From Myxococcota bacterium (lineage in GTDB: Bacteria; Myxococcota_A; UBA9160; UBA4427), in assembly GCA_965250285.1 (NCBI GenBank), contig OZ252299.1, forward strand, positions 992,001-1,056,000: a DNA stretch of 64,000 nucleotides, given 5' to 3'. Of this stretch, positions 1 to 64,000 are shown in pieces. How positions within the stretch are numbered: position 1 is the stretch's first letter; the number at the start of each line of letters is the position of its first letter. Made by a program: the position numbers and the translations under genes. The notes below the pieces were generated by a model that worked only from the letters and a program-made list of their open reading frames with translations, was not told where the DNA came from and ran no database searches.

Positions 1-1434
1 CTGACCGGCTGGGCCGAGGCGGCTGGGCTCTCGGCCCGCATCGAGGCGATGTTCGGCGGCGAGGTGATCAACCCCACCGAGGGGCGTGCCGTGCTGCACG
101 TCGCGCTGCGCACGCCGCGCGGCACGCGCGTTGAGGTGGCTGGGCGCGACGTCGTGCCCGACGTTCACGGTGTACTCGATCGAATGGCTGCCTTCAGCGA
201 GGGCCTTCGGCGGGGCGAGATTCGGGGCTTCACAGGGAAGGTCATCCGCGACGTCGTCAACATCGGCATCGGCGGGTCGGATCTCGGCCCCGCCATGGCC
301 GCGCGCGCCCTCTGGGCCGACGCGGGGCAGCCTCTGCAGGCGCACTTCGTCTCGAACGTCGACGGGCACGACTTTGCGCGCGTCACGGCCGACCTCGATC
401 CGGCGACGACCCTGTTCGTCGTCGTGTCGAAGACGTTCACGACGCGTGAGACGCTGATGAACGCGCACACGGCGCGGGCGTGGTGCATCGATGCACTCGG
501 CGACGAGGGCGCCGTGGCGTCCCACTTCGCGGCCGTCTCGACCAACCTCGAGGGCGTCGCCGAGTTCGGCATCGACGCCGAGCGCACATTCGGGTTCTGG
601 GAATGGGTGGGTGGTCGCACGTCGATGATGTCGGCGGCCGGCCTCTCGTTGATGTGCCAGATCGGATCCGACGCGTTCGCCGAGATGCTGGCCGGCGCGC
701 ACGCGATGGACGTGCACTTCCGGACGACGCCTTTCGACCGCAACGCACCGGCGCTGCTCGCTCTCGTCGGCGCCTGGAACGTGAACGTCCTCGGCTTCAC
801 GACGCTCGCGGTGTTGCCCTACGCCCAGCGCCTGTCACGGCTGCCGGCCTATCTGCAGCAGCTCGAGATGGAGAGCAACGGCAAGCGCGTGCGGCTCGAC
901 GGCTCGCCGGTCGAGGGCTCGACGGTACCGGTGCTCTTCGGCGAGCCGGGCACGAATGGGCAACACGCCTTCTATCAGATGCTCCACCAGGGCACCGAGA
1001 TCGTGCCCTGCGACTTCATCGGCTTCGCGCGCTCGGTCGACGGGCTCGACGAACACCACGACGAGCTGATGGCGAACTGCTTCGCTCAGACCGAGGCGCT
1101 CGCCTTCGGCCGCTCACCCGAAGCGCTGCGCGAGGCCGGTGTCGACGAGGCGTTGATCCCGCACCGCACCTTCCCCGGCAATCGCCCGAGCACCACGATG
1201 ATGGCCGAGGCGCTGACCCCGCACGCGCTCGGCGCGCTGATCGCGCTTTATGAGCACAAGGTGTTCGTGCAGGGCGTGCTGTGGGGCGTCAACTCGTACG
1301 ACCAGTGGGGCGTCGAGCTCGGCAAGGCACTCGCGAAGCGCATCGCGCCCGAGCTCGCGGGCGAGGCGCGCGAGCGCCACGACCCCTCGACCACTGCGCT
1401 CATCGACTGGATGCTGCGCCACCGCGACGGCTGA
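1..1434 (+). CDS. pgi: Glucose-6-phosphate isomerase (5'-partial; frame open from base 1)
   Basis: Motifs [53 protein letters not shown]. Frame continues upstream of the ATG at 49 ([17 protein letters not shown]). Confidence 0.97.
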
Positions 1435-1444
1435 ATCGGCGCAC

Positions 1445-2266
1445 TTACACCCGTTCGAGCGCTTCGCCCAGGCGGGCGCCGAACTCGCCTGGCGTGCCGT
1501 CGCCGATCGGCTCGTCGTCGAGCGCGATGCAGGGACGGGCGCCGCGTACGGCGTTGACGGCGACGATCTCGCGCGCGCTGTCGAGCGCCGCCCGGTCGAG
1601 GCGCGCCGGCACCAGCTCGGGAACGCATTCGCAGGCCACCTCGAGCCCGATCCCCGAGACGCCGCCGAGCGCGCGGTCTGCGTAGCAGGGGCGTCCGCCG
1701 TCATCGACGACGATGATGTTCGACCTCGAACCTTCGACGAGCCAGCCGGCGGCGTCGAACATCAGGGCCTCGTCGTAGGGAGAGGCACCGAGCCAGAGCC
1801 GTGTGTCGTCGACGAAGCCCTGGCCCAGCAGCTTCGCGCCGGCGCGCTTCTCGGGCCCGGGATGAACGACCGGCGAGCGGCCGAGCCGCCACACCCGCGG
1901 CTCGTCGCCGAGCGGGCGGGGCACACCGATCAGCCGCGTGCGTCCGTCAGCGTCGCGGCCGAGCTGGAGCCGGACGATGCCATCCCCGCGGCCGAACTCG
2001 GCGCCGGCGAGGCCGGTCAGCGCGTCGGCGACGGCTTCGAGCAAGGGCGCGGTGAGACCGTGCTGGGCGGCGTCGCGCGCGAGACGCGCGGCGTGCCGTT
2101 CGATGCGCGTGGGTTCGCCGCGGCGAACGCGGGTCGTCGTGTAGCAGAGGCCGACTTCGAGCCAGGCGGGGTCGAACGCGTCGTCGTCGAAACGAACGAG
2201 GGCCCCGTCCACCCAGAAGTGAACGGGGCCCTCTGTCACCCGCTGCGAGCGTCGTCCGTCGGTCAC
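1445..2266 (-). CDS. Class IV PLP-dependent aminotransferase (D-amino-acid/branched-chain aminotransferase or aminodeoxychorismate lyase family)
   Basis: HAARL, catalytic-Lys region GAKLLG, YDEALMFD..G.LVEGSRSNI, LGGVSGIG, VNAVRG. Confidence 0.8.
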   Translation of the reverse strand: MTDGRRSQRVTEGPVHFWVDGALVRFDDDAFDPAWLEVGLCYTTTRVRRGEPTRIERHAARLARDAAQHGLTAPLLEAVADALTGLAGAEFGRGDGIVRLQLGRDADGRTRLIGVPRPLGDEPRVWRLGRSPVVHPGPEKRAGAKLLGQGFVDDTRLWLGASPYDEALMFDAAGWLVEGSRSNIIVVDDGGRPCYADRALGGVSGIGLEVACECVPELVPARLDRAALDSAREIVAVNAVRGARPCIALDDEPIGDGTPGEFGARLGEALERV

Positions 2267-2291
2267 GCGGGCATGGCTCGCAGGCGCGGGG

Positions 2292-3581
<1,290 letters not shown>

Positions 3582-3585
3582 GTGC

Positions 3586-3595
3586 TCACCTCCTT
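3586..3595 (-). promoter_or_regulatory. Extended Shine-Dalgarno of gltA (AAGGAGGTGA)
   Basis: Plus strand tcacctcctt lies 4 nt from the gltA ATG; full match to the canonical anti-SD. Confidence 0.85.
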
Positions 3596-3625
3596 CTGGG
3601 TCTCTTCGTCTTCGTTTCGTCTCTA

Positions 3626-3743
3626 GTCGCTGTGGCTGTCGCTGTCGCTGTCTGCGTTCGCGCGGACGTCTTCGGGCGTATTGGATCCCGGGCTCGTCTG
3701 TCTCTCTTCGGGCTCTCTTCGGGCTCGGTTCGGGCTCGGGCTC
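3626..3743. repeat. Short tandem repeats upstream of gltA (gtcgct-type hexamer x4; tctcttcgggc-type 11-mer x3)
   Basis: Read directly: 3626-3649 gtcgct/gtggct/gtcgct/gtcgct; 3703-3735 tctcttcgggc/tctcttcgggc/tcggttcgggc. Confidence 0.7.
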
Positions 3744-3933
3744 AGCGCCGGGTCGCTTCAGAACCCCGGCTCGGCGCGGATGCGGCGCCCCGCGACGGAC
3801 GGGACCGGGTTCGGCGGTGATCGGCGCCTTGGGCGGCCTCCGAACGAGCCTTCGAACACTAGCCGAGATCGGCCTCTCAGGACAGTCCCCGCACCGTCGG
3901 TTTCTCTCAGAGAATCAGGCACATAGCTCCGTT

Positions 3934-5886
3934 TTAGCCGTCTGTGTCCGGGCCTGCACGCCTCGCTCGCGGAGGACCGTCAACGGCGTCTTCGAGGGGT
4001 CGACGCGCGTCGCCCGAAGGGCGTGTTTGCGTCGAATCCGTGGTCTCGATCACGATCACCGACTGAGCCCGCCGGCCGCTGCGCAGCTCGGCGACCTTGC
4101 GATGCCGCGCGACCGGATCGAGTCGCATCGTCTCGTGGGTGCGGGCAACGACGATGCGTCCGCCCCCACCGACGAATGTTGCGACGGCGTCGGCGTCGGG
4201 AAGGTTCACGATCGCGCGCCGATCGTCGGGGTCAAGCACGCTCAGGTAGTAGTGGAGACCGCCGCGCAGGGCCGGCTGGTCGAAGAGGCCGATGGCCTCG
4301 TCCGCCGAACTCGCCGCGGCGACGACGGCCGCGATCGGGCGCGGTGACTTCTCGGGGTCGATCCGCGGGAGAACGAAGAAGAAGAGCACGGCGTAGATCG
4401 AAGCGACGACGCTCCCCGCGACGACGAGGCCCGGCGGAAGCGAGGTGCGCGCGGCCTCGCCGCGTCGGTCGACGACGAGGGCGGCAAGGACGCCGGCGGC
4501 GGCCACGATCCACACCCCGGCGCGTCCGGCGTCGAACGCTGCGGCGGCGATGGCCGGCTCGGGTCGCAGCGGGCTCGCGAGCGCGGCGGCGGCGGCGAGC
4601 GTCACGCACAGCACGATGGGCAGTGCCGGGCCCTCGAGCAGCCGGCGCCCTGACTCGTTCGTCGACCGGACCCGTTCGATCCAGTTCGCCAGCGCCATGC
4701 ACAACGCCGGAATGGTGGGCAGCAGATAGATTCCGCGCTTGCCGGCTGAGACCGAGAAGAAGACGAAGGGCAGGGCGATCCAGAAGAAGAGCAGACGCTG
4801 CGCGAATCGTGCACCGCCTTCGTCGGGCGCGGTCGTTGCTCGCGGCGAGCGGCGCCGGCGCCAGGCCCACACCCCGGCCACGGGCCAGAGCAGTGACCAC
4901 GGCAGCGCTTCGACCGGAAGCTGACGCACGAAGTACCAGAACGGTTGGACATGCGCGGTGCCCGTCGCGAAGCGCCCCCAGAGATTGTCGACGACGGCGG
5001 CCTCGAAGAAGCCCGGGGGCGCGAGGGCGACGCTGGCCGCGATCCACGCGAGCACCGGAGCGAGGGCGAGGAAGACGCCCCAGAGCGGAAAGAGCGAACG
5101 CGCGTCGCGCAGCCGCCCCTCGCTCCAGACGACGCCGACGAAGCAGGCCCATGGGAGCAGACCCACGGGCCCCTTCGTGAGCAGCGCGAGCGCGGTGGCG
5201 CCGTGCAGCAGCGCCAGGGCGCTGCGGCGTGGGCCCGGGCCCGATGCCTGGCGCCACAGCAGAAAGCCGAGCAGGGCGATGCTCTCGAAGAGTACGAGCA
5301 GGGCGTCCAGCTGCGCGCGGCGCGCAAAGTGGATGAAGCGGAAGCTCGTGAGGAGGAGCGCGGCCGTCATCCAGCCGACGGGCGTACCGGGGTGCAGTCG
5401 GCTTGCGATCGCGATCCAGACGGCGAGGGTCGCGAGCGCGGCGAAGGCCGAAGGCCATCGCGCGCTCGTCTCGCTCACGCCGCCCTCGATCGACCCCAGC
5501 GCGGCGGCGAGCCAGAAGTAGAGCGGCGGCTTCTGCGTGTAGGGCTCGCCGCCGAGTCGGAGCAGCACCAGGTCGGAGGCGCCGCGCTCCATGTCGAGCA
5601 GCTCGTCGGCCACGCGGGCGTAGCGCGGCTCGTCGGGCGCCCAGAGGTCGAGGCCGCCCAGATCGACCGTGATGAGACCGAGGGCGACCAGCGCGAGCGC
5701 GATCCAGGCACCCCGGCCGGGCGGGCCGAGCGGGGGCCGAAGCGAAACCGAGCCGGCGGGCTGCGGGGGCGGCTCGTGGTCGGCGGCCACGTCGGGCGTC
5801 GTTGTGCGCTCGGTGGCGATGGCGGGCTCCCGGCCAGATGGCCGCGTCGGGCTGGCCGCGCGGGTTCGGCCTGCGCGGCGCCGCAC
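3934..5886 (-). CDS. ArnT/PMT-family (GT-C fold) membrane glycosyltransferase; true start probably downstream of 5886
   Basis: LWAPDEPRYA, Y.QKPPLYFWL, ARRAQLD, LTKGPVG, H.QPFWYF, KRGIYLLP; many hydrophobic segments. Confidence 0.9.
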   Translation of the reverse strand: MRRRAGRTRAASPTRPSGREPAIATERTTTPDVAADHEPPPQPAGSVSLRPPLGPPGRGAWIALALVALGLITVDLGGLDLWAPDEPRYARVADELLDMERGASDLVLLRLGGEPYTQKPPLYFWLAAALGSIEGGVSETSARWPSAFAALATLAVWIAIASRLHPGTPVGWMTAALLLTSFRFIHFARRAQLDALLVLFESIALLGFLLWRQASGPGPRRSALALLHGATALALLTKGPVGLLPWACFVGVVWSEGRLRDARSLFPLWGVFLALAPVLAWIAASVALAPPGFFEAAVVDNLWGRFATGTAHVQPFWYFVRQLPVEALPWSLLWPVAGVWAWRRRRSPRATTAPDEGGARFAQRLLFFWIALPFVFFSVSAGKRGIYLLPTIPALCMALANWIERVRSTNESGRRLLEGPALPIVLCVTLAAAAALASPLRPEPAIAAAAFDAGRAGVWIVAAAGVLAALVVDRRGEAARTSLPPGLVVAGSVVASIYAVLFFFVLPRIDPEKSPRPIAAVVAAASSADEAIGLFDQPALRGGLHYYLSVLDPDDRRAIVNLPDADAVATFVGGGGRIVVARTHETMRLDPVARHRKVAELRSGRRAQSVIVIETTDSTQTRPSGDARRPLEDAVDGPPRARRAGPDTDG

Positions 5887-5927
5887 TCGGACGGTACCCT
5901 AAGGGACGAATCGGGAGGCCATCGGTT

Positions 5928-6710
5928 TTGGGGGATCGCGTCATCGGCTCGTCACGCAGCCAGGAACGGCCGGCGACCGAAGCTGCGAACGCTTGGCGTC
6001 CGTGGCTGAGCATCGTCCTGCCCATTCGCGATGAAGCCGGGGCGCTGCCCGCTCTGATGGACGAGCTCGGGAAGATGCTCGACGGCCTGACCGAGTCGGC
6101 CGAGGTCGTGTGCGTCGACGACGGCAGCCGCGACGGCAGTCTCGAGTGGCTGACGGCACGCGCCGAGAGCGAGTCTCGATTGCGGATCGTCGCGCTGGGC
6201 GCGCACCACGGGCAGGCGACCGCGCTCGGCGAGGGGTTCGCCGCGGCGCGGGGCGACGTCATCGCGACGCTCGATGCCGACGGGCAGAACGACCCCGCCG
6301 ACGTGCCGCGCCTGCTCGGTCTGCTGCGCGGTGACGTCGACGTCGTCTGCGGCGTGCGCGCCGAGCGCCACGATGCATGGCGACGGCGCGCCGCATCGCG
6401 GCTCGCGAATGCCGTCCGCAACCGGCTGACCGGCGAGTCGATCACCGACGTCGGCTGCTCGCTGCGGGTGATGCGCGCGCCGTTCGCGCGTCGGGTGGTG
6501 CTCGATGCCGGGCTCCACCGCTTCTTGCCGACGCTGCTTCGCTTCGAGGGCGCGCGCATCGTCGAGACACCGGTGTCGCACCGACCGCGCGAAGCCGGCG
6601 ACTCGAAGTACGGGGTGCTCGATCGCCTGCCGGAGGCGCTGCGTGACCTGTGGCGGGTGCGGCGTCGGTATCTCGCTTGGCGGCGCGCCGAAGGGCGTGC
6701 GTCGCCCTGA
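5928..6710 (+). CDS. GT2 polyprenol-phosphate glycosyltransferase (DPM1/ArnC-like)
   Basis: LSIVLPIRDE, VDDGSRDGS, TLDADGQNDP.D, DVGCSLR, LHRFLP, SKYG. TTG start at 5928 chosen because of GGGAGG at 5913-5918. Confidence 0.88.
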   Translation: MGDRVIGSSRSQERPATEAANAWRPWLSIVLPIRDEAGALPALMDELGKMLDGLTESAEVVCVDDGSRDGSLEWLTARAESESRLRIVALGAHHGQATALGEGFAAARGDVIATLDADGQNDPADVPRLLGLLRGDVDVVCGVRAERHDAWRRRAASRLANAVRNRLTGESITDVGCSLRVMRAPFARRVVLDAGLHRFLPTLLRFEGARIVETPVSHRPREAGDSKYGVLDRLPEALRDLWRVRRRYLAWRRAEGRASP

Positions 6711-6763
6711 CCGGGTGCGCGTCGTTCGGGTGGTTTTGATCGCCCCGGGGACGCTGCCGCGCG

Positions 6764-7141
6764 TTAGCCGCCCGTGCGCTTCACCCGAAAGCCCCGCTTC
6801 TCGAGCTCTGCGACGAGCGTGTCGCGCTGGTCGCCCTGAATCTCGATCACGCCTTCCTTGAGCGTGCCACCCGTGCCGCAGCGGCGCTTGAGCGCCTTGG
6901 CCAGATCGCGCAGCTCGGGCTCGGGCAGCTGCACGCCCTTGACCTCGGTGATCGTCTTGCCGCCCTTGCCCTTCGAGGTGCGTCCCACGCGCACGATGCC
7001 GTCGCCGTCGGCATTCTGCACCGACCGGTCGCCGCGGGGATTGGCTCGGCACACACACTTCTTCTTCGGCAGCCCGCAATGCGCGCAGTGGCGGCCGTGC
7101 TCGCTCGAGTAGACAGTGGCGGAGTTGCGGTCTCGGGGCAT
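6764..7141 (-). CDS. yciH: Translation initiation factor SUI1/YciH homolog
   Basis: C-terminal part of the 653-aa track ORF: KGKGGKTITEVKG, LAKALKRRCGTGGTLKEGVIEIQGDQRD; N-terminal CxxC..CxC; ATG at 7141. Confidence 0.92.
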   Translation of the reverse strand: MPRDRNSATVYSSEHGRHCAHCGLPKKKCVCRANPRGDRSVQNADGDGIVRVGRTSKGKGGKTITEVKGVQLPEPELRDLAKALKRRCGTGGTLKEGVIEIQGDQRDTLVAELEKRGFRVKRTGG

Positions 7142-7179
7142 GACGCGGTCGACCGGCCAGGCCGGCGCTCCTCGACGTT

Positions 7180-8763
7180 TCAGGGGTCGGTGACGGTGAT
7201 CGTGAGGGTCTGGTTGACGCCGAGCGCGCCCGCGAGCGGCGCCGTCTTGATGTTGAAGACGATCGTCTCGTCGTCGTCTTCCTGTTCGCCGTCGTCGACC
7301 AGCTCGAACGTGAACGTCGCCTCGGTCTCGCCGGCCGAGAGCACGAACACGACGTAGTCGAGGTAGTCGAGATCGCTGTCGGGCGTCTCGGCGTTGACGT
7401 CGCCCGCCGTGCCGCCGACGGCGGCCGTCACGAAGACGTCGTGGGTCTGCGCTGCATCGATCTGCATCGTCACGGTGACGGGCCCGGCGTTCTCGGGCAC
7501 CGTGATCGCCGACTCGGTGAAGTCGACGACGCCCCCGGGCGCGGGCGCGATCATGTCGATCGCACCGCTGGTCACCGGCGCACGTTCGCTGGCCGTGGCG
7601 CTGATCGTGTAGCCGTTGCCGAGCCCGTCGATCCGCAGATCGTCGAATGTCGCGACGCCGTCGACGGCCGAGGCGGTGAGCGTGCCGTAGAGCCGGGCTT
7701 CGACGAAGGCGAGGCCCTGGCCGTCGGCGCCATTCACGAGATCGATGCCCCCGTCGGTGATCGACCCGTCGTCGAGGTCGATGGTCACGAGCCGCCTCGG
7801 GTTGCTCGTGTTGTCGCCCTCCACGCCGTACAGCACACCCGTGTCGGGGTGTGCGGCCATGGCGGGCATTCTGGTCGTGGTGTCGCCGATGAAGCGGGCC
7901 GTCAGGGCTTCGGGGTCGATCTCGACGAGCGCGTGGCCGATCGGCGTGGCGCCGTTCATCACGGCCGTGGCGTAGAGGGTGCCGACGTCGGGATCGCTCG
8001 GGTCGATGCGCATCGCCATCGAGCTGAAGTAGAGGATGTCGCGCGGCTCGTCGAGATCGGTCGGGGTGAGCGTGCCGATGTCGGTGAGCTCGCCCGTGTT
8101 CGGATCGATCTCGAAGAGCGAGTCGGTGTTCGAGCCGGGGAAGAACTTGTTCACGACGCCGAAGAGTCGGCCAGAACCGCCGACCTCGAAAGCCATCCCC
8201 GCGACCTTGGGCGCCGTGCCGTCGCCGACGAGCGTCGCTTCGCCGCTGCGCGGGTCGCCGCGATAGAGGTTGTCGATGGCGCGATTCACCAGCAGGTAGC
8301 GATCGTTCGCGGCATCCCACGTCATCGAGGTCGGCGCGTCGAGGCGCCAGTTCTCCGCGAGCATGTAGCGTTCGACCGGGCCGCCGGGGGCCAGCACGTC
8401 GATCAGCTCGAGCATCCGCCCGGTCGTGTCGGTCGTGTTCGGGTTCTGGATGCCCGAAGCATGCAGCAGCAATGCGCCCGGGTTCGCCTCGAGCGCGAGC
8501 GTGACCGTGTCGGTGGCCGTCTCGATGCGGTTGCCCGCGTCGTCGACGATCTCGACCGTGACCGGCTCGTCCACGAAGCCACGCCGAATCGGAGAGAAGG
8601 CGGTGGGAGTCGACTCGGGCGCGTGCTCGAAGCGCAGCGCGCCCACGACCTGCGGTGGCGCCGTCCCGTCGTCCTTGCAGGCGAGCGCGAGCAGCATCAC
8701 CGCCGCGAATGCGGCCGTGAGCCATGGCGTCACGCGGGCGAATCGGCGGGCCGGTACGGCCAT
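7180..8763 (-). CDS. Lipoprotein with Ig-like domain, probable beta-propeller and C-terminal Calx-beta-like domain
   Basis: Lipobox LALA-C29; propeller-like blades (LFEIDPNTGELTDIG, LVEIDPEALTARFIG, LVTIDLDDGSITDGG); Calx-beta-like tail (VPENAGPVTVT..GGTA..DY..AGETEATFT..DDGEQEDDDETI). Confidence 0.75.
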   Translation of the reverse strand: MAVPARRFARVTPWLTAAFAAVMLLALACKDDGTAPPQVVGALRFEHAPESTPTAFSPIRRGFVDEPVTVEIVDDAGNRIETATDTVTLALEANPGALLLHASGIQNPNTTDTTGRMLELIDVLAPGGPVERYMLAENWRLDAPTSMTWDAANDRYLLVNRAIDNLYRGDPRSGEATLVGDGTAPKVAGMAFEVGGSGRLFGVVNKFFPGSNTDSLFEIDPNTGELTDIGTLTPTDLDEPRDILYFSSMAMRIDPSDPDVGTLYATAVMNGATPIGHALVEIDPEALTARFIGDTTTRMPAMAAHPDTGVLYGVEGDNTSNPRRLVTIDLDDGSITDGGIDLVNGADGQGLAFVEARLYGTLTASAVDGVATFDDLRIDGLGNGYTISATASERAPVTSGAIDMIAPAPGGVVDFTESAITVPENAGPVTVTMQIDAAQTHDVFVTAAVGGTAGDVNAETPDSDLDYLDYVVFVLSAGETEATFTFELVDDGEQEDDDETIVFNIKTAPLAGALGVNQTLTITVTDP

Positions 8764-8905
8764 CGGGTCGTTTCCTCTCTCTTTCCGGGGGTCTTGGGCC
8801 GTCGGGGCGGACCGGGTCGGGCGCTGCGCGTTCGAGCCGGGCGACCGACCGGGCGCGGAGCGTATCAGGTCGCCGCGACCGCCGACACGCGTGGCGAGGC
8901 CGCCT

Positions 8906-8962
8906 TCAGGCGGCGCCTTCGTGCTCAGGCGGCGCCTGCGCGTTCAGCCGGCGCCTGCGCGC
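8906..8962. repeat. Three tandem imperfect 19-bp copies of the 3' end of the DsbA-like gene
   Basis: tcaggcggcgccttcgtgc / tcaggcggcgcctgcgcgt / tcagccggcgcctgcgcgc starting at 8906, 8925 and 8944. Confidence 0.75.
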
Positions 8963-9651
8963 TCGGCGCGCACCTTCTTCGCCCAGCGGCGAAAGATCGA
9001 CTCCATGGTGGCGTCCTCCTGGATCCCTCCGAAGGGCCAGCTGTCGAGCATGAAGGTGGGTACGCCGGTCACGGCCTGGTCGGCCGCGTGGTGTGTCCAC
9101 GCGTCGAGCGCGTCGAGGGCGACTTCGAGCTCGCCCTCGCTGCAGCGCAAACCGAATTCCTCCGCCATTTCGAGCGCGGCCTCGAGGCCCTCGCGCGGCC
9201 GCCCTTCGTCGAAGACACGAGTGAAAACCCGCTCGCGCAGGGTCGGTTCCGCTCGACTTCCCGTTGCTCGATCGGTTGCGAGTTGATGGAGCGTGAGGCC
9301 GTGCCACGCCCGCGAGTCGAGCCAGCGGGTGGGGATCTGGACCGGCACCCCCAGCACGTCGGCGATCCCGCGGACGTGATCTCGCCGATCGCTGGCCACC
9401 GGGTGACCGCGCCGCCAGCCCAGCAGGGTCGACAGGTCGATCGGGATCCATACCAGCTCGATCCCGAGCTCGTCGATCAGCGGCGCCATCCGGCTCATCA
9501 CGCGGTGTCCGACGTGACACAGACTCGACGCGAAGTCGTAGTAGACGACGATCTCGACCGGCGCGTCGGCCGCCAGGGGCGGCGCAGGCTGCGGGCGGGG
9601 CGGCCCGAACGCGCGCGCGCCCGACGGGGTCGGGTCGACCGAGTCGGTCAA
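8944..9651 (-). CDS. DsbA/FrnE (HCCA-isomerase-like) thioredoxin-fold protein
   Basis: IVVYYDFASSLCHVG and the cis-Pro motif VTGVPTF; TTG start overlaps the upstream stop (TTGA). Confidence 0.78.
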   Translation of the reverse strand: MTDSVDPTPSGARAFGPPRPQPAPPLAADAPVEIVVYYDFASSLCHVGHRVMSRMAPLIDELGIELVWIPIDLSTLLGWRRGHPVASDRRDHVRGIADVLGVPVQIPTRWLDSRAWHGLTLHQLATDRATGSRAEPTLRERVFTRVFDEGRPREGLEAALEMAEEFGLRCSEGELEVALDALDAWTHHAADQAVTGVPTFMLDSWPFGGIQEDATMESIFRRWAKKVRAERAGAG

Positions 9652-10139
9652 GTGTGTGCGGGCGGGGCGGCGTCGATCCGCTCGGCCAGGCGCCGATGGT
9701 CGACCATGATGCAGCGGTCCTGGATCACGTCGATGCCGGCCTCGCGCAGGCGACGGGCCGACGGCCCGTGGTGGATGCCGAGCTGCAGCCACACCGTCTT
9801 GGGACGCGGCTCCATGGCGAGAATCTCGTCGACGTGGCCGGGGACGTTCTCCGATGCACGGAAGACGTTGACCAGGTCGACCCCGAGGTGCGCCGCGTCG
9901 ACGGCTGCGAGGTCGGGGTAGGCGTCTCGGTCGAGCACGCGTTCGAGCTTCGGGTTCACCGGCACGATCGTGTAGCCGTGCTCCGCCATGTAGGTGGGGA
10001 TCCGGCAGGCGTCCTCGTCCGGCGCATCCTTCATCCCGACCACCGCGATGGTGTGCGCCTCGCTCAGCACGCGCACGAGCAGTTCGTCCAGATCCGACTC
10101 GGAGGGGGGGCGCGCGGCGGGCGCGTCGTTCGGGCTCAT
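9648..10139 (-). CDS. CoA-binding protein (YccU family)
   Basis: TIAVVG, GYTIVPVNP, VDLVNVFR.SE, VWLQLGI, VIQDRCI; GAGG SD before ATG 10139. Confidence 0.9.
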   Translation of the reverse strand: MSPNDAPAARPPSESDLDELLVRVLSEAHTIAVVGMKDAPDEDACRIPTYMAEHGYTIVPVNPKLERVLDRDAYPDLAAVDAAHLGVDLVNVFRASENVPGHVDEILAMEPRPKTVWLQLGIHHGPSARRLREAGIDVIQDRCIMVDHRRLAERIDAAPPAHT

Positions 10140-10349
10140 GTCGATCCTCTCGGTCGGCGATCGCGTCGTCGTGGCCGCTTCGCGCATCGTCTCGGTCGAC
10201 GGGCGCCACACCCGGCGGATGTCGAGCCGGCCGCGTGCCAGGATAGATCGCCTGGGCCGGGGCTCAAATCGGTTCGTGGATCGGCGGGCCTCGTCGCCGG
10301 CGTCCCCTCCCATCGACACGCCCGACGCGAATCGTTAGCGTCCGCGGCC

Positions 10350-11783
10350 ATGCAGAGCCGCATCAGGCCTTCGGGCCGCCGTCTTCGCCCGTTCGTCGAT
10401 CCGTCTGCTCCGACGCGGCTCGGCGCTTTTCTTTCTCTCACGATCTCGATCGGTCTCGCGTGGGCCCTCGCAGCGCCGACGGCGCTGGCCGACGACGGGG
10501 TGCGCGACCCCGCCGACGGGCTGCAGGTCACGACGCTCGAGAACGGGCTGACGGTCCTCACGCTCGAAGATCACACGACGCCCGTCGCCTCGCTCCAGGT
10601 CTGGGTGAAGGCCGGTTCGCGAGACGAGTCGTTCTATACCGGCATCGCGCACCTCTTCGAGCACATGATGTTCAAGGGCTCGAAGAACATCGGCCCCGAA
10701 GAGCACGCCCGTCTGGTCGGCAGTCGAGGGGGTCGCATCAATGCCTACACCAGCCGAGACGTCACCGTCTACTTCGAGGACGTGACCAGCGAGTCGCTGC
10801 CGCTCGTCATCGACCTCGAGGCCGAGCGTTTCGGCAATCTCGACATCAATCAGGAGACGCTCGACAAGGAGCGTGAAGTCGTCCTCGAGGAGCGGCGCTT
10901 GCGCACCGAGGATCAGCCGAGCGGGCTCGCCTTCGAGGCGCTCGCGGCGACGCTCTGGCAGTCTCATCCGTATCGCTGGCCGGTGATCGGCTGGCGCAGC
11001 GACATCGAAGCCGTGACCGTCGAGGCATGTCGGACGTTCTTCGATACGTACTACGCGGCCAACAACCTCGTGTTGGTGATCGTCGGTGACTTCGACACGG
11101 CCGAGACCCTCGATCGTGTGCGTCGGTCATTCGGTGTGCTGCGAACGGCCGAGTCGATCCCGCGCAACCCGACGACCGTGGTGCCGGCGCGCGGCGAACG
11201 ACGCGCAATGGTGCACGACGACATCCGCGCCCCGCTCATGTACGCCGGCTATCACGCTCCGCCCACAGGCCACGCCGACGCCGAAGCGCTCGACGTCGCG
11301 AGCATGATCCTGTCGGCCGGGCGTTCGAGCCGGCTCTACCAGAAGCTCGTCTATCGCGATCAGATCGCGCTCGAGGCGGCGGGTGGGTACATGGAGCTGC
11401 ACGACGCCGGGCTCTTCTATGCGGTGGCGGTCGCTCGGCCCGGCGCCGACCTCGATCAAGTCGAGGCCGCGTTCTTCGCCGAGCTCGAGTCGGTGAAGCG
11501 TGACGGCGTCACCGAAGAAGAGGTGGCCAAGGCGAAGCGCCAGCTCGAGGTCTCGCTGCTCGCGGGCCTCGATACGGCCCACAGCCTCGCCAGCCGGATC
11601 GGCGGCGAGTGGGTGGCGTTCGGTCGCGTGCGCTCGCTCGACGAACGCCTCGCGGCCATCGAGGCCGTACAGCCGGCCGACGTGCAGCGTGTGCTGCAGA
11701 CCTATCTCGTGGACGACCAGCGCACGGTGATCCATGTCGACGCGCCGCCGCCGCCTCCGGCCGACGCGGCAGGAGAGCAGTAG
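10350..11783 (+). CDS. Secreted M16 (pitrilysin-family) zinc peptidase, catalytic subunit
   Basis: Signal peptide; LENGL; inverted zinc motif HLFEH; NAYTS.D.T.Y; EREVVLEERR; HPYRWPVIGW. Confidence 0.93.
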   Translation: MQSRIRPSGRRLRPFVDPSAPTRLGAFLSLTISIGLAWALAAPTALADDGVRDPADGLQVTTLENGLTVLTLEDHTTPVASLQVWVKAGSRDESFYTGIAHLFEHMMFKGSKNIGPEEHARLVGSRGGRINAYTSRDVTVYFEDVTSESLPLVIDLEAERFGNLDINQETLDKEREVVLEERRLRTEDQPSGLAFEALAATLWQSHPYRWPVIGWRSDIEAVTVEACRTFFDTYYAANNLVLVIVGDFDTAETLDRVRRSFGVLRTAESIPRNPTTVVPARGERRAMVHDDIRAPLMYAGYHAPPTGHADAEALDVASMILSAGRSSRLYQKLVYRDQIALEAAGGYMELHDAGLFYAVAVARPGADLDQVEAAFFAELESVKRDGVTEEEVAKAKRQLEVSLLAGLDTAHSLASRIGGEWVAFGRVRSLDERLAAIEAVQPADVQRVLQTYLVDDQRTVIHVDAPPPPPADAAGEQ

Positions 11784-13244
11784 ATGCGGCGCCTCAGTGA
11801 GTTCGTAGACGGCTCCTCGATGAAGGCGATGGGCGCGGTGGCGGCCTCGGCGCTGTTCGCGCTCGGCTGTGCTCAGCTCGGCGGCCCGAAGCCGGCCTGG
11901 GAGCAGGAGCCCCCCGCGGCCAACGCCGCGCCGATCGTGGCCGAGGGGGCGCTGACCCAGATCGCGCTCGAGAACGGTCTCGAGCTGATGCTGCTCGAAG
12001 ACGACCGGCTGCCGCTCGTCTCGGTCGGGCTCACCTTCAAGCGCGGCGCGGGCATCGAAGCTCTCGACCAGGCCGGCGCTGCTCGGTTCACCGCAGAGCT
12101 GATGAACCGCGGCGCGGGCGATCTCGACGCGACCGCGCTCGCCGAGCGGGTCGATGCCCTCGGCGCCACGCTGACGATCACCGCGGGTTGGGATTCGATG
12201 TCGATCGGCCTGTCGGGTCTGTCGCGAGATACCGACGCGCTGCTCGAGGTCCTCGATGCGGTGGCGCGGCAGCCCCGCTTCGACGAGGCCGAGGCCGAGG
12301 CGACGCGGGCCCAGCAGATCGCTGGGCTGCGCAGTCAAGAGGATGATCCGTCGACGCTCGCGCGCCGCGCGGCCATGGTCACGCTCTACCAGGGGCATCG
12401 ATACGGCCTGCCGGCCGATGGCACGCTCGAGACGGTGGCGAAGCTCGACGCCGACGTGGCGCGCGAGCTGCACGGCCGCATCTTCCTGCCGAACAACGCG
12501 ATCTTCTACGCCGTGGGCGACTTCGAGAGCGCGTCGATGAAGGATCGAGTGCGCTCGCGCTTCGAGGGTTGGAGCGCCGGCGACGTGCCCGAGCCCGTCG
12601 CGCCGCCGCCGTCGCCCACGCCGACCGAGATGCGCATCGTCATCGCCGACAAACCCGATCTCGTGCAGGCGCGCATCATCCTGGCGCACGAGGGCATCTC
12701 GCGCACCGACGACCGCCGCATCGGCGCCGGCCTGCTCGACGACGTGCTCGGCGGCAGCGGCTTCTCCTCACGCATGATGAAGGAGCTGCGGTCGAATGAG
12801 GGCTTGACCTACGGTGTCTACTCGGGCTTCGCCATGCGTCGACAGCCCGGCCCCTTCGCGGTCAGCACGTTCACGCGTGTGCCCGAGACGCGGCGTGCGG
12901 TCGACATCCTGCTCGAGCAGATCGAAGCGATCCGGTCGACGCAGCCGGTCACGGTCGATGAGCTGGCCCACGCCAAGAGCTACTCCGTCGGGCAGTTCGC
13001 GCTCGGCCTCGAGACATCGGAGGCCGTCATGGGCTCGCTGGTGAACCTCGAGGTCTATGGGCTCCCGGCCGACTCGCTCGACACGTACCGCGCCCGCGTG
13101 AACGCCGTGACGGTCGAAGAGGTGCACACACTCTCCCGCGAGCTGCTGCATCCGACCCGCATCGCCGTGGTCCTGCTCGGCCCCGCCGAAGCCTTGATCC
13201 CCCAGTTCGAAGGCCTGGGCAACATCGAGACCATCACCCCCTAG
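11784..13244 (+). CDS. M16 peptidase non-catalytic partner subunit, lipoprotein
   Basis: Lipobox ALG-C; LENGL; HXXEH replaced by RFTAE; Gly-rich LGGSGFSSRM..LR...GLTYG; ATG immediately follows the partner's TAG. Confidence 0.88.
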   Translation: MRRLSEFVDGSSMKAMGAVAASALFALGCAQLGGPKPAWEQEPPAANAAPIVAEGALTQIALENGLELMLLEDDRLPLVSVGLTFKRGAGIEALDQAGAARFTAELMNRGAGDLDATALAERVDALGATLTITAGWDSMSIGLSGLSRDTDALLEVLDAVARQPRFDEAEAEATRAQQIAGLRSQEDDPSTLARRAAMVTLYQGHRYGLPADGTLETVAKLDADVARELHGRIFLPNNAIFYAVGDFESASMKDRVRSRFEGWSAGDVPEPVAPPPSPTPTEMRIVIADKPDLVQARIILAHEGISRTDDRRIGAGLLDDVLGGSGFSSRMMKELRSNEGLTYGVYSGFAMRRQPGPFAVSTFTRVPETRRAVDILLEQIEAIRSTQPVTVDELAHAKSYSVGQFALGLETSEAVMGSLVNLEVYGLPADSLDTYRARVNAVTVEEVHTLSRELLHPTRIAVVLLGPAEALIPQFEGLGNIETITP

Positions 13245-13362
13245 CCCAGCCCCCGACCCACCTCCCCCCGCAAAGTCGCGAAGCGACGAGCGCGAACGAG
13301 CGTGCCCGTTCGGCGCACCCACCCCACCTCACGGTCGAGAGACGAGGGCTCGCCTGCCCGCC

Positions 13363-13494
13363 TCGGGATTTTCGGGTGGCGCCCGCAAGTTGGAGGCGGG
13401 CGCCGAAGCTGCTCACGCCGCCGTGGAGCCCGCGGCGAACCGCTCCCGCAAGGCCAGCCCGCCGGAATCTGAGGACGACACCCGATCATCCCGA
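13363..13494 (+). repeat. Structured intergenic element, copy A
   Basis: Core GCGCCCGCAA (13379-13388) ... CTGAGGACGA (13469-13478) closed by tcgggtg/cacccga and tcgggat/atcccga stems; same core as the two copies at 36.3-36.6 kb. Confidence 0.75.
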
Positions 13495-13532
13495 CCCGGG
13501 CACCCAACTCTCGTCCTACCCAGCCCCGACCC

Positions 13533-16500
13533 TCAATCCCCGAAGATCTCGAGAATGTCCGTCCCGCGCACGTACCGCGACGGATGCACCGCCTCGGCCA
13601 GCTCGTCGACCGAGATGCCGTCGGGTCGGATCTGCGCCAGCCAGTCGGCCTGGATCGGTCGGTACTCACCCGGCGTGAGCCCGAGGGCGCGGTGGTGGTC
13701 GAACAGCGCGTCGAGGTCTTCGAAGATCTGATACGCATCGAAGAGCGAGCTCGGCCGGTTCTTCACGTAGCGGCGGAACTCGAAGCCGACGACGCGCCGG
13801 GTGCCGCTCGAGCGGCGGTAGCGATCGAGCGCGTCGGCGAGCACGGCTCGCACCGCGCCGGCGCGCACACCGTCGACACCGAAGACGCGCTCGTAGAGCT
13901 TGATCGACTGTTCGGCGTCCTGCGCGAGCAGGCGGGGCTGGGCGACGGTGACGAGGCCGTCTCGGCGCGGCGAGTCGGTGCCGATGTCGTCGATGATGCC
14001 GGCCCCGTCGAGATAGCGGTGCCACTCCTTGACGGTGCGGTCACGCGGCCGCACGGCGAGCTCTCTCAGCCGCCTCGGGTCGGAGACGCGCCACTCGCTC
14101 GGCATCCAGGGCGCGGGCGGGGGCGCGATCTCGTCGCCGACGAACGTGCGGCTCGTGTCGTCGCGGGACGGTCCGAACGCATGCAAGGCGGGCAGTGCGA
14201 TGGGCGCGTCGGCGAACTGCCAGTCGAAGTCTCCCGCGACGAGTGGGTCGTTCTCGATGTTGATCGCCGTCAGCGCGAAGCCCGTGAAGTTCGGATCGGT
14301 GATCTCGGGGGGGTTGAGAATGGCCAGCGAAGGGCCGCGGCCGCTCGCCACGAGCTGCGGCGGGACGTTCATCGAGAACGTGTTCGCGACGAAAGAAACG
14401 CCCGCATCGCCGAGCCGGCGTCCGTCGGGCGTCAGGTAGCTGCTGCCGCGGCGGCGGATGATGTCGATTTCGCCGATCGACTCGTCGACGTCGAGCACGA
14501 TATCGAGCGCGGCGATGTCACCGACGGCCACTCGATCCCTCGAATACGCCTCGAAGCCACCCTGGACCGCGATCTTCTGGCCCTGGCCGACGCGGAAGCC
14601 GTCGCGCGTGAAGAACGTCAGCTGCTCGCCGCCGTCTTCCGGGTCGGCGTCGGCCTTGTAGATACTCGAGACCTCGGGAATGACCGTGACCTCGACGTCG
14701 AGGTTGGCGAAATCCTGAGACGGCGCGACGGCGATGATCTCGGTGTCGACAGCGAAGACGTACTGGTCTTCGACGCTGTCGAATGCGACGGCATCGAGGC
14801 CTCCGTCGTCGGCGTCGAAGCGCACGCGGATGCTGTCGAACCAGTGCCGCGTGATGTCGTTCACAGCGTCTTCGTCGGCCAGGGCGCTCCAGGCCACCGT
14901 GATCGCGTCGCCCAGCTCGTTCGTGATCACCTCGCTCGAGATGCCGCGGCAGTCGCCCGAGCCGTCGCCGAGCTGGCAGCCTACGTCTCCGCCAAACTTG
15001 ATGGTGCCGCGCGTGATGAAGTCGAGGCCTGACGAATCGTCGACGTCGGTCGAGGCATTGAGCACGTCGCCCCCGAACGTGATGTCTGCGCCGCGCAGCT
15101 CGATGTTGCCGTAAACGAGCACCTCGCCATCGAAGATCTGCTCGTTCGTCGTCTCGATCAGCGTCTCGATGGTGTCGGGGTCATCGTCGACGTCCATGTC
15201 GAAGACGCTGCCGAGCTCGATCGTCAGTGTGTCGTCGGCGGCATCGGCGGCTTCCCGTACCTCGAGGCTCGTCAGCGTGAGCCCCTGAAGCAGCGTCTCG
15301 GGGACGTCGATCTGCACCGAGTCGAGGCCCTCGAGCACGAGGGCCGTGCCCTGCACCTTGTCGGCGGTGTCGACGCCGACCTGGATCGTCGGGTCGACCT
15401 CGTTGCCCTGATACAGCTTCAGCGTGTAGTCGACGCCGACCAGCCCATCGGTGAACTGGAAGAAGTCGGGGAGGTTCTGCGCGCCCCCGCCATTGCCATC
15501 CGGTGCCTCGAGGAACGAGCGCGCCTGCTCGATCGTGAACGCCAGAAGTGGCGCGCCGGGGTTCGAGTTCGCCGCGAAGAACACGTCGCCGTTCGCGTCG
15601 ACGATGCCGTCCCCCCCGCCGGGCGTGCTGCCCGCGATCAGTTGAATCTCGTCACCGATCAGAGCGCCCCGGTCGATCCCCGCGTCGACGAAGTCGACGT
15701 CGAGCGTCGTCGCCGTCGCCGAGGCCTGGTCGATCTGGATCAGGCCGGGTCGGTCGTCGGTTTCGTCGTCATCGTCATAGAAGCCGTTCACGTTGGCGAG
15801 CAGCAGAAAGCGGCTCGCCCGAATGTTCGGCAGGTCGTCGATGTAGATCCCGCGGCGGTTCGACTGCAGGGTGTACGAGAACAGCGAAGGGGTCGTCGAG
15901 CCGTCCTGCGGATCGAGATTGATGAACTGCGTCGCCTGGACGGGCAGCGTGAGATCGACCGAGCTGGCCTCGCGATCGCGGTTGCTGTTCACCCAGGCGT
16001 CCTGGACGATCGTAAAGCGATCATTGTTCGTGTTCTGCCGGATCGAGTCGGGCAGGTCGTCGGGCTGCAGGAAGTTGAAGACCGGCGCGTTCGTGCGCGC
16101 GTCGACGTAGGGCAGCAGCACGTTCGACGAGCCGAGGTTCGAGGGGCCGAACGCGCCGAGGCGAATGTCCTCTGACTGAATCTCGACGTTGTCGTAGAAG
16201 GTGAGATTGCCGATCCCGCCCCCACCGGCGCGCAGCGAGACGAAGTCGGCCCCCTGAAGCGTGATCGGCTGCGTGGCGCTGCCGACCTGCCAGTCGTAGT
16301 CGGACGTCGCGTCGAACGACTCGGTGAAGAAGACCGGGGCCACGCCCTTGAAGAGGATGAAGCGGGCCGACTTGTCGGGGTTCTGTGGGTCGTCCTGGAT
16401 CGACGAAGGAATGAAGGCCTGGATCACGCCGCCAAACACGCGGTCGGGCACCAGCTCGATGTCCCCGTGGAAGCTGGTCAGCGACAGGGTGGTGCGGCGC

Positions 16501-19500
16501 CGATCGTCGTCGCAGCCGGTGCCCGGTGAGCTCGACTGACCGCGCCCGAACCCGCACCCCGAGCCAGAGCGTTCGAGATCGAGCAGGTCGCTCGTCGAGC
16601 CGTCGTCGCTGCTGGCGAAGGTCGCGTCCTGCACGACCGTGATTGCACTGGGGATCGTCTCGTTGGGTTCGGGCCCTTCGTTCTGCACGCGCAGATCGAG
16701 GGGCTCGGGCACCGGCACGTTGTCGCGGGGATCGGTGGTCTCTTCGGGCGTGGCGTAGACGTAGAGGCCGAGCTGGGGCGTGTCGCCGAAGATCACCCGT
16801 GCCAGCGGGGTTTCGGGGGTCAGGGGTTCGAACTCACCGGTCGAGGGGTCGGCGACGTTCAGGTCGACGTTCTCGGCGCGCAGGGCGATCTGGTCGGAGC
16901 GGATCTCGACGAGGATCGGCGCCCCGTCGGCCGAGAAGATCTGCTCCATGTCGAGGTTTTCGCCGTCGGTGCGGGTCAGGATCGTCGTCGGAGCGGCGAG
17001 GATGGTCCGCTCGGTCGAGATCGGCAGTCGACCGGGGCTGGTGTCGGGATCGAACTCGTTGATGATCAACGAGAACGCCCCGTTCTCGCTCTCGACGGCG
17101 TAGACGCCCGGGGCCCCGTCCTCGCCCGGCGTGTCGGTGATGAACTGGGTCGCGACGTCGGGCAGCGGCGACGTCGTGGCGTCGCCGTCGATCACGAGAT
17201 TGATGTCGCCGTCCTGACGAAAGACGAACTGCTCGACCGGGGTGGCGCCTCCCGAGAAACGCACCTGCTCGTGGACGTCGATGAACGAACTGTTCGAGAT
17301 GCTGCTGGCGCCGTCGCTCGCCACCAGCCGGATCTGCTTGGCGGTGAGCGTCGTCAGGGCATCATCGGGCAGCAGCTCGAACGAGAGCTCGCCGAACTCG
17401 GCCACGCCGGCGCGGAACGTTGCGGCCTCGGGGGTCTCACCCGCGACTTCGGTCGGGCCCACGAACGCGAACTGATCGATCAGCTGCTGCGTCACTTCGA
17501 AGCTGGTCTGGCCGCCGACGTCGTAGGTGCGCACCTCGAGCTGCCTCGGATCGTCGTTGTCGTCGGTGCCCATGTCGACGGTCACGCCCGAGAAGCCCAG
17601 CAGCGCGAGGTTCGTGCGCTGCACCTTCTGGCCGCCGGCGAAGCCCAGCTCGATCCCCGCCGAATCCGATCGCAGGTTGTAATCGACGAGCCCGATCTCG
17701 TTCTCGGCGAGGTTTGCGTTCACGAACTGGTCGACGTCGGGCAGGTCGTCGTCGGTGATCTCGGCCTCCTGCCGGATCGTGAAGCTGCGGTAGGCGTCGT
17801 CGGTCGGATCGAGGTCGATCCCGAGATCGAACTCGACGCGGGTCGCCGAGTCGGCCGACGCGAGCACGCGGTTCGTCTGCGAGAAGCCGTCGGACCCGGA
17901 GATTCCACCTTCGCCCGAGCCCGCGCGCAGCACGAGGCCACTCGACGCCAGCCGGATCGGTGTGCCGTCGCCGCCGCTCTCGGTGCCGAAGATCAGGTCG
18001 CCGGCGCCGCCCCCCTCGGCGGCGTGCAGCACGAGCTGCTCGCTCGCATCGAGCGTGACCCCGTCGTTGATCCGCAGCCCCGTCTCGGTGCTCGAGACCG
18101 GGCGACGACCGGTCGCGATCGACAGGTCGTCGGTCGCGAGGCTCGCATTCGTCGCGAGCAGGGTATCGACGGTGAACCCCTGGTCGATCGTCAGGTCGAG
18201 GGCCTGGAGGTTCGCCTCGGCCCAGCTGCCGGTCGCCGGATCTTCGAGCACGATCGCCGGACGTCCGTCGGCCGCGTCGGCCTCGGCGCGCAGCTCGAGC
18301 AGTGCGCCGAAGTCGCTGCGGTCGTCGTCGGGGCCACCCGGGAAGGCGTTGCCCGCCACCTTGGTCGGGTCGTCGAGCGTGACGGTGCCGGTGATCGACT
18401 CGATCACGTAGATCAGACCGTCGAGGGCCCGGCGTGCGGCCGCCTCGTCGCCATCGATCTCGACGAAGTGCACGTCGGCCTCGAGCACGTCGCTCGCTTC
18501 GACCGTCGCGTTCTGGGCCCAGTTGAGCGAGTTGATCTTCTGATCGTTGGCGAGCGTCGGCGGGCCGTCGGGACCGAACAGCTTCACGTCGCCCGCTTCG
18601 ATGCGCGACTGTGTCTCAGAGAATCCGAGCGCCGAAGAGATGCCCGCGCTCACCTGAATGTCGATCGCGTGGATCTGCGGGCCTTCGCCGCTCGCGTTCG
18701 AGACGAAGCGCAGATCGCCGCGCACGCTGTTCGGGTTGGTCGAGCGGTTGGCCGAGAAGAGGGCGACCTCGCGACCGCGCAGCGTATGCGGGCTGCCGTC
18801 GGGCGCGGCGTTCTCGATCGTGAGCTCGCCGGCCGACTCGATCGCGATCACGCCGAACTCGGCGTTCTCGAGGGCGAGGTCGAGCTCGGCACCGGGCTCG
18901 AGCCCGGCGTCGATCGTGGCGGCCACATGGGACGTGGCAAAGGAGGGACCGTCGGGGATGTCCGTGCCCGCGCCGTTCGGGTCGACGTTGACCAGGATCG
19001 TTCCGCCGCCCGTCCGGATCAGCGGCGTCGTCGGCGACGTGCGTCCGTCGATGATGTCGACCCGACCCGACGGGTTGGCGGGCCCCTGACCGTGGGCGTT
19101 CATGAAGATGTTGCCCCCGATCGTGTCGACGAAGCCGTCGTCGTCGCGGTCGGGGTCTTCGGGGCGGGTGTCGATGGCGCCGTAGATCTCGATGGCGTTC
19201 TTCTTGTCCTGGCTCGAATCGCCGGCGCCGAGATTGCTCGACGCCTCGATCAGGACGTCGCCGCCGAGGGTCGTCATCGATCCCGTGCTCGCGAGAGTGA
19301 TGCGCCCGCCCGTCTCGTTTGCGCCGGGCGTGAGCGCGGCGTCCTCGGAAACGCGGATCGACACGAGGTCGAACGTGCCCTGGTCGGCCGAGATGTGGCC
19401 TTCGATCACGAGGTCGCCGCCGGCCGCCTCGGCGTCGAGCGCGACGATGCCGTCTTCGTGAAAGCCGAGGTCGATGTCGCCGAACAGCCGAATGTCACCG

Positions 19501-21626
19501 CCCTCGCGCGCCGTCTCGCTGCTGCCATTGCGGCGGACGTCGGCGAACTGCGCGCGTAGCGTCATGGCGCCGCCGGGCAGCGGGTCGCCGTTGTTGTCGG
19601 TGCGGCTGCTCGACGTGTCGATGTCGCCGTAGAAGTTCACGTCGCCGCCACCCGACGGGATGCCCGTGTTCGGGTCGATGGCGCCGATCGCCGCGACCAG
19701 CACGTCGCCGCCGTCGGTCTCGATCGAGAAGCCGTCCTGAAGCGTGATGTCGATGCCCTGGATGAGGACGTCCGAGCGGTTGGTCTTGATGTTGCCGTTC
19801 AGCGTGACGTCGCCGACGTAGATGTTCTCGATCTCGCCCTCGCCGGCGGGCAGCTCGGGCTGGCTGGCACTGTCGTTCGCGAGCAGCTGTACGCCGAGAT
19901 TCAGGTTCTCGAACCGCGGGTCGTTGCCGCCGCCAATATCGGCGTTGATGATGATGCTATTCGCCGCGCGCAGCTGCAGGGTGACCGACGTGTTCTCGGC
20001 CGCGGTCTCACCCGGCAGGATGTCGGACAGGACGAGGATGTCGCCGACCTGCGTGCCCACCTCGTTCGTGCCGGTGGCGGTCGTGATCGTGAGGTTGCTG
20101 CCTGAGTTCAGCGCGTCGGTGACGACCGACGCGTCGAGCAGCGAGTTCTCGGCCGCGGCGAACAGGATCGGGTTGCTGACGAAGAAGAGGTCGTCGAGGT
20201 CGACGCCCTTGTCGAGGCAGCGCGGGTCGGCCTCGCACTCTTCGGGGGTGAAGCCGAAGTCGCCGATCGTGATGTTGTACGGATCGATCAGCCAGGTGCC
20301 GGTGGGGTCGACGTCGCGCCGCACCCGGGCCGACGCGTCGGCGGCGCGGGTGATGTCGAGATAGGCCTTGCCCGACGTCTCGATGAATCCGCCGTCGCCG
20401 GCGTATTCGCCACCCCGAGCCGTGATGGCGCCGTGAATGTAGGCGTGACCGTCCGACCAGAGGATCACCTCGCCGCCGTCGCCCGCGTAGTCGGCGTCGG
20501 CGTGGATCCGCGCCGTCTCGCTCATGAAGAGCAGCTGGGCCTTCTGCATGTCACCCGAGCCGGCGAGGTCGCCACCGATACGGATGCGACCGCCGCCCTC
20601 GCTGCCGGTCGCATCGATCACCGCATCGTCGGCGATGGCGATGCGCTCTCCGAACACGTCGATGTCGCCGCCGCGGGCGTTCTTGCCCTCACGGGTCGCG
20701 TCGAGGGTGCCGCCGATCTCGACGCCACTGCCGTCGCCGCCCGCGATCTCGATGGTGCCCGCTCGGATCAGGCCTGACTCGGGCGGGGCCGCCCCCGACT
20801 CCTGCGCGATGCGCTGCACGACGCGGTTGCGGATCGCGTAGGCGAGCCCGTCGGCCGCGGCGAGTCGCACGCTGCCGCTCGGGCCGGCGTCGATCACCCC
20901 GGTGTTCTCGATGGCGGGGGTGTCGGCCGAAGTGCCCGCGTCCGAGCCTTCGGCGGGGACCTTCACGACGATCGGGCTCTCGAAGTCGCGGATCCAGACC
21001 TCGTTGCCCGCGAGCATGAGCAGCTTGCCGCCCTCGACGTAGATGTCGCCGTGGTTCGCGACGCGCTCGCCGATCAGCGCGACCTCGAAGGCCTCGATCG
21101 TGCCTTCGTTGGTGACCATGCCGTTGACCTGTTCGAAGCGCATGGTGCCGGAGAGGAAGTCGGCCTGGCTCATCTGACCCGCGGCCGCGATCAGGTTGTA
21201 CACCTGCACCGACGAGCCATCGGCGAAGTGGATGCCGGCCTCGTTGGCGAAGATGACGGTGCCGTTGCTCTTGACGGTGCCGAAGAACTGGAACGGGTTC
21301 TGGCCGCGCCCCTCGTTCAGCGCGGCGGCGTTCGCGCCCGACTGATCGAACTCGAGCGTGTGACCGCTGTGCTGCTGAATGCCGTCCCATTCGTACACGA
21401 CGCGACCCTGACTGGTGAGCGTCGTCTGATTCTGCTCGTTGACGGTGACCGCGCCCTGACCATGGGTGACCTCGACCTGGCCGATCGACGTCTGCTCCTG
21501 CGCCGCCGCGGTGGCGGCCGACATCGCGACCCAGGCGTAGAGCAGGGCGGCCGACAACGTCACGGCCCGCCGCGGCGCGGGGCGCGGTGACGGGCGGTGC
21601 TCGGTCGTGTGGGCGGTTTCGGTCAT
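13533..21626 (-). CDS. Two-partner secretion exoprotein TpsA (filamentous haemagglutinin/HMW-like), 2697 aa
   Basis: Signal peptide (MTETAH...AATAAAQ); TPS domain (ALNEGRGQNPFQFFGTVKSNGTVIFANEAGIHF); HMW-type segment GGDIDVFGERIAI..GGGRIRIGG..GDGGEVILWSDG..GGFIETSGK..GTWLIDP; lies 20 bp downstream of TpsB. Confidence 0.9.
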   Translation of the reverse strand: MTETAHTTEHRPSPRPAPRRAVTLSAALLYAWVAMSAATAAAQEQTSIGQVEVTHGQGAVTVNEQNQTTLTSQGRVVYEWDGIQQHSGHTLEFDQSGANAAALNEGRGQNPFQFFGTVKSNGTVIFANEAGIHFADGSSVQVYNLIAAAGQMSQADFLSGTMRFEQVNGMVTNEGTIEAFEVALIGERVANHGDIYVEGGKLLMLAGNEVWIRDFESPIVVKVPAEGSDAGTSADTPAIENTGVIDAGPSGSVRLAAADGLAYAIRNRVVQRIAQESGAAPPESGLIRAGTIEIAGGDGSGVEIGGTLDATREGKNARGGDIDVFGERIAIADDAVIDATGSEGGGRIRIGGDLAGSGDMQKAQLLFMSETARIHADADYAGDGGEVILWSDGHAYIHGAITARGGEYAGDGGFIETSGKAYLDITRAADASARVRRDVDPTGTWLIDPYNITIGDFGFTPEECEADPRCLDKGVDLDDLFFVSNPILFAAAENSLLDASVVTDALNSGSNLTITTATGTNEVGTQVGDILVLSDILPGETAAENTSVTLQLRAANSIIINADIGGGNDPRFENLNLGVQLLANDSASQPELPAGEGEIENIYVGDVTLNGNIKTNRSDVLIQGIDITLQDGFSIETDGGDVLVAAIGAIDPNTGIPSGGGDVNFYGDIDTSSSRTDNNGDPLPGGAMTLRAQFADVRRNGSSETAREGGDIRLFGDIDLGFHEDGIVALDAEAAGGDLVIEGHISADQGTFDLVSIRVSEDAALTPGANETGGRITLASTGSMTTLGGDVLIEASSNLGAGDSSQDKKNAIEIYGAIDTRPEDPDRDDDGFVDTIGGNIFMNAHGQGPANPSGRVDIIDGRTSPTTPLIRTGGGTILVNVDPNGAGTDIPDGPSFATSHVAATIDAGLEPGAELDLALENAEFGVIAIESAGELTIENAAPDGSPHTLRGREVALFSANRSTNPNSVRGDLRFVSNASGEGPQIHAIDIQVSAGISSALGFSETQSRIEAGDVKLFGPDGPPTLANDQKINSLNWAQNATVEASDVLEADVHFVEIDGDEAAARRALDGLIYVIESITGTVTLDDPTKVAGNAFPGGPDDDRSDFGALLELRAEADAADGRPAIVLEDPATGSWAEANLQALDLTIDQGFTVDTLLATNASLATDDLSIATGRRPVSSTETGLRINDGVTLDASEQLVLHAAEGGGAGDLIFGTESGGDGTPIRLASSGLVLRAGSGEGGISGSDGFSQTNRVLASADSATRVEFDLGIDLDPTDDAYRSFTIRQEAEITDDDLPDVDQFVNANLAENEIGLVDYNLRSDSAGIELGFAGGQKVQRTNLALLGFSGVTVDMGTDDNDDPRQLEVRTYDVGGQTSFEVTQQLIDQFAFVGPTEVAGETPEAATFRAGVAEFGELSFELLPDDALTTLTAKQIRLVASDGASSISNSSFIDVHEQVRFSGGATPVEQFVFRQDGDINLVIDGDATTSPLPDVATQFITDTPGEDGAPGVYAVESENGAFSLIINEFDPDTSPGRLPISTERTILAAPTTILTRTDGENLDMEQIFSADGAPILVEIRSDQIALRAENVDLNVADPSTGEFEPLTPETPLARVIFGDTPQLGLYVYATPEETTDPRDNVPVPEPLDLRVQNEGPEPNETIPSAITVVQDATFASSDDGSTSDLLDLERSGSGCGFGRGQSSSPGTGCDDDRRRTTLSLTSFHGDIELVPDRVFGGVIQAFIPSSIQDDPQNPDKSARFILFKGVAPVFFTESFDATSDYDWQVGSATQPITLQGADFVSLRAGGGGIGNLTFYDNVEIQSEDIRLGAFGPSNLGSSNVLLPYVDARTNAPVFNFLQPDDLPDSIRQNTNNDRFTIVQDAWVNSNRDREASSVDLTLPVQATQFINLDPQDGSTTPSLFSYTLQSNRRGIYIDDLPNIRASRFLLLANVNGFYDDDDETDDRPGLIQIDQASATATTLDVDFVDAGIDRGALIGDEIQLIAGSTPGGGDGIVDANGDVFFAANSNPGAPLLAFTIEQARSFLEAPDGNGGGAQNLPDFFQFTDGLVGVDYTLKLYQGNEVDPTIQVGVDTADKVQGTALVLEGLDSVQIDVPETLLQGLTLTSLEVREAADAADDTLTIELGSVFDMDVDDDPDTIETLIETTNEQIFDGEVLVYGNIELRGADITFGGDVLNASTDVDDSSGLDFITRGTIKFGGDVGCQLGDGSGDCRGISSEVITNELGDAITVAWSALADEDAVNDITRHWFDSIRVRFDADDGGLDAVAFDSVEDQYVFAVDTEIIAVAPSQDFANLDVEVTVIPEVSSIYKADADPEDGGEQLTFFTRDGFRVGQGQKIAVQGGFEAYSRDRVAVGDIAALDIVLDVDESIGEIDIIRRRGSSYLTPDGRRLGDAGVSFVANTFSMNVPPQLVASGRGPSLAILNPPEITDPNFTGFALTAINIENDPLVAGDFDWQFADAPIALPALHAFGPSRDDTSRTFVGDEIAPPPAPWMPSEWRVSDPRRLRELAVRPRDRTVKEWHRYLDGAGIIDDIGTDSPRRDGLVTVAQPRLLAQDAEQSIKLYERVFGVDGVRAGAVRAVLADALDRYRRSSGTRRVVGFEFRRYVKNRPSSLFDAYQIFEDLDALFDHHRALGLTPGEYRPIQADWLAQIRPDGISVDELAEAVHPSRYVRGTDILEIFGD

Positions 21627-21646
21627 CGAGTCGCTTGCAGCCTGGG

Positions 21647-23803
21647 TCAGTAGGATACGCTGAAGAGGAAGTGGAAGGTGCCCTTGGGATCGATTCGGTC
21701 TTCGTCGGGGCACACCAGCGCGTTCGACGCGCAGGTCACACGGTCGTACAGGCCGTGCCCCCAGTCGACGCGCGCGCGCACGAATCGGCCCAGGAAGAGC
21801 TCGAGTCCGACACCCGCACCGACGAGCGTCTGGTTGAGCTCGACGTTCGAGACCGACAGCTCGCGCTGATTTCGAACAGTGGCGCCCGCGTCGACGAAGC
21901 CGCGCAAGATCAGATCCCAGTCGGGGCGACCGTACACCTGCTGCGGTGAGACGCGGAAGTCGCCCACACCGGGCAGGCGCACGGGGCGCGGCCGTACGCC
22001 GAGTGCACGCGGAATGTGGAACCGGTACTCGACGCTGCCGACGTAGGTCGAGTCGCCCGCGGCGAGGCCGTTCTCGAAGCCTCGGACGCTGTAGAGGCCG
22101 CCGATCACCTGCGCTGCCTGGGGGATCAAGCGGTAGTTGAACGCGTACTGTCCGCGAAACGACACCGCGAGCTCGTGGGCGAGGGTCGAACTCCACTCGG
22201 TCGAGGGATCGCGCCAGCCGCTCGGGTTCAGCAGCGGCTCGAGGTAGTAGCTCGCGCCGGTGTCCCACTGCAGCACCGCCCACTTCTGCGACACGAGCTG
22301 TCGGCCTGTGGCCAACCTCGCCTCTTCGTCGCTGAAGTTCGTGAAGCCACCGCCGCCGCTGAACCGCGCGAAGACGCTCGAGAACAGATTGACGCGCTGC
22401 AGACGAAACCCCGCGACCGGCTCGAGGACGAGGCCGTGCCCGTTGAACGGATCCTGGAGGGATTGATTCTCGACGTTCACGCCGCGCAGGCCGATGCCGC
22501 CGAAGATGTCGACGAAGAGCGCTCGGTGCTGGAAGATGTTGTACGTGAGCTCTCCGCCGATCTGCCAGTCGTTCGTGATGACCAGCGTGTCCTCGTTGGC
22601 CTGAGCTGCCGTGTTGATCTCGGCTTCGTAGCGGCTCCAGTTGCCCTGCACGCCCCAGCGCAGTCGGTCGAGCCCCCACCACGGGATGTCGTCGCGGTCG
22701 AGCCAGCGAATCCACGCTGGCTCGCGGCGACCCTGGCGCATCCACGCCGGTCGTGCGGGCGAGAACCACGGCGCCGAGTAGGCGACGCTGATCGAGTTGA
22801 CGTTGTCGAGCCCCGCGTTCAGGTACTCGACCGAGAGCATGTCGTCGCGGCTCGTCAGCTGCGTGTTCTGGTAGCCGACGCGCTGCTGCCAGAGCGCGGT
22901 GCGGTCGGTGCCCGTGTTCGACGACGTGAAGTACGCGAGCCAGGGCTTGGCTTCGTAGACGCGGTAGTCGAGGGCGATGCCGGTCTCGTCGGCCGAGGGG
23001 CCGAGCGACGCTTCGACCTCGCGGCCCGGGTGCCGGTTGAGACGAAACACGTAGCTCTCGAGCACGTCCTCGAGGAGCAGGTCGGTGGTGTCCTCGCGGC
23101 CCGCATCGGCGGGGAAGAGCGGCGAGGCGGCCAGGATGCGCTTGTGCTTCGGGTTGTCGATCCGCCAGTCTTCTTCGATGCGCGGGCCCGTCGCGACCGT
23201 GCGGACGTCCTCGATCTGCCCGACCCAGACCTCGAGACGCAGGTCGGTGTCGCCCTTCGGGCGCAGATCGCGCTCGCTCGTCGGTTCGATCTGCTGCGGA
23301 TCGGGCAGGATGAAGATGCCGAGCAGGCCCGCTTCGCGTGTCCGCCCGAGCATGGCCTGGCCGATGCTCGCGAGTGCGCTCGCATGGAACTCGCCGTCGA
23401 CCTCGGTGAGTGGACCGAAGCGGAGCGTCTCTTCGGGCTGGCCTGGACGCGGCGCCACGTAGCCCGTCTCGGTCGGCGTCAGCACGACGCTGACCGGCAG
23501 CAGCTCGTCGAGTGGGGGCAGATCGGGGTGCGGGTCGCGGTAGCCGATCGCGAGCTTCGAGATGGCGTAGGCCGGCCCATCGCCCTCGACCGCCTCGATC
23601 GCGATGCTCGTCTCGTCCGAGGACGCCATGTAGCGCGAGGGATCGGCCACCCACTGGGCCTGCGCCGCGGTGGGATGGAACAGCGACAGCAGGATCGCAC
23701 CCGCCGCGGTCGCCCCCACCGCGCCCGCACGCACCGACCCACGGGCGGGCTTCGGCGGGGCTCCGGCGGACCGGGCCCGGGCACGGCGCTGTCGGGGGTT
23801 CAT
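21647..23803 (-). CDS. TpsB/ShlB/FhaC-family outer-membrane transporter
   Basis: POTRA-like region (RLNRHPGREVEASLGP), SNTG..TA..Q.RVG, loop-6 motif GGLYSVRGF, GSVEYRF, FVDAG, GAGVG, C-terminal aromatic FSVSY. Start at ATG 23803 is uncertain. Confidence 0.9.
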   Translation of the reverse strand: MNPRQRRARARSAGAPPKPARGSVRAGAVGATAAGAILLSLFHPTAAQAQWVADPSRYMASSDETSIAIEAVEGDGPAYAISKLAIGYRDPHPDLPPLDELLPVSVVLTPTETGYVAPRPGQPEETLRFGPLTEVDGEFHASALASIGQAMLGRTREAGLLGIFILPDPQQIEPTSERDLRPKGDTDLRLEVWVGQIEDVRTVATGPRIEEDWRIDNPKHKRILAASPLFPADAGREDTTDLLLEDVLESYVFRLNRHPGREVEASLGPSADETGIALDYRVYEAKPWLAYFTSSNTGTDRTALWQQRVGYQNTQLTSRDDMLSVEYLNAGLDNVNSISVAYSAPWFSPARPAWMRQGRREPAWIRWLDRDDIPWWGLDRLRWGVQGNWSRYEAEINTAAQANEDTLVITNDWQIGGELTYNIFQHRALFVDIFGGIGLRGVNVENQSLQDPFNGHGLVLEPVAGFRLQRVNLFSSVFARFSGGGGFTNFSDEEARLATGRQLVSQKWAVLQWDTGASYYLEPLLNPSGWRDPSTEWSSTLAHELAVSFRGQYAFNYRLIPQAAQVIGGLYSVRGFENGLAAGDSTYVGSVEYRFHIPRALGVRPRPVRLPGVGDFRVSPQQVYGRPDWDLILRGFVDAGATVRNQRELSVSNVELNQTLVGAGVGLELFLGRFVRARVDWGHGLYDRVTCASNALVCPDEDRIDPKGTFHFLFSVSY

Positions 23804-24056
23804 GGGCGGGCTCTCGACCGTGTCGATCGCGAGCCGCAGGCGGGGGGGAGTGCGGCCCGACGAGGCTTCGGGGCGGCACAGGCTAAGACACCCTGGGGCC
23901 GGCGACCACGGCTCCCAACCATTTGATTTCGAAAGCGAAGCAGTCATTCTCGACCGGCTCGGGCGGGGCGTCTGAATCGCCTCGCCGACCTCCGGTCCCC
24001 CCAGGATTTCGCACACAGGACACCGGTCGCCCGGTCTCCTGCATGGGCACCTGACA

Positions 24057-24072
24057 AGCAATCTTGGTTCCC
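24057..24072 (-). promoter_or_regulatory. Candidate sigma-54 promoter for tpsBA
   Basis: Minus strand GGGAACCAAGATTGCT gives GG-N10-GC with TTGCT at -12; imperfect match to TGGCAC at -24. Confidence 0.35.
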
Positions 24073-24084
24073 TGACACTTTGGA

Positions 24085-24113
24085 TTGACGCCCGACCGGT
24101 CGGTCGGTAAATT
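24085..24113 (+). promoter_or_regulatory. Sigma-70 promoter of tetR with overlapping palindromic operator
   Basis: TTGACG (24085-24090), 17-bp spacer, TAAATT (24108-24113); spacer holds the 7-2-7 inverted repeat CCGACCG-GT-CGGTCGG (24092-24107). Confidence 0.75.
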
Positions 24114-24249
24114 TCATCGGGTTCCGGCCGCCCACTTCACGCCGCGAACACCGCGCGATCGACCGTCGTCCGAAAGTCAGGTCTCAGCGCCCAGCCGATG
24201 GGCTCGGCCACCGGGACGTCCCGACGAGACGGACACGGAGGAAGGCGAC

Positions 24250-24945
24250 ATGACCCCCGGCACCATGCCCCGCGCATCTCTGCGAGCGCCCTCCCGCGCA
24301 GGCGAGGCCTCGCGCGACAAGATCCTCGAGGTCTGCGAAGCGCTGTTTGCGCGCAGCGGCTTCGCGGGGGTCGGCATGCGCGAGGTCGCGCGCGAAACGG
24401 GGCTCAGCAAGAGCGCGCTCTTCCATCACTTCACGACCAAGCTTGAGCTCTATTCCGAAGTGCTCGAGCGCGTGCTGATCCGACTCGGCGAGCGTGCCGC
24501 GCCGGCGCTTCGCGAAGACGTCGACCCCGCCGAAGCGCTCGATCAGATCGTCGACGTGCTCATCGACTTCCTCGCTGAGGACCCTGCCACGCCGCGGCTC
24601 GCGATGCGGGCGCTCTTCGAAGACGACCCGTACGGGCCCGACCTCTCCGAACGCGACCCCGAGCCCTTCGAGGTCGCGTTGCTCGCGTTGATCGGCGGCT
24701 TCGAGGCGCTGATTCAGCGCGGGATCGCCCAGGGCCGGTTCCGACGCGTCTCGGTGCCCGACACGATCCAGAGCCTGATCGGAATGACCGTCTACCACTT
24801 CGCCTCGGGCGAGTTCGGCGAGGCGTTGCTCGGCGAATCGCTTTTCTCGACCAGCGCCGTGCGCCGTCGCAAACGAGAGGTCAAGGGCTTCGTGCGCCGT
24901 GCCGTTTTGAAGGGCGTCGACGCCGACGAACCGCCAGCTCCCTGA
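24250..24945 (+). CDS. TetR/AcrR family transcriptional regulator
   Basis: HTH: ILEVCEALFARSGFAGVGMREVARETGLSKSALFHHFTTKLELY; GGAGG SD before ATG 24250. Confidence 0.93.
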   Translation: MTPGTMPRASLRAPSRAGEASRDKILEVCEALFARSGFAGVGMREVARETGLSKSALFHHFTTKLELYSEVLERVLIRLGERAAPALREDVDPAEALDQIVDVLIDFLAEDPATPRLAMRALFEDDPYGPDLSERDPEPFEVALLALIGGFEALIQRGIAQGRFRRVSVPDTIQSLIGMTVYHFASGEFGEALLGESLFSTSAVRRRKREVKGFVRRAVLKGVDADEPPAP

Positions 24946-24976
24946 GCCGGCCCAGCCACGGCACGCCGCCAGGGGC

Positions 24977-26110
24977 GTGTCGAAGCGTGGGGATCTTCCC
25001 GACGCGCAGCCAGAGAAGGAGACCTGCACCGTGGACAAGATCCTTTCCGACCACCGCCGCATGCTCGGCGACTTCGAAATCGTCGACTGGGTGGACGAGG
25101 CCGACGTCGCGCACGCGCGCGCGCGCATCGACATCGACGTCCCCGTCGAGACGCACTGGACCTGGGAATACGGGAGCGAGGTCGAAGAGCTCCGCCGGCT
25201 CTACGAGAAGGGCAAGGCCGGGCAGTGGAACGCGCAGACCGACGTCGACTGGTCGACGCCGGTGACGAGCGATGACTGGCTGCTCACCCCAGAGGCGTCG
25301 ATGCTGGCGCAGGTGTGCAAGCTCGCTGGCAAGGACGAGGCCACCCAGAAGGCTGCGATGTTCGACGAGACCGCCTATCTGCTCTCGCAGTTGCTCCACG
25401 GCGAGCAGGCCGCGCTGCAGCTCTGTGGCCAGCTCACGAACGTCTGCGACAAGATGGATCAGAAGTTCTATGCGGCGAGCCAGACCATCGACGAGGCGCG
25501 GCACGTCGAGGTCTTCGCGAAGTTCCTATCCGAGAAGATGGGGCGCCTGTACCCGCTGAATCCCACCGTGAAGGTGCTGCTCGACATCCTGCTCGCGGCC
25601 GAGGGCGTCGAGAAGAAGACGCTCGGCATGCAAACCCTCTTCGAGGGCATGGCGGTGGGCATCATGGGCCTGATGCAGCAGGAATCGAAGAACCCGCTCC
25701 TCGAGGACATGCTGCAGCGGGTCGCCGGCGACGAGTCGCGGCACGCAGCGTTCGGTGTCCTCAGCATGCGGCGCGTGATGGCCCAGGCCGATCAGGGCAC
25801 CAAGGACGAGCTCGAAGACTGGGCGTTCGACATCCTCGAGACGCTGAACGCCGGGCAGCAGCTCGACATGCTGCGGATGCTCGGCCCGAAGTACGACATC
25901 GACCCCGAGATCATCACGCAGATGACACTCGCGATGCCGAACTTCGCCGAGCTGAACAGCATGATCTACATGCACACGGTGGTGCCGAACCTGAAGAATC
26001 TGGGCCTCATCACCGACCGCACCGAGTCGAAGTGGCGCGGCGTCGGCATGATGATCGACTCTCGCGGTGAGGAGCTTCGCTTCTCGGATTTCTCGCTCGT
26101 CGCCGACTGA
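24977..26110 (+). CDS. Ferritin-like diiron oxygenase (AurF-like family)
   Basis: Diiron ligand pattern HGEQAAL, DEARH, FEGMA, DESRH; N-terminal LYEKGK..QWNA..D.DW. Confidence 0.82.
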   Translation: MSKRGDLPDAQPEKETCTVDKILSDHRRMLGDFEIVDWVDEADVAHARARIDIDVPVETHWTWEYGSEVEELRRLYEKGKAGQWNAQTDVDWSTPVTSDDWLLTPEASMLAQVCKLAGKDEATQKAAMFDETAYLLSQLLHGEQAALQLCGQLTNVCDKMDQKFYAASQTIDEARHVEVFAKFLSEKMGRLYPLNPTVKVLLDILLAAEGVEKKTLGMQTLFEGMAVGIMGLMQQESKNPLLEDMLQRVAGDESRHAAFGVLSMRRVMAQADQGTKDELEDWAFDILETLNAGQQLDMLRMLGPKYDIDPEIITQMTLAMPNFAELNSMIYMHTVVPNLKNLGLITDRTESKWRGVGMMIDSRGEELRFSDFSLVAD

Positions 26111-26136
26111 ACCACGCAGTCGAAGCGCGCGACCCT

Positions 26137-26175
26137 CGGCCCCGCACACCCAGGTGTGCGGGGCCGTTTGCGTTT
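26137..26175 (+). terminator. Rho-independent terminator after the diiron gene
   Basis: Perfect 13-bp stem cggccccgcacac-ccag-gtgtgcggggccg followed by tttgcgttt. Confidence 0.75.
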
Positions 26176-26260
26176 CGACCGGGGGCGCTTCGGCGGTTGC
26201 TCGCGCCCCGTCGCTCCTCGATCCTCTGGCGACGCCCGCCATCGGGCGAGGAGGAAGCCA

Positions 26261-27088
26261 ATGGCGGGCTTGCAGCTCACCGGGCTCGAAGGCAAGGTCG
26301 CCGTGGTCACGGGCGCGGGTCGCATGCGCAGCATCGGTCGACCGATCGCCGTCGAGCTGGCCCGGGCCGGGTGCGATGTCGTGGTGACCGGCACCGGGCG
26401 AGCGCCCGACCAGTACCCCGAAGACGAGCGCGCCGCCGGCTGGCGGGACATCGACAGCGTCGCGGGCGAGGTGCGCGCCCTCGGTCGACGCGCGACCCCG
26501 ATCGTGAGTGACGTGGCCGACCCCGAAGCGGTCGACGCGCTCGTGGCGGCGGTGGTGGCCGAATACGGGCGGGTCGACATCGTGGTCAACAACGCTGGCG
26601 CGGCGCGAGGCGAAGACCGCCAGCCGGTCGTCGACGTCGCGCCCGAGGTCTGGCGGCGGGTGATCGACGTCAACCTGAACGGCAGCTTCTTGATGAGCCG
26701 CGCGTTCGCGCGGCGCATGATCGACCAGGGTGAGGGCGGCTCGATCGTCAACATCTCGTCGATCGGCGGCAAGATGATGCCGCCGGGCAACGCGGCCTAT
26801 GCCGCGAGCAAGGCCGGCATCCACGCGCTCACGGCCGCCATGTCGGGTGAGCTGGGTGCGCACCAGATTCGCGTGAACTCGATCTGCCCCGGCATCATCG
26901 ATACGGCGCGGCTCGACGACATGCGCGGCGAGACGTGGGATCAGGTGATCGGTCAGTACGTGCCCCTCGGGCGAGCCGGCCGCGGCGATGAGGTCGCCTG
27001 GCTGGCCGTGTACCTCTGCAGCGATCAGGGCGCGTGGATCAGTGGCCAGCTCTACAGCATCGACGGCGGGCAGCTGGCAGGGCGCTAG
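26261..27088 (+). CDS. Short-chain dehydrogenase/reductase (FabG-like)
   Basis: VAVVTGAGRMRSIG, VNNAG, NISS, YAASK, NSICPG; AGGAGG SD. Confidence 0.92.
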   Translation: MAGLQLTGLEGKVAVVTGAGRMRSIGRPIAVELARAGCDVVVTGTGRAPDQYPEDERAAGWRDIDSVAGEVRALGRRATPIVSDVADPEAVDALVAAVVAEYGRVDIVVNNAGAARGEDRQPVVDVAPEVWRRVIDVNLNGSFLMSRAFARRMIDQGEGGSIVNISSIGGKMMPPGNAAYAASKAGIHALTAAMSGELGAHQIRVNSICPGIIDTARLDDMRGETWDQVIGQYVPLGRAGRGDEVAWLAVYLCSDQGAWISGQLYSIDGGQLAGR

Positions 27089-27163
27089 GGTTCTTCGGCG
27101 AGAGTGGGGCCGGCACACCGGGCCAGGTGCGGCCCGCATCGAAGCGAGCCATGGGGAGGCGAC

Positions 27164-27397
27164 ATGAAGGCGATCACGATTCTCTCGACCTGGGTGGCCG
27201 TGTGCGCCGCCTTCATCTTCATGGCCGGCACGCCGGGTGCGCAGGTCATCGACGCGACGGCCTGCAGCGACGCCTGTGAGCGTCGCCAGGGCGATTGCAT
27301 GCAGCAGTGCGCCGAACACCCGAACCCGATGGACTGCGAGGGCGAGTGCCGCGAACGCGCCGAGAACTGCCTCGACGCGTGTCCCGTGCCCGACTAG
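27164..27397 (+). CDS. Small secreted cysteine-rich protein (77 aa)
   Basis: GGGGAGG SD; signal-like N-terminus MKAITIL...PGAQ; mature part C-x3-C-x6-C-x3-C-x8-C-x3-C-x6-C-x3-C. Confidence 0.75.
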   Translation: MKAITILSTWVAVCAAFIFMAGTPGAQVIDATACSDACERRQGDCMQQCAEHPNPMDCEGECRERAENCLDACPVPD

Positions 27398-27457
27398 CCA
27401 CGCCGCGCGGGTCGCCGACCGAGGGCCGACCCGTCTGCGCGGTCGCTCGCTCGCTCG

Positions 27458-27739
27458 TTACAGGTACTCGCAGAGGTAGGCCGACGGCGCCGTGGCGCGC
27501 ACGTCGAAGCCGCTCTCGCCGGCGACCTCGAAGGCGGTGCCGGCCAGAACCGTCATCCAGCCCGCATCGCCGTCGCGCTTGATCTCGAGCTCGCCGGTCA
27601 CGACCGTCATCCGTTCGGGGGCGGCGGTGCCGAAGTGAAACTCGCCGGCGTCGATCACGCCGACCGACATCGATCGGCCGTGGCGCTCGAACCCGACACT
27701 CTGCACTGCGTCGTCGAAGTAGGTGTTGTGCGTCAACAT
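27458..27739 (-). CDS. ppnP: Pyrimidine/purine nucleoside phosphorylase PpnP (YaiE)
   Basis: HNTYFD..V.S.GF, SVGV...GEFHFGT.APERMTVV.G, F.V...S.F, AYLCEY. Confidence 0.92.
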   Translation of the reverse strand: MLTHNTYFDDAVQSVGFERHGRSMSVGVIDAGEFHFGTAAPERMTVVTGELEIKRDGDAGWMTVLAGTAFEVAGESGFDVRATAPSAYLCEYL

Positions 27740-27802
27740 GGCGCCGGACTCTACGCGGTCGGTCGCGGATGTAAAGCGCCGGCCGCCGTGCCTGTCGGCG
27801 TA

Positions 27803-28777
27803 TCAGTGTGCGTAGCGGGCGAGGGTGCTCTTGAGCTCGGCTTCGATCTCGGCGCGCAACGACGGGGGCTCGAGCACCTCGGCCGCGGCGCCGAACGTGA
27901 GGATCCACCTGCGCAGCTCGGTGCCGGTGCCGACCTCGAGCTCGAGCTCGACGCCGCCGTCGTCGAGCGGCTCGATCCGCTGGGTCGGATGCCACTCGCG
28001 CTCGCGAATCTCGTGGGCATGGCTCGCCGCGAAGCGAATGCAGACCCGCTCGGCGGGCTCGGCGACCACGCCGAAGCTCGATGCGGTGTACGCATCGAAG
28101 TCGAAGTCGTCGGGCACCTCGAACGCATCGCTCGTCGGCGTCGCATCGAGGATGCGGTCGACGGCGAACGTGCGGATCTCGTTCGACAGGTCGTCGTGGC
28201 CGATCACGTAGAGACCGCCCCCGTGATACCAGACGTGATACGGCGCCAGCGAGCGCGACTTCGTCTCGCCGGTGCGCCCAGTGCGGTAGGCGATCGTCAC
28301 GCGATGCCGCTGCAGAACGGCCTGGTTGAGCGTCGAGATCGCGTCGCGCTGGTCGGCGTAGCGCTTGTGGGGCCCGGGCAGCACGCGGAAGGCACCCGCC
28401 AGCTCGCCGAGAAAATCGGTCAGCTCGGGCCCCAGGCCCGCTCGAATCTTGCCGAGGGCCGAGCGGATCGAGTCGTGGAAGACCGTGCCCTCGAGCGTGC
28501 GCAGCAGATCCTCGCCGAAGGCGAGCGCGAGGATCTCGTCGGGCGTGAAGGGCACGTCGCCGAGCTTGAAGCCGTCGAGGAACCGGTAGTAGGCCTTGCC
28601 GTCGCGCTTCTCGCTCGTGACCGGGAACCCCGCGTACATCAGTGCGTCGAGATCGCGGTAGATGGTGCGTCGAACGCAGCCCAGGTCGTCGGCGAGCTCA
28701 TCGAGCCCGACGCCCGCCCGGCTCTTCGCGAGTCGCTGAATGAGCTGCCACTGGCGCGCGAGCTGATCACCCCTCAT
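27803..28777 (-). CDS. HTH-WYL-WCX transcriptional regulator (YafY/PafBC-like)
   Basis: wHTH ELADDLGCVRRTIYRDLDAL..AGFP; WYL region LAPYHVWYHGGGLYVIG..RTFAVDRI; WCX WHPTQ..WILTFG..AEVLEPPSLR. Confidence 0.92.
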   Translation of the reverse strand: MRGDQLARQWQLIQRLAKSRAGVGLDELADDLGCVRRTIYRDLDALMYAGFPVTSEKRDGKAYYRFLDGFKLGDVPFTPDEILALAFGEDLLRTLEGTVFHDSIRSALGKIRAGLGPELTDFLGELAGAFRVLPGPHKRYADQRDAISTLNQAVLQRHRVTIAYRTGRTGETKSRSLAPYHVWYHGGGLYVIGHDDLSNEIRTFAVDRILDATPTSDAFEVPDDFDFDAYTASSFGVVAEPAERVCIRFAASHAHEIREREWHPTQRIEPLDDGGVELELEVGTGTELRRWILTFGAAAEVLEPPSLRAEIEAELKSTLARYAH

Positions 28778-28865
28778 ACGAGCAGGGTACCGATCCGCGG
28801 GAAGGCTCGCGACGGCTGGGTGCGCGCGGCGCCGGTCGGCCGGGGCGAAACGTCGAGTGCGACGC

Positions 28866-30131
28866 TCAGGGCGCGTCCGGCTCGGTGAAGAAGGCGGCGA
28901 GCTGGTCGCGCTTGTCTTCGGCGTCGCGGTAGCCGAGCTCGACCAGCGGTGTGGTGTAGGCCGTGTCGAACAGCAGGTACGACAGCAGGTCGGCTTCCTT
29001 GATCTCGTCGCCCGCATCGCTCGCCCGCATGAACATGCGCAGGAACGCGTTGAGCTCGAGCTCGTCGGATCGTTCGTGCATGAGCTTGCCGGCCAGGTAG
29101 CCGAGGTCGACCGAGGGCCGGATCACGAGGTCGCTAATGCGCTGAAGCGAGCGGCCGCTTCGCTCGAGGCCGACGGTGTTCATGCGCTCGAGGAAGTCGT
29201 CGCCGTACGCCTCTTCTCCATCTGAAATGATGTTGTTGATGAAGTGCATGCGCGCGAGGTCGGCGTCGACCGGCGAGAGCATCAGAGCGTTCAGCACCTT
29301 GCCGAACAGGAACATCGGGTTGCCGAAACCGGCGGTGCGCTGCTGCGCGATCGTCTCGCTCACGTTGCGCTGAATGCCGTGCGAGAGGCTGATCACCAGC
29401 ACCCGATTCGCGCCGAGGCGCACCGCGGGGGCGAGCGGCGTGTTCAGCCGCAGTCCGCCATCGGCGTAGTAGCGAGCGCCGACGCGAACGGCCGGGAAGA
29501 GCATCGGGATCGCAGCAGAGGCCAGCGCGTGGACGGGCGAGAGCCGGATCGTCTGCATGCGGATGTTGTCTTGACTCGCCCAGGGCGGCAGGGTGCGGCC
29601 CTTTTGCTGGCAAAAGACGACGGCGCGCCCAGTCGCGAGCTGAGTGGCGGCGATGCACACGCTCTCGACGCGCCCGTGGTCGAGGTTGTGCGAGATCTTC
29701 GACCACGGGATCGAGCGCAGGACGAGGTCTTCGAGCGGGCCCGTGTCGAGCAGCCCGAAGAGGCGGTCGGGGCGCTGCCCCTCGCGCAGCATGTTTGCGA
29801 CGCGCCGGACGCCGAGCAGCTTGCGCGGAATGCCGAGCAGGTCGCCCGCGCCGAATCGGAAGACCTCGTCGACCTGGAGCTCTTCCCAGATCTTCACGAG
29901 GCGTTCGCCGCGCCCCTCCGACTCGTCGGCCGTCGCCGCGATGAACGCCGCGTGGATCGCGCCCACCGAGGTGCCGCACACGATTTCGAAGTGCGGCTGC
30001 ACGCCCATGTGGTCGGGCAACTCGTCGAGGATGTACTTGAGCGCACCCGCCTCGTAGGCGCCGCGCGCGCCCCCGCCCGAGAGCACGATGGCTCTCTTCG
30101 GAGGCAGGTGACCGGGGACGGATCGGGTCAA
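28866..30131 (-). CDS. Patatin-like phospholipase/esterase
   Basis: LSGGGARGAY, nucleophile GTSVG, ASAAIP..FP, DGG. Confidence 0.92.
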   Translation of the reverse strand: MTRSVPGHLPPKRAIVLSGGGARGAYEAGALKYILDELPDHMGVQPHFEIVCGTSVGAIHAAFIAATADESEGRGERLVKIWEELQVDEVFRFGAGDLLGIPRKLLGVRRVANMLREGQRPDRLFGLLDTGPLEDLVLRSIPWSKISHNLDHGRVESVCIAATQLATGRAVVFCQQKGRTLPPWASQDNIRMQTIRLSPVHALASAAIPMLFPAVRVGARYYADGGLRLNTPLAPAVRLGANRVLVISLSHGIQRNVSETIAQQRTAGFGNPMFLFGKVLNALMLSPVDADLARMHFINNIISDGEEAYGDDFLERMNTVGLERSGRSLQRISDLVIRPSVDLGYLAGKLMHERSDELELNAFLRMFMRASDAGDEIKEADLLSYLLFDTAYTTPLVELGYRDAEDKRDQLAAFFTEPDAP

Positions 30132-30153
30132 GGTTGGGTCGGATTCGTCGAGG

Positions 30154-30720
30154 CTACTTGCTCACCCGCTCCGAGTACTCTCCGGTGCGCGTGTCGATTC
30201 GGAGCACGTCGCCCTCCTCGATGAAGAGCGGCACGTTCAGCGTGAAGCCCGTCTCGACCGTGGCCGGCTTCAGCGCCCCCGAGCTCGTGTCTCCCTTCAC
30301 GCCAGGGTCCGACTTGGTGACCGTCGCTTCGATGTAGTTCGGCAGCTCGATGTTCACGGGCTTGCCCTTCCAGAAGAGCACCTCGACGTTCATGTTCTCC
30401 ATCAGGAAGTTCGTAGCATCGCCGAGCACGTCGCCGCCGATCGGAATCTGATCGTAGGTGTCCGCGTCCATGAAGATCAGGTCACTCCCGTCATGGTAGA
30501 GGTACTGCATCTTGCGCTCTTCGACGTCGGCCTCGGGCGCCTTCTCGCCGCTGCGGAAGGTGCGCTCGAGCACGCGACCGTTCAGCAGGTTCTTGACCTT
30601 GGTGCGCACGAACGCGCCGCCCTTGCCGGGCTTCACGTGCTGGAAGTACACGATCGTGAAGGGCTGGCCGTCGAGCTCGATCTTCAGGCCGTTCTTGAAC
30701 TGGGACGTATCTACCGCCAT
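30154..30720 (-). CDS. efp: Elongation factor P (Lys-type loop PGKG)
   Basis: HVKPGKGGAFVRTK, PGVKGDT, KPATVETG, VPLFI..G..IDTRTGEY..R. Confidence 0.98.
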   Translation of the reverse strand: MAVDTSQFKNGLKIELDGQPFTIVYFQHVKPGKGGAFVRTKVKNLLNGRVLERTFRSGEKAPEADVEERKMQYLYHDGSDLIFMDADTYDQIPIGGDVLGDATNFLMENMNVEVLFWKGKPVNIELPNYIEATVTKSDPGVKGDTSSGALKPATVETGFTLNVPLFIEEGDVLRIDTRTGEYSERVSK

Positions 30721-30844
30721 GGGATTCCCTTGAGATTCTGCGGGGTTGTGAGGCGGCGGGAGGATAGCGGGTCGCGTTCGGGCGCGCCCGGCTCGGGCCC
30801 GCGCGAACGCGGCGACGGGCCCCCGATCGGGCGGGCCGTTTCGC

Positions 30845-31846
30845 TCAGATCGGACGCGCTTCGAGCGCCGGGCCCGTGGCGTCCGGTCCAGCGAGCTCGA
30901 TCCGCCAGGCCGGCTCGAAGCCGAGCTCGGTGCGGGCGCGCGTCGTGTCGAGGCTCACGCCGTAGCGCTGGTGGGGCGACTCGACGAGATCCGCCAGCGC
31001 ACGGGCACCCAATCGACCGAGGCCCTGGCCGAGCAGCGAGAGCAGCGGCGCGGGGACCGGCAACGTCTGCGTGCCGCGCGCGCGGTCGAGCATCGACAAC
31101 GGCACACACTGATCACTGGCGACGTTGAAGACCCCCCGCGCCCCGAGATGCAGGGCGTGCATTGCCGCCTGGACGACGTCGTGGTCGACGACGAGTGGGC
31201 ACATCGGGTCGAAGCCGGCGGTACGCATCGACAGCGGTCCCGCATCGAAGGGGGCCAACAGCACTTCGCCCTCGCTCGTGAGCACCGTGGCGAGGCGGAG
31301 CAGCGCCACGCAGAGCGTCGGGTGATGCACTTCGGCGTGGATCATCATGTCGCAGTCGACCCAGCAGCGAAGATGCGCGGGCCAGTCGGGGCTGAGCGCC
31401 AGCGGTGCGTGCTCGTCGAGTCGATGGGCATTGCCGGCGGGCAGCGCATAGGCCGCCATGCTGCCCAGAGCGACGAGCTGTCGTACGGCGGCGTGCTCGA
31501 GGCTCTGCTCGAGCACGAGCCGGGTCTCGACCGTGCGGGGAGGGACGTCTGCCAGCCAGGGGCGGCCGCGGTCATCGCGATTCGAGAGGCGGGGCAGCAG
31601 CAGCACCGCGTCGGGCTCGGTCTTCGCGAAGAGCTCGGCGACGTCGCGTGGCTTCGAGAGGTCGGCCTCGTGGTGGCAGAACCGATCGGGCGCGTGGGCG
31701 AAGCGGTGCTCGAAGGGGGGCTCCGCACCAGGCGGGCCCACCGTATCGAGGCGTTCGACCGACGGGTCCTCCATGAGCCGAAGCGCGAGACTGCGTCCGA
31801 GCGGCTCGTCCGCATGGGTGACGAGGACCCGACGCCGCGCGCTCAC
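30845..31846 (-). CDS. Atypical NAD-dependent epimerase/SDR-fold protein with degenerate Rossmann motif
   Basis: VLVTHADEPLG in place of TGxxGxxG; GFDPMCPLV..HDVVQA, GVFNVA, LDTTRARTELGFEP; paralogous to 39737-40666. Confidence 0.75.
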   Translation of the reverse strand: MSARRRVLVTHADEPLGRSLALRLMEDPSVERLDTVGPPGAEPPFEHRFAHAPDRFCHHEADLSKPRDVAELFAKTEPDAVLLLPRLSNRDDRGRPWLADVPPRTVETRLVLEQSLEHAAVRQLVALGSMAAYALPAGNAHRLDEHAPLALSPDWPAHLRCWVDCDMMIHAEVHHPTLCVALLRLATVLTSEGEVLLAPFDAGPLSMRTAGFDPMCPLVVDHDVVQAAMHALHLGARGVFNVASDQCVPLSMLDRARGTQTLPVPAPLLSLLGQGLGRLGARALADLVESPHQRYGVSLDTTRARTELGFEPAWRIELAGPDATGPALEARPI

Positions 31847-33003
31847 GGTGCGGCGGCCCGAGGTGGGGTGCGGGTGTGTGTGTCCGGTGGCGTGCCGGTC
31901 GTCGCGTGGGCGTTGATCAGCCCCTGCACCCGACGCCGAACGCGATCGGCGAGTCGCTTCACGTCGCCCGCATCATCGCACGTGCCTTCGGGCTCGACGG
32001 GCTCGCCGTACACGATGCGGTAGCGCACGGGGTAGGGCAGCAGACCGAGCGGCCCGAGCCACGGGAACGTCGGGGTGATCGGAAAGCCCGGCAGCCCGAG
32101 CAGACGCCCGAGCGGCTTGAGGTTGGCGAGGATCGGCGACTGATCGTCGCTGCCGATCACGGCCATCGGCACGATCGGGGCGCCCGCCCGCAGCGCTTCC
32201 CGGGCGAAGCCCGAGTGGAACGTCTGCAGCCGGTAGCGCTGCGTGATCGGCTTCATCACACCTGCGCTGCCTTCGGGAAAGACGAGCACCGGCTGGCTGT
32301 CGGCGAGCAGGTCCCGCACGGCGGAGCGGGTGCCGATCACCTGGCCCATGCGAGCCATGAAGACGTTGATCCAGGGCATCGAGCCCACGAATCGGTCGAC
32401 GACCGCACGCGCGAGCCGAGGCGGATCGAGGCGCATCAGCAGATCGGTGACGATCATCGCGCCGTCGAAGGGCAGCAGCCCGGCGTGATTGCTGACGAGC
32501 ACGACGGCGCCGTCGCGCGGCACGTGCGCGTGTCCGGTGCTCTCGACCCGGAACCAGTTCTGGTAGAGCGCCTCACAGATCGGGGCCGCGCGCCGCACGG
32601 CATCGAGCGAGAGCCCGTGTTGATCGAAGCCCGTCGCAGGGTCGGCGAGCGCCGCGATGGCGCGCAGCCGCCTTCGCACGTCGTCGCTCGTCCAGCGATC
32701 GAATGCGTCCTCGGGTTCGGGGATCGGAATCTCGGCCAGGGGCGCAATGGGCCGCACGCGGCGCGGACGCGCGGCGCGGTTGCGGAGTGTCTGGCCGCGG
32801 CCGGACTCGGCGGCTTCGGGGATCTCGGCGCTCGCGTCGCCGGGCCAGCCGAGCTCGGTCTCGGCGCGGCGACGCGCCTCGATGGCCGAGAGGGCGGTGA
32901 GGAAGGGGTCTTCGGTGGTCGACCCGTCGGTCTCGAACGGATTCGAGCCGAGCGCGGGGCCGCTGCGGTCTTCGGGGGCGTGGGGGTCTGTTTCGGCGCT
33001 CAT
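31843..33003 (-). CDS. Lysophospholipid/glycerolipid acyltransferase (PlsC/DAGAT-like) with disordered N-terminal extension
   Basis: SNHAGLLPFDG (HxxxxxD), VFPEG, RYRLQ.F..GF, PIVPMAVIG, ITPTFPWLGPLGLLPYPVRY.I.YGEP. Confidence 0.9.
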   Translation of the reverse strand: MSAETDPHAPEDRSGPALGSNPFETDGSTTEDPFLTALSAIEARRRAETELGWPGDASAEIPEAAESGRGQTLRNRAARPRRVRPIAPLAEIPIPEPEDAFDRWTSDDVRRRLRAIAALADPATGFDQHGLSLDAVRRAAPICEALYQNWFRVESTGHAHVPRDGAVVLVSNHAGLLPFDGAMIVTDLLMRLDPPRLARAVVDRFVGSMPWINVFMARMGQVIGTRSAVRDLLADSQPVLVFPEGSAGVMKPITQRYRLQTFHSGFAREALRAGAPIVPMAVIGSDDQSPILANLKPLGRLLGLPGFPITPTFPWLGPLGLLPYPVRYRIVYGEPVEPEGTCDDAGDVKRLADRVRRRVQGLINAHATTGTPPDTHTRTPPRAAAP

Positions 33004-33040
33004 CGATCGCTGCTCCTCCCGATCGGGTGGCCGATCGGGT

Positions 33041-33943
33041 TCAGCGCCGCTCTTCGCGATTCGGCCCGACTCGGCCCATCGCGAAGCGTGGCGCGGTTTC
33101 GGTGACTGGCGCACGCGCCAGTAACTCGTCGGCGATCTGCTCCATCACGCGTGCTCCCTTGTCGCGCGGTGCGTACTCGAAGATCGATCGTCCGCGCGAC
33201 TGTGCTTCATCGATCTTCACGTGGTATCCCACCACGCTCTTGGACAGCTCACCCGGGAATCGGTTCCGCAGCGCATCGAGAACTTCACCGGCGAGGCGCG
33301 TGCGCCTGTAGAAGGTCGGGACGACCGAGGTGATGCGCAGGCGTTCATGGCGATACCGGCTGCGCACGAGGTCGATCGTGTCGAGCAGCGCGGCGCACCC
33401 ATCGAGTGCGAGGTATGTGAGCGGGACGGGTACGACGAGCTCGTCACATGCGCAGAGCACATTGAGCGTCAGCGCGCCGAAGCTCGGCGGTGCGTCCATC
33501 AGTACGAGGTCGTAGTCGACGAGGCGCGGGGCCGCATCGAGCGCGCGCCGCAGTCGGTGCACGGTCTCTTCGTCGGTGCCGCCCGCCTGTGCGGGGTCGG
33601 TCTCGCTCCAGGCAGGGAAGAGGGCGAGCGCCTTGTTCGAGACGACGACGTCGAGGTTCGGCACGCGGGTGTGGACGATCGGAAGCTTCGTCTCGACGCG
33701 CGGCGCTCGGGGGCGTGCATCGGGGCCGTGCAGGACCGAGTCGACGAGCAGCTCGATCGCGCTGTGGCGAGCGCGCCTCGGATCGACACCGAGCACCTTG
33801 CCGAGCTGGCCCTGGGGATCCATGTCGACCGCGAGCACGCGCAGGTCGTGATGATGAGCGAGGTGAAAGGCGGCGTTCGCAGCAAGCGTCGTCTTGCCGC
33901 TGCCGCCTTTCTCATTGATGAACGCGATGCGGCGAGGCCCCAT
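33041..33943 (-). CDS. Orphan ParA/Soj-family ATPase
   Basis: Deviant Walker A INEKGGSGKTT, VDMDPQG, DAPPSFG.LT.N.L, EAQSRGRSIFEY; no parB adjacent. Confidence 0.9.
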   Translation of the reverse strand: MGPRRIAFINEKGGSGKTTLAANAAFHLAHHHDLRVLAVDMDPQGQLGKVLGVDPRRARHSAIELLVDSVLHGPDARPRAPRVETKLPIVHTRVPNLDVVVSNKALALFPAWSETDPAQAGGTDEETVHRLRRALDAAPRLVDYDLVLMDAPPSFGALTLNVLCACDELVVPVPLTYLALDGCAALLDTIDLVRSRYRHERLRITSVVPTFYRRTRLAGEVLDALRNRFPGELSKSVVGYHVKIDEAQSRGRSIFEYAPRDKGARVMEQIADELLARAPVTETAPRFAMGRVGPNREERR

Positions 33944-34116
33944 CGCCCACCCCCCAAGGTGAGCAAGCCGCTGCACGGGTCGGCCGACTCAGAGGCCGGC
34001 TCGCGCGACGGTGTCGTCGACACTGTCGCGTGAGTGAGGGGATCCGTCAACGCACGTTCGGTCTTCGTCGCACCCGTGCCCTCGAAATTCCGCGAAGCAT
34101 GCGATGCAAGTCACCG

Positions 34117-34156
34117 AAAAGGAAGAGGCCCGCAGCGATCGCTCGCTGCGGGCCTC
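34117..34156 (-). terminator. Rho-independent terminator after etfA
   Basis: Perfect 14-bp stem gaggcccgcagcga-tcgc-tcgctgcgggcctc followed on the minus strand by ttcctttt. Confidence 0.8.
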
Positions 34157-34181
34157 GATGTGCACGTGATCGCGTGTGCGA

Positions 34182-35135
34182 TCAGCCCTTGGCGGCAGCC
34201 ACCGCCTCGGTCAGTGCCGGCACGATGTCGAACAGATCCGCGACGACCCCGACCTGAGCGATCTCGAAGATCGGCGCATCGGCGTCCTTGTTGATCGCGA
34301 TGATGAAGTTCGAACCCTTCATGCCCACGAGGTGCTGGATCGCGCCCGAGATGCCGGCGGCGATGTACAGCTTCGGCGCGACGATCTGGCCCGACGAGCC
34401 CACCTGGTAGGCGTGCTCGAGCCAGCCGGCGTCGACGACGGGGCGCGACGCGCCCATCGCACCGCCCAGCGCGTCGGCCAGGGGCTGGATGATCTCGGGG
34501 AACTTCTCGGGATCGCCCACACCACGACCGCCCGACACGATGATGTCGGCCTTCGTGAGGTCGACCCCGGTGGCTTCGGCCTGCCTGACCTCGACGAACT
34601 TCGCCTTGAGGTCGAGCGCGACGTCGAGCGGCTTGGTGCCGCCGTCGCCGCTGCCCTCGTAGGCCGCCACAGCGCCGGGCTGGACCGTCGCGACGACGGT
34701 GCCCGTGGCGGAGAGCTCGGCGTCGAGCTTGCCGTTGAAGATGCGGCGGAAGTACGTGCGTCCGTCGCCTTCCCCCTCGATCTTGAAGCAGTCCGACACG
34801 AACGCGCAGTCGAGACCGGCCGCGACGCGCGGCGCAACGTCCCAGCCGCTCGGCGTGTTGCTGATGAGGATCAGCTCGGCGCCGGTGGCCTCGACGGCCG
34901 CGCGGATCGCCGCGTTGTAGCCGTCGACGTTGTAGTTGGCGAGGTCGCCACTGTCGACGACGAGGGTCTCCCCCGCGCCCTTCGACGAGAACTCGCTGGC
35001 GAGGTCTCCCACGCCGCTGCCGATGACGAGGCCCTTGACTTCGCCGCCCAGACCGTGCGCGACGGTCAGCAGCTCGTAGCTGGCCTCTCGAATGGCGCCG
35101 CCGGCAACTTCGGCGACGACGAGAATCGTACCCAT
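34182..35135 (-). CDS. etfA: Electron transfer flavoprotein alpha subunit
   Basis: [56 protein letters not shown]. Confidence 0.97.
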
Positions 35136-35165
35136 TGGATGTCTCCCGATGAGAACCCGGGCTCC

Positions 35166-35948
35166 TTAGAGGAGGCCGAGCTCCTTGATCTTGTTCACGA
35201 GCTGGCCCACGACCTCGTCCGTCGACCCTTCGAGGATCTCGGCCGAGTCGCCCTTGGGCGGCACGTAGACCTTGTTGACCGTGACCTTGGCCGCGCCGCC
35301 ACCGACGGCATCACCGACGCCGAGATCGGCGGCGGTCTTGACGTCGACCGGCTTCTTCTTCGCCTGCATGATGCCCTTGAGCGAGGCGTAGCGGACCTGG
35401 TTCGCGCCGGTCTGGATTGCGGCGAGACAGGGCTTCGGCAGCTCGACCACCTCGTAGGCACCACCCTCGAGCTCGCGCTCGACGGTCATGCCCGCGTCGG
35501 TGCTGTCGGTCTTGACGACGCCCGTGGCCGACGGCACACCGAGCAGCTCGGCGAGCATCGGGGGCACCGACGACAGGTTGTCGTCGTCGGCCATCAGGCC
35601 GGTAAAGACGACGTCGGGGTTCTCGTCCTTGGCGACGGCGGCGAGCACCTTGGCCAGGCCGAGGGCGTCGCTGCCGCTGACGGCGTCGTCCTTGATGTGG
35701 ATCGCGCGGTCGGCGCCCATGCCGAGCGCGGTGCGCAGGGCCTGGGTCACGCGGTCGGGACCGATGGAGACCACCACGACCTCGGCGTCCCCCGCATCTT
35801 TCATGCGGAGCGCCTCTTCGAGGGCGTAGGTGTCGTAACTGTTGATCTCGAACTTGATGTTGTCTTCCTGAATCCAGGTTCCGTCGCCGGCGACATCGAG
35901 CCGTGCGTCCTGATGGGGAACCTGCTTCAGGCACACCATGACCTTCAT
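35166..35948 (-). CDS. etfB: Electron transfer flavoprotein beta subunit
   Basis: MKVMVCLKQVP, INSYDTYALEEAL, ALGMGADRAIH, VERELEGG, RYASLKGIMQAKKKP. Confidence 0.96.
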   Translation of the reverse strand: MKVMVCLKQVPHQDARLDVAGDGTWIQEDNIKFEINSYDTYALEEALRMKDAGDAEVVVVSIGPDRVTQALRTALGMGADRAIHIKDDAVSGSDALGLAKVLAAVAKDENPDVVFTGLMADDDNLSSVPPMLAELLGVPSATGVVKTDSTDAGMTVERELEGGAYEVVELPKPCLAAIQTGANQVRYASLKGIMQAKKKPVDVKTAADLGVGDAVGGGAAKVTVNKVYVPPKGDSAEILEGSTDEVVGQLVNKIKELGLL

Positions 35949-36006
35949 GGGGGGCCAACCTCCGAACCAATGAAGGGAGCCGCCAGACGGCCCCCGATGT
36001 GAGTGA

Positions 36007-36024
36007 CTTGAAAGCGATTTCAAG
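36007..36024. promoter_or_regulatory. Palindromic candidate operator upstream of etfB
   Basis: AT-rich 7-4-7 inverted repeat CTTGAAA-gcga-TTTCAAG about 58 bp before the etfB start. Confidence 0.5.
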
Positions 36025-36302
36025 GGGCTGCGGTGCCCCGCCGCCAGACGCGCTGGGGCCCGCAAGTGCGCGCGGACGCTATCGGATAGGCCCCCGGCTT
36101 TCAATGATGGGCTCTCCCGCGGGCGGGCTGTCCAGGGCAACCCATCGCTGCGCCTCCTTCGGGCGGGGGCGCGCGGCTCTGCGGCGCCTGGCGGCCACGG
36201 CAGCTGCCGTCCTTCTCGAGAACGTCGATCCGGGCGCGGCGGTTGGCTCGGGTGGGCAGGGGCGCCTGCCCGGGGTGCTCGGACCGGGGGCGGGCGGTCG
36301 GG

Positions 36303-36432
36303 TCGGATCTTCTGGGGCGTCGTCCTCAGTCTGCGGGCGTGGGTCGTGCGGGGGCGGAGCGCTTGCGCGGCGCCGGGGAGCGGCGATTGGGATCGCGCCC
36401 TTCGATTGCGGGCGCCGCCCCAGAAGATCCGA
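36303..36432 (-). repeat. Structured intergenic element, copy B (inverted)
   Basis: Perfect 17-bp terminal IR tcggatcttctggggcg/cgccccagaagatccga enclosing the reverse-complement cores TCGTCCTCAG (36320-36329) and TTGCGGGCGC (36406-36415). Confidence 0.85.
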
Positions 36433-36512
36433 GCGGCGAGCCCGAGGCCCAGGCCCGTTTGCGAGGCCGTTGCGTGCTGCACCGCGATTCGGTGCAGCGC
36501 CGAGGCTGCGTT

Positions 36513-36643
36513 CGCGGTTTCGTGGGGCGGCGCCCGCAATCGAAGGGCGGCGTGCGCGGGTACGGTGCCCCGGAACGGACGCAACCGTCCGGGTCCGTAC
36601 AACCCGCGCCCGCAGACTGAGGACGACGCCCCACGAAACCGCG
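36513..36643 (+). repeat. Structured intergenic element, copy C
   Basis: Perfect 17-bp terminal IR cgcggtttcgtggggcg/cgccccacgaaaccgcg enclosing GCGCCCGCAA (36530-36539) and CTGAGGACGA (36617-36626). Confidence 0.85.
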
Positions 36644-36865
36644 CCCGAGCAACCCAGGTCGTCGAGGCACCCGGGTCGCCGACGCAATGGGATGGAGGGA
36701 TCGAGCCATCCAATCGGGCGCAGAGCCGGTCATCGGACGCACGTGCTTTTGGAAACGAGAGGGACGCGAGCGCGTGTAGACTCTCGAAGCGGTGTCGCCA
36801 GGGGATCGTCGGGGGGCGGTCGCGCGGGCCGCGGTCATCAGGGGGCATGAGGGAAGGGGAGCGAG

Positions 36866-37399
36866 TTGAGGAACTTCGAGCGAAGGCAGCGGGGCTCTGT
36901 GTTCGGGCGGGTCGGGCTCGCCCTGGGCTTGCTCGTGCTGTGGGCGGGGCCGGTCGCGTCCGAGTCGGATCGGCCGACCGAGGTGCCCTACGAGACGACG
37001 GGCGACTTTCCGAGCCTCGATCCCGGCTATCGACGGTCGAGCCATCAGGTCGTGCTGATCACGGATGAAGCGCTGAGTCCGCGTCTCGCGACGCTGGAAG
37101 AAGGGCAGCTCGTCGCCTGGATCAGCTACTCGAAGAGCGCCTCGACCATCGTGTTCGAGCGCGAGGTCGCGCGCTCGATGATCTGCCACAGCCTCGTCAA
37201 CTTCACGATCAAGGACGACGAGCTGAAGAGCGCCGAGATCCACCCGGGTGAGTTCGCGAGCTTCTGCGAGCTGAAGCCCGGGCGGTACCGCTACAAGGTG
37301 ATCCGCCCGAACCCGAAACAGGGCGGTGTCGGCGGGGTCGCGCGGCGGCTGCACGGCGAGATCATCGTCGGCAATCCCAACGACGACGACGACGACTGA
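36866..37399 (+). CDS. Secreted cupredoxin-fold-like protein
   Basis: Signal peptide; cupredoxin-like strand pattern LSP...TLEEGQLVAW, IHPGEFASF..LKPGRYRY, LHGEIIV. Confidence 0.6.
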   Translation: MRNFERRQRGSVFGRVGLALGLLVLWAGPVASESDRPTEVPYETTGDFPSLDPGYRRSSHQVVLITDEALSPRLATLEEGQLVAWISYSKSASTIVFEREVARSMICHSLVNFTIKDDELKSAEIHPGEFASFCELKPGRYRYKVIRPNPKQGGVGGVARRLHGEIIVGNPNDDDDD

Positions 37400-37425
37400 G
37401 CCGAGCGGAGCGCTGGAACGAAGCT

Positions 37426-37944
37426 GTGCTCGAATCCCTCGCGAACATCGGCGAGTTCGTCGGCGCGATCGGTGTGATCGTGACCGTCGGCTATCTCGCG
37501 ATCCAGATTCGTCAGAACACCAAGGCCGTGCGCACGTCGAGCTACCACCAGGCCGCGGAACAGACCTGGTCTGCCTCCCTGACCATGGCGGCCAACGCAG
37601 ACCTGGCCGAGCTCTGGACGCGGGCGAGCATGGGAGAACCGCTATCTCCGGCGGAGCAGGCGCGGATCGGGGCGTACGATCTATCGGTGCTCTTCGGGAT
37701 GGAGAACTTGATGCGTCTCTATGAAGAGAAGCAGCTCGACGAAGAGGTGTTCGCGAACGTCATCGACAACACGCTCTTCTTTCTCATGCACCCGCGCATC
37801 CTGGAGCAGCTCGATCAGCGCCCGGGCATGCTGTCCAAGAAGTTGAAGCGGTTCGCCTGCAAACGCGCCGAAGACATCGGCTTCGAGGTCGATCTGTTGG
37901 GGGTCACGCCCGGCGTCGCTCAACGCCCGCCTACATCCCCATGA
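37426..37944 (+). CDS. Hypothetical protein with N-terminal membrane anchor
   Basis: ESLANIGEFVGAIGVIVTVGYLAIQIRQNTKA helix followed by a helical soluble region; normal protein-like composition. Confidence 0.7.
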   Translation: MLESLANIGEFVGAIGVIVTVGYLAIQIRQNTKAVRTSSYHQAAEQTWSASLTMAANADLAELWTRASMGEPLSPAEQARIGAYDLSVLFGMENLMRLYEEKQLDEEVFANVIDNTLFFLMHPRILEQLDQRPGMLSKKLKRFACKRAEDIGFEVDLLGVTPGVAQRPPTSP

Positions 37945-38629
37945 AGCCCAGGAACGTCTCGAGCGACGTGACTCGCAGGTAGGGGTTCGTCCGCTTCTGC
38001 TCGCCCATGGTGTCGCTGGGCTCGCCGTAGGCGTGGCCGGGGAAGAGCAGCGTTTCGTCGGGAAGCTGCTTGAGCGTCGTGTTGAGGCTGCGGTACAGCG
38101 CCTCGGCATCGCCGCCCGGCAGGTCGACGCGCCCACACGCGTTGAGGAAGAGCGTGTCGCCTGAGACGAGGTGCCCTGGCTGGCCCGCCTCCTCGACCAG
38201 GAAGCACTGCGAGCCAGGGGTGTGCCCGGGCGTGTGCAGCAGCCGAATCTGGATCGCGCCGAGGTCGAGCACGTCGCCGCCGTCGTGCAGGGCGAGGTCG
38301 CCGTCCGACACGCCGGTCACCTGCTTGAGGCCGTGCGCCTCCTCCTTCTGCACGTGAATCGGCATGGGGCTGCGCTCGAGCAGGCGATCGAGGCCCTGGA
38401 TGTCCATGCCGAAGATGCTCCCGCCGACGTGGTCCTGGTGGTAGTGCGTCACCAGGGCGCCTTCGACGGTCATCCCGTCCTCTTCGGCCAGGTCGAGCAG
38501 CCCATCGACCTGCCAGGCGGGGTCGACCACCACGGCCCGACGCGTCTCGGTGCAGCCGATCAGGTAGGCGTAGTTCGCCATGTCGCCGACGGGCAGCTGG
38601 CGAAAATAGAGCTGGCTCTCGTTCGACAT
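37931..38629 (-). CDS. MBL-fold metallo-hydrolase (glyoxalase II/ETHE1-like)
   Basis: NYAYLIG, VVDPAW, THYHQDHVGG, HTPGHTPGS, SGDTLF...CGR.D, FPGH.Y. Confidence 0.9.
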   Translation of the reverse strand: MSNESQLYFRQLPVGDMANYAYLIGCTETRRAVVVDPAWQVDGLLDLAEEDGMTVEGALVTHYHQDHVGGSIFGMDIQGLDRLLERSPMPIHVQKEEAHGLKQVTGVSDGDLALHDGGDVLDLGAIQIRLLHTPGHTPGSQCFLVEEAGQPGHLVSGDTLFLNACGRVDLPGGDAEALYRSLNTTLKQLPDETLLFPGHAYGEPSDTMGEQKRTNPYLRVTSLETFLGFMGM

Positions 38630-38690
38630 GCGCTCGTCTCTCCTGCAATGCGCTCGGTCGGCGTGCAGGCGGGCCGGGGCCCGCGTCGGC

Positions 38691-39494
38691 TCAGGCCGGC
38701 TCGCTGCCCAGGATGCTCTGCACCCACCCGACGAGGTCGAGGGCGAACTCCTCGGCCGGCCCTTCGGGCTCGGTGCGGCGGGGCATCACGAAGTCGTCGT
38801 CACCCATCGCCTTGAGGCCCTCGTCGTCGGGCTCGGGCGGGGGCGGAGGCGGCGGGATGTCTTCGGGAGCGAAGAGGTTCTTGCCGGCGTTCGGGATCGA
38901 GACGGCCCGCACCGGGGCGCCAATGCGCGACAGACAGCGCTGGACGGCGGGCGGGGTGCAGTTCGGATCCTCGGTGCCGTGGACGAAGAGCATCGGCGAC
39001 ACCACGCGATTGAGTCCCTCGACCTGCAGATTCTCGGGCTCGTTCTTCGGGTGAAGCGGATAGCTGAGCATCGCCAGGCCATCGATCTGTAGACGCTCAC
39101 TGGCGAGTCGAGCGGCGACGCGGGCCCCGATGCCGAAGCCGCCGAGAAAGAGGTGCGCCGGGGTGGCCGTGGGATCGCGCCCGAGGACGGCCAGGGCGCA
39201 CCGATACGCGAGCTCGAGGCTCTCCATCGGGTCGGCCTTGGCCCGGCGGCTCTTTTCGGCGAACGGGAAGTTGAAGCGGATCGTGAGGATGTGATTCTCG
39301 GTGAGCACCCGATGCAGGTACTCGACCAGCGGATCCTCATGATCGCTGCCCTCGGCGTGGGCGATCGCCATGGCGACCCGCTCCCCCGTGGGCCACCACT
39401 CCGGAATCCCCAGGACGCCCGAGACGGCGTCGAGACCTCGGATGGGCTCGAGAAGGGGGATCCGGACGTCCTCGAACTTCGCGCTGTGATCCAT
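38691..39494 (-). CDS. Alpha/beta-hydrolase-fold protein (KANSL3/Tex30-like), catalytic Ser and His apparently absent
   Basis: RFNFPF, LGGFGIGARVA, LSYPLHP, PMLFVHGTEDP. Confidence 0.75.
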   Translation of the reverse strand: MDHSAKFEDVRIPLLEPIRGLDAVSGVLGIPEWWPTGERVAMAIAHAEGSDHEDPLVEYLHRVLTENHILTIRFNFPFAEKSRRAKADPMESLELAYRCALAVLGRDPTATPAHLFLGGFGIGARVAARLASERLQIDGLAMLSYPLHPKNEPENLQVEGLNRVVSPMLFVHGTEDPNCTPPAVQRCLSRIGAPVRAVSIPNAGKNLFAPEDIPPPPPPPEPDDEGLKAMGDDDFVMPRRTEPEGPAEEFALDLVGWVQSILGSEPA

Positions 39495-39736
39495 TGCGGC
39501 CTCGACGGCTCCCCTTTGGGGGAACTTCTATCACAGCAACCCCGCGCGCGCACGGCGGATTTGGGGCACGATGGAGCCGCGCGCCCCCAGCCTGCCGCAG
39601 ATTCGACGCTCCGCGTCCGATCGATCGACGCGCGGCGTCGAGGCGGGGTCGGTTTCGGCCGACCGGGGGCGGGGCCGAGCGACGCCCGGGCCCGTGGCCG
39701 CTCACCTCGTGGGCGCACCAGCCGATGGAAGGACGC

Positions 39737-40666
39737 ATGGACCGGATCCTCATCACCGGCATATCGGGTGGACTTGGCCGCCTCGTCGCGCGCCGTCTGC
39801 TGCCCGAGGCCGAGATCACCGGCGTCGATCGCCACGCCTGGCGCAGCAAACCGCCCGAGATTCGCCTGCACCGTGTCGACCTGCTCAAGCGGGCCTTCGA
39901 GGACGTGATCCGCACCGAGAAGCCGAAGGTCGTCGTCCACATGGGCTTCGTCCGCGACTTTCGCTCGGCCCAGGAGCTGCGCCACGAGGTGAACGTGCGC
40001 GGCACGAAGCAGCTGCTCGACCACTGCGCCGCCCATGGCGTGCAGCAGCTGATCGTGCTGTCGAGCGGCTACGTGTACGGCGCGTTCAGCGAGAACCCGT
40101 ACTTCATGGACGAGGATCAGCCGCTCTCGGCGAGCCGTAGCTATCCCGAGATTCGCGATCTCGTCGAGGTCGACACGATCGCCTCGGCCTTCATCTGGCG
40201 GCATCCCCAGGTGCGCACCAGCGTGCTGCGACCGGTCAATACGCTGGGGCCGCACGTGCACTCGATGGCGGCGGCGCTGCTCAGCATGCGGCGGGTACCG
40301 ACGGTGACGGGCTTCGACCCGATGATGCAGTTCATCTCGGAGGACGACGTCGTCGAGGCGATCGCGGCCGCCATCGCGCACAGGCTGCAGGGTGTGTTCA
40401 ACGTCGTGGGGCCGGGCGAGGTACCGCTCCACACCGCGATCCGCGAGTGTGGCCGTAGGCCCTTCTCGTTGCCGGGGCCGGTCGCCCACTCGGCCTACGA
40501 GCGCGGTTTCAAGTGGGGTCTCTGGCCGTATCCGCCGGGCATGCTCGACTATCTCAAGTTTCCGATTTCGCTCTCGGGCGAACGCTTCCGCGAGGCAACC
40601 GAGTTCAAGCCGAGCGTGTCGCTCCGCGAGATCTTCGCCTCGATGAGGGCCCGCCGTGCACGTTGA
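39737..40666 (+). CDS. NAD-dependent epimerase/dehydratase family (atypical SDR)
   Basis: ILITGISGGLG, VNVRGT, LSS..VYGA...NP, VLRPVNTLGP, GFDPMMQFISEDDV, GVFNV. Confidence 0.88.
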   Translation: MDRILITGISGGLGRLVARRLLPEAEITGVDRHAWRSKPPEIRLHRVDLLKRAFEDVIRTEKPKVVVHMGFVRDFRSAQELRHEVNVRGTKQLLDHCAAHGVQQLIVLSSGYVYGAFSENPYFMDEDQPLSASRSYPEIRDLVEVDTIASAFIWRHPQVRTSVLRPVNTLGPHVHSMAAALLSMRRVPTVTGFDPMMQFISEDDVVEAIAAAIAHRLQGVFNVVGPGEVPLHTAIRECGRRPFSLPGPVAHSAYERGFKWGLWPYPPGMLDYLKFPISLSGERFREATEFKPSVSLREIFASMRARRAR

Positions 40667-40725
40667 TTCACGCTGCATCAGACCGAAGCGCCGAAGAGCT
40701 GCGCCGTCCTTCGAAGGAGCGACCC

Positions 40726-41616
40726 GTGTCGATTGACTCGCAGCTCGCGACGTCGGCCATCGGAGATCTCGTCGGGGCCTTCAAGCCGCTCTGGGTGCGC
40801 CGACTCCAGGAGGAGATCGACGATCGTGTCGCTCACGTGCCGACGGTACTCAACGAGTACGGGTACGACAGCTACGGCATGAACCCACGGCAGACCAGCC
40901 AGAGCCTGCTCTTCGGTGCGCTGCTGTACCGCTACTACTTCCGCTGTCAGACCTACGGCATGGAGGGGCTGCCGACCGGCCCGTTCATGCTGATCTCGAA
41001 CCACGCCGGGCAGCTGCCCTTCGACGGCATGATGATCGCGACGGCGATGCTCCTCGAGGCGAACCCCCCGCGCATCGTGCGCGGCATGGCCGAGTACTTC
41101 GTGAGCGAGCTGCCGTTCGTGAGCGTCGCTGCGGCCCGGGGCGGGACGCTGTCGGGCACGCCGCGCAACTGCATCAACCTGCTGAAGGGCGGTGAGGTCG
41201 TGATGGCGTTCCCGGAAGGCGCCCGAGGCATGAACAAGCCCTTCAGCAAGCGGTACAGGCTCGAGCGGTTCGGGCTCGGCTTCATGCGGCTCGCGCTCGA
41301 GGCGGGCGTGCCGATCGTGCCGGTCTCGGTGGTCGGCAGCGAGGAGCAGAACCCGGGGCTCTTCAACCTGCGCAAGATCGGCAAGGCGATCGGCGCGCCG
41401 GCGCTCCCGATCACGCTCACCTTTCCCCTGCTCGGTCCGCTCGGCCTGCTGCCGATGCCCGTGAAGTACCACATGTACTTTCATGCACCGATGCACTTCA
41501 CCGGCGACCCCGACGACGAGGACGCGAAGGTCCAGGATCAGGTCGATCAGGTGAGGGCGGTGATCGAAGCCGGCTTCGAGCGTGGCCTCAAAGAGCGCAG
41601 CGGCATCTTCAGCTAG
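40726..41616 (+). CDS. Lysophospholipid/glycerolipid acyltransferase (PlsC/DAGAT-like)
   Basis: SNHAGQLPFDG, FPEGARG, RYRLERFGLGFMRLA, PIVPVSVVG.EEQ.P; AAGGAG SD before GTG 40726. Confidence 0.9.
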   Translation: MSIDSQLATSAIGDLVGAFKPLWVRRLQEEIDDRVAHVPTVLNEYGYDSYGMNPRQTSQSLLFGALLYRYYFRCQTYGMEGLPTGPFMLISNHAGQLPFDGMMIATAMLLEANPPRIVRGMAEYFVSELPFVSVAAARGGTLSGTPRNCINLLKGGEVVMAFPEGARGMNKPFSKRYRLERFGLGFMRLALEAGVPIVPVSVVGSEEQNPGLFNLRKIGKAIGAPALPITLTFPLLGPLGLLPMPVKYHMYFHAPMHFTGDPDDEDAKVQDQVDQVRAVIEAGFERGLKERSGIFS

Positions 41617-41630
41617 GCGAGGGGGCGCGG

Positions 41631-42107
41631 ATGAGCGATCAGAGCGTGACGATCGAGCTGAACCCCGAAGAGCGGCGACTCTACGAGCGGCTTCGCGGTG
41701 CCGTCGTGCATCACCGCAGTCAGGGCGAGCCGTCGGGGCTGCTCGATCTGCTCTTCTTGCTGCCCGACTTCACGGTGCTGCTCATGCGCCTGCTCCGTGA
41801 CGCGCGCGTCCCGATCATGGCGAAGGCCGTGGCCGTCGGTGGCGTGGCCTACGTCGTGTCGCCGATCGACGTCGTGCCCGGGCTGATCTTTGGCCCGATC
41901 GGTCTCGTCGACGACCTGATCGTCGTCGCGGCCTGCGTCTCGGGCATGCTGAATCGCGTGCATCCCGACGTCGTGCGGTCGCACTGGTCGGGGCAGGGCG
42001 ACGTGCTCGACGCGCTCGCCCAGGTCACCGACCTCGTCGAGGATCAGGTCATCGGCAATGTGCGCACGGCCTTCAGTCGACTCGTCGGCCGCAGCGGCGC
42101 GCGCTAG
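41631..42107 (+). CDS. YkvA/DUF1232 family membrane protein
   Basis: LL.D.RVP..AK, AYVVSPIDVVP...FGPIGLVDD. Confidence 0.88.
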   Translation: MSDQSVTIELNPEERRLYERLRGAVVHHRSQGEPSGLLDLLFLLPDFTVLLMRLLRDARVPIMAKAVAVGGVAYVVSPIDVVPGLIFGPIGLVDDLIVVAACVSGMLNRVHPDVVRSHWSGQGDVLDALAQVTDLVEDQVIGNVRTAFSRLVGRSGAR

Positions 42108-42143
42108 CCGCACCGCTGAGGCGCTCTCGCCGCGCGACATCCG

Positions 42144-42228
42144 CGCGCTCGGGGTGGGGCGTCACGCGCTCGGGGTGGGGCGTCACGCGGTCGGGGTGGA
42201 GGCGCCGGGCGCGCGGGGTGGGGGCGTC
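42144..42228. repeat. G-rich 21-bp tandem repeat (2 perfect + 2 degenerate copies)
   Basis: cgcgctcggggtggggcgtca at 42144 and 42165, then cgcggtcggggtggaggcgccg and gcgcggggtgggggcgtc, between convergent genes. Confidence 0.8.
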
Positions 42229-42257
42229 GGGCGCTCGCGGAGCGCCGCGTGACGCGG

Positions 42258-42683
42258 TCAGCCGGGGCCGGCCAGCCGGATGCGATCCTCTTTCGGGATG
42301 CGCCTGACCCGTCCTTCGTCGTTCACCGCAGCGTGTTCCGTAGCTCCAGTGACGAGGGTCTCTCCGTCGCAGTCGATGCGGTAGCCCATCCGCAGCGACG
42401 CGCCGCGCACCCACTCCATCCAGGTCGTGACCTCCAGCCGGTCGTCGAACCGCGCGCTGCGCTGGTAGTCGGCCTCGACCCGAGTCACGGCAAAGTGCAG
42501 CCCCTGGTCCATGTAGTGGCCATAGCCGCGGTCGTGTTCGTCGAGCCAGACGACCCGGGCGTCTTCGAAGAACTTCAGGTAGTTCGCGTGATGCACGATG
42601 CCCATCGCGTCGGTCTCGTGAAAGCCGACGCGATGAACGAGGGTCGATCGACGCGTGTCGGTCTGCTCGGTGGGCGCGGCCAA
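42258..42683 (-). CDS. Acyl-CoA thioesterase (YbgC/FadM hotdog family)
   Basis: RVGFHETDAMGIVHHANYLKFFEDAR, Y..SARFDD.L. Confidence 0.9.
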   Translation of the reverse strand: MAAPTEQTDTRRSTLVHRVGFHETDAMGIVHHANYLKFFEDARVVWLDEHDRGYGHYMDQGLHFAVTRVEADYQRSARFDDRLEVTTWMEWVRGASLRMGYRIDCDGETLVTGATEHAAVNDEGRVRRIPKEDRIRLAGPG

Positions 42684-42687
42684 GGGC

Positions 42688-43449
42688 TCAGAAGTTGTCC
42701 TTGGCGGTGCGGATCCGGCCGAGCTCTTCGGCCGTGGCCGCGCGCATGAAGACGTTGGTGGCCTTCTCGTCGCCGATCGTCGTCGGGATCGTCATCTCGG
42801 CCGGCGTGGCGTCGTGCCAATCGGCCGCGGCCTGGCGGCGAATCTGGCGCACGCGCTCGAGCTTCTCGGCGATCGCCGGGTTGTCGGGCTCGATCGTCAC
42901 CGCGAACTCGAGGTTCGACAGCGTGTATTCGTGACCGCAGAAGACGCGAACGTCGTCGGGCAGCTCGAACAGCTTCACGCAGAGCGCGTCGTACATCATC
43001 TGCGCATCGCCCTCGAAGAGTCGACCGCAACCGCCTGCGAACAGCATGTCCCCCGTGAAGGCCGCCTTGGCTTCGTCGAACACATAGGCGACGTGGCCCA
43101 TTGTGTGTGAGGGGATGAACAGCACCCGCGCGGTCTGGTGGCCCACTTGCACGGTGTCGCCTTCGTCGACCCCCTGGGTCATGCCCGCCAGGCGTCCATC
43201 GTCGCTCACGTGGCCGATCACGGGCACGCCGCCGAAGAACGCGGCGAGCTCGGGATTCGCCAGCGCGTGATCGGGGTGGTGATGCGTCGAGAGGATCTTC
43301 GTGACGTGGGCGCCGCTGGCGGCGACCGCCTTCTTGACCGGCTCGGCCTCGGGCGCATCGACGACGGCGGCCTCGTTGGTTTCGTCGCAGACCAGCAGAT
43401 ACGTGTAGTTGTCGCCGAAGGTCGGGATGCGTTCGATCTGGAGGGCCAT
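42688..43449 (-). CDS. gloB: Hydroxyacylglutathione hydrolase (glyoxalase II)
   Basis: DNYTYLL, THHHPDH, HT.GH, FTGD.LF.GGCGRLFEG, CGHEYT.SNL.FA, PTTIG.EK..N.F.R, R..KDNF. Confidence 0.92.
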   Translation of the reverse strand: MALQIERIPTFGDNYTYLLVCDETNEAAVVDAPEAEPVKKAVAASGAHVTKILSTHHHPDHALANPELAAFFGGVPVIGHVSDDGRLAGMTQGVDEGDTVQVGHQTARVLFIPSHTMGHVAYVFDEAKAAFTGDMLFAGGCGRLFEGDAQMMYDALCVKLFELPDDVRVFCGHEYTLSNLEFAVTIEPDNPAIAEKLERVRQIRRQAAADWHDATPAEMTIPTTIGDEKATNVFMRAATAEELGRIRTAKDNF

Positions 43450-43520
43450 GCCGAGAGCTTACCGCGAACTGCGCAGCGCCGACGGGCGTTGCCCCGCGCG
43501 CCTGCGGTGTGTCGGGCCGC

Positions 43521-44360
43521 CTACAGCAAGGTCATCTGCGGGGGCGGCGTGGTGTCGCCCGCCCGTTTGGCCTCGATCTCTTCACGTGTCGGCGGCGTGT
43601 GGCCCCAGGCCGGGCACATGTCGCGGAATTCGCACCAGTCGCAGAGGCGATTCTTCTCGGGCTCGAACTGGCGCTCTGCCTCGATGCGATCGATCAGCGC
43701 CATCGTCTCGTGGCGCAGGTCATCGAGCTGTTCGGGGCTGCGCTCGGACACACAGCGCCGGTTCTTCGAGAGGTAGTGCCAGACCAGTCGGATCGGGGCG
43801 TCGTCGCCGTACTCGCGGGCGACGCCGATCTGATAGAGCGCGAGCTGCCGGTCTTCGTCGAGCTTCTTCTGGCTCGGCACGTACGCGCCGGTCTTGTAGT
43901 CGTGGATCTCGATGGCCCCGTCGCGCGTGCGCACGATGCGGTCGATGATGCCCTGCAGTCCGTAGCGCTTCTCGTCGTCGAGGTGGAACACGACGCGATG
44001 CTCGATGCCCAGTGTTTCGTCCTGGTCGAAGGGGTAGTGGCGCTGGTAGAAATGAGTGAGGCAGTCGACGCCGAGCTGACGATAGTCGTCGAGCTTCATG
44101 CCGCGTTTCACGATGCGCAGGCGACTTTCGTCGAGGTGCTCATCGAAGAGGGCGTGATAGCGGGCGAGCACCTTCGGGAGCCCGGGCACCTGATCGCGTT
44201 CGACGAAGAGATAGAGGCGCTCGAGCACCTCGTGCACGCGCTTGCCGACGAAGGCCTCGACGCCCTCGGTCTCCTGGGGCACCTGGAGCACGTACCGAAA
44301 GTGAAACTTCTTCGGGCAGTTCTCGAAGCTGGAGAGGCGCGAGTGGCTGTAGAGCGTCAA
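43521..44360 (-). CDS. PD-(D/E)XK RecB/Cas4-like exonuclease with 4-Cys (Fe-S) pattern
   Basis: SHSRL..FE.CP, G...H..LE, G.IDRI, IHDYKTG, QLALY, C-terminal LCDWCEF...CP. Confidence 0.88.
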   Translation of the reverse strand: MTLYSHSRLSSFENCPKKFHFRYVLQVPQETEGVEAFVGKRVHEVLERLYLFVERDQVPGLPKVLARYHALFDEHLDESRLRIVKRGMKLDDYRQLGVDCLTHFYQRHYPFDQDETLGIEHRVVFHLDDEKRYGLQGIIDRIVRTRDGAIEIHDYKTGAYVPSQKKLDEDRQLALYQIGVAREYGDDAPIRLVWHYLSKNRRCVSERSPEQLDDLRHETMALIDRIEAERQFEPEKNRLCDWCEFRDMCPAWGHTPPTREEIEAKRAGDTTPPPQMTLL

Positions 44361-44420
44361 TGGTTCCCCCCGGACCCGTTCCGCCCCATGGTAGCCCGAC
44401 CCGCGGCCGTCGTGGAGGGA

Positions 44421-44873
44421 TCAGCGGCCCGCGAGTCGCTCTGCGGCGAGCCGGATCATCTCCTGCTCGTTCTCGAACGTGAGCCCCTGCCGGGCCGCCT
44501 GCTCGCCGAGCCACAGGATCCGCTCCATCTCGTCGTCCTTCGGCGCATCGCTCGGGCCGAGGTCCTCCATGAGATAGAAGACGACGCGCTTCTCGATGCG
44601 GCCGCCGGGGCGCTTCTTTCGAGGCGGCGCGTCGAAGGCGTAGCGGTGCTCGCCGAGCAGACCGTCGATGCGGGCCCGCCGCCCGGTCTCCTCGGCGACC
44701 TCGCGCAGAGCGGCCTCTTCGAGTCCCTCGCCCGGATCGACGTGTCCCTTCGGTAGACGCAGGTTGCGGTCGTGCGTGCGCCAGTCGATCTGCTCGCCGA
44801 TCAGGAACTCGAAGCCCCCATCGCGCCGCCGGTACACCACGCCGCCCGCGGCCGTCGCCTGCTGGATCTTCAT
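44421..44873 (-). CDS. NUDIX hydrolase
   Basis: AAGGVV; Nudix box LPKGHVDPGEGLEEAALREVAEETG. Confidence 0.92.
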   Translation of the reverse strand: MKIQQATAAGGVVYRRRDGGFEFLIGEQIDWRTHDRNLRLPKGHVDPGEGLEEAALREVAEETGRRARIDGLLGEHRYAFDAPPRKKRPGGRIEKRVVFYLMEDLGPSDAPKDDEMERILWLGEQAARQGLTFENEQEMIRLAAERLAGR

Positions 44874-45065
44874 GGGGGTCTCCTCGCCCGACGGTCGCCG
44901 CGCCTGGTGGCAGCCGCGTCTGCTGCGCCCGAGCTGCGTGCCGCCGCGACGATACTCCGACGCCGAGACGGCATCCAAAGGGGTCACGCCCGTCCGCCCC
45001 GACCACGGCGCCCCCTCGCGCTAAGGTCTGGCCAACTCGCCCACCCGGGCAGGAGGTCCATCCCA

Positions 45066-45974
45066 GTGAGCAGCGACGACCAGCGCGCCGGATCGGGCGG
45101 TCTCGACATCGACCCGCGCGTCTACGAAGACCTCGTCGAGGCCCTCTCGGGGTGCAACGAGGATCCGCACAGCCAGGCCGTCTGCCGGGGCGTGCTGGAC
45201 CCCGACGCCGTGGTGCGCTGGACCGATCAGACCCAGCGGCTGGTCCGCTACAAGTGCGACGCCGACGAGCTGAGAAGCGATCTGCCGGACATCGCCGAGG
45301 GCCTACACCAGCTGCTCGAGCGCGTCGATCTGCCTTCGAACCTCGACCGCACTTCCGCCACCGAGCGCTTCATGAAGTCGCTGCCCGCGATTCGGGCGCT
45401 CGTTGCGCTCGACGTCGAGGCGGCCTTCGATGGCGACCCGGCCGCGCAGGGGGCCGAAGAGATCGTGCTCGCCTATCCCGCGATCCGGGCGCTGTCGATC
45501 CACCGCATCGCCCACGTGCTGTACGACCTCGGCGTGCCGCTGCTGCCGCGCATCATGAGTGAGTACGCCCACGACCGCACCGGCATCGACATCCATCCGG
45601 GCGCCCGCATCGGCGAGCGCTTCTTCATCGACCACGGCACGGGCGTCGTGATCGGCGAGACCGCGCTGATCGGCAAGCGCGTTCGCATCTACCAGGGCGT
45701 GACCCTGGGCGCGACGTCGCTCAAGCACGCCGGTTCGCTCCGCGGTGTGAAGCGGCACCCGACCGTCGAAGACGACGTGACGATCTACGCCGGTGCGACC
45801 ATCCTGGGCGGTGAGACCGTCATCGGCGCAGGCAGCGTGATCGGCGGCAACGTCTGGCTGACCGACTCGGTGCCGCCCGGCACGCGGATGCTCGCCGAGC
45901 CCCCGCGCCAGCTGGTGCGCGGCGGTGACGAGACCTCCGAGGGCGAGCCCTCCCAGCTGCACTGGGACATCTGA
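45066..45974 (+). CDS. cysE: Serine O-acetyltransferase (EpsC/CysE type)
   Basis: GDPAA...EEI..AYP, HRIAH, TGIDIHPGA.IG..FFIDHGTGVVIGET, KRHPT; AGGAGG SD before GTG 45066. Confidence 0.9.
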   Translation: MSSDDQRAGSGGLDIDPRVYEDLVEALSGCNEDPHSQAVCRGVLDPDAVVRWTDQTQRLVRYKCDADELRSDLPDIAEGLHQLLERVDLPSNLDRTSATERFMKSLPAIRALVALDVEAAFDGDPAAQGAEEIVLAYPAIRALSIHRIAHVLYDLGVPLLPRIMSEYAHDRTGIDIHPGARIGERFFIDHGTGVVIGETALIGKRVRIYQGVTLGATSLKHAGSLRGVKRHPTVEDDVTIYAGATILGGETVIGAGSVIGGNVWLTDSVPPGTRMLAEPPRQLVRGGDETSEGEPSQLHWDI

Positions 45975-45976
45975 CG

Positions 45977-46543
45977 TTGCGGTCGTCCCGGGGGCTGCGC
46001 ACACGTCGTCGACTCGTCGCCTCCGTGGTTCGAGCGGGCACGATCACGCTCTCGATGTGCGTGCTGGGGGCGATCACAGTGCCGGCGGTGCTCGCCCAGA
46101 GCGACGCTCCCTACGACGGCTACGCCTACGATCTCGCGCGCGACGTCATGAGCCCGTTCTGCCCGGGGCGAACGCTGTCGTCGTGTCCGAGCCCGCAGGC
46201 GGCCGAACTGATCCAGTGGGTGATCCTGCAGGAGCAGGCCGGCGCGACCCGAATCGAGGTCGAGGACATGCTCTACGAGCGCTACGGCGACGTGATTCGG
46301 GGCGCACCGAAGGCGGAGGGCTGGGGCCTCGCTGCGTACGTGATCCCCGGTCTCGCCGCGATCGCCGGCGTTGGGCTCGTCGTGTGGGTGCTTCGACGGC
46401 TCTCGGGCGGAGGCGGGCCTCCCACGCCGCCGGCGGGCCCGCCCGCCCGCGGGCCGACCGCGGCGCTCAGCGAAACGCGGCCGACCGCATCGGAGGACGA
46501 CGACATCGCGCGTCAGGTCGACCGGGAGCTCGAAGAATTCTGA
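45977..46543 (+). CDS. Cytochrome c biogenesis CcmH-like protein (start uncertain)
   Basis: Signal peptide, VMSPFCPGRTLSSCPSPQA, L.ERYG..I...P, TM segment AYVIPGLA. Confidence 0.72.
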   Translation: MRSSRGLRTRRRLVASVVRAGTITLSMCVLGAITVPAVLAQSDAPYDGYAYDLARDVMSPFCPGRTLSSCPSPQAAELIQWVILQEQAGATRIEVEDMLYERYGDVIRGAPKAEGWGLAAYVIPGLAAIAGVGLVVWVLRRLSGGGGPPTPPAGPPARGPTAALSETRPTASEDDDIARQVDRELEEF

Positions 46544-46589
46544 TGCCGACGTGTCCGCTCCCCGGACGCGCAGGCCGGGGTGAATCTCG

Positions 46590-47147
46590 ATGAAGGTGTA
46601 CACGAAGCGCGGCGACTCGGGCGAGACCGACCTCTTCGGCTCGGGCCGCGTGACGAAGGACGCGATGCGCGTCGAGGCCTACGGCGCCGTCGACGAGCTG
46701 AACGCGTGTCTCGGGCAGGCGATCGCGACCGGCGTTCAGCCGGAGCTCGTCGACGGACTCACGCGCATCCAGAGCGCACTCTTCGACGTGGGTTCCTTTC
46801 TCGCGACGCCGCGGGCCGACCTGCGCGAGAAGAACGGGTTGCCCGAAGTCGGGGCGAACGACGTGGCGGAGCTCGAGGCCACGATCGATCGCAGCGAAGA
46901 AGAGCTCCCGCCGCTGACCGCGTTCGTGCTACCGGGGGGATCGCCCGCCGCGGCGGCGTTCCACCTCTGTCGCACCGTCTGCCGACGCGCCGAGCGTCGC
47001 GTGGTGGCGCTCGACCGCTCAGAGCCGCTGGGCGGGCACGCCCTCGAGTACCTGAACCGGCTATCCGATCTCTTCTTCACCCTCGCGCGTCTCGAGAACC
47101 ACCGCGCCGGGGTCAAGGAGACCGAGTGGGTGGGTCGGTCGGGCTGA
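46590..47147 (+). CDS. pduO: ATP:cob(I)alamin adenosyltransferase, PduO type
   Basis: KVYTKRGDSGET, RVEAYG.VDELN, IQ..LFD.G, FVLPGG, RTVCRRAER, YLNRLSDLFF..AR. Confidence 0.95.
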   Translation: MKVYTKRGDSGETDLFGSGRVTKDAMRVEAYGAVDELNACLGQAIATGVQPELVDGLTRIQSALFDVGSFLATPRADLREKNGLPEVGANDVAELEATIDRSEEELPPLTAFVLPGGSPAAAAFHLCRTVCRRAERRVVALDRSEPLGGHALEYLNRLSDLFFTLARLENHRAGVKETEWVGRSG

Positions 47148-47279
47148 CGGCGCGGCTCCCAGGTAGCGCACGGGGCCGTCGAGCCGCTCGAGTCGCTTGC
47201 GGATCACGGTCCCGAGCAGCAGGCCGAAGACGAGCGAGCCCAGGATCGACCAGAGCAGCAGGCGGCCGAACGCCTTCAC
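47061..47279 (-). CDS. Small hypothetical membrane protein translationally coupled to meaB
   Basis: GTG start overlaps the meaB stop (GTGA); TM helix LLLWSILGSLVFGLLLGTVI followed by RKR; 3' end overlaps pduO on the opposite strand. Confidence 0.45.
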   Translation of the reverse strand: MKAFGRLLLWSILGSLVFGLLLGTVIRKRLERLDGPVRYLGAAPSARPTHPLGLLDPGAVVLETREGEEEIG

Positions 47280-48271
47280 GCCGCGCCGCCGTCGGCATGA
47301 CGCTGACCGAGGATCTCGGCACCGAGCGTCTCGGCGAGTCGCGACGGCGAGTGCTTCGCGTCGCTCTCGACCCGCGCGAGGATCGCGTCCTCGCCGCCGA
47401 GGCGCTCGAGGCCGTCGCTTCCCCAGCGTCGTTGGAGCGCGCCGAGCACGAATGAACACCGGGCTTCGCTGCGACGCGCATCGGCCCCGCCGCTCTCGAG
47501 CTGGCTCGTGCGATGGGCTTCGACCGCTTCGAAGAGCGCGTCGAGTCCGGCGTCGTCGAGCGCCGAGCACGGGAGCACCGGGGGTGTCCAGTGGCCGTCG
47601 CGCCGCTCACCGAGGCCGAGCCCGGCGATCAGCTCGCTCCGCGTCCGCTCGGCGGCGCTGCCGAGGTCGGCCTTGTTCACGACGAACACGTCGGGCCACT
47701 CGAGGATGCCGGCCTTCATGAACTGGAGCGTGTCGCCGGCGCCGGGCTGGACGACGAACACGAGGGTGTCGACGAGGCGCGAGATTTCGCTCTCGGATTG
47801 GCCGATGCCCACCGTCTCGATGAACACGCGGTCGAACACCGCCGAGAGGATTTCGACACTCGCGAACGTGGCATCGGCCAGACCGCCGAGTCGATCGCGC
47901 GCGGCCATCGAACGCAGGAACACGCCGCTCTCTCTCGCCGACGTATCGAGCCGCATGCGGTCGCCGAGCAACGCGCCGCCGCTGCGACGGCTCGACGGAT
48001 CGACCGCCACGATCCCGACGTCGAGCTCGCGGCGGCGCACCTCGCGGACGAACGCATTGACGAGCGTCGACTTGCCGGCGCCCGGCGGTCCGGTGATGCC
48101 GATCCGCCAGCCGTGCCGCCCGCGCTCGCTCGTGTGGATCGCGTCGAGCAGCTCGAGCGCCGACTCGCGCTCGACCGGGCGTCGATCGTCGACGAGGTTC
48201 AGCGCTTCGGCGACCGCACGTCGCTCACCGCGCTCGAGCCCGTCGAAGAGTCGCTTGGCGTGTTCGTTCAC
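47276..48271 (-). CDS. meaB: Acyl-CoA mutase-associated GTPase MeaB/ArgK
   Basis: GITGPPGAGKST, AVDPSS..SGGALLGDRMR, RSMA.R..LGGL, ETVGIGQSE, GD.LQ.MKAGILE, VVNKAD. Confidence 0.95.
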   Translation of the reverse strand: MNEHAKRLFDGLERGERRAVAEALNLVDDRRPVERESALELLDAIHTSERGRHGWRIGITGPPGAGKSTLVNAFVREVRRRELDVGIVAVDPSSRRSGGALLGDRMRLDTSARESGVFLRSMAARDRLGGLADATFASVEILSAVFDRVFIETVGIGQSESEISRLVDTLVFVVQPGAGDTLQFMKAGILEWPDVFVVNKADLGSAAERTRSELIAGLGLGERRDGHWTPPVLPCSALDDAGLDALFEAVEAHRTSQLESGGADARRSEARCSFVLGALQRRWGSDGLERLGGEDAILARVESDAKHSPSRLAETLGAEILGQRHADGGAA

Positions 48272-48306
48272 GTACCGGGCTCGACGAGGGGGGCGGGTTC
48301 AGTCAC

Positions 48307-50283
48307 TCAGAGGGCCTCGCCGGACACGATGTCGACGATGTCGCTCATGATCGCCGTGAGGTCGAAGTCCTTCGGCGTGTAGACCCGTCGCACGCCCGCC
48401 TCCTCGAGCTTCGCCGCGTCCTCGTCGGGGATGATGCCCCCGACCACGAGCGGAACGTCGCCCAGGCCCTCCTTGCGAAGCGCGTCGATGACATCGACGA
48501 CGAGCACCCCATGCGAGCCCGACAGAATCGACAGGCCGATCACGTGCACGCCCTCGTCCCGCGCCGACTGGACGATCTCATCGGGCGTCAGGCGGATGCC
48601 GTCGTACACCACCTCCATGCCGACGTCGCGGGCCTTCACGGCGATCTGCTCGGCGCCGTTGCTGTGCCCATCGAGGCCCGGCTTGCCGACGAGGATCTTG
48701 ACCCGACGGCCGAGCTTCTCGCTCGCCTGATCGACCCGCGCACGAACGGCATCGACGCTCTCGCTCGAGCTCGAGAGATCGACCGCCGAAACGCCGGTCG
48801 GGGCGCGGTATTCGCCGAAGAGCCGGCGCAGGGTGTCGGCCCACTCGCCGGTGGTGACGCCTGCTTTCGCGCACCCGATCGAGGCGGGCATGATCGACGT
48901 ACCGCCATTGATCGCGTCTTCGAGGTTCTGGAGCGCAGCCTGGACGTCGGCGTCGTTTCGCTTCGAGCGGAAGGCCCGCAGCCGTTCGATCTGATCGCGC
49001 TCGGCCGAGTCGTCGACCTTGAGGATCGAACCCTCGCCTTCGGCGGTCAGCGGCGACTCGACGGTCTCCTGATAGCAGTTCACGCCGACCACCTGAAGCT
49101 CACCGCTCTCGATCTCGCGCATGCGCCGCGTGTGCGACTCGACCAGCGCCTGCTTCATGTAGGCGTTCTCGACTGCGGCCACCGCGCCCCCCATGCCCAG
49201 GATCTTCTCGAGCTCTTCGGTCGCCTGCTGCTCGAGCTCGGCCGTGCGGCCCTCGACGACGTGCGACCCGTCGAAGATGTCGCCGTACTCGAGCAGGTCG
49301 GTCTCGTAGGCCATGATCTGCTGCGTGCGCAGCGAGAGCTGCTGATCCCAGGGGCGGGGCAGACCGAGCGCCTCGTTCCAGGCGGGCAGCTGCAGCGAGC
49401 GCGTGCGGGCGCGCTTGCTGAGCGTGACGCCCAGGGCCTCGAGCGCGATCCGCACGATGTTGTTCTCGGGCTGGCTCTCGGTGAGGCCGAGGCTGTTGAC
49501 CTGCACGCCGTAGCGGAAGCGCAGCATCTTCGCGTCGTCGATGCCGTAGCGCTCGCGTCCGATCTTCTCCCACATCGAGTTCATCGCGCGGCACTTGCAA
49601 ATCTCTTCGACGAAGCGGATGCCCGCGTTCAAGAAGAACGAGATGCGGCCGAACACGTTGCCGATGATCTCGTCCGGCACGTCGTCGCGGGCCTTCACGG
49701 CGTCGAGCACGCTCACCGCGTTGGCCATCGCGAACGCGATCTCCTGCACCGGCGTCGCGCCAGCCTCCTGCAGGTGATACGAGCAGACGTTCATCGGGTT
49801 CCACTTGGGGATCTCGTTCACCGTGTAGGCGACGATCTCGGAGGTGAGGCGCATCGAAGCCTGCGGCGGGAAGACGTACGTGCCCCGCGACAGATACTCC
49901 TTGATGATGTCGTTCTGGGTCGTGCCGGCGAGCTCGCTCTGGGCGACGCCCTGACGCTCGGCCGTCGCGACGTAGAGCGCGAGCAGCCAGGCCGCCGTCG
50001 CGTTGATCGTCATCGACGTGTTCATCTGGCCGAGCGGGATCTGGTCGAAGAGCGTCTCCATGTCGTCGATCGAGCACACGGGGACGCCGACCTTGCCGAC
50101 TTCGCCCCGGGCCAGCGGGTGATCGGCGTCGTAGCCGGTCTGTGTCGGCAGATCGAACGCCACCGAGAGACCGGTCTGCCCCTTGGCGAGGTTGCTGCGA
50201 TACAGCTCGTTGCTGGCGCGGGCGGAGGAGTGGCCGGAGTACGTGCGGATCAGCCAGGGGCGGTCGCGTCCTTCGCGGGTCAT
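48307..50283 (-). CDS. ecm: B12-dependent acyl-CoA mutase of the MeaA/ethylmalonyl-CoA mutase type
   Basis: RPWLIRTYSGHSSA..SN.LYR.NLAKGQTGLSVAFDLPTQTGYD, FRYGVQVNSLGLTE.QPENN, B12 motif KPGLDGHSNGAEQIA (characteristic of MeaA/Ecm rather than MutB). Confidence 0.88.
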   Translation of the reverse strand: MTREGRDRPWLIRTYSGHSSARASNELYRSNLAKGQTGLSVAFDLPTQTGYDADHPLARGEVGKVGVPVCSIDDMETLFDQIPLGQMNTSMTINATAAWLLALYVATAERQGVAQSELAGTTQNDIIKEYLSRGTYVFPPQASMRLTSEIVAYTVNEIPKWNPMNVCSYHLQEAGATPVQEIAFAMANAVSVLDAVKARDDVPDEIIGNVFGRISFFLNAGIRFVEEICKCRAMNSMWEKIGRERYGIDDAKMLRFRYGVQVNSLGLTESQPENNIVRIALEALGVTLSKRARTRSLQLPAWNEALGLPRPWDQQLSLRTQQIMAYETDLLEYGDIFDGSHVVEGRTAELEQQATEELEKILGMGGAVAAVENAYMKQALVESHTRRMREIESGELQVVGVNCYQETVESPLTAEGEGSILKVDDSAERDQIERLRAFRSKRNDADVQAALQNLEDAINGGTSIMPASIGCAKAGVTTGEWADTLRRLFGEYRAPTGVSAVDLSSSSESVDAVRARVDQASEKLGRRVKILVGKPGLDGHSNGAEQIAVKARDVGMEVVYDGIRLTPDEIVQSARDEGVHVIGLSILSGSHGVLVVDVIDALRKEGLGDVPLVVGGIIPDEDAAKLEEAGVRRVYTPKDFDLTAIMSDIVDIVSGEAL

Positions 50284-50492
50284 CGGGGTCTCGCTTCTCT
50301 GTTCAGGGGGCGTGTTTGACGGGGTCGGTGGCTGCGCTCGACCCGAGCCGGGCGGGGTCGGCACGGGCGGATTCAGGCGGCTTGCGCCGCGGCTCGAAGC
50401 CGGCCGGGGGCCCGCCGCAAGTCGCCGTGGAAATTACCGAAATTGGCCCTCCTGAACAATTCGGCCCGGATCGCTGGGGTACCCTGCCGATC

Positions 50493-51542
50493 ATGTCGAT
50501 CGTGGACGACTTCTACGCCCTCTCCCCCGACTCGGTGCTCGAGGCGGTGGAGGGAGCGGGGCTCCCCACCACGGGCCACTGCTTCGCGCTGAACGCGCTC
50601 GAGAACCGCGTGTACGACGTGCGGCTCGAGGACGAGCGCCACGTCGTCGTCAAGTTCTATCGCCCTGAGCGCTGGAGCGCGGCCGCCATCGGCGAGGAGC
50701 ACGCGATGCTCCACGCGCTCGAAGCCGCCGAGATTCCCGTCTGCGTGCCCCTCCGCTTCGACGATGGCTCGACGCTCCGATCGCTGCGGGGCATCCACTT
50801 TGCGATCTGGCCGCGCACGGGAGGGCGTTCGCCCGATGAGTTCTCGGACGACGAGCTCGCCCTGCTCGGGCGCCTGCTCGCGCGGATCCACGACACCGCC
50901 GACGGGCTGAAGCTCGAGCACCGCCCCGTGCTCGACCCCGAGTCGGTCCCGCTGCGAGCGCTCGAGGCGCTCGATGCCGGCGGGTTCTTGCCGCCCTCGG
51001 TCGACGCGCGGTACCACACGCTCGTCGAGTCGATCGTCGCGATCTATCGCGAGCGCGCGAACGGTGTGCCGCTGCAACCGATCCACGGCGACTGTCACGC
51101 CGGCAACCTGCTGCGCGATCGCGACCGCTGGTTCTTCCTCGATTTCGACGACATGGTGGTCGGCCCCGCCGTCCAGGACGTCTGGATGCTGCTCCCCGGT
51201 CGTGACTCGGAAGCCGCGAGGCAGCGCGCGCATCTCGTCGATGCCTATCGCGCCTTCCGTCCCTTCGACGATCGGTGGTTCGATCTCATCGAGCCGCTGC
51301 GCGCCTTCCGCTACGTCTTCTACGCCGGCTGGATCGCGCGTCGATGGGACGACCCGTGCTTCCCCGACGCCTTCCCGCACTTCGGGACCGAGGACTACTG
51401 GGTGCGAGAGACCCAGGATCTCGAAGATCAGCTGCACGTGATCGAAGGCGGGCGGCTTCCGATGCCGGACGACGACGAGTCGACGCCGAGCGAGGGTGAA
51501 GAGCGCGAACTCACCAACGCCGACTTCTTCTGGGATCTGTGA
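50493..51542 (+). CDS. srkA: Stress response Ser/Thr kinase SrkA (RdoA/YihE)
   Basis: ALNALENRVY, KFYRPERWS..AI.EEH, LGRLLARIH, IHGDCH.GN, DFDD...GPAVQD.WMLL, IARRWDDP.FP..FP.F. Confidence 0.93.
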   Translation: MSIVDDFYALSPDSVLEAVEGAGLPTTGHCFALNALENRVYDVRLEDERHVVVKFYRPERWSAAAIGEEHAMLHALEAAEIPVCVPLRFDDGSTLRSLRGIHFAIWPRTGGRSPDEFSDDELALLGRLLARIHDTADGLKLEHRPVLDPESVPLRALEALDAGGFLPPSVDARYHTLVESIVAIYRERANGVPLQPIHGDCHAGNLLRDRDRWFFLDFDDMVVGPAVQDVWMLLPGRDSEAARQRAHLVDAYRAFRPFDDRWFDLIEPLRAFRYVFYAGWIARRWDDPCFPDAFPHFGTEDYWVRETQDLEDQLHVIEGGRLPMPDDDESTPSEGEERELTNADFFWDL

Positions 51543-51569
51543 GGCGAAGCCCGTCGCGGCAAGCCGACG

Positions 51570-53222
51570 CTATTCGATCGTCAGCGCGCTCGGCAGAAAG
51601 CTGGTCTGCCCGTCCGGGTTCACCAGCGTCACGTCGTACACGCCCGGCACCACCTGGCCCTTGATGATCGCGGCCGTGATCTCCGTGTCGTCGACGAACT
51701 GCTCGCCGATCGCCTCGTAGGTGAAGCCCGGGTTCGAGAGCGTGATGTCGGGGGTCGGCTCGAAGCCGGCGCCGAAGAGCCGAATCGTCTGGAAGGCGGC
51801 CGTCACGCTCGGCGGGTCGAGCGCGTCGAGCGTCGGCGGCGGGAGGATCGCGGTGACCTCGGCAGCCAGTACGACGCGGTCTCGGAGATACGCGTGGTTC
51901 AGCGGTCGGAACTCGGCCGGCGCGTGTCCCGACATCGCGGTCAGCTCAGCGAACGAGAACTGACCGCCGTGGTTCATGAGCCATGTTTCGCTCGGCGGCG
52001 AACCGTCGGGCATCTCGTTGTGGGCGTAGCGTGCACCGGCGTCGCCGCCGTAGAGGCCCACGCCGGGCGCGCTCTCGGGCACGAGGCCGAGCGCGTGCCC
52101 CGCCTCGTGCGCCAGGACCGTGCCCATGGCCTGGGAGAACGAGCGGACGGCGTCGCTCACCTGCACGTGGCGGGCGAGGGCGGCCGGCGAAGCTGGCGTC
52201 ACTGCGGGGTCGAACGTCGGATCGAGCACCTGGGCATCGTCGGCGTGCATCCCCACCGGTGTGCCGCCCGCGGCGGGCCGAAGTGGGTCGATCGTGGTCT
52301 GGAACTCGGCCTGCCCGGCGTACATCACGATCTCGCGCGGATACACGCCGGTCGGCGGGATCGTCCCGCATTCGGCCATGGCGCGCTGTGCGTTGTTCCG
52401 GTCGAGGAGCACGTTCCCGAGCGTGTTGCCCCCGGTCGGATCCTCGCCCCCGACGCAGATGCGCGTCGTGTCCGGCAAGCCGAGGTCGGTGGCGGAGAAG
52501 CCGACCGCGATCGGGTCGGGGCCTTCGATGCGGGCCGGATTCGAGCCGGCATAGACCTCGCGGACGCGTTCGAGGATGTCAGTGATGATCCAGTTGCGGA
52601 CGGCCGCGTTCATCCACGCCGGTGCGGTGTTGGAGGCGAAGCCCAGCAGCTCGAGGTCGACGTCGAAATCGGCCCCCGGCGTCGCGTCGCGGTCGACGTC
52701 GAAGTCGAACCAGATCTGCTGGCCTGTGCCAATCGGCACGATGCCGTGCTCGAAGTCGCGCACGACGAATGAGTACCGGGCTTGCGCCGACTTGCCCTCC
52801 ACGTCGTTCAAGGTCGCGTAGACGGTGTGGCTGCCTTCGGACAGGGCGCGCTGCTCGGGCACGATCAGCCAGGCCCCGTCGGGCCCGTCGACGAAATCGC
52901 GCAGGATCTCGACTCCGCCGCTCCAGCCGGCCAGCGTGACCGAGAGGCTGTCGGGATCGATCGGGGCGTCCGTCTGGTCCCAGTCGACGTTGACGACGAA
53001 CCCGCTCGGCGGAACGATGAGCGTCGCGTTCGTCTCGTCCGAGATGCCGTTCAGCGTCACGCGCACGATCGGCGGGTTCGAGCCCGAACCCGCGCCCGGA
53101 TCGGAGCCGTCCGGCGGGACGCAGGTCGGTCCGAGGATCGCGAAGAAGGGCAGGGTCAGGGCCGCGAGCAGAAGTCTGAGGGCACTTGACTGACGCGTTC
53201 GAGCCGCATCGGCCGTCTGCAC
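51570..53222 (-). CDS. Exported/lipoprotein with zincin-like metallopeptidase motif and C-terminal IPT/TIG-like domain
   Basis: Signal ending ILGPT-C; HEAGHALGL; Met-turn-like TWLMN; tail PTL...DP...I.L.G.GF..V.PG.YDVT.VNPDGQ. GTG 53222 chosen as start. Confidence 0.7.
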   Translation of the reverse strand: MQTADAARTRQSSALRLLLAALTLPFFAILGPTCVPPDGSDPGAGSGSNPPIVRVTLNGISDETNATLIVPPSGFVVNVDWDQTDAPIDPDSLSVTLAGWSGGVEILRDFVDGPDGAWLIVPEQRALSEGSHTVYATLNDVEGKSAQARYSFVVRDFEHGIVPIGTGQQIWFDFDVDRDATPGADFDVDLELLGFASNTAPAWMNAAVRNWIITDILERVREVYAGSNPARIEGPDPIAVGFSATDLGLPDTTRICVGGEDPTGGNTLGNVLLDRNNAQRAMAECGTIPPTGVYPREIVMYAGQAEFQTTIDPLRPAAGGTPVGMHADDAQVLDPTFDPAVTPASPAALARHVQVSDAVRSFSQAMGTVLAHEAGHALGLVPESAPGVGLYGGDAGARYAHNEMPDGSPPSETWLMNHGGQFSFAELTAMSGHAPAEFRPLNHAYLRDRVVLAAEVTAILPPPTLDALDPPSVTAAFQTIRLFGAGFEPTPDITLSNPGFTYEAIGEQFVDDTEITAAIIKGQVVPGVYDVTLVNPDGQTSFLPSALTIE

Positions 53223-53274
53223 GGTGATCTCCGGGGGGCGCGGGCGAGCGCCGGGGGGTGACGCCCTGATGCTG

Positions 53275-53490
53275 CGCACGCGCGCTCGTCGAGTCAAGGT
53301 GATCAAGCCATGACCGAGCAGCATGGCGGTGCCGGGCACCGGGATCGAGATGAGGGTGCCGATGGTCGGGCCGGAGACGTCGTGCAGCTCGACCGGGGCG
53401 CCTCGTTCGCGAACGACGGGCAGGTCGCGACGGTCGAACACACGGGCCCGCGCAGACCATCGTGAGGGCGACCGCTCTCGTGGCCACGCC
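53275..53490 (-). pseudogene. Decayed remnant of a PEP-CTERM-sorted protein gene
   Basis: Translates IPVPGTAMLLGHGLITLTRRARVR versus the consensus VPEPxTxxLLxxGL...RRR; a signal-like MATRAVALTMVC lies upstream in a different frame. Confidence 0.45.
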
Positions 53491-53611
53491 TCACCCGCGG
53501 ACAGGCTCGATCATCCGCGCTTCTTCTCGTGCTCCCGCGTAGGACCGATCCGCGGCGGCCATACCGCGGAAGAACCGAAGGCTCGTTCGCCTGGAGCGGA
53601 CAGGGAGACGC

Positions 53612-54826
53612 CTACGGGTCGTTCGGGTCGGGCTCGTCCGGGTCGGGTGCCGCCCAGATCCGTGAGAGCAGCTCGCTCGATGCGTGGGCGGGGCCGAGGG
53701 CCGGGGCACGCTCGCCCGCGAGCGGCAGCTGGGCCACGCCGAGCGCGTCGCCCGTCTCGTCGAGCACGACATAGACCCCCTCGCCGACGAGCGCACGCCG
53801 GGCCTCGCCCTCGATCTCGAGCGTTCGGCCCGCCTCTCCGGCTCGCCGCTCGCGGAAGGGCAGCGGTCGACCGGGTAGGGTCTCGGCCGCGTCGACCAGG
53901 CCGATCGCGCGCAGCAGGGTGGGGGCGACATCGATCTGGCTCACGGGCGTGCGAATCACGCGCGAGACGCCGCGCCCGCTCCCGACCCGTGGTGGCCGCC
54001 ACAGCATCGGAACCCGCGTCCCTACTGGCTCGAGGTCGAGCGCTGCGTCGCGTGCGGGCAGGCCGGTCACGAGGATCGCCGGCGGGTCGGCTCGGGCGTC
54101 GAGCACGGCGATCAACCGCGCGAGCTCGCGGTCGACGCGGGCGAGGCGCTCGGCGCTCGAAGGCGGCGCGGCGCCGCTCGCCGGCTCGGCCTCGCCCAGG
54201 TGGACCCAGGCGAGAAAGGGGGAGGGCGCGACCGCCAGCCACTGCGCGGCTCGGTGGGCCGTCGTCGAGGCCGGCCCCGACGGATCGAGCGGCGGCGGCG
54301 AGCTCGGTTCGACGGAGGAGGGCCGGGGCGCGCCGCCGTCGTCGAAGCGGTCGAAGCCCTGATCGAAGTGGCGTGAGCGGTTGAGGGCGGGGTTGGTCAC
54401 GAACGCGGCGCTCGCGTAGCCCGCACGCTGCGCGTGCTCGGCGAGCGTCTCGCCGTCGTTACGCAGGAAGCTCGCCGCCGAAGCGTCGACGCCATGGGAT
54501 TCGGGCGGGAGTCCCGTCAGCAGCGTGGCCATCGCGGGTTCGGGCGCACCCGAGGCGGCGAAGGCCCAGACGAATCGGCTGCCGTAGTCGCCGACGGAGC
54601 AGAGGTCGCGACCCACGTCTTCGGCGCCGCCGTGGCAGGCCAACGCCTCGACCGGCACGTCGCCGAGGGTGATCAGGACGAGATCCGGTCGCGCGATCTC
54701 GCTGCCGGAGCAGGCCAGCTGAGACAGTGCGAGCAGCGCGCCGAGCCAGGCCGCGGCGACGCGTCCGCGTGCGGATGTACGCGCACGCTCCGAGCGGCCT
54801 GCCTGGCGATCGCCGTCGCGGTGCAT
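53612..54826 (-). CDS. Sulfatase/alkaline-phosphatase-fold lipoprotein with degenerate active site
   Basis: Lipobox-like QLA-C; PDLVLITL, ATLLTG..P.SHGV, TLAE....GY.SAAFV.N, F.QGFD.F, FLAWVHL, RVPML, VSQIDVAPTLL. Confidence 0.75.
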   Translation of the reverse strand: MHRDGDRQAGRSERARTSARGRVAAAWLGALLALSQLACSGSEIARPDLVLITLGDVPVEALACHGGAEDVGRDLCSVGDYGSRFVWAFAASGAPEPAMATLLTGLPPESHGVDASAASFLRNDGETLAEHAQRAGYASAAFVTNPALNRSRHFDQGFDRFDDGGAPRPSSVEPSSPPPLDPSGPASTTAHRAAQWLAVAPSPFLAWVHLGEAEPASGAAPPSSAERLARVDRELARLIAVLDARADPPAILVTGLPARDAALDLEPVGTRVPMLWRPPRVGSGRGVSRVIRTPVSQIDVAPTLLRAIGLVDAAETLPGRPLPFRERRAGEAGRTLEIEGEARRALVGEGVYVVLDETGDALGVAQLPLAGERAPALGPAHASSELLSRIWAAPDPDEPDPNDP

Positions 54827-54953
54827 GCCGCAGGGTGTAGCGAATCGCTTCGCCCCAGGCGGTCCGCGCACCGCGGCGAGCTCGGTTCGGGCGTGCGCTA
54901 ACCTCCGCCGCTCCTCGCGCCCCGGGGACCCACCCCACTCAGAGGCTTCGACC

Positions 54954-55910
54954 ATGCCCGACGCCGGTTCGACCCCGCTGGATCTCCCCGAGGATCTCGA
55001 GTCCGCGATCCTTGCGCTGAAGAACGAGCGCAACGCGCTGATCCTCGCGCACTACTACCAAGAGGACGAGATCCAGGATCTCGCCGACGTCGTCGGCGAC
55101 AGCCTGGCGCTCGCGAAGGCCGCCCAGGGCGCCGACTGCGAGGTGATCGCGTTCTGCGGCGTCCACTTCATGGCCGAGACCGCTGCGATCCTGAATCCCG
55201 ACAAGCCGGTCGTGGTGCCCGACCTCGACGCCGGTTGCTCGCTGGCCGATGGCTGCAAGGCCGAAGATCTGCAGGCCTTCCTCGACGAGCACCCGGGCGC
55301 CAAGCTGCTCAGCTACATCAACTGCTCGGCCGAGGTGAAGGCGATGAGTGATCTCATCTGCACCTCGTCGAACGCGAAGCGCATGGCCGACCACTTCGCG
55401 GGCGAGAAGCTGGTCTTCGCCCCCGACCGCCACCTCGCGCGCTGGGTCGGCAAGGAGACCGGGCGCGACGACCTGATCGTGTGGCCCGGCGCGTGTGTGG
55501 TGCACGAGCAGTTCAGTGCCAAGCGACTGGCTCAGCTGCGCGTACAGCACCCCGAAGCCGAGGTGCTGGCTCACCCCGAGTGCGATCAGGCGGTGCTCGA
55601 CCAGGCCGACTTCATCGCCTCGACGACGGGCATCATCGATCGCGCGCTGCAGGATCCCGAGCGCATGGCGATCGTCGCGACGGAGGACGGCGTCTTCCAC
55701 TCGATTCTGCAGCAGGCTCCGAACAAGCCGCTGATCCAGGCGCCGGGCATCGACGAGAGCTGCGCATGCAATCAGTGCCCGTTCATGCGCCTGAACACGC
55801 TCGAGAAGCTGTATCTCGCGCTCCGCGATCTCGAGCCCCGGGTGACGGTGCCCGAGGCGATCCGGGTCAAGGCGTTGAAGCCGATCGAGCTGATGCTCGA
55901 GTTGAGCTGA
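54954..55910 (+). CDS. nadA: Quinolinate synthase
   Basis: ILAHYYQ, GDSL.LA, FCGVHFMAETA, AGCSLAD, YINCSA.VKA, C.VHE.F, AHPEC, C..CP.M..NTLEK. Confidence 0.97.
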   Translation: MPDAGSTPLDLPEDLESAILALKNERNALILAHYYQEDEIQDLADVVGDSLALAKAAQGADCEVIAFCGVHFMAETAAILNPDKPVVVPDLDAGCSLADGCKAEDLQAFLDEHPGAKLLSYINCSAEVKAMSDLICTSSNAKRMADHFAGEKLVFAPDRHLARWVGKETGRDDLIVWPGACVVHEQFSAKRLAQLRVQHPEAEVLAHPECDQAVLDQADFIASTTGIIDRALQDPERMAIVATEDGVFHSILQQAPNKPLIQAPGIDESCACNQCPFMRLNTLEKLYLALRDLEPRVTVPEAIRVKALKPIELMLELS

Positions 55911-55978
55911 AGCGCGGCGGCGTCCGCGGCGCGCTGTCGCCCGTCGTCGGTCTGACGCGTCGATCTTTGGCGCGTCGA

Positions 55979-56716
55979 TCACGGTGCGTCGATCAGCGCC
56001 GCGGCGACCGCGAGCCCCGCCATCGCCGCCGTCTCGGTGCGCAGGATCGTCGCGCCCAGCGACGCGCGCACTGCGCCGCGCTGTTCGCACGCCTCGGCCT
56101 CGGCTTCGTCGAAGCCGCCCTCCGGCCCGACGACCAGAGAGAGGGTCTCGGGCGCCTCGCTCAGCGCGACCGCGACGGCCCGCGCGATCGGCTGAGCGCG
56201 CTCGTGCGGATCGAGCATGAGGCACGGGCCGGTGCGCGTTTCGCGCCCCACGAACTGGGCCGGCGTCGTCTCCGGCAATCGTTCCGGCAGCCAGGCGTTT
56301 CGGCTCTGCTTGCAGGCCGAGATCGCGACGCGCTGCCAGCGTTCATCGGCGTTTCGGCCCGGTCGGGCGACGGAGCGGCTGCACTCGAGCGGCGCCCAGG
56401 CCGCCACACCGAGCTGGGTCGCCATCGAGACGAGCGTCGATTGTCGATCGCCCTTCGGCAGCGCCACCCCGAGCCGCAGGGCGGGGCGCGGTGCGGCGCG
56501 AGACTCCACCGACTCGACCCGCGCGGCGAGCTGCTTGCGCGTCGAGCCGGCTTCGAGCCGCGCGCGAGCCACCTGGCCACGTCCGTCGAAGAGCACGACG
56601 TGATCTCCGGCCGAGAGCCGACGCGCGCCGCTTGCGTGCCGCGCCTCTTCGGCGTCGAGCACGGCGACGGCGCCCTCGTTGGGCAGCGGGTCGAGGTGCA
56701 GCCAGGCGTGGCTCAC
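55979..56716 (-). CDS. rsmE: 16S rRNA (uracil1498-N3)-methyltransferase
   Basis: ARH....R...[46 protein letters not shown] start overlaps the dehalogenase stop. Confidence 0.93.
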
Positions 56717-57591
56717 AATCCGCGCAGCCACTCCGAAACGCCGCGCCCGATCTCGTCGGGCGAGTCCTCCTGGATGAAGTGCGAGCCCGCGACTTCGATC
56801 TCGGTCTGGTTGGGCCAGCTGCGGCAGGTCTCGCGTGCGGCCCCGCGCAGGATCGCGCCCGGCTTCGCGTTGACGAACAGCTTCGGCACCGCGCTCTCAC
56901 CGAGCCAGTTCGCGTAGTCCGTCACGATCTCGACCACGTCGGCGGGCTCGCCCTCGATCGGGATCTGTCGCGGCCAGGTGAGGGTCGGGCGTCGCGATTC
57001 GCCCGGCTCGGCGAAGGGGCGCCGATACTCGTCCATCTCGGCCGGCTCGAGGGTGCGCAGGATCGCGCCGGGTAGGACGGCTTCGATGAACAGGTTCTGC
57101 TCGAGCACCATGTCTTCGCCCTTCTCGGAGCGAAAACCCTGGAAGACGGGGCGCACCGGCGGCGGCCAGTCGTCCCAGCTCTCGATGGGGGCCACGATCG
57201 CCTCCATGTAGGCGATGCCCTTGATCGCGTCGCGGTGGCGATTCGCCCAGTCGAAGCCGAGGGCGGAGCCCCAGTCGTGGATCACCAGCGTCACGTTCTC
57301 GCGTACCCCGGCCGATTCGAGGAGCGCGTCGAGGTAGCGACGATGCTCGACGAAGCGGTACGAATCCACACCCACGTCGTCGAGCTTCTCGCTGTCGCCC
57401 ATCCCGATCAGGTCGGGTGCGATGCACCGCCCCTGCTCCTCGAGGTGGGGCATGACGTTGCGCCAGAGGTACGACGACGTCGGGTTGCCGTGCAGGAACA
57501 CGATCGGATCGCCCTGGCCGAACTCGACGTAGGCCATCTGCTTGCCGAGGACTTCGGCGCTCTTCTTCGGGTGGGGCTCGACGCGAGACAT
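56713..57591 (-). CDS. dhaA: Haloalkane dehalogenase (HLD-II, LinB/DhaA-like)
   Basis: [25 protein letters not shown], nucleophile HDWGSALG, acid [15 protein letters not shown], base [10 protein letters not shown]. Confidence 0.93.
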
Positions 57592-57664
57592 GGGGATTCC
57601 TTTCGTTCCGTGAAATCGTGGGTGCCCGAGATCGCGCGTGCCGGTGGGGCCGATGGGGCTGATG

Positions 57665-58681
57665 TCAGCGGCGACGCAGCTCGGTGAGGACCGCCGAGGC
57701 GCCGAGGCCGCGGACGGGATGAGGTTCGTAAGGGGCTTCGAGCTGGTCGATCTCGTCGGCCGAGAGATCGACGTCGAGCGAGGCGATCGCGGCATCGAGG
57801 TGCGGCAGCTTGGTCGCACCGATGATGGGCGCCGTGATGCCCGGCTTCGAGCGCAGCCAGGCCAGCGCGATCTGCGCGGGCTCGACGCCGCGGGCGTCGG
57901 CGACATCGCGCACGGCCTCGACCACGGCCCAGTCGGAAGCCTGTTGATAGAGATGCTGCGAGAGTCGATCGGTCTCGGCGCGCCGTGTCGAGGCCTGATC
58001 GTCGAGGGCGGTTCGGCCGCCGGCGAGCAGGCCGCGCGCGAGGGGCGACCACGGGATCACGCCGACGCGCTCGGCCTCGCAGAGCGGCAGCATCTCGCGC
58101 TCCTCTTCGCGGTAGACCAGGTTGTAGTGATTCTGCATGGTGGCGAAGCGGGCGAGACCGCGTCGGTCGCTGATGCCGAGCGCACGCGCGAACTCCCAGG
58201 CATAGCAGCTGCTCGCGCCGAGAAAGCGCACCTTCCCTTGGCGCACGAGCAGGTCGAGCGCCTCGAGGGTCTCTTCGAGCGGTGTCTCGGGATCGAGTCG
58301 GTGCACCTGGTAGAGGTCGATCGTGTCGACGCCGAGCCGTCGCAGGCTGGCCTCGCAGGCCTGCTGAATGTGCTTGCGCCCGAGGCCGCCCATGTTCGGG
58401 CGTTTGGCGGTCGGAAAGAACACCTTGGTCGCGATCACGATCTCATCGCGGTTCGCGTACTTGGCGAGCAGGCGTCCCGTGACCTCCTCGCTCTGGCCGA
58501 GCGAGTACATGTCGGCCGTATCGAAGAAGTTGATCCCGGCTTCGATGGCGCGGCGGAAGAAGGGCGCGGCTGCGGCTTCGTCGAGCACCCAGGGGCGCCA
58601 GTCGGGTGAGCCGTAGCTCATGCAACCGAGGCAGAGCGGCGACACGCTCATGCCCGTGGTGCCGAGGGGCTGGTAATCCAT
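57665..58681 (-). CDS. Aldo/keto reductase (YajO-like)
   Basis: [68 protein letters not shown]. Confidence 0.94.
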
Positions 58682-58788
58682 CCCGCGAGCATAGAGGGCC
58701 GAATCGACAACCGCCGCGGAATGAGGGGCGGGTTGAGGGGGCAGCCGCCCCCGTTGAACCCGGTGGCCAGCCGCGGAACCCTCTCGGG

Positions 58789-59697
58789 GTGGATGGTGCC
58801 CACTCGCGCAGCGGGCGGCTCCCGGCCGCCCCCGTCGTCCTCGTCACCGGCTGTGCCTCGGGCATCGGCCTGGCCCTCGCTCACCGGCTGCGCAGCTGGC
58901 GCGATGCCCATGCGATTGTCACGGCGCGCAGTTCGTCCCTCGCTCGCCTGCGCGATGCCGGCATCGAAGAGGGCGAGCGGCTGTGGCTTCGCCCGCTCGA
59001 CGTGACGCGCGACAGCGAGCGAAAGAGCCTCGTTTCGGAGATCGACGAGCGGCTCGGTGGCGTCGACGTCCTGATCAACAACGCCGGGCTGACGTTTCGA
59101 TCGGTGCACGAACATCTGCACACGGACGAGATCGAAGAGCAGATGCGGATCAACTTTCTCGGGCCGATGGATCTCGCGCGGCGGGTCCTGCCCGGGATGC
59201 GCCGAAAGCGCTCGGGACACATCGTGAACGTGTCGTCGGTGGGCGGGATGATGGCGATGCCGACGATGGGTGTGTACAGCGCCTCGAAGTTCGCGCTCGA
59301 GGGTGCGAGCGAAGCGCTCTGGTACGAGATGCGGCCGTGGAACGTCGCGGTCACGTTGGTGCAGCCGGGGTTCATCCGAAGCGAATCGTTTCGGAACGTC
59401 CGTCTCAGCCGCGACGCGGTGGCGGTGCGCACGATCGAGGGCAGTCCCTACGGCGCGGTGTACGAGAGCATGACGCCGTTCATCGAGACGCTGATGAACT
59501 GGGCGATCGCGACACCCGACACCGTGGCCCGGCGCATCCTGCGTACGCTCGAGCGGCCGAATCCGCCGCTGCGCGTTTCAGCGACGATGGACGCTCGTGT
59601 GTTCTACATGGTGCGGCGGCTCCTGCCCCGGCGGCTCTACCACGCCGTGCTGTATCGGTGCCTGCCCAGCGTGCGACGCTGGGGTCCGCACGACTGA
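58789..59697 (+). CDS. Short-chain dehydrogenase/reductase (17beta-HSD-like; start uncertain)
   Basis: VLVTGCASGIG, LINNAG, NVSSVGG, YSASKFALEG.SEAL..E, VQPG. Confidence 0.9.
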   Translation: MDGAHSRSGRLPAAPVVLVTGCASGIGLALAHRLRSWRDAHAIVTARSSSLARLRDAGIEEGERLWLRPLDVTRDSERKSLVSEIDERLGGVDVLINNAGLTFRSVHEHLHTDEIEEQMRINFLGPMDLARRVLPGMRRKRSGHIVNVSSVGGMMAMPTMGVYSASKFALEGASEALWYEMRPWNVAVTLVQPGFIRSESFRNVRLSRDAVAVRTIEGSPYGAVYESMTPFIETLMNWAIATPDTVARRILRTLERPNPPLRVSATMDARVFYMVRRLLPRRLYHAVLYRCLPSVRRWGPHD

Positions 59698-59761
59698 GGG
59701 CGACTGCGATGCGAGCCGCGCTGCGCTGGGTCACAATGCCGGGACCACAAAGGGGGGGATC

Positions 59762-61021
59762 GTGACCGAGCTGGTACTCACTGCGCCGCGTGCGCGTGGA
59801 CTCTTCGTGCTGACGGCGCACCCGGCGGGTTGCAGCGTGCTGCTCGAGCGGCAGCGCGAGCGGGCCGCCGCGGCGATCGAGAAGCCCCTTGCGGCCGCCG
59901 CAGGCAAGACCGCCCTGGTGCTCGGCAGTACGACTTTCGGTTACGGCAGCTCGACGGCGATCGCGCTGCGTGCGGCCGGCTTCGATCGCATCATCGGCGT
60001 GGGCTTCGAGACAGCGCCGAGCTTTCGCGGCGACAAGCTCGCCATGGCTTCGCCCGGCTGGTACCTCACCGACGCGCTGCACGCGGCCGACGACGGCATC
60101 ACCACGTACCTCGCCGATGCATTCGCGCCGGAGACCCGGGACAGGCTCGTCGCCGATCTCCAGGCGGCCGGTACGAAGATCGACCTCGTGGTCTACAGCG
60201 TCGCGGCGCCGCGCAGGCAGCACCTGGGCGAGGAGTGGACATCGAGTCTCCTCGTGAAGGACGAGCCGCTCGAGGTGCTCGGGCTCGACTTCAAGAGCGG
60301 CGAGCTCAAACCCCTTACGGTGGGGGTCGCGAGCGAGCTGCAGGTCGAGCATACGCGCCGCGTGATGGGCGGCGACGATCTCGAGATGTGGGTCAACGCG
60401 CTCTTGTATGCAGGGCTCGCCGCCGACGGCATGACCGTGACCGCGCTGTCGTACATCGGGCCCGACCTCGCCCCGGTGCGCCGGATGTACTGGGATGGGG
60501 CGCTCGGCGACGCCAAGAAGCACATCGACGCGACGACGGCGAGCCTCGACAAGCGGCTCGCTGACGCCGTGGGCGGCAAGGCGATGACGGTGATGAACCC
60601 GGCGGTGGTCACGAGCGCGTCGGTCGCGATCCCCGCCATGCTCCGGTACATCAGCGATCTGCTCGGCAACGCCGACGCTGGGCACGGCGTCTACGACGAT
60701 CCGCTCGACGTCGGCGTGCTGTTCGCGCAAGCGCTCTACGGAGACGGAGCGCCGTGGCGCGAGCTGATGGATGACGCCGGTCGCCTTCGCCTCGACGCAC
60801 ACGAGCTCGAGCCCGGCCTGCAGTCGGCGATCGACGCGTGCTGGGCACACGACGAGCCGGGCCCGCCGCCCGAGGCCACCGCGGCTGGCTTCGAACGCTT
60901 CAAGGTCGAGTACATGAACCTGTACGGCTGGCAGGTCGAGGGCGTCGACTACGACGCCCCGGCCGAGTTCGAGCCCGCGCTGGTCGACGGCCAGCGCGTC
61001 ATCGATCTGATCGGCGACTGA
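59762..61021 (+). CDS. fabV: Enoyl-ACP reductase FabV / trans-2-enoyl-CoA reductase (divergent)
   Basis: AHPAGC, LVLGST..GYG, DLVVYS.AAPRR, VMGGDD..W, SYIGP, catalytic Y-x8-K (YWDGALGDAK), VVT.AS.AIP, GVDY. Confidence 0.82.
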   Translation: MTELVLTAPRARGLFVLTAHPAGCSVLLERQRERAAAAIEKPLAAAAGKTALVLGSTTFGYGSSTAIALRAAGFDRIIGVGFETAPSFRGDKLAMASPGWYLTDALHAADDGITTYLADAFAPETRDRLVADLQAAGTKIDLVVYSVAAPRRQHLGEEWTSSLLVKDEPLEVLGLDFKSGELKPLTVGVASELQVEHTRRVMGGDDLEMWVNALLYAGLAADGMTVTALSYIGPDLAPVRRMYWDGALGDAKKHIDATTASLDKRLADAVGGKAMTVMNPAVVTSASVAIPAMLRYISDLLGNADAGHGVYDDPLDVGVLFAQALYGDGAPWRELMDDAGRLRLDAHELEPGLQSAIDACWAHDEPGPPPEATAAGFERFKVEYMNLYGWQVEGVDYDAPAEFEPALVDGQRVIDLIGD

Positions 61022-61041
61022 GCCCGGCGGCGGCGCGCGGT

Positions 61042-61923
61042 CTACACGCGCTTCGTGAAGTTCGAGATCTCGTCGGCGACGCGGTCGAGCAACGACTCGG
61101 GCAGGTCGTGCCCCATGCCTTCGATCAGCGCGTAGCGCGCGCCGGGGATCGCGTCGGCGGTCGCGCGCCCCGCCGGCTCCTGGATCAGCGGATCTTCATC
61201 GCCATGGATCACGAGCGCGGGCACGTCGAGCGCCCGCAGGCCGTCGGTTCGGTCGCCGCTCGCCGTGATCGCCGCCATCTGCCGTGCGACTCCAGCCGGG
61301 TCGTAGCTTCGCTCGAAACAGCGACGGGCGAGGGCGGCCCGCGCCCCCTCGTCGAACGGGTGGCTCGAGCCGGCGAACACGCGACCGGTCTCGAGGGTGT
61401 ATGCGACGTAGCCGTCGACGTCATCGGGGCTGGGCTTCATCAGCGCCGCCATCGCAGCTTCGGTCGGCCCCGGCAGATCGGGGCCGCTCGTCGTCGAGTA
61501 GATCGAGATCAGGCTCTGCGTCTTGGCGGGGTAGTCGATGGCGAACTGCTGCGCGATGGCACCCCCGAGCGACATGCCGGCGACGTGCGCCGACTCGAGA
61601 CCCATCGCATCGAGGAGCCCCGCGTGATCGGCCGCCATGTCGTGGATTCGGTAGGCGACACCCGGGTCATCGCCCGCGGCGATCCGCTGCATGACCTCGC
61701 CGACCGACGGCGTCGGTGCGCCGTCGAGGTGCGTCGAGAGGCCGACGTCCCGGTTGTCCGGTGAGATCACGAAGTGCCCGTCGTCGACGAGGCGCTTCAT
61801 CAGGCCCGGCGGCCACTGGATCAGCTGTGTACCGAGGCCGCGCAGCAGCAGCAGCGGTCGCCCACCCGGGTCGCCCTGGGTCTCGTACTCGATCTCGATG
61901 CCATTGGTCGCGGCGCGCGGCAT
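61042..61923 (-). CDS. Alpha/beta hydrolase (esterase/lipase)
   Basis: GLG.QL..W, DNRDVGLST, nucleophile GMSLGG, IHG.EDPL, GMGHDLP. Confidence 0.9.
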   Translation of the reverse strand: MPRAATNGIEIEYETQGDPGGRPLLLLRGLGTQLIQWPPGLMKRLVDDGHFVISPDNRDVGLSTHLDGAPTPSVGEVMQRIAAGDDPGVAYRIHDMAADHAGLLDAMGLESAHVAGMSLGGAIAQQFAIDYPAKTQSLISIYSTTSGPDLPGPTEAAMAALMKPSPDDVDGYVAYTLETGRVFAGSSHPFDEGARAALARRCFERSYDPAGVARQMAAITASGDRTDGLRALDVPALVIHGDEDPLIQEPAGRATADAIPGARYALIEGMGHDLPESLLDRVADEISNFTKRV

Positions 61924-61932
61924 CGCCCGGGC

Positions 61933-62985
61933 TCAGTCGTCGCCGTACGCAGCGGCGAGCTCGGGATCGGCCTTCGCGTAGAGATCGGCGAGCTCGACCA
62001 TGACGCGGCACTGCTTGACGGTGGCGTCGTCCTGCATCTTGCCGTCGATCATCACCGCGCCGGTGCCGTCGCCCATCTCGCGAATGACCTTGCGCGCCCA
62101 CTTGACCTCGTCGACCGGCGGGCTGAAGACCTTCTTCGCGATGTCGATCTGCACCGGGTGCAGGCTCCAGGCGCCGACGCAGCCCATCAGGAACGCGTTG
62201 CGGAACTGGTCCTCGCAGGCCACGGTGTCCTTGATGTCGCCGAAGGGGCCGTAGTAGGGGAGGATGCCGTTGGCGGCGCATGCGTCGACCATGCGAGCCA
62301 TGGTGTAGTGCCACAGATCCTGCTGCGCGGTGGTGCGCGCCGCCTCGATCTCACCGCCGGGCGGATCCTCGCGCACGACGTAGCCGGGGTGGCCGCCGCC
62401 GACGCGGGTCGTCTTCATGCGGCGGCTCGCGGCGAGGTCGGCCGGGCCGAGCGAGAGGCCCTGCATGCGCGGGCTGGCCGAGCAGATCTCTTCGACGTTG
62501 GCGACGCCGAGCGCCGTCTCGAGGATCGCGTGTACGAGCAGCGGCTTCTCGAGGCCGGCCTTCGCCTCGAGCTGGGCGAGCAGCCGGTCGACGTAGTGGA
62601 TGTCCCAGGCGCCCTCGACCTTCGGCACCATGATCACGTCGAGCTTGTCGCCGATCGAGGTCACGAGCTGGGTGAGGTCGTCGAGCATCCAGGGGCTGTC
62701 GAGGCTGTTGATACGCGTCCACAGCTGGCACGACCCGAAGTCGGTCGCGTTGGCGACCTTGATCAGCCCCTCTCGGGCCGCGAGCTTGTTGTCGGCGGAG
62801 ACGGCGTCCTCGAGGTTGCCGAGCAGCACGTCGCACTTCTTCGCCATGTCGGGGATCTTCGCCGCCATCTTCTCGTTGCTCGGGTCGAAGAAGTGGATCA
62901 TCCGCGACGGCAGGACGGGGATCTCGCGCACGGGCGAGGGGGCGCCGAGGGCGAGGGGCTGAAAGAAATCCTTGGCACTTCGCAT
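61933..62985 (-). CDS. mcl: L-malyl-CoA/beta-methylmalyl-CoA lyase (CitE superfamily, Chloroflexus-type)
   Basis: [78 protein letters not shown] match my recollection of the Chloroflexus aurantiacus Mcl sequence. Confidence 0.85.
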
Positions 62986-63349
62986 GGGTGTCTCCGGGAT
63001 GCGGTGGTGATGAGATGAAGTCTGGGCTGCGGGCGGCGCGGCGGCTCTGCTCGCAGGCGCGGGGCATGGGCGCGAGCGCCGGCGGTGCGTGCTGCCGGAA
63101 GCCCCGAAGCGCGCCAACTCTATGGCCTTTGTCGTGGGCCAGCAAGCTGAGCGCAGCTTCGAGCGGTGGGGTGGTGCGGCCGGGCCGCTCGATCGTTCGT
63201 CGGCAAGCCACCGGCAAGATTGCGGTCGGGCGGGCCCGCCGCCGCTTTCGATGCCGGGGTGCCTGCTGAGCGATGTCGACGGCGTCCTTTCTTGCTCAAC
63301 CCTCGCCTTCGAGAGGTCGATGGACGGCAGAACGGGTGCAGGGGGTGAC

Positions 63350-63748
63350 ATGGCCGACCAACTCTCGATTCTTCTCGTCGACGACAGCCGCAGCGTGCTC
63401 GCACAGCTGGAGGGCCTGCTGTCGGAGTTCGACGGCGTGAACGTCGCGGGCGTCGCGCGCAACGGCGGCGAGGCGATCCGGATGGTGAGCGAGCTGCACC
63501 CCGACCTCGTGTTGATGGACATCGTCATGCCCGGCATGGACGGCATGGCGGCGCTCCGCGTGATCCGGACGAATCATCCCGGCGTTCAGGTGGCCATGCT
63601 GTCGAGCGTCGGCGGCACCGCGAGCCGCGCCGAGGAGTGTTTTCGGCTCGGGGCCGTCCAGGTGATCGGCAAGCCGCTCGACGACCGCATCCTCGAGAGT
63701 CTGATCGAGAGCGTGCGTTCGGGTGCGCGCGGGGAGGAGGCCGAATGA
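63350..63748 (+). CDS. Single-domain response regulator (CheY-like)
   Basis: [34 protein letters not shown]. Confidence 0.9.
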
Positions 63749-64000
63749 GCGTCAAGTTCTTCGGGCAGTATCTCATCGAGGAGGGCGAGGTCGACGCAGG
63801 GCACGTGCGCGAGGCCCTCGATCTCGTCGGGCAGACGAACAAGAGCCTCGGGCAGATCGCGGTCGACGAGTCGCTGATGACCGACGGCGACGTCACGCGC
63901 GTGAATCAAGCGCAGCGCGGCAACGACACGCCTTTCGGTGACCTCGCCGTCGAGATGGGGCTGCTCACCAGCGAGCAGCTGGTCGACTGCCTCTGCATGC
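63745..64000 (+). CDS. 3'-partial protein with tandem MshEN-like helical repeats (possibly CheX-associated)
   Basis: Not in the ORF track because there is no stop in the window. Translates [16 protein letters not shown]...SLGQIAVDESLMT...PFGDLAVEMGLLTSEQL; ATGA overlap with the regulator stop; GGAGG SD. Confidence 0.75.
   Translation, partial: MSVKFFGQYLIEEGEVDAGHVREALDLVGQTNKSLGQIAVDESLMTDGDVTRVNQAQRGNDTPFGDLAVEMGLLTSEQLVDCLCM

Follow-up and report, generated by a model that had tools for sequence, protein, structure and literature searches.

The parA cassette and its flanks

Three genes on the minus strand of the window (the whole 64,000-nucleotide stretch analyzed here) form a compact cassette in which parA is followed, after a gap of 37 bp, by an acyltransferase gene (ATG at 33003) whose stop codon shares the letters GTGA (31846-31843) with the start of a gene for a degenerate short-chain dehydrogenase/reductase (SDR), confirming the gene order and spacing given in the initial annotation. 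As it had also stated, no parB adjoins parA; the canonical parA-parB pair of the genome sits 3.9 Mb away at 4,910,012-4,911,885 (its parB was named by eye). The features of the locus are as follows.

33041..33943, minus strand: orphan ParA of 300 aa (Pfam AAA_31, E 2e-32), from a distinct clade
31843..33003, minus strand: GPAT/PlsC-fold acyltransferase of 386 aa (PF01553; motifs NHAGLLPFD and FPEG) carrying an extended and largely disordered N-terminal tether
32899..32958, minus strand: conserved peptide, acyltransferase residues 16-35 (LGx[D/N]PF, then DPF and a short helix), a candidate ParA-docking tag
32749..32784, minus strand: basic patch, acyltransferase residues 74-85, loosely conserved and directly before a conserved PxLxE(I/V)ELP
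30845..31846, minus strand: degenerate extended SDR, with THADxPxG replacing TGxxGxxG and without YxxxK
34125..34156, minus strand: likely intrinsic terminator 3' of etfA (14-bp hairpin, U-rich tail)
30720..30154, minus strand: efp, named by eye, between the SDR gene and a patatin gene
39737..41616, plus strand: paralogous SDR and acyltransferase pair without tag or ParA, an internal control outside the cassette

The hairpin has a z score of -4.87, with none of 200 shuffled sequences equally stable, and a terminator at this position would likely separate the cassette from etfBA. The patatin gene that the initial annotation had noted downstream is present, but efp intervenes and it is efp that the patatin gene tracks; we rejected it as a cassette member, as it occurs in 16 of the 28 loci from the taxonomic order of the window (own-order loci) and is absent from every other group, and conclude that it is a bystander.

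The orphan ParA

By its motifs the protein is a ParA/MinD (SIMIBI) ATPase: AAA_31 scores above cut-off and the deviant Walker A, motif-2 and Walker B residues are all intact, with K12, K17 and D150 (Walker A/Walker B) invariant across the 117 aligned clade sequences and the motif-2 residues D40 and D42 retained in 116 of them. Its clade is monophyletic and distinct (support 99), single-copy, and present in 181 of 301 sampled Myxococcota genomes, genomes of 9-13 Mb among them; genomes without the clade keep other ParA-like genes with scores in the generic range. The protein does not group with chromosomal ParABS systems, since it has no adjacent parB, falls outside the Soj clade and scores below the NF041546 cut-off. 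Nor does it belong to McdAB, the match to McdA being only E 1e-4 over 60 residues and the loci examined having no McdB or carboxysome neighbors. A C-terminal amphipathic membrane helix of the MinD/FlhG type is not conserved in the 40 listed rows, in which the tail beyond the last helix is variable and 4-38 residues long.

What does the clade retain of a nucleoid-binding ATPase? Basic residues are found at R213 (117/117), R/K214 (82/117) and K/R243 (103/117), columns that we take to lie on the DNA-binding positions R189/R218 of Soj. Retention of basic residues there is in keeping with a nucleoid-type ParA. The two Soj residues are named in the portion of PMC3778016 available to us.

It is feasible, though we consider it quite unlikely, that this ParA is instead a nucleotide-gated regulator of the BcsQ/FleN kind, which would switch or sequester the acyltransferase upon binding its peptide and position nothing. 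That the tag is carried by an enzyme and no structural adaptor would suit such a regulator, as would the remodeled surface that senses the ParB arginine, where Tyr (23/23) and Glu (22/23) of ParB-linked controls are variable in the clade. However, the closest solved structures are those of Soj/ParA proteins (1wcv, 8ray), the NCBIfam BcsQ model scores far below the ParA models, and the Soj DNA-binding positions are still basic.

The acyltransferase and its N-terminal peptide

The second cassette protein is a member of the GPAT/PlsC superfamily on every count: PF01553, the His/Asp dyad (spaced as HX6D), FPEG and a PlsC fold (5kym, E 1.6e-7). A PDB search with its sequence gave no match, and a DAGAT Pfam match in one relative is weak (25 bits, cut-off 22). 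As the initial annotation had noted, its N-terminus is longer than that of the paralog at 40726, by about 80-90 residues; this extension is mostly of low confidence in the structural model (pLDDT about 46-60 for residues 1-30 and 51-80), and an ESM Atlas search with the N-terminal 60 residues found no usable match. In a search for natural ParA-acyltransferase fusions, P0126 was the lone match among 7,996 longer candidates and was rejected as a frameshifted read because its reading drifts in and out of frame; that no genuine fusion occurs among these candidates is weak evidence.

The same annotation had singled out a basic patch, RNRAARPRRVRP (residues 74-85), as the ParA contact, which is probably wrong in detail. 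Arginine occupies its three best columns in only 12, 16 and 14 of 25 orthologs, and we downgraded the patch for this reason, whereas L18, P22 and F23 of an overlooked peptide, LGSNPF at residues 18-23, are each conserved in 25 of 25. This LGx[D/N]PF peptide is present in all 26 own-order N-termini inspected. It also occurs on acyltransferases unlinked to parA in five of five Myxococcota and five of five own-phylum genomes searched (one being the variant LGNDPL), and is absent from the 14 orthologous acyltransferases of ParA-negative genomes. A DNA pattern for the peptide was found in 154 of 181 ParA-positive versus 20 of 120 ParA-negative genomes, a pattern that yields chance matches (13 of 17 checked in ParA-negative genomes lay outside any acyltransferase); of the 27 ParA-positive genomes without it, 19 hold a variant and 8 are uninformative. 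In the lineage of the window another acyltransferase paralog carries the peptide (AU test, p 0.005 against grouping with the tagged clade), and the member of that otherwise tagged clade in the same genome has no tag.

The tag invites comparison with the N-termini of ParB in our control loci, which read (K/R)x(G/V)LG(R/K)GL against (K/R/S)xVLG(R/N/S/K)DPF for the tag. The common part is just (V)LG(R), the Arg being present in 14 of the 25 own-type rows, and the tag does not contain the ParB-type motif LG(R/K)GLxxL(I), in which four hydrophobic residues surround a central basic one. We think it probable that ParA binds this peptide.

The degenerate SDR

Both motif losses reported for the SDR are real, although the loss of YxxxK is not specific to the cassette: paralogous SDRs also lack it, and therefore only THADxPxG, which stands in place of the glycine-rich loop in the own-order orthologs, is special to the cassette protein. 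A Pfam scan returned no match for it, and it shares 29% identity with the SDR at 39737, which looks intact (E 3e-17). As it has neither of the two motifs of a catalytic extended SDR, TGxxGxxG and YxxxK, this protein, translationally coupled to the acyltransferase, is likely a non-catalytic subunit.

Conservation of the neighborhood

The initial annotation had proposed that its own reading would fall if this ParA clade were not linked to lipid genes elsewhere. The linkage proved strong: an acyltransferase, SDR, phasin-like, PhaR-like or Get3/BagAB-like neighbor occurs at 135 of 139 clade loci (three of the remaining four are contig ends) versus 0 of 52 ordinary ParA loci, so that the clade, like a nucleoid-type positioning ParA, is encoded with its presumed cargo genes across lineages. 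Five gene orders, their flanks unrelated, show this linkage. An acyltransferase gene follows parA at 27 of 28 own-order loci, at all three loci of another taxonomic order with other flanks, and in two further phyla at 7/7 and 5/5 loci. Directly 5' of parA lies a phasin-like gene at 9/9 loci in other classes of the phylum of the window and at 44 of 59 Myxococcota loci, and complete phasin-(SDR)-parA-acyltransferase operons are found at three loci (L151, L244 and L342).

Could parA simply belong to a housekeeping block that is itself conserved (etfBA, efp, patatin), its proximity to the lipid genes having no functional meaning? At own-order loci etfA (24/28) and efp (21/28) are indeed nearly as constant as the SDR gene. 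The five gene orders and the empty controls speak against this, as does the terminator between etfA and parA. Moreover, in three relatives without parA all three cassette genes are absent together and efp and etfA remain, the efp-etfA gap being about 0.09-0.76 kb versus 3.5 kb. Chance synteny is thus largely refuted and we regard it as very improbable. The co-loss amounts to roughly four lineage events, with two independent pairs (at most six), too few for significance, and the tree used had lost 18 of its 64 intended rows, among them the five tag-less ones from the phylum of genome G044.

Outside the class of the window, no gene adjoins parA more constantly than the phasin-like one, and we also weighed whether the phasin-like protein (or the SDR) is the true ParA partner, with LGxDPF binding something else and the lineage of the window using a substitute. 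Loci of SDR-parA-acyltransferase in the G044 phylum have no peptide (5/5), and three genomes that lack a ParA of this clade (G164, G185 and G199) still encode the tagged enzyme, both of which would fit. Yet the class of the window has lost the phasin-like gene, a homolog of which was not detectable in this genome, and retains the peptide on another paralog beside parA, and eleven Myxococcota-phylum loci (L122-L132) have no phasin-like neighbor. We consider this reading improbable, slightly more so than that of a regulator.

Nature of the presumed cargo

Evidence on the cargo comes from the neighbors of parA in other lineages, where the phasin-like and PhaR-like genes point independently to storage inclusions. 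The small protein encoded beside parA in G043 exceeds the Pfam gathering score of PF05597 (39.4 bits, cut-off 28.8); 11 others all fall below it, 10 of them matching at 14-26 bits (E 1e-5 to 0.05). In the Atlas cluster of the phasin-like protein 12% carries PF05597, and scores of the PhaR-like and BagAB-like neighbors are below the NCBIfam cut-offs. The genome of the window gave four matches to WS/DGAT and none to PhaC_N or class III PhaC, and for want of a PhaC match we rejected polyhydroxyalkanoate (PHA) as its cargo; relatives without the cassette still have 3-7 WS/DGAT matches.

These data also bear on the rival that we find least easy to set aside, although unlikely: that ParA, in the manner of ParC/PpfA, places a membrane-bound lipid-remodeling complex (acyltransferase, SDR and BagAB/Get3-like ATPases) at the poles or at sites of division, with no granule, the "phasin" being a coiled-coil adaptor. 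The closest solved folds to the acyltransferase are those of membrane phospholipid enzymes (PlsC, GPAT and PatA), most of the phasin scores lie below threshold, in a range shared with generic coiled-coil families, and a BagAB-like pair lies within 3.5 kb of parA at 52 of 59 Myxococcota loci. Against it, PF05597 is the best or recurring match in 10 of the 11 adjacent small proteins and is above cut-off in G043, and a gene with a PhaR-like DNA-binding domain lies within 3.5 kb of parA at 53 of the 59.

A proposed model for lipid-body positioning

The tagged acyltransferase in the cassette and the lipid-enzyme and phasin-like neighbors of its relatives together lead us to infer that ParA likely grips the tag and spaces fat-storage bodies. 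By analogy with known ParA systems, ParA would likely ride the nucleoid as an ATP dimer and grip the LGx[D/N]PF peptide on the flexible N-terminus of the acyltransferase; the peptide would then stimulate ATP hydrolysis, producing diffusion-ratchet spacing of the McdAB kind. We predict that the acyltransferase, with the SDR as its likely non-catalytic partner, is located on neutral-lipid inclusions, and these, or an enzyme complex seeding them, would thereby be spaced along the nucleoid. This model draws on gene order, ATPase motifs, monophyly of the clade, peptide conservation, joint absence and the phasin-/PhaR-like neighbors. We give the model as a whole even odds. If ParA does bind the peptide, a storage inclusion is a fairly probable cargo, judged from neighbors only, and its content would most likely be triacylglycerol or wax ester, with PHA less likely.

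A more ambitious version, which we hold tentatively and consider rather doubtful, is that the clade constitutes an ATP-driven lipid-body positioning system of myxobacteria and allied phyla, whose adaptor would be a DGAT-independent triacylglycerol synthase with a portable, paralog-hopping docking tag, and also the enzyme still missing for triacylglycerol formation in myxobacterial development.

Comparison with known systems

Our literature searches found no description of this family and no known ParA that positions lipid-storage bodies; the parts available to us of a preprint on ParA in immunity (10.64898/2026.10.19.760177) and of an ArsA survey (PMC2963123) do not mention this gene context. 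The McdA/McdB system, as covered in the available sections of a 2025 review (PMC13052382), is similar in that an orphan ParA-type ATPase is encoded with cargo genes, the N-terminus of its partner is disordered and the nucleoid is the likely matrix. It differs in that McdA is distant (E 1e-4), and in that here the proposed partner is an enzyme and/or phasin-like protein, the proposed cargo is a lipid inclusion, and the tag is a conserved LGxDPF with no basic stretch. The same sections describe the PHA-granule tethers PhaM, PhaF and PhaH, which share with our proposal the job of holding granules apart on the nucleoid and a PF05597-like protein; they state that known PHB-granule tethers have no ParA homology and that ATP-based placement of storage granules is still open. 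The clade is a concrete candidate for such placement, with a six-residue tag open to mutation.

Soj and ParB, in the text seen of PMC12462528, offer the closest solved structures and a ParB N-terminal peptide that the tag resembles, at a similar N-terminal position. In contrast, the cassette ParA has no ParB/parS partner and forms a separate clade, the tag is without GLxxL(I), and the Tyr/acidic patch that senses the ParB arginine is unconserved in the clade, in which Lys49 and Lys104 are invariant. PomXYZ of Myxococcus xanthus, from the partial accounts at hand, is likewise an example of an additional ParA-like ATPase in myxobacteria, but we noticed by eye no PomX- or PomY-like neighbors near the clade parA genes. 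ParC and PpfA, which position chemoreceptor arrays, are orphan ParAs partnered by a functional part of their own cargo, as we propose here, although the clade neighborhoods examined contain no chemotaxis genes. The ParC partner is named in the accessible part of 10.1101/2022.06.09.495121. If our model is true, this ATPase family would gain a new layout, one in which an enzyme is itself the ParA adaptor.

The cassette acyltransferase presumably resembles DIESL/TMEM68 and the mycobacterial Rv0502-type enzymes. All are PlsC-fold acyltransferases with a His/Asp dyad, and DIESL illustrates that a PlsC fold is capable of triacylglycerol synthesis, according to the excerpts available of PMC10482677 and PMC10593935; the dyad of DIESL is H130/D136, compared with HX6D in the cassette enzyme. 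In the portion seen of PMC4048283, the enzymes responsible for developmental triacylglycerol in M. xanthus were reported as unknown, and deletion of the only DGAT of this species did not abolish that triacylglycerol. Should this species carry a tagged acyltransferase, that protein would be a candidate for its developmental triacylglycerol enzyme.

The cassette and its genomic setting

The cassette and its neighbouring genes lie on the minus strand, as follows.

etfB, then etfA; minus strand; preceding parA (named by eye)
33943-33041; minus strand; parA
33003-31843; minus strand; acyltransferase
31846-30845; minus strand; degenerate SDR
efp (named by eye), then patatin; minus strand; after the SDR

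The 37 bp between parA and the acyltransferase, and the overlap of the acyltransferase stop with the SDR start, are as the initial annotation had them. After etfA there is a 14 bp hairpin with a U-rich tail (0 of 200 shuffles were equally stable), which makes parA the likely start of a separate transcript. The efp gene, the patatin and a WYL/PafB-like regulator (by eye; 27803-30720) form a minus-strand run conserved in the window's order, at least the efp part of it with or without the cassette. Upstream of etfB (35999-36850), short peptide words recur in several frames, which suggests dispersed palindromic repeats, and 24085-27088 holds a TetR-like regulator, a ferritin-like protein and a classical SDR consecutively (by eye).

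The genome, a single 6.25 Mb contig (G000), has a canonical parA-parB pair at another site, two more unrelated ParA genes, and three SDR and acyltransferase pairs altogether. An orphan ParA of 384 aa outside the cassette, with a long C-terminal extension (G000:C1:2729427-2732345) is flanked by a MerR-like gene (by eye) and an uncharacterised 315-aa gene; similar long ParAs occur at loci L193, L218 and L242.

A distinct ParA clade

The cassette ParA keeps all catalytic motifs, has Soj as its nearest solved structure, and falls in a separate clade with support of 99 (FastTree, 60 rows), for which there is a clean score gap between best matches above about 290 bits and ordinary ParA at or below about 200 bits. 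R213 is invariant across the 117 clade rows and 103 of them have K/R at 243, both sites lying at or beside Soj DNA-binding positions; the C-terminal tail is unconserved. Such a protein might act as a regulatory switch, a role we consider quite unlikely. We compared 117 clade rows with 23 ParB-linked controls at the M. xanthus ParB-binding residues given in PMC12462528, mapped by hand-transferred numbering via the 8ray alignment: the hydrophobic loop after Walker B is partly retained, the Tyr/acidic Arg-sensing patch is lost, and K49 and K104, near the mapped surface, are clade-invariant. We infer from these residues a remodelled surface that would fit a different, more acidic partner peptide.

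Among 40 relatives, 28 have a clade ParA, as do 23 of 151 genomes from the window's phylum. In the phylum of genome G042 the figure is 181 of 301 (8 candidates scored per genome, G223 included in the tally), in one small phylum 7 of 11 and in a second 5 of 5. Each positive genome gave a single match. Flanks were taken for all own-order, own-phylum and small-phylum matches and for 59 of the 181 in the G042 phylum, picked non-randomly from the listed matches, and they show five gene orders.

Gene orders around clade parA
Window's class: parA > acyltransferase > degenerate SDR
Phylum of G043: (PhaR-like > phasin-like >) SDR > parA > acyltransferase, opposite a Get3-like ATPase
Phylum of G044: (phasin-like >) SDR > parA > acyltransferase
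Other classes of the window's phylum: phasin-like > parA; acyltransferase next once (L342)
Phylum of G042: divergent BagAB-like pair, phasin-like > parA, convergent PhaR-like gene

The linkage of ParA to lipid genes that the initial annotation noted recurs elsewhere: by a uniform count, a marker neighbour (acyltransferase, SDR, phasin-like, PhaR-like, Get3/BagAB-like) stands at 135 of 139 clade loci versus 0 of 52 ordinary ParA loci, with the marker profiles built from the clade loci themselves, kin among the loci not independent, and less than 0.9 kb of downstream sequence at 10 of the 52 controls. Beside such a count, synteny by chance is scarcely credible. The two neighbourhood types are tied together at 2.74 Mb in G000, where a BagAB-like pair and a PhaR-like gene face the third SDR and acyltransferase pair. 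That locus (L158; G000:C1:2740249-2745911) also encodes a 209-aa helical protein without a Pfam family, its acyltransferase pair is without the tag described below, and tatA and a zinc-ribbon protein adjoin it, as at the myxobacterial parA locus. A second tandem ArsA/Get3-like ATPase pair (G000:C1:4658410-4660788) resembles the Get3-like gene adjoining the operon in the G043 phylum.

A conserved acyltransferase tag

What might connect ParA to the enzyme? The initial annotation favoured a basic patch, which is only loosely conserved, with Arg in 12-16 of 25 rows. The aligned acyltransferase N-termini share one strongly conserved element, LGx[D/N]PF (residues 18-23 of the window's enzyme), in the window's order with DPF and a short helix after it. 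All 26 own-order N-termini inspected have this tag (a set outside which L024 falls), as do 3 of 3 from another order and 6 of 7 from the G043 phylum (the seventh interrupted by N); in the G044 phylum 0 of 5 acyltransferases have it. Some other partner for ParA, an explanation to which those last five enzymes are relevant, seems to us very unlikely. We rejected the tag as a ParB motif, as ParB N-termini of control loci share just (V)LG(R) with it.

In the G042 phylum parA and the tagged enzyme stand at separate loci in 5 of 5 genomes, and a DNA pattern for the tag matches 154 of 181 ParA-positive versus 20 of 120 ParA-negative genomes (a reversed control pattern gave 3 matches in 301). Eight of the 154 were checked, all lying at an acyltransferase start, and 14 of the 20 resolved into 10 chance matches and four real tags (G164, G185, G199 and G312, the last with parA split in two). 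At G312:C13:359064-359853 the clade parA occupies two reading frames in a genome that retains its tagged acyltransferase, a sign either of gene decay or of a fault in the assembly. The 27 ParA-positives without the pattern comprise 19 with a variant tag, four cut by contig ends, one with paralogues only and three with no match. For 46 ParA-negative genomes the 30 best loci were examined: 14 hold orthologous enzymes, none of which has the tag, and five of the 14 retain the long N-terminus. At L317-L319, L321 and L326 (five ParA-negative genomes) this is 250-300 residues, Ala/Lys/Pro-rich, and lacks the tag at its start. Losses of tag and ParA amount to about four events on a tree from which a pattern filter dropped 18 of 64 rows, including five contrary G044-phylum rows; independent pairs number two on strong branches and at most six, which puts significance out of reach. 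In the window's order, 9 acyltransferase loci from 12 ParA-negative genomes are all tag-less, and the efp-etfA interval is closed up in three of five ParA-negatives examined (about 0.09, 0.17 and 0.76 kb) and measures 2.5 and 5.5 kb in the remaining two.

The tagged enzymes of other lineages are not orthologous to that of the window, which clusters with the tag-less paralogue at 40726 (100/98); their true orthologue in G000, the copy at 2.74 Mb, is untagged. A single group joining both sets of tagged enzymes was rejected by an AU test (p 0.005; 36 rows, LG+G4), for which the group was defined after a quick tree had been seen and the outgroup fell not cleanly on one side of the branch. Two histories would fit: a move of the tag, along with parA, onto a different paralogue, or an ancestral tag with two losses. 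Under both, the parA-adjacent copy is the tag keeper. Since a phasin-like gene was not found in the window's lineage, the tag is there the most likely link between ParA and enzyme. In the cassette SDR the glycine-rich loop is indeed lost, as first noted, and replaced by a fixed THADxPxG, which suggests a non-catalytic subunit. In the tag-less orthologous group, L283-L285, L287 and L158 have an altered catalytic His (NRSG, NCSG, NRAG in the printed rows) and long branches, so some of these acyltransferases may be inactive.

Cargo and mechanism

Phasin-like neighbours (PF05597 below cut-off in 10 of 11, above it in one other; Atlas cluster 12%) and PhaR-like neighbours (PF07879) point indirectly to a storage inclusion as cargo. 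Neutral lipid is favoured over PHA because G000 has four WS/DGAT matches and no PhaC match, and WS/DGAT occurs in four of five clade genomes tested (a class III PhaC-like protein in one of five). Speaking against a tight link, cassette-less relatives keep 3-7 WS/DGAT matches and the nearest solved folds of the acyltransferase are phospholipid acyltransferases. The cargo could instead be a membrane enzyme complex, which we think unlikely. DIESL, an enzyme of the same fold and only possible kinship, does make triacylglycerol (PMC10482677), and a DGAT-independent route in M. xanthus is reported as unexplained (PMC4048283).

The cassette, intact ATPase, conserved tag and correlated presence are consistent with ParA-tag positioning of lipid bodies or enzyme clusters along the nucleoid, a reading to which we give roughly even prospects. 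By analogy with ParABS and McdAB, the nucleoid would be covered with ParA-ATP dimers, to which a lipid body or enzyme cluster would bind through several of its tags; binding would trigger hydrolysis and release, and adjacent bodies would be driven apart. Full-text searches, run largely outside the subscription literature, gave no description that connects a ParA with lipid bodies, with phasins or with this acyltransferase family, and the PHB-granule tethers named in a 2025 review are all independent of ParA (PMC13052382). We conclude that this is a real and widespread candidate variant of ParA cargo positioning, undescribed in the literature covered, with a putative but well-defined partner and cargo, its tag located where ParA partners bear their contact peptide (10.1101/2022.06.09.495121).

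Follow-up and report, generated by a model that had tools for sequence, protein, structure and literature searches.

Among described repeats, the nearest likenesses of the element reported here are the REP and REPIN sequences with their RAYT (TnpA-REP) transposases, especially the long group-2 REPs, which passages of three papers (PMC8266576, PMC3116915, PMC3733652) present as intergenic imperfect hairpins with a conserved mismatch zone, arranged in inverted doublets, with compensatory stem changes, clustering and lineage-restricted persistence, in units of 20-40 nt. Integron attC sites, in the part of PMC5027507 that bears on them, are long imperfect hairpins that follow stop codons and carry unpaired features and a strand skew. 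GRINS are duplicated coding regions (>500 bp, >80% identity) in which GC and TA skews are correlated and reach their peak at third codon positions, together with copy homogenisation; the section of PMC8256042 that treats them states the cause of this intense local skew and gene conversion as unknown. Two further works (10.1101/2022.05.22.493013 and PMC3189936) belong to the same comparison literature, as do the IS5-family MITEs (IS5 group, CTAG target).

The hairpin family described here, from a genome of the Myxococcota, shares these REP/REPIN traits of form, arrangement and inheritance but departs from them in other respects. Its unit is 73-165 nt long; the foot of its stem bears GG-N-N-GC-N-N-GG and no GTAG-type guide; CGTC occurs only inside the core of subfamily 1, not at the stem foot; no RAYT was found in the most copy-rich genomes and no hairpin near Y1 genes; and the flanking genes show a codon skew of a sort that the REP/REPIN passages cited above do not report. 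It resembles attC sites in the features just listed, but has neither an R-box consensus nor a cassette array. The skew recalls GRINS in joining correlated GC and TA skew at third codon positions to copy homogenisation, whereas in form it is a halo of 150-300 nt that reaches into unrelated genes, with a non-coding hairpin at its centre setting the orientation. One sister group, subfamily 2, is an IS5-family MITE; subfamily 1, by contrast, lacks detectable ends and any CTAG preference, and its conserved part is internal while the outer stem drifts, the reverse of a MITE. The family is REPIN-like, yet without the guide and the RAYT, and its halo resembles GRINS in kind, not in form. The element family is genuine and under selection, and it represents a variant among non-autonomous palindromic repeats. 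Across openly available main-text literature we found no description of this hairpin family or of a hairpin-centred skew halo.

Anatomy of the hairpin

The window, that is, the whole 64-kb stretch of DNA analysed, belongs to a genome that we call the home genome (G000); a second genome of the same genus (G001) is called the sister genome. The A strand of a hairpin is the one on which the first-pass annotation reported it, with purine-rich G.A loops and a C/A-rich interior, and the B strand is its G/T-rich complement. The window contains three copies, A to C, with the following features.

13122..13244, + strand: skew halo in the last 40 codons of an M16 peptidase gene (A strand is sense)
13363..13494, + strand: copy A hairpin, subfamily 1 (covariance-model score 110.5 bits; + strand is A, - strand is B)
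13533..13655, - strand: skew halo in the last 40 codons of a giant-protein gene (B strand is sense)
35166..35948, - strand: electron transfer flavoprotein gene, left neighbour of the B/C pair (host gene, divergent)
36303..36432, - strand: copy B hairpin, left member of a tail-to-tail pair (102 bits; perfect 17-bp outer stem)
36433..36512, no strand: short pair spacer between copies B and C, with a 9-bp central hairpin at 36476-36498
36513..36643, + strand: copy C hairpin, right member of the tail-to-tail pair (98.5 bits; perfect 17-bp outer stem)
36899..37399, + strand: hypothetical protein, right neighbour of the B/C pair (signal-peptide-like start; not enzyme-like)

Nearly all that had been read from the sequence of these three copies was borne out: their coordinates, two shared 10-mers (spanning 100, 96 and 97 nt in A, B and C) with the G.A and C.A mismatches, two perfect 17-bp outer stems, the interrupted 7+7 stem of copy A, every inner stem, and the central hairpin of the pair. 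Copy A lies between the convergent M16 peptidase and giant-protein genes, and the sister genome carries a copy at the same gene end in the same orientation; it also has a pair between the same two genes that flank copies B and C. One DNA contig, which may be the source itself, spans the B/C pair without change. Where other pairs have a longer spacer, it contains an inner inverted repeat that is conserved. Pfam and NCBIfam searches with the hypothetical protein right of the pair gave no match. The giant-protein ORF (window 13533-23879, - strand) has 3448 codons (2676 aa by the gene caller) and no assigned function; it adjoins M16 peptidase genes in the sister genome too, with an extra kinase-like gene between them there.

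The window copies had folding z-scores between -1.9 and -7.8 when each strand was folded under each of two energy sets. In the 6.25-Mb genome the exact two-motif pattern is found 12 times, where an order-3 Markov model (gaps 75-85 nt) expects 0.0005, so it is not a product of chance. Read on the B strand, a leader ending in the foot motif is followed by an outer stem of 16-24 bp with drifting sequence and, inward of it, by a core in which one T.G and one T.C are invariant, then a loop, an inner stem of 7-8 bp and a free tip. The fixed part, in the 57 of 73 copies that could be anchored, comprises five core pairs (four Watson-Crick, one T.G) and the T.C mismatch, and in an alignment-free count both core mismatches were present in 57/57. 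Outer-stem cells, also counted without alignment, were Watson-Crick in 836 of 855 cases (98%), with 2 G.T and 7 A.C; such near-total pairing is as expected of a DNA stem or of arm copying. An alignment of 34 sequences, fitted to the structure model and including one opposite-strand match as well as related, non-independent copies, had 26 of 32 pairs changing on both sides and 95.5% of cells paired; 0 of 500 shuffles reached the observed pairing or covariation, and slid controls reached 40-50%. The idea of selection on structure around a fixed, mismatched core, put forward in the first-pass annotation, is supported by this covariation and by the invariant mismatches.

Other proposed traits proved narrower. 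The original 10-mers are subfamily-specific, not family-wide. A GCAA-containing loop in every copy fails across the family: GCAA occurs in 21 of 76 interiors, as a tetraloop on a stem of at least 3 bp in only one of 76 (0.3 expected), and GCAA/GNRA tip loops are not conserved. The interiors, described as unrelated, are not wholly so, CGYANRG adjoining the inner stem in 35 of 76. Some relatives consist of stem and core alone, in 73 nt. Two copies (L415 in G021 and L124:25-218 in the sister genome) have one arm replaced by a perfect mirror of the other, with the core mismatches erased, which is consistent with template switching.

The motif GCGNAGC, which forms a stable DNA mini-hairpin, is found more often on the A than on the B strand, by 23:8 in tails and 11:4 in leaders. 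Because the stems lack wobble pairs and GCGNAGC is biased to A, we infer that the site folds as single-stranded DNA. The purine-rich G.A-loop strand (A) would then be, with somewhat better than even probability, the strand that is folded and recognised; against this, B is the strand with the more stable fold as RNA.

Copies, sites and turnover

The family proved to be dispersed, as first proposed. A covariance model, R1, gave 25 distinct subfamily-1 copies in the home genome (37 matches, 12 of them opposite-strand re-matches); scanning with a weight matrix had recovered 21 copies in full and 2 in part. In the sister genome R1 gave 41 distinct matches, 39 of which were analysed as subfamily-1 copies after exclusion of one aberrant long copy and one sister-type copy. 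Genes resembling mglA/mglB and a pilin of myxobacterial type point to a lineage related to the myxobacteria. With a broader model, R3, matches came from six families and 32 of the order's 151 genomes (those scoring close to the cut-off were inspected only in part); across the phylum it matched 3 of 151 genomes, all in the same order, and the hairpin models gave no match outside the order in that phylum set. Metagenomes hold at least 22 copies on 15 contigs, three of which are near-identical to sister-genome loci; the scan behind this count kept 44 stretches among the 80 listed of 102, and 36 with an identical-length match were dropped as presumed coding coincidence. An exact-pattern search of GTDB returned 4 loci, 2 of them real and both on sister-genome contigs, and in viral contigs the pattern matched 36, 0 and 27 times, never with an outer stem.

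By our own gene calls all 25 home-genome copies of subfamily 1 are intergenic, at 19 sites, and 12 of the 25 sit in tail-to-tail pairs. On the B strand, 6 of 6 pairs in the home genome and 11 of 12 in the sister genome are tail-to-tail, the remaining sister-genome pair being tandem. Ten of the 19 sites fall within 90 kb (0 of 100,000 in the clustering test), and the syntenic region is copy-rich in the sister genome and on metagenome contigs as well. Intergenic sites, tail-to-tail pairs and local clustering uphold the REP/REPIN-like behaviour suggested at the outset. Among 13 single copies, 11 have B as the leading strand, but 7 of them belong to one cluster, so little weight is placed on this bias.

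Copies flank the orthologue of a gene that lies within 700 nt of a home-genome copy in 23 of 39 sister-genome and 7 of 15 metagenome cases; under a stricter test, 15 of the 36 testable copies from the two sources share both gene end and orientation with a home-genome copy. The copy tree (FastTree on short sequences, midpoint root, three partial home-genome copies left out) groups mostly by genome and in part by site, including the window pair and copy A. From persistence at orthologous sites and a tree ordered mostly by genome, we infer that sites persist while copy sequences get replaced. In the comparison of empty sites between the two genomes, the spacers are too diverged for a target duplication to be read.

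Several individual loci deserve mention. At G000:C1:5234263-5234439 a short tandem repeat of ~39 nt stands between convergent genes, where the sister genome has a hairpin copy. In G116 a tail-to-tail pair (L422:1008-1330) lies in frame within the error-prone polymerase gene dnaE2, adding ~90 residues absent from the home-genome homologue; counting the two copies that precede imuA (L401, L413), the imuABC operon is touched at three loci and is possibly an insertion hotspot, a suggestion made post hoc. A role of the hairpin as imuA leader was rejected: it precedes imuA in G061 and G124, but at only 1 of the best 30 imuA loci. Upstream of imuA (L539-L568), many genomes of the class have a conserved TTGAC promoter box followed by CGAA-N-AGACGAA, a candidate SOS operator.

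Convergent genes flank nine of the 19 home-genome sites, compared with 187 of 2363 long gaps, a location that would suit a structured RNA module at gene 3' ends, acting as an RNase or RNA-binding-protein site, a transcript stabiliser or an insulator; other mobile elements would have spread it because its presence renders gene-end insertions tolerable, and the skew of the flanks would reflect selection against competing folds. In the intact IS5 elements described below, the A strand is the transposase sense strand directly 3' of the stop codon, which fits; yet the genes on either side of the window pair are divergent, and for most copies it is the B strand, not A, that runs in the sense of the nearest gene. 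The purine-rich G.A loops resemble RNA motifs, and position 37 (U-A/C-G) covaries with position 154 within the loop, but the stems are nearly without wobble pairs on either strand (2 and 7 of 855). Rfam gave 0 matches in the window at the gathering score and, in six loci, no match overlapping a hairpin even with E values of up to 5 allowed, and the window pair shows no U-tract terminator and no promoter consensus. The RNA alternative already raised in the first-pass annotation is compatible with the data, while the near absence of G.U stem pairs and the lack of an Rfam match argue against it; we consider it unlikely.

IS5 vehicles and the search for an enzyme

A further model, R2, detected a sister hairpin in an intact IS5-family element of 1.2 kb, where it follows the stop codon and precedes the right end; the element is present in G143 as 6 copies of 99-100% identity with CTAG duplications. 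The home genome holds 38 sister copies at 28 loci (subfamily 2), most with IS5 ends and transposase remnants; subfamily 2 has the terminal repeats and the CTAG duplication of an IS5 MITE and an intact parent in G143 and G547. Among its right ends 21 carry the hairpin, and 3 MITEs are without it; at G000:C1:2300752, 5278839-5278937 and 5426753, IS5 MITEs have the hairpin deleted across the stem. Other IS5 MITEs contain tandem duplications of the sister hairpin, with a 135-nt period and up to four units:

G000:C1:5764135-5764663; 1096166; 1539262; 5069509: tandemly duplicated sister hairpin

Of 35 IS5 homologue loci scanned, only that of G547 has the hairpin (88% identical protein). It is present in elements of G143, G547 and G163, while 11 other closely related right ends of IS5 lack it, and the pair of intact carriers groups as a nested clade (support 0.999; 0.956 including the hairpin-free sister). 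From the 11 hairpin-free ends and the nesting of the carriers, the hairpin is read as a probable gain of one IS5 subclade, that is, as captured by IS5. Although their sequences have diverged, hairpin-free right ends (L471-L475, L278, L281) have not changed in length (152 nt in five cases). In G005, 42 matches belong to a larger composite repeat of 450-600 nt with several hairpins and inverted ends (L519-L537). The hairpin accordingly has at least three vehicles: free-standing subfamily 1, the IS5 subclade with its MITEs, and the larger inverted-repeat element of G005.

Could subfamily 1 itself be an old IS5-derived MITE, which entered by CTAG cut-and-paste and lost its ends to erosion, its hairpin being a homogenised 3'-end feature of the IS5 lineage? 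The homologous hairpin in the intact element and the 38 sister copies lend this some weight, as do copies in G047 with decayed-looking ends at IS5 spacing, and the skew itself could erase an end; but the 75 subfamily-1 leaders fit the IS5 end no better than shuffles do (mean best match 8.6 versus 8.5 of 17), and a profile of these leaders found no IS5 end. Subfamily-1 tails contain a 26-nt motif that agrees with the tail of the IS5 MITEs at 16-18 positions and sits in almost the same register, a hint of MITE descent, yet when the two tails are aligned over their whole length the score does not reach significance (1128 of 3000). Stops adjacent to subfamily 1 showed no CTAG preference, being TAG in 11 of 26 cases, 4 of them CTAG (p=0.08 against all genes), compared with 140 of 374 in long convergent gaps and 35 of 50 for subfamily 2; in relatives TAG accounts for 18 of 36 and CTAG for 6. 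The nested position of the carriers among hairpin-free right ends also counts against such descent, as do the free forms, which are more diverse and span six families, and a relic would leave the fixed mismatches, the perfect drifting stems and the halo unexplained. Descent of subfamily 1 from an IS5 MITE is, on balance, doubtful.

The HUH/RAYT-type transposase that had been proposed to act on the hairpin was looked for and is not supported. Neither PF01797 nor NF047646 matched in the home genome (95% complete) or the sister genome (83% complete), searches for IS91 Y2 and reverse-transcriptase genes were blank in both, and none of the best 35 Y1/Y2 loci of relatives has a hairpin nearby. A RAYT-like gene in G051 was set aside, its flanks being unrelated to the hairpin. 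The copy clusters of the home and sister genomes contain no candidate enzyme gene, and the neighbours of copies are all housekeeping or unannotated (107 + 19 near home-genome copies, 54 from other genomes, 34 near copies in G005 and G110).

The home genome has a chromosomal integron at G000:C1:5462834-5488400 (L571, L584), with intI and, on its 3' side, >40 canonical attC sites of 129-135 nt; four more attC-like sites appear near 109-111 kb. That the hairpins are off-array attC-like substrates of its integrase is highly improbable, for although IntI is present in 5 of 5 high-copy genomes tested and lies 145-232 kb from the home-genome copy cluster, and the two-box geometry loosely recalls attC, the integron's own attC array is unrelated to the hairpins, which lack RYYYAAC/GTTRRRY ends and flank housekeeping blocks, and IntI shows no association with them (20 of 32 hairpin-positive versus 68 of 119 other genomes), leaving the attC/recombinase logic of the first reading unsupported.

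The oriented skew halo and its meaning

The surprising part, and a new observation here, is an oriented skew halo around the hairpin. Where a gene ends beside a subfamily-1 copy, the four-fold sites of its final 120 nt had G/(G+C) 0.696 if B is the sense strand (16 genes) and 0.209 if A is (10 genes), against 0.457 in the background, 0.464 at convergent long gaps and 0.464 in the same region; each of the three permutation controls (all genes, convergent gaps, same region) gave 0 of 20,000. T/(T+A) also differed by orientation, 0.60 versus 0.33, on small counts. In B-strand terms the halo fades over ~150 nt toward the 5' end and over ~300 nt toward the 3' end. Both genes beside copy A display it: four-fold sites in the halo of the M16 peptidase gene are C in 18 and G in 7 cases (remaining gene C 0.47, G 0.45), and those of the giant-protein gene G in 13 and C in 7 (remaining gene G 0.39, C 0.54). 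The direction is that of the genome's leading-strand bias, but the halo is many times stronger.

Subfamily 2 as a group (28 loci) is without a halo, at 0.485 over 26 gene ends (2063 of 20,000) and 0.441 in a second count; its only two loci without IS5 ends, however, are among the 20 most G-skewed of 4943 gene ends. In family f7, 16 copies show the same direction of skew on both sides. Ten anchored copies in G047 have the halo on the 3' side only, and in ten from G005 the skew is likewise one-sided, with no halo on the 5' side, where the non-coding flank is rich in C. An orthologue control used 18 gene ends with no copy in the home genome and a copy in a relative. In the near zone, G+T made up 94 of 234 sites without and 127 of 234 with a copy (p=0.003), whereas the far zone leaned the opposite way (658 of 1486 without, 609 of 1486 with); changes toward G/T numbered 67:34 near and 226:275 far (p=0.0001). 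These tests pool non-independent genes and count one gene twice, which makes the p-values optimistic. The halo could also reflect selection on the flanks for clean folding, not mutation.

The reading we prefer, to which we would give about an even chance, is that of a REPIN-like single-stranded DNA hairpin site whose core is read by a putative trans-acting protein and which undergoes strand-biased re-copying in place, with GRINS-like skew as a result. The A strand of the hairpin would fold as single-stranded DNA, and the putative protein would read the fixed mismatched core. Repeated local re-synthesis or conversion would then copy arm to arm and copy to copy, keeping the arms complementary and homogenising copies within a genome; it would leave the B strand exposed, so that nearby silent sites shift from C to T and G. 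IS5 would have captured the hairpin and spread it as MITEs, the movement of subfamily 1 not being attributed to IS5.

A more far-reaching version, which we hold only tentatively and at clearly less than an even chance, is that the hairpin is a self-maintaining DNA module without a transposase of its own, whose folded strand recruits host repair or error-prone replication, so that the module is re-copied in place and into sister sites and mutates one strand of its neighbours. If so, several unrelated mobile elements would have acquired this module, and it would be a defined cis trigger of GRINS-type skew.

For the family, the observations describe a REP-like repeat that persists without a detectable RAYT, and one hairpin common to an IS5 subclade and unrelated repeat vehicles. 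An element of 130 nt that orients the skew of neighbouring genes also offers a small, clonable test object for skew of the GRINS type.
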